A stretch of 22,174 nt of DNA. Source: a virus (taxonomy: Duplodnaviria; Heunggongvirae; Uroviricota; Caudoviricetes). Under the pieces are notes generated by a model that made no database searches, was not told where the DNA came from, and saw only the letters and a program-made list of their open reading frames with translations. The position numbers were made by a program, and so were the translations under genes. Position 1 is the first letter of the stretch. Every line of letters begins with the position of its first letter. The stretch is from IMG/VR virus record IMGVR_UViG_2869924733_000011, positions 1 through 22,174 of that record, one strand, 5' to 3'. Shown piece after piece: positions 1 to 22,174 of the stretch.

Positions 1-8751: not shown

Positions 8752-9351
8752 TCAGAACTTATAACCGACACCCACGATGAAACCGTCAGTGCGCCAGTCA
8801 CCACTGCCGGAGCCTTCATAAGCAATATCAATGGCCACGGATTCGGTCGGGTTAAACTGCACGCCAGCCCCCCACGCCAGAGACGTGTTGCTGTGGCGAC
8901 CGTCATCACTTCCGGTCAGCACATCGTGCGTTTTCCCCTTGTTGTCAGTTACGCGGATATAATCTCCGGAGAAAGTCGAAACACGGCTGTAAGCCATACC
9001 CGCCATCGCATACGCGCTGAACCATTCATTCACGCGCACAGACGGCCCCGCCATCACGCTGAACCAGCGGTTACGCACGGAATCTTCATGCCAGCGGGTA
9101 TCGCTGTAACGGGTAAGCTGGCGATTCTTGTCTCCTGCATAGCTGAATGACGTCACCAGCCCCAGTGTGTCCGTAAACTCATAACGGTATTTCACGTTAA
9201 TCCCGTTCAGATCATCACTGCCGGGAACGTTCGTCGAGGCATGAAGATACCCCGCGCTCAGCGTGGCCTGCTGCTCAGACGCCCATGCAGGCGCACCGGA
9301 TACGGCCAGACAGATGGCTGCGGACAAAATGGCTGCACAAACTTTACGCAT
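8752..9351 (-). CDS. lom: Lom outer membrane protein (Ail/Lom family)
   Basis: 199-aa ORF with signal peptide [24 protein letters not shown] and body near-identical to lambda Lom as recalled; GAGGT Shine-Dalgarno. Confidence 0.95.
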
Positions 9352-9374
9352 AATTACCTCTCGCTTTTCTGCAA

Positions 9375-9399
9375 TAAAAAAGGCGCCATTTCTGGCGCC
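9375..9399 (-). terminator. Hairpin plus T-run between the J remnant and lom
   Basis: Stem ggcgcca/tggcgcc (9382-9399) followed on the minus strand by TTTTTT. Confidence 0.3.
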
Positions 9400-9420
9400 C
9401 GTATATGGGTTATAAATATT

Positions 9421-10309
9421 TCAACGAATACTGATACCGGAAGCCGCTTTTTTGGTCACAATCACCGTACAATCGGTGATATTCCCTGCCCCCTGATTGC
9501 CTTTCTGGAAAATCTTAAACTCCAGAGTGACGCTTCCCCTGCCACTCGGCATATCAATAACCGCACTGTAACTACCGGGAATGGCCCCTTTAGTTTCTCT
9601 GGATGCGATTAATACGCCGTTTTTGCGAACTTCAAAACCATAACCCGTGTATCGCGTGCCTCCGGGGTTATTTCCGCTCCCCGGATTGTCATACGCTATA
9701 CCGTTAAAGATAATGGGCGGAATAATGATTTGACGGTCAAAGTTATGATCATCGCTGATGGTGACTGTAACCGTCCCGTCTGGTGTTTCCGTGTTACCCC
9801 ACGTACCAGCCTTTTTCGGGAATGATTTGGATACTGTTTTAACAAAATCACCTCTGACCTGATTCGCCTCCAGCATGCCCTTAATCGTACAGTTTTCATT
9901 TATCGTGACGTTGTTGAGCGTCCCGGAGTTCGCATTCACACTGCCACTGATATCCGCATTTTTAGCGGTCAGCTTTCCGTCCGGTGTCAGGGAAAATACC
10001 GGTGGATTTCCACCACTGGTAATGGTGGGGGCCGTCAGGCGTTTGAGGCACACGTCGTTCATGAATATCTGGTTACCCTGCGCCACAAACATCGGCGTTT
10101 CATTCCCGTTTGCCGGGTCAATAAACGCGATACGGTTAGCGGCAACCAGAAACTGGCTCAGTTTGCCTTCCTCCGTGTCCTCCATGCTGAGGCCAATACC
10201 CGCGACATAATGTTTGCCGTCTTTGGTCTGCTCAATTTTGACGCCCCACATGGCATTCCACTTATCACTGGCGTCCTTCCACTCTTTCGAAAACTCCTCC
10301 AGTCTGCTG
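9421..10309 (-). pseudogene. J: Tail tip / host specificity protein J, C-terminal segment (distal to the IS4 insertion)
   Basis: Translation from [82 protein letters not shown] tracks the lambda J C-terminal region. The track ORF's first ~70 aa are read-through into the IS4 terminus, not J. Confidence 0.9.
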
Positions 10310-11735
10310 TAATGCCAGTCAGTTAAGCAACTGACTGGCTCTTTTTCGGGGCTGTGGGGTATTTCCAGGGCCTCTCCTTTACCACTCTCGGGAAGGCCCT
10401 TTCCCTTCTCGTCGGTAATTTCACAAGTTGTCCCATACTTGCAAGATCGCGCATCAGCTCCGGTATACGTCCCGGTGAAACGCCCTGCAATGTCATCAGC
10501 ATTCTCATCACCATTCCGCATGATTCTGAGAAACTCAGTTGATTCGGCCAGTAACCTTTCAGATGTTCCGCCATTTTAATCATCTGATATCTCACCAGAT
10601 TATAAGCCAGTAAGACACCCCACAGCTCTTGCTCCACAAGCTCCGGCTTTTTACTTCTCAGCGTCAGCCTGCTCAGTTGCATCGTCTGTTTTATCTCCCT
10701 GTATCCCAGTTCGATTTCCCAGCGATGACTGTACAGATCCGCCATTTCTCCTCCGGGGAAGCGCATGGCGTCCGTCATCGACGTCAGCAGATGGCAGACT
10801 TTTCCTTTGCGCGTCACGGTCAGCAGGCGGGCTGTCACTTCATTTCCCAGTCCCGGCCACTTTTTTCGTGCCTGCGGGCTGGTTTTCAGCTTCACCAGAT
10901 GATCGCCTTTACCCAGTTTTCTGAGCTCTTCATATTGCGCTCCCTTTCTGAGAGGTATCATCCAGTGGCGGTGTTCTCCCGCCAGGCTCCAGGCATTTAA
11001 CAGTCCCAGTGAGTAATAACCTTTATCCATTAACGTCAGAGTGTTATCGCCGGTTTGTTCTATAAGTTGCTCAGCAAGCTCATTTTCGCTGTTCTTCATC
11101 GTGCCGAAGGCTGCAGCCGTCAGCAGATGGCTGGTCAGTTCCATCTGGCAGACCATTTTGACCTGCGGGTAGAGCGCCGGGTTCCCGGCATGTGTCTGGC
11201 GGGGGAAGGCTGCATCGTTCTCTGGTGTATCCGGTGTGCGCCAGAACACACCATCGATGGCCAGCAGGGTCAGGCCGCACCAGTGCGGATGCGGCGTGGC
11301 GTTATGCCAGAGCTGCGCTGTTTTCGTGAACACGCGGCGGACAGCCTCACTTCCCAGGCGCTGGCGGGCCTGAATAACGGCACTGGGGGCAACGAAGGGG
11401 CGATTGCCCGGCAGCATGATGTCCAGGCGATTCACAATCTGGTGAAGAGGTTCTTTACGCTCAAGCGCCATGCCAACAATACACCAGACCATCATTTCGA
11501 GGGGAAGACGGCGCTTGCGTAGCGTTACAGTACCTGATTCGGCAAGGCAACGAGAGATGAGTTCGGGGTCGAGGTAATCCCCCAGAGAAGTCAGTGGGTT
11601 ACGCAGAGAATCGTAACGGGATACCAGATCAAGAGCCTGTCCAATGTGCATAAAAAAATCCGGAAACAAGTGAGCGTTTCCGGATTCTTACACAGCCACT
11701 GGATCGGTCAACTGATCCTTAACTGATCGGCATTA
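10310..11735 (-). mobile_element. IS4, complete 1426-bp copy with 13-bp target-site duplication, inserted in J
   Basis: Termini TAATGCC... at 10310 and ...GGCATTA at 11735; identical 13-bp direct repeat ctccagtctgctg at 10297-10309 and 11736-11748; contains a full transposase. Confidence 0.9.
10323..11651 (-). CDS. insG: IS4 transposase (DDE)
   Basis: [36 protein letters not shown]...[13 protein letters not shown] matches IS4 InsG as recalled. The track ORF adds 6 spurious codons upstream of the true start at 11651. Confidence 0.9.
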
Positions 11736-12317
11736 CTCCAGTCTGCTGGCGTTATCTTCCGTCCGCTCGACTTTTTCCAGCAGTTCCTTGCCGAGATGCG
11801 TTTTATTGATCAACCCTTTATAAAAATTCAGATAACCTTCCGCATCATCGCTCGCCCGACCGATGGCCTCCACAAATGCCAATTTGCCAACGGTGTTCAC
11901 ACTGCGAACGTAAAAATAATAATCATGGCCCGGCCTGATATTGATACTGGCGGCTATCCAGTACAGCGCCGTGCCAAGATAGCGGGCTGTGGTTTCAACC
12001 TGCCTGATATCCGCAATCCGCTTTTCCGAGAACCAGAACTCAAACTGTACCGTCGGATCATAAACGGCAAGATGCGGCGTGGCGGTTATCTGAAAATACC
12101 CCGGCGTCAGCTCAATCCGCGACGGTGCTGCCGGTGCGGCAATCCGGAACGATACCGATGCCGGATCGCCCTGCTGTCCCCACGCATTTACCGCCCGGAC
12201 CGTCAGCGTGTAACGCCCCAGCGCCAGTTGCCTGAAGCGGTATGTGGTTTCCGTCGTCCGGGCCGTGCTGACCAGCCGCTCACTGCCGTCATCCGCTGCC
12301 ACGGTCAGGCGAAGCAT
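11736..12317 (-). pseudogene. J: J internal segment (proximal to the IS4 insertion), 5'-truncated
   Basis: ...[61 protein letters not shown]...TEDNASRLE matches the lambda J mid-region and joins in frame across the IS4 duplication to EFSKEW. Upstream J sequence is replaced near 12320-12345 by the IS110-family element. Confidence 0.85.
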
Positions 12318-12352
12318 AAAGCTCCCGTTACTTTATTCGTACCCCTTATAAT

Positions 12353-12552
12353 GGGGTGTTAGCCAGCCAGACCCGGCATGATTACTGCCCCCAGTCGTCC
12401 ATGATCCGGGGGTGATGTCACCGGGTCTGGTGGGGCGCTGGTAACCGCTAATAGGGGTCAGGTCAGGCACTTTTGCCGGGACCGTCTGTAACGTGGATGC
12501 CGGTACCTGCTCCCCGTGGTTATCTGGTTAACCCATATACAAGGGAGACAGA
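12353..12552 (+). ncRNA. Candidate IS110-family bridge (guide) RNA in the 5' non-coding leader
   Basis: IS110-group elements encode a structured bridge RNA in the leader upstream of the recombinase. This leader is GC-rich with several inverted repeats (e.g. ccgggggtgatgtcaccgggtctgg) and contains TAATAGGGGTCA (12451-12462) echoing the right-end sequence TAATAGGGGCA (13764-13774). No structure was computed. Confidence 0.35.
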
Positions 12553-13749
12553 ATGACCGAATCCAGCGATTACGAATCCGTCCAGGTCTTTATCGGCGTT
12601 GATGTCGGTAAAGATACGCATCACGCTGTTGCCATTAATCGTTCAGGTAAACGCCTGTTCGATAAAGCATTACCCAACGACGAAAACAAACTCAGGTCGC
12701 TAATATCTGACCTGAAACAACATGGTCAGATACTGCTGGTTGTTGATCAGCCAGCTACCATCGGTGCGTTACCTGTCGCCGTTGCCCGCTCAGAAGGAGT
12801 CCTTGTCGGATACCTCCCTGGACTGGCCATGCGCCGCATAGCCGACTTACACGCCGGTGAAGCTAAAACTGATGCTCGTGACGCTGCCATCATTGCCGAA
12901 GCTGCCCGTACCCTGCCTCACGCGCTACGCACGCTGAAACTGGCTGACGAGCAAATCGCCGAACTCTCCATGCTCTGCGGCTTCGATGATGATCTTGCCG
13001 CACAGACAACGCAGGCCAGCAACCGTATCCGCGGCCTTCTGACCCAGATACATCCGGCACTGGAGCGCGTTCTCGGTCCGAGACTTGAGCACCCGGCGGT
13101 ACTCGATCTTCTCCAGCGATATCCCTCACCAGAAAAACTCGCTTCGCTGGGTGAGAAGAAGCTGGCAGCCCAGCTCTGCAAACTTGCGCCTCGTCTGGGT
13201 AAACGCCTTGCAGCAGACATAGCTCAGGCACTGGCCGAACAAACCGTCGTCGTTCCCGGCACGAATGCCGCTGCCGTAGTACTGCCACGTCTGGCACTCC
13301 AGCTCATCACGCTGCGTAAGCAAAGAGACGAGGTGGCGCTTGAGGTAGAACAGCGAGTTCTTGCTCACCCTCTTTACCCGGTCCTGACCAGTATGCCCGG
13401 AGTCGGTGTCAGGACCGCAGCCAGACTCCTCACCGAGGTCGCCTGCCGCGCCTTCGCCTCTGCCGCACATCTCGCTGCTTATGCTGGCCTTGCGCCGGTA
13501 ACTCGGCGATCCGGCTCGTCAATACGCGGTGAGCATCCCTCGCGACGGGGTAATAAAGCTCTCAAACGGGCGTTGTTCCTGTCGGCCTTCGCCGCGCTCA
13601 GGGATCCGCTCTCCAGGGCTTACTACACCCGCAAAATGAGTCAGGGAAAACGACACAATCAGGCGCTTATCGCCCTGGCGAGACGACGCTGCGACGTTCT
13701 GTTCGCCATGATGCGCGACGGGACTTTTTATACCCCGCAGGGGTCATAA
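12553..13749 (+). CDS. IS110-family transposase/recombinase (DEDD RuvC-like plus Transposase_20 C-terminal domain)
   Basis: 398-aa ORF with GGGAGA Shine-Dalgarno; N-terminal [15 protein letters not shown] and C-terminal [16 protein letters not shown]...[10 protein letters not shown] motifs are typical of IS110-family enzymes. Confidence 0.9.
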
Positions 13750-13774
13750 CATGCTTGACAACTTAATAGGGGCA

Positions 13775-14765
13775 CGTTACGATTCTCTGCGTAACCCACT
13801 GACTTCTCTGGGGGATTACCTCGACCCCGAACTCATCTCTCGTTGCCTTGCCGAATCAGGTACTGTAACGCTACGCAAGCGCCGTCTTCCCCTCGAAATG
13901 ATGGTCTGGTGTATTGTTGGCATGGCGCTTGAGCGTAAAGAACCTCTTCACCAGATTGTGAATCGCCTGGACATCATGCTGCCGGGCAATCGCCCCTTCG
14001 TTGCCCCCAGTGCCGTTATTCAGGCCCGCCAGCGCCTGGGAAGTGAGGCTGTCCGCCGCGTGTTCACGAAAACAGCGCAGCTCTGGCATAACGCCACGCC
14101 GCATCCGCACTGGTGCGGCCTGACCCTGCTGGCCATCGATGGTGTGTTCTGGCGCACACCGGATACACCAGAGAACGATGCAGCCTTCCCCCGCCAGACA
14201 CATGCCGGGAACCCGGCGCTCTACCCGCAGGTCAAAATGGTCTGCCAGATGGAACTGACCAGCCATCTGCTGACGGCTGCAGCCTTCGGCACGATGAAGA
14301 ACAGCGAAAATGAGCTTGCTGAGCAACTTATAGAACAAACCGGCGATAACACTCTGACGTTAATGGATAAAGGTTATTACTCACTGGGACTGTTAAATGC
14401 CTGGAGCCTGGCGGGAGAACACCGCCACTGGATGATACCTCTCAGAAAGGGAGCGCAATATGAAGAGCTCAGAAAACTGGGTAAAGGCGATCATCTGGTG
14501 AAGCTGAAAACCAGCCCGCAGGCACGAAAAAAGTGGCCGGGACTGGGAAATGAAGTGACAGCCCGCCTGCTGACCGTGACGCGCAAAGGAAAAGTCTGCC
14601 ATCTGCTGACGTCGATGACGGACGCCATGCGCTTCCCCGGAGGAGAAATGGCGGATCTGTACAGTCATCGCTGGGAAATCGAACTGGGATACAGGGAGAT
14701 AAAACAGACGATGCAACTGAGCAAGCTGACGCTGAGAAGTAAAAAGCCGGAGCTTGTGGAGCAAG
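13775..14765 (+). mobile_element. Partial IS4 copy (internal ~1 kb), inverted relative to the intact copy; transposase truncated at both ends
   Basis: Translation from YDSLRNPLT... to ...KKPELVEQ is near-identical to the IS4 transposase (R/K difference at LSRLTL/LSKLTL). The first ~125 bp are replaced by the IS110-family element and the last ~300 bp by IS911. Track ORF 13751..14812 is a chimera with both neighbours. Confidence 0.85.
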
Positions 14766-14808
14766 TGAGGTGTACTGGCAATAGCGGACACTACCATTTG
14801 TTCTTTTT

Positions 14809-15627
14809 TTAAGCAGCCATCTGATGATATTTTTCCCTGAAGGCTGCCGGGGAGATATTCCCCAGACGAGAGTGACGACGCTGACGATTGTAGAAAATCT
14901 CAATGTATTCCCGTATTACTGAGATGGCTTCATCCCGGTTATTAAAACGATAGTGGCTCAGGCTCTCATTTTTCAGCGTTCCCCAGAAGCTTTCCATCGG
15001 AGCGTTGTCGTAACAGTTACCTTTACGCGACATTGATGTTTTCAGACCAGACTGCTCCTGTATGACCCGGTAATCGTATGCGCAGTACTGTGAACCTCGA
15101 TCAGAGTGGTGGATTAGCCCGGCAGGTGGGCGCTGGCTCCTGAGCGCCATAAACAGGGCTTTACCTGTCAGCTCTTTTGTCATGCGCTCTCCCATGGCGT
15201 AGCCGACAATTTCGCACGTATAAACATCTTTGATGCCAGCGAGGTACAACCATCCCTCCTGTGTGGCAACATACGTCAGGTCCGCCACCCAGACCTGATT
15301 TGGTGCTGTAGGAGCGAACGTCTGGTTCAACAGATTTGGCGCAACTGGCAGATTGTGGTTCGGGTTCGTAGTCGCTCTGAACTTGCGTTTCTGCTTACAG
15401 CGTAGCCTTAGCTCCTTACGAAGACGTGCCAGTCGGTCACGACCAACGATGATGCCATTCTCTGCCAGCTCCGTCTGGAGCCGCCGGGTTCCATATGTTT
15501 CGCGAGTGCGGATATGTGCCACCTTAATCTCCAGTTTTAGCCGCTCATCACTTTGTTTTCTGTCTGAGGGTTCATGCTGTACCCAGTTGTAATAACCGCT
15601 CCTGGATACACCAAATACCTGACACAT
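14809..15627 (-). CDS. IS911 OrfB (DDE integrase-like catalytic domain); normally expressed as an OrfAB frameshift fusion
   Basis: 272-aa ORF with the IS3-family DDE region (…WVADLTYV…HHSDRGSQY…). Its natural upstream frameshift partner is severed by IS30. Confidence 0.85.
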
Positions 15628-15711
15628 CGCTTCAATGGGAAATTGTTGTCGCCATTGTTCGATTAACGCGTATTTTTCAGCGACTCCTGTGCAAAATACG
15701 CTGTTGTAGAT

Positions 15712-16464
15712 TCAATCTGTCAATGCAACACCCCTTTCAATTATCTCTTTCGGTGTTTTGAACTTCAGTGTCTTTCTCGGTCTGTTGTTTAGCTGAGCAG
15801 CAACCAGATCTAGTTCATGTTGAGTATATTGGGCAAGACATGTCTTTTTAGGAAAGTACTGCCGAATTAGCCCATTTGTGTTCTCATTTGTTCCCCGCTG
15901 CCAAGGACTCTGAGGATCGCAGAAGTAAACTTTAACGCCGGTGCTGACAGTAAATTCTAGATGTCTGGCCAGTTCCATTCCTCTGTCCCATGTCAGTGAT
16001 TTTCTGAGTTCTGACGGTAAACTCAGGAATTTGTCGGTAAGAGCCTGATTTACTGAGACAGAATCTTTGCCCCTGAGTCTAAGGATGATCGTATAACGTG
16101 ATTTTCGGTCTACAAGTGTGGCTATATGAGAGTTTTTTGTACCTGAGACTAAATCGCCCTCCCAATGCCCCAGAGAGCGTCTGTTATCGATATTTCGGGA
16201 ACGTTCGTGAATTGGTGTTCCGTTCACTATGTTAATCGTACCTCTTTCGCCTTTGCGGGTATGACGCCTGCCATGGCGAAGGCTATGCGACCGTCGCAGA
16301 TGCTGTATATTCAGGTGGTGTAGCGCTTCACGGCTACGAAAGTACAGCGTTTTATAAATTGTCTCAGGTGATATTCGCAGCGTTTTTTGACGTGGTTTTG
16401 TTCGCCTTAACCATCCTGATATTTGCTCTGGAGACCATTTCATCTCCAGCTTTTCCAGAAGAAC
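15712..16464 (-). pseudogene. IS30 transposase, C-terminal part
   Basis: VVLLEKLEMKWSPEQISGWLRRTKP...KTPKEIIERGVALTD matches IS30 transposase; the track ORF's first 20 aa are read-through from the IS91-family element. Confidence 0.85.
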
Positions 16465-18149
16465 CACGGCAGCCTGACGGCTGCAAATTGAAAACCGCCC
16501 CTGTTCGTCCTGTTGTTGCCGCACGCTCCGCAGAATATGTATGCTCTGAGGACCTGTTTTATTAAGGACTCATCCTCTTATGTTGACCCGCAAAAGTATA
16601 GATACCGTTCTGCTCTCTGTTGGTGCTGAGAAGCTCTCACAACGTGAATGGGACTGGATGAAGATGCTCAAACCCATGGACCCACCACCTGCGATGGTCG
16701 CGGCCTCCATCCTGGAGCGCCGTGGCGACACAGCAGCCCTTACCCGGCTACAGGATACCGGGGGTTAATCCGTCCTCATGTTGTCCGCTTTTACTCCCCG
16801 CCCGCTGAAACGTCTGTTCACGGCCAACCAGTGCTGGACATCCTTCCTGGATGCGGGCGGTCTGCGCGATATCGAGGTTGAGGCTGTCACAAAAATGCTG
16901 GCCTGCGGCACGCGGATACTGGGCGTGAAGGAATACAACTGCGATAAACCTGAGTGCCCCCACGTCAGATACGTCACTAACTCATGCGGCAGCCGTGCCT
17001 GCCCGTCCTGCGGAAAAAAGGCCACAGACCTGTGGATAGCGACACAGCTGAATCGTCTTCCTGACTGCGACTGGGTACACCTGGTCTTCACCCTGCCGGA
17101 CACGCTGTGGCCGGTGTTCGAAAGCAACCGGTGGCTGCTGAATGACGTGTGCCGTCTGGCGGTGGAGAATCTGCTGTATGCCGCCCGGAAACGGGGGCAG
17201 GAACCCGGTATCTTCTGCGCCATCCACACGTATGGCCGTCGTCTCAACTGGCATCCGCATGTACATGTGTCTGTAACCTGTGGAGGTCTGAATAAGCATG
17301 GTCAGTGGAAAAAGCTGAGCTTCCTGAAAGACGCGATGCGTTCACGGTGGATGTGGAATATGCGGCAGCTGCTTCTGAAAGCGTGGTCAGAGGGGCTGGC
17401 GATGCCGGAGTCGTTGTCACATATCACGACGGAATCACAGTGGAGAAGCCTGGTGCTGAAAGCCGGAGGAAAATACTGGCATGTGTACATGTCGAAAAAA
17501 ACGGCCGGCGGGAGGAATACGGCGCGCTACCTGGGTCGTTATCTGAAGAAGCCGCCGATAGCGGCCTCCCGGCTGGCACATTACAACGGAGGGGCGAGCC
17601 TGAGCTTCCGTTACCTGGACCACAAAACGGGAGAAACGGCGACGGAAACGCTGACACAGCGTGAGCTGGTCGCGAGGCTGAAACAGCACATCCCGGAGAA
17701 GTTTTTTAAGATGGTGAGGTACTTCGGGTTCCTTGCCAACCGGGTGTGTGGAGAGAAGCTGCCGCAGGTGTACCGTGCTCTGGGGATGGATAAACCGGCA
17801 CCGGTGGCGAAGGTGTGCTATGCACAAATGGTGAAGCAGTTCCTGAGTCGTGACCCGTTTGAATGCGTGCTGTGTGGCGGCCGGATGGTATACCGCCGGG
17901 CCATCGCGGGACTGAATGTGGAGGGGCTGAAGAAAAACGCGCGGGATATCAGTCTGCTGAGGTATATGCCGGCCTGACACAGGCTAAGTGTGCCCGGGAA
18001 TCGGTGCAAGTATAAAAAACAGCCTGTTACTGTATAAAAACCGACCATGCAGAGAGAGAAAACACAGGAGTGACAGGGAAAATGGAGAGGTGCACGTGGC
18101 ATAAGGCGCGGACAGGGGTATCGCTTAGTTTTTCAATTTCCTATACGTC
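16465..18149 (+). mobile_element. IS91-family (rolling-circle, HUH) insertion sequence, ~1685 bp, possibly intact
   Basis: Replaces IS30 sequence between ...CGAAAGCTT and GTTCTTCTGG... (minus-strand view), with no target duplication and a GTTC tetranucleotide at one junction, consistent with IS91-family insertion. Contains a 399-aa transposase and a 62-aa upstream ORF (16580..16768). Confidence 0.7.
16778..17977 (+). CDS. IS91-family transposase (HUH-Y2 with N-terminal zinc-binding motif)
   Basis: CGSRACPSCGKK cysteine motif, HUH-like HPHVHVSV, and tyrosine-containing YLGRYLKK motif. Confidence 0.85.
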   Translation: MLSAFTPRPLKRLFTANQCWTSFLDAGGLRDIEVEAVTKMLACGTRILGVKEYNCDKPECPHVRYVTNSCGSRACPSCGKKATDLWIATQLNRLPDCDWVHLVFTLPDTLWPVFESNRWLLNDVCRLAVENLLYAARKRGQEPGIFCAIHTYGRRLNWHPHVHVSVTCGGLNKHGQWKKLSFLKDAMRSRWMWNMRQLLLKAWSEGLAMPESLSHITTESQWRSLVLKAGGKYWHVYMSKKTAGGRNTARYLGRYLKKPPIAASRLAHYNGGASLSFRYLDHKTGETATETLTQRELVARLKQHIPEKFFKMVRYFGFLANRVCGEKLPQVYRALGMDKPAPVAKVCYAQMVKQFLSRDPFECVLCGGRMVYRRAIAGLNVEGLKKNARDISLLRYMPA

Positions 18150-18551
18150 AAGCTTTCGCAATGGTAAATTTTGATCCAGTAAGCACGGTTTTGGCCTTTT
18201 CGCCATTCTGTTGGCTCGGTTATTAGCATCAACAGCTTTGTAATAGCGTCTGCCCCGATTACGCTGAACTTCACGTGAGATCGTCGAAGGACTGCGATTC
18301 AGCGCAGTAGCTATCGCACGAATGCTCATTTTGGCTGACAAACCAGCTCGTATCTCCTCGCGCTCAGACAGTGTCAGGTGAGCTACAGCCCGCTTACGCT
18401 CATGGGGTTTTATGCCGCCAGTATCCCTTAACATAGTGAAGATCGTTCCGGGTTTTGAACCCAGGATATTCGCTATTTCACTGAAGCCTGTTCCGTTCTT
18501 CCATAGTTCAAAAACAGAGGCTTTTTCCTCTGCTGTAAATGTTCGTCTCAT
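18150..18551 (-). pseudogene. IS30 transposase, N-terminal part
   Basis: [36 protein letters not shown]...NLPLRKL matches the IS30 transposase N-terminal HTH region; terminates 2 codons into the IS91-family insert. Confidence 0.85.
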
Positions 18552-18613
18552 TCAAAAAACCTCCGCAACCCCATGTTTTCACATAACTGTTGCGTTGACC
18601 AATTGAATCTACA

Positions 18614-18876
18614 GTAGCCTTTTTTAATATTTCATTCTCCATTTCAATGCGTTGTAGCTTTTTCCTCAGCTTACGTATTTCGATTTGTTCTGGTGTTATC
18701 GGAGAGGCTTTTGGTGTTTTGCCCTGACGCTCATCACGCAGTTGTTTGACCCATCTTGTCATTGTGGAAAGGCCAACATCCATAGCTTTGGCGGCATCTG
18801 CCACCGTGTATTTCTGGTCAACAACCAGTTGAGCGGATTCGCGTTTAAACTCTGCGCTAAAATTTCTTTTTTTCAT
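18614..18876 (-). pseudogene. IS911 OrfA, interrupted by IS30 just 3' of the A-AAA-AAG slippery site
   Basis: [45 protein letters not shown]...ENEILKKAT ends at the IS30 terminus. The remaining OrfA codons (AYFAQESLKNTR*) resume at 15704 after the 2-bp duplication. Confidence 0.8.

Positions 18877-22174: not shown

What the first reader, a model, noticed from the sequence alone, without database searches (positions are those of the whole stretch)
12344..13774. IS110-family element with a candidate bridge RNA leader and a promoter split across its two ends
The element has no terminal inverted repeats and a ~200-bp structured 5' leader. Its right end carries a perfect TTGACA (13755-13760) 14 bp from the terminus, and its left end carries a perfect TATAAT (12347-12352). 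Joining the ends in a circle would give a TTGACA-N17-TATAAT promoter reading into the leader and recombinase. The leader also contains TAATAGGGGTCA (12451-12462), echoing the right-end sequence TAATAGGGGCA, as expected if a guide loop base-pairs with the element's own ends. That IS110-group elements encode such RNAs is established; that this leader is one is inference.
Basis: partly seen in the sequence, partly recalled or inferred. Interest (0 to 1): 0.7.

Follow-up and report, generated by a model that had tools for sequence, protein, structure and literature searches.

The report
ISEc20 insertion sequence with bridge RNA

Summary
The element is ISEc20/ISSfl4 (IS110 group), most likely spanning 12326-13774. 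Durrant et al. 2024 already list a bridge RNA at the left end of this IS cluster.

Comparison with 80 related loci supports the bridge-RNA reading. There is a 5' hairpin and two internal loops, each closed by a strongly covarying stem. Four loop segments track the DNA:
- LTG 12384-12392 tracks the left flank.
- RTG 12407-12414 tracks the right flank.
- LDG 12449-12460 tracks the right end.
- RDG 12488-12498 tracks the left end CGTTAC.

The recombinase keeps the IS621 catalytic residues.

TATAAT (12347-52) sits in the loop of the 5' hairpin, 35 nt or more from TTGACA in any circle, so that promoter is refuted. The conserved TTGACA (13755-60) would pair with TACTTT (12329-34). The spacer is 17 nt if the ends join directly, which is the better-supported case, and 19 nt if a CC is carried along.

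Side observation: the right end here is fused to CGTTAC inside an IS4 copy. That matches the RDG rather than the normal poly-C target. The same fusion occurs at 5 of 33 distinct sites.

The parts
12326..13774 (+). ISEc20/ISSfl4 copy (1449 bp), from CGTTAC... to ...TAATAGGGGCA
   Evidence: RefSeq annotates matching copies as an 'IS110-like element ISEc20 family transposase'. The part common to more than 30 copies with different flanks was defined. Empty sites with sequence landmarks show no duplicated bases. Two poly-C sites suggest +2 C instead.
12324..12325 (+). CC immediately left of the element. This is the target-derived dinucleotide ('core' position) of the left junction.
   Evidence: A poly-C allele of gene J, AAAGCTCCCCCCCTTC, exists in phage contigs. 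The left-junction dinucleotide varies with the target in relatives: CC, CT, GC, CA, CG.
12326..12331 (+). Right-donor segment (RD) CGTTAC, complementary to the RDG
   Evidence: CGTTA is invariant or nearly so in the 56 aligned relatives. Its reverse complement GUAACG is invariant in the leader.
12329..12334 (+). TACTTT, candidate -10 of the junction promoter
   Evidence: It is 17 nt from TTGACA if the ends join as GGGGCA|CGTTAC. All 36 distinct relatives have TAC[TC][TAC]T here. The geometry matches IS621, which reads TTGCAG-N17-TATTAT, then 6 nt, then RNA +1. This is inference; no transcript data were available.
12339..12359 (+). 5' stem-loop (GUACCCC-UUAUAAU-GGGGUGU).
   Evidence: Every one of 56 relatives folds a hairpin at this place with a different sequence. 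The predicted RNA start is about 12341.
12367..12430 (+). Target-binding loop. Its closing stem is 12367-12376 paired with 12421-12430, and it holds a small inner hairpin at 12394-12405.
   Evidence: The stem is a 10-bp perfect inverted repeat. Its pairs show many compensatory changes across relatives.
12384..12392 (+). Left target guide (LTG) ACUGCCCCC
   Evidence: It is identical in sense to the left flanks. In 27 E. coli/Shigella sites the mean match is 4.6 of 8, against 2.1 in control windows. It covaries with the left flank in variant elements L066, L072, L084 and L052.
12407..12414 (+). Right target guide (RTG) CGGGGGUG. Its reverse complement is CACCCCCG. This copy has 5 G where most copies have 6.
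   Evidence: Right flanks match CCCCCCG at 5.6 of 7 positions, against 1.8 in controls. Variants read CACTCTCA, CACACCCC, CACAAGGTG and CACGCCCT, and each matches its own right junction.
12432..12515 (+). Donor-binding loop. Its closing stem is 12432-12446 paired with 12502-12515, and it holds an inner hairpin at 12461-12483.
   Evidence: The stem covaries, for example CG to UA in 21 sequences at one pair. The inner hairpin is present in nearly all relatives with different sequences, and is weak in one clade.
12449..12460 (+). Left donor guide (LDG) UAAUAGGGG(U)CA
   Evidence: It equals the right end TAATAGGGGCA. It covaries with the right end in relatives: ATAGGGAC, ATAGAGGC, ATAGGAGC.
12488..12498 (+). 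Right donor guide (RDG) GUAACGUGGAU
   Evidence: It is the reverse complement of CA+CGTTAC and is invariant across the family.
12553..13749 (+). Recombinase gene (398 aa). A ribosome-binding site AAGGGAGA lies at 12541-12548.
   Evidence: Pfam hits. D17, D65, D107, D110 and S320 align with IS621 D11, E60, D102, D105 and S241. The protein is 100% identical to a Shigella flexneri copy.
13755..13760 (+). TTGACA, outward-facing -35-like box in the right end
   Evidence: TTGAC[AGT] lies 14-15 nt from the ...CA end in 36 of 36 distinct relatives with a complete right end. It is kept here even though it lies beyond the stop codon.
13764..13774 (+). Left-donor segment (LD) TAATAGGGGCA, the right terminus
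13755..13783 (+). Hybrid promoter-like site TTGACA-N17-TACGAT, formed by the right end plus IS4 sequence
   Evidence: It is the only promoter-like site found by the consensus scan of 12200-13900 (10 of 12 matches).
13775..14805 (+). 5'-truncated IS4 copy that starts at its internal CGTTACGATT. It forms a non-canonical right flank that matches the RDG rather than the RTG. Its right limit is approximate.
   Evidence: The intact IS4 in the same window reads GGTATCC|CGTTACGATT. The ORF 13751-14812 is an IS4 transposase lacking its N-terminus.
11733..12325 (-). Fragment of the lambdoid tail-tip gene J. It is the original poly-C target of this copy and provides the left flank.
   Evidence: It matches gpJ in E. 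coli genomes at up to 98.8%. J alleles at the junction were tabulated.

Best explanation
Window 12326-13774 is a copy of ISEc20/ISSfl4, an IS110-group insertion sequence.

Its 227-nt left end encodes a bridge RNA of about 175 nt (about 12341-12515). The RNA consists of a 5' hairpin, a target-binding loop and a donor-binding loop.

- The target-binding loop carries two guides. LTG ACUGCCCCC has the sense of the left half of a poly-C target. RTG CGGGGG(G)UG is complementary to CA+CCCCCC(G).
- The donor-binding loop also carries two guides. LDG UAAUAGGGG(U)CA has the sense of the element's right terminus. RDG GUAACGUG is complementary to CA+CGTTAC, the joined ends.

Joining the ends most likely gives ...TTGACA-ACTTAATAGGGGCA|CGT-TACTTT-ATTCGT-A... 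This is a TTGACA-N17-TACTTT promoter whose transcript would start at the first base of the 5' hairpin.

What is shown by sequence comparison: the element's identity, its ends, the RNA architecture, the guide/DNA covariation and the conserved -35 box. What is inferred: transcription, the exact circle junction and activity.

This particular copy entered a poly-C allele of prophage gene J. Later its right end was joined to an internal CGTTAC of an IS4 copy. That site matches the RDG, not the RTG.
For: Identity:
- RefSeq annotation of more than 1,100 near-identical E. coli copies.
- Pfam domains.
- Catalytic residues aligned with IS621.
- Durrant et al. 2024, Suppl. Table 5, lists 'ISSfl4 | Detected Bridge RNA End: LE | IS110 | ISEc20;ISSfl4'.

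Structure:
- In 56 relatives with 68-100% protein identity, the two closing stems are 96.7% paired.
- They show 150 double-change cells against 37 in shuffles (0 of 500 shuffles reach this), and 26.9-55.2% pairing when the partners are slid.
- All relatives have a 5' hairpin, and nearly all a donor-loop inner hairpin, each with a different sequence.

Guides:
- TAATAGGGG occurs twice in the window against 0.05 expected.
- Cognate guide/DNA pairs beat shuffled pairings: LDG/right end 13 of 10,000, RTG/right flank 13 of 10,000, LTG/left flank 8 of 10,000.
- Explicit compensatory variants appear.
- The target logo from 27 sites matches LTG and RTG.

Ends:
- Empty site L253 reads GATGCCCCC-T-CCCCCG, and the occupied site L254 reads GATGCCCC|IS|CTCCCCCG.
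- The 7-C functional tape-measure allele, at 100% identity in 12 or more genomes, equals the occupied 4+3 C.
- The usher gene reading frame fits no duplication.

Promoter:
- The -35 box lies 14-15 nt from the end, and a TAnnnT hexamer lies at +4 of the left end, in all 36 distinct relatives.
- The geometry is the same as the IS621 junction promoter (PMC11208160, PMC11208158).
Against: - There are no transcript, circle-junction or activity data for this element.
- Rfam has no model that hits the leader, so no independent curated model confirms it.
- Two poly-C sites contradict a direct join. rtcB has 4+7 C when occupied against 9 C when empty, in three assemblies. dgcE has 3+6 C against a 7-C allele. 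Both suggest the insert carries two extra C, which would make the spacer 19 nt.
- TACTTT matches only 3 of 6 consensus positions and fails the consensus scan's 4-of-6 threshold.
- No natural direct right-end/left-end junction was found. The tandem copies have CCC or CCCC between the ends.
- If the direct join is right, the donor dinucleotide (CA) differs from the usual target dinucleotide (CC). This departs from the identical CT cores of IS621.
- This copy has a 5-G RTG where most copies have 6 G, so it may be impaired.
Confidence: 0.85

Rival explanations
1. The circle carries one CC between the ends (GGGGCA-CC-CGTTAC, a 1452-bp insert). This would be a shared CC core, like the CT core of IS621. 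TTGACA and TACTTT would then be 19 nt apart (20 nt in most relatives), so the junction promoter is weak or uses another -10.
For: - rtcB: 4+7 C when occupied against 9 C in many empty genomes at 100% identity, the same in three assemblies.
- dgcE: 3+6 C when occupied against a 7-C allele.
- CCC is shared at both junctions of most copies.
- The RTG then reads in the IS621 arrangement: handshake positions CA, core CC, then the right target (PMC11208158).
Against: - Landmark sites show no added bases: the T-marked site 4, the tape-measure 7-C allele present while no 5-C allele was found, and the usher reading frame.
- In L037, L052 and L088 the left-junction dinucleotide (CC) differs from the right-junction one (CA or CG).
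- The LDG and RDG read ...GGGG(U)CA and CA-CGTTAC contiguously.
- The right-end|CGTTAC junctions are in register only with a cut after CA.
- A 19-20 nt spacer conserved across two phyla is implausible.
- Poly-C tract lengths are unstable.
Confidence: 0.22
2. One reading: the element starts at 12344, and a circle creates TTGACA-N17-TATAAT.
For: Both hexamers are perfect and are present at the stated coordinates.
Against: - More than 30 copies with unrelated flanks share the 18 nt from 12326 to 12343.
- With the true ends the spacer is 35 nt (37 nt if a CC is carried along).
- TATAAT is the loop of a hairpin whose stem covaries, and it is replaced by unrelated loops in many relatives.
Confidence: 0.02
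3. TATAAT (12347-52) is the -10 of a weak promoter inside the left end. It would let integrated copies express an RNA lacking the 5' hairpin but containing both loops.
For: - Loops of the form nA[TC]AAT (GATAAT, AATAAT, GACAAT, TACAAT) recur in the Burkholderiales and E. coli relatives.
- IS621 loci are weakly transcribed in the integrated state (PMC13626964 abstract).
Against: - There is no -35-like hexamer 16-18 nt upstream and no TG extension.
- The consensus scan does not call it.
- The motif is absent from the actinobacterial and several proteobacterial relatives.
- Its conservation could equally reflect protein contacts with the hairpin loop.
Confidence: 0.1
4. The leader is only a structured 5' UTR that controls recombinase translation or stability. 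It is not a guide RNA.
For: It lies directly upstream of the ORF with no predicted terminator between them, so it is probably part of the mRNA leader.
Against: - Four unpaired segments change together with the element's own ends and with its insertion sites in independent lineages. A UTR model does not predict this.
- The architecture equals that of the experimentally proven IS621 RNA.
Confidence: 0.03

Closest known systems
IS621 recombinase and bridge RNA (IS110 group; Durrant et al. 2024, PMC11208160; Hiraizumi et al. 2024, PMC11208158)
   Same: - The RNA lies in the left end, upstream of a DEDD/Ser recombinase.
- The RNA is about 175 nt with a 5' hairpin and two pseudo-symmetric internal loops.
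- LTG and LDG have the sense of the left halves, and RTG and RDG are complementary to the right halves.
- There are no terminal inverted repeats and insertion is site-specific.
- An outward -35 sits in the right end and a -10 just inside the left end, 6 nt before the RNA start.
- The catalytic residues are conserved.
   Different: - Protein similarity is only 36% identity over the Tnp domain.
- The target is a poly-C tract rather than a REP-type ATCAGGCCTAC sequence.
- The dinucleotide at the crossover seems to be CA in the donor but CC (or CT) in targets, not an identical CT in both.
- The RDG and RTG both end in UG.
- Nothing has been tested experimentally for ISEc20.
ISSfl4/ISEc20 entry and its ISBma3/IS110 protein cluster (ISfinder names as used in Durrant 2024, Suppl. 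Tables 1 and 5)
   Same: - The window protein is 99-100% identical to Shigella and E. coli ISEc20 copies and about 80% identical to ISBma3-type proteins.
- The published table already records a bridge RNA detected at the left end.
   Different: - The published table gives no guide assignments, target, ends or promoter for this element. Those were worked out here.
- This copy has a 5-G RTG and a non-canonical right flank.
IS1111-group elements with seekRNA or a right-end bridge RNA (for example ISEc11; Durrant 2024, Suppl. Table 5; seekRNA from my own knowledge of Siddiquee et al. 2024)
   Same: They belong to the same recombinase superfamily and use RNA-guided choice of target and donor.
   Different: In the IS1111 group the RNA lies downstream of the gene in a long right end with long sub-terminal repeats. 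Here it lies upstream, in the left end.
Excision and 'half-match' or top-strand-transfer pathways of IS110 elements (PMC13626964; bioRxiv 10.1101/2025.10.25.684509; title and abstract opening only of 10.64898/2026.08.31.748434)
   Same: - Left junctions keep the target dinucleotide and right junctions keep CA, as expected from top-strand transfer.
- The right end is joined to sites that match only one guide half.
   Different: Those studies used IS621 and a Caloranaerobacter element in assays. Here the evidence is purely comparative, and the mechanism of the right-end|CGTTAC joints is inferred.

Membership tests
IS110 family insertion sequence (IS110 group) | DEDD (RuvC-like) N-terminal domain plus a Tnp domain with a catalytic serine | tested here: met
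   PF01548 at 6.9e-49 and PF02371 at 7.1e-22. D17, D65, D107, D110 and S320 align with IS621 D11, E60, D102, D105 and S241.
IS110 family insertion sequence (IS110 group) | No terminal inverted repeats, with a long non-coding left end and a short right end | tested here: met
   No inverted repeat links the termini. The left end is 227 nt (12326-12552) and the right end is 25 nt (13750-13774).
IS110 family insertion sequence (IS110 group) | Sequence-specific insertion without a conventional target-site duplication | tested here: met
   27 sites share ...GCCCC|CCCCCC.... Landmark empty sites show no added bases. Two poly-C sites show +2 C, so the exact register stays open.
Bridge RNA (IS110-group type) | A 5' stem-loop followed by two internal loops, each closed by a stem and holding an inner hairpin | tested here: met
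   RNAalifold and pair counts on 56 sequences give 96.7% paired cells and 15 pairs with changes on both sides, and no shuffle of 500 reaches the covariation score. Per-sequence hairpins were checked.
Bridge RNA (IS110-group type) | Target-binding loop: LTG identical to the left target top strand and RTG complementary to the right target top strand | tested here: met
   Target logo. Variants L066, L072, L073, L084, L052, L037 and L088 change guide and flank together. Permutation tests give 8 and 13 of 10,000.
Bridge RNA (IS110-group type) | Donor-binding loop: LDG identical to the end of the right end and RDG complementary to the start of the left end | tested here: met
   The TAATAGGGG repeat. 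LDG and right end covary through GGG, GGA, AGG and GAG variants. The RDG GUAACG and the left end CGTTAC are both invariant, so that pair is consistent but carries no covariation signal.
Bridge RNA (IS110-group type) | An identical core dinucleotide in donor and target, read by all four guides | tested here: inconclusive
   Position 8 is C on both sides. Position 9 is A at right junctions (about 90%) and C, T or another base at left junctions. The alternative register gives CC on both sides. RTG and RDG both carry UG at the equivalent position.
Bridge RNA (IS110-group type) | [quoted passage not shown] | tested here: inconclusive
   The -35 is conserved 14-15 nt from the end and TAnnnT lies at +4 of the left end in 36 relatives. 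The spacer is 17-18 nt for a direct join and 19-20 nt with CC. No circle junction sequence was found.
Bridge RNA (IS110-group type) | The RNA is expressed, binds the recombinase and is required for recombination | not testable with these tools
   No expression or biochemical data are available. Rfam 15 gives no match in the leader.

The most novel reading that the evidence does not exclude
In this IS110 subfamily the donor and target dinucleotides at the crossover differ (CA against CC or CT). Natural insertions would therefore record which strand was transferred. Left junctions keep the target bases and about 90% of right junctions keep CA, which would be comparative evidence for integration mainly by top-strand transfer.

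In addition, the right end can be joined, in register, to genomic CGTTA(C/T) sites that match only the right donor guide. This would produce adjacent deletions or rearrangements such as the one that truncated IS4 in this window. It may be favoured by a one-base-shorter RTG: 3 of 5 such joints have 5 G against 1 of 28 others.
Probability: 0.35. Interest if true: 0.5.

Novelty: already known. Interest (0 to 1): 0.28.

Why it matters
For the finding as posed, the result is a clean annotation. It is a catalogued IS whose bridge RNA was already flagged in the literature. It now has explicit coordinates for the guides, the poly-C target, the ends and the likely junction promoter, and the wrong boundary and promoter are corrected.

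This matters practically because ISEc20/ISSfl4 is common. More than 1,100 complete E. coli genomes carry a near-full-length copy, some genomes have many copies, and it is also found in Shigella. It preferentially hits C-tracts in prophage tail genes and in chromosomal genes such as rtcB, dgcE and an autotransporter.

The side observations could give mechanistic hints about strand choice and off-target half-site recombination in bridge recombinases, which are being developed as genome editors. Those observations are the unequal donor and target dinucleotides, the right-end|CGTTAC fusions with a before/after pair, and the tandem arrays. They are comparative and need experiments.

Tried and rejected
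- **Rfam.** A gathering-threshold scan of the whole window and a permissive E-value scan of 12250-13850 found no bridge-RNA family. The only hit was a chance miRNA match.
- **Natural circle junctions.** A 100-nt joined query against 5,426 E. coli genomes found only tandem copies with CCC or CCCC between the ends. Three partial hits turned out to be normal left junctions. A degenerate junction pattern in the metagenome collection gave one chance hit.
- **L007 as an empty-site test.** Its flanks come from two C-tracts about 124 bp apart in K-12, so it is a deletion and its reading-frame result was discarded.
- **L001 as an empty-site test.** No genome joins its two flanks. The same was true for L010.
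- **An A-to-C difference at the window's left junction.** I first read it as evidence on the crossover register. It is explained by natural J alleles instead.
- **Crossover register.** I tried several models: core CC, core CA with a direct join, core CA with CC belonging to the left end, and a 4-nt core. None fits every site. I report the two main ones.
- **Analogy with IS621 linker lengths.** The stems differ too much for this to settle the register.
- **Literature.** Two 2026 preprints that are probably relevant (on half-match recombination and on boundary mapping) are not held and could not be read. Searches for ISEc20 and ISSfl4 gave only census-type mentions.
Full report
**What is there**

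The ORF at 12553-13749 (+) encodes a 398-aa protein with the two Pfam domains of IS110-family recombinases: DEDD_Tnp_IS110 at 6.9e-49 and Transposase_20 at 7.1e-22. Megablast against 5,426 complete E. coli genomes finds near-identical DNA annotated as 'IS110-like element ISEc20 family transposase'. A place covering at least 80% of the query occurs in 1,120 genomes. One Shigella flexneri copy is 100% identical at the protein level.

Aligned with IS621, residues D17, D65, D107, D110 and S320 fall on the catalytic D11, E60, D102, D105 and S241 (roles from PMC11208158). Supplementary Table 5 of Durrant et al. 2024 has the row 'ISSfl4 | Detected Bridge RNA End: LE | IS110 | ISEc20;ISSfl4'. A left-end bridge RNA for this IS cluster is therefore already on record, although no details are given there.

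**Checking the observation**

These parts hold:
- TAATAGGGG occurs exactly twice in the window, at 12449-57 and 13764-72. Chance expectation is 0.05. The leader copy lies 2 nt left of the coordinates given.
- No terminal inverted repeats exist.

The left boundary is wrong. Nine copies, and later more than 30 copies with unrelated flanks, share everything from CGTTACTTTATTCG (12326) onward. Only C residues typical of the target precede it. TATAAT is thus 21 nt inside the element.

**Architecture of the leader**

I fetched 80 related loci from Beta- and Gammaproteobacteria and Actinobacteria, with 68-100% protein identity. I aligned 56 distinct leaders.

- RNAalifold and explicit pair counting show two long closing stems with many compensatory changes.
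- 96.7% of cells are paired. There are 150 double-change cells against 37 in shuffles, and 0 of 500 shuffles reach this. Pairing falls to 26.9-55.2% when the partners are slid.
- In window coordinates the stems are 12367-76 paired with 12421-30 (10 bp perfect) and 12432-46 paired with 12502-15.
- Each stem encloses a large internal loop with a small inner hairpin (12394-12405 and 12461-83).
- A 5' hairpin (12339-59) precedes them. Every relative folds a hairpin there with a different sequence.
- TATAAT is the loop of that hairpin. Many relatives have unrelated loops.

This is the layout of the IS621 bridge RNA: a 5' stem-loop, a target-binding loop and a donor-binding loop, 177 nt in all.

**Guides**

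Four single-stranded segments behave as guides.

- **LDG.** UAAUAGGGG(U)CA (12449-60) has the sense of the right terminus. In relatives the LDG and the right end change together: ATAGGGAC, ATAGAGGC, ATAGGAGC.
- **RDG.** GUAACGUG (12488-95) is the reverse complement of CA+CGTTAC. Both sides are invariant, so they are consistent but uninformative.
- **RTG.** The reverse complement of CGGGGG(G)UG is CACCCCC(C)G. Right flanks of 27 E. coli/Shigella sites match CCCCCCG at 5.6 of 7 positions, against 1.8 in controls. Variant elements read CACTCTCA, CACACCCC, CACAAGGTG and CACGCCCT, and each matches its own right junction.
- **LTG.** ACUGCCCCC (12384-92) matches the left flanks at 4.6 of 8 positions, against 2.1 in controls. 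It covaries in L066, L072, L084 and L052.

Permutation of cognate against shuffled guide/DNA pairs gives 13, 13 and 8 of 10,000. I regard the bridge-RNA reading as established at the level sequence comparison can reach.

**Exact ends and the circle junction**

This was the hardest part, because the target is a C-tract.

Evidence for a direct join, where the insert is exactly CGTTAC...GGGGCA:
- The empty site L253 reads GATGCCCCC-T-CCCCCG. The occupied L254 reads GATGCCCC|IS|CTCCCCCG. The T is a landmark that leaves no room for a duplicated CC.
- The in-frame 7-C allele of a tape-measure gene is present at 100% identity in at least 12 genomes. That equals the occupied 4+3 C. No 5-C allele was found.
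- An interrupted usher gene keeps its reading frame only with 0 or 3 bases removed.
- The LDG and RDG read GGGG(U)CA and CA-CGTTAC contiguously.
- In L037, L052 and L088 the dinucleotides at the two junctions differ.
- The right-end|CGTTAC joints described below are in register only with a cut after CA.

Evidence for a carried CC:
- rtcB has 9 C when empty but 4+7 C when occupied, in three assemblies.
- dgcE has 3+6 C when occupied, against a 7-C allele.

C-tract lengths are demonstrably unstable. I put about 0.75 on the direct join.

One consequence follows. Left junctions carry the target's dinucleotide, mostly CC, and right junctions carry CA. That is what top-strand transfer would leave (compare bioRxiv 10.1101/2025.10.25.684509).

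**Promoter**

TTGAC[AGT] lies 14-15 nt from the ...CA end in all 36 distinct relatives with a complete right end. In ISEc20 it is retained even though it lies beyond the stop codon. TAC[TC][TAC]T lies at +4 of the left end in all of them.

With a direct join the window element gives TTGACA-N17-TACTTT (13755-60 and 12329-34). Six nt follow, and then comes A12341, the first base of the 5' hairpin. IS621 has TTGCAG-N17-TATTAT, then 6 nt, then bridge RNA +1. With a carried CC the spacer is 19 nt.

TACTTT is a weak -10 (3 of 6 positions, but with the key A2 and T6). There is no transcript evidence.

The consensus scan of 12200-13900 finds one site only: TTGACA-N17-TACGAT (13755-83). It is formed by the right end and the adjoining IS4 sequence.

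**This copy's flanks**

The left flank is a fragment of the lambdoid tail-tip gene J. IMG/VR contigs show J alleles AAAGCTC-ACCCCC, -ACGCCC, -ACACCC and a poly-C allele -CCCCCC (8 of 120 matches tallied). The left junction AAAGCTCC|CGTTAC is therefore an ordinary insertion into the poly-C allele.

The right flank is not J. It is the interior of an IS4 copy, starting at CGTTACGATT. The intact IS4 in the same window reads GGTATCC|CGTTACGATT.

The same kind of joint, GGGGCA|CGTTA(C/T), occurs at 5 of 33 distinct flank pairs:
- this window (IS4);
- L002 (an IS66-type element);
- L011 (mdtA);
- L249;
- L226.

About 0.03 would be expected by chance. The native sites have CC, TA or CG before CGTTAC, so only the RDG-complementary hexamer is shared.

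L226 shares its left flank with L231 and with L235/L288, whose right flank is the normal CCCC(C)TGTAAC. This is a before/after pair and shows that the joint is a secondary event on the right-end side. Three of the five joints carry a 5-G RTG, against 1 of 28 others (Fisher p = 0.007, with small and possibly non-independent numbers).

My inference is an excision-like recombination between the right junction and a pseudo-left junction recognised only by the RDG. This would delete or invert the DNA in between. The mechanism is not shown.

**Comparison and novelty**

The system works like IS621 and passes the sequence-testable membership criteria for an IS110-group element and bridge RNA. Two criteria remain inconclusive: the identical core and the junction promoter. 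Function is untestable here.

The differences are the poly-C target, the probable CA/CC inequality at the crossover, and low protein similarity to IS621 (36% over the Tnp domain).

The IS is catalogued and its left-end bridge RNA was already detected in the 2024 study. The finding is therefore already known in kind. Its value is a corrected, detailed annotation. The strand-signature and half-site observations are the only parts that might be new. They overlap with current work that I could read only in part.

Noticed in passing
window 13764-13790; also L002, L011, L226, L249: The right end of ISEc20 is joined directly to genomic CGTTA(C/T) at 5 of 33 distinct sites. That hexamer is complementary to the RDG, not the RTG. 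The native sites share nothing else. L226 and L231/L288 form a before/after pair at one insertion site.
   Followed up: partly
window 12407-12414; L002, L226, L092: The G-run of the RTG is 5 G in this copy where most copies have 6 G. The 5-G variant is enriched among the right-end|CGTTAC joints (3 of 5 against 1 of 28, Fisher p = 0.007). The G-run varies from 5 to 8 among copies.
   Followed up: partly
window 13755-13783: The outward TTGACA of the right end plus IS4 sequence forms TTGACA-N17-TACGAT. This is the only promoter-like site the scan finds in 12200-13900, and it reads into the truncated IS4 transposase gene.
   Followed up: no
window 10250-11750 (- strand) and 13775-14805 (+ strand): Two IS4 copies lie in inverted orientation around the J fragment and ISEc20. 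The first is intact and is inserted in gene J, supplying the stop codon of the J-fragment ORF. The second lacks its 5' end, and its 3' side abuts an IS3-family transposase ORF (14809-15627, - strand).
   Followed up: partly
window 1-10500 and 15700-18000: The surroundings are a decayed lambdoid prophage. It carries an ipaH-type E3 ligase gene (2189-3832; NEL and LRR domains), tail fibre genes (6561-8693), lom (8752-9351) and the C-terminal part of J (9421-10521). It also holds an rve-domain integrase ORF (15712-16524) and an IS91-family transposase (16778-17977).
   Followed up: partly
window 1882-2061 (-) and 922-1125 (-): There are two Rfam matches above the gathering score: CssrB (chromosome-encoded Shigella sRNA B, 230 bits) and IS009 (129 bits).
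   Followed up: no
L091 (plasmid pO177B1) and L092 (E. coli SMN197SH3 chromosome): These loci hold head-to-tail tandem arrays of ISEc20, two copies and at least three copies respectively. The junctions read GGGGCA-CCC-CGTTAC and GGGG-CCCC-CGTTAC. They look like re-insertion into the C-tract at the right junction of a resident copy.
   Followed up: partly
L094 (K-12 autotransporter gene) against L007: The two flanks of the ISEc20 copy in L007 come from two different 8-C tracts about 124 bp apart in K-12. That copy is therefore associated with a deletion between two target-like sites.
   Followed up: partly
L097-L099 (dgcE), L105-L223 (gene J), L255-L300, L301-L313: Several insertion sites exist as allele series in which CA+C-run (CACCCCCC, which equals the reverse complement of the RTG) alternates with a pure C-run. 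In J the A/C difference would be synonymous if the assumed frame (not checked) is right. Whether any of these alleles are excision footprints is unknown.
   Followed up: no
L006, L095, L096 (rtcB): The rtcB insertion has 4+7 C around the IS in three assemblies, although empty alleles have 9 C. This is unexplained if the insert is exactly CGTTAC...GGGGCA.
   Followed up: partly
L087 1918-1982: In Brachybacterium the right end of one element is followed by CC and then by the left end of a different, diverged relative. This is a nested or adjacent insertion at the same C-tract.
   Followed up: no
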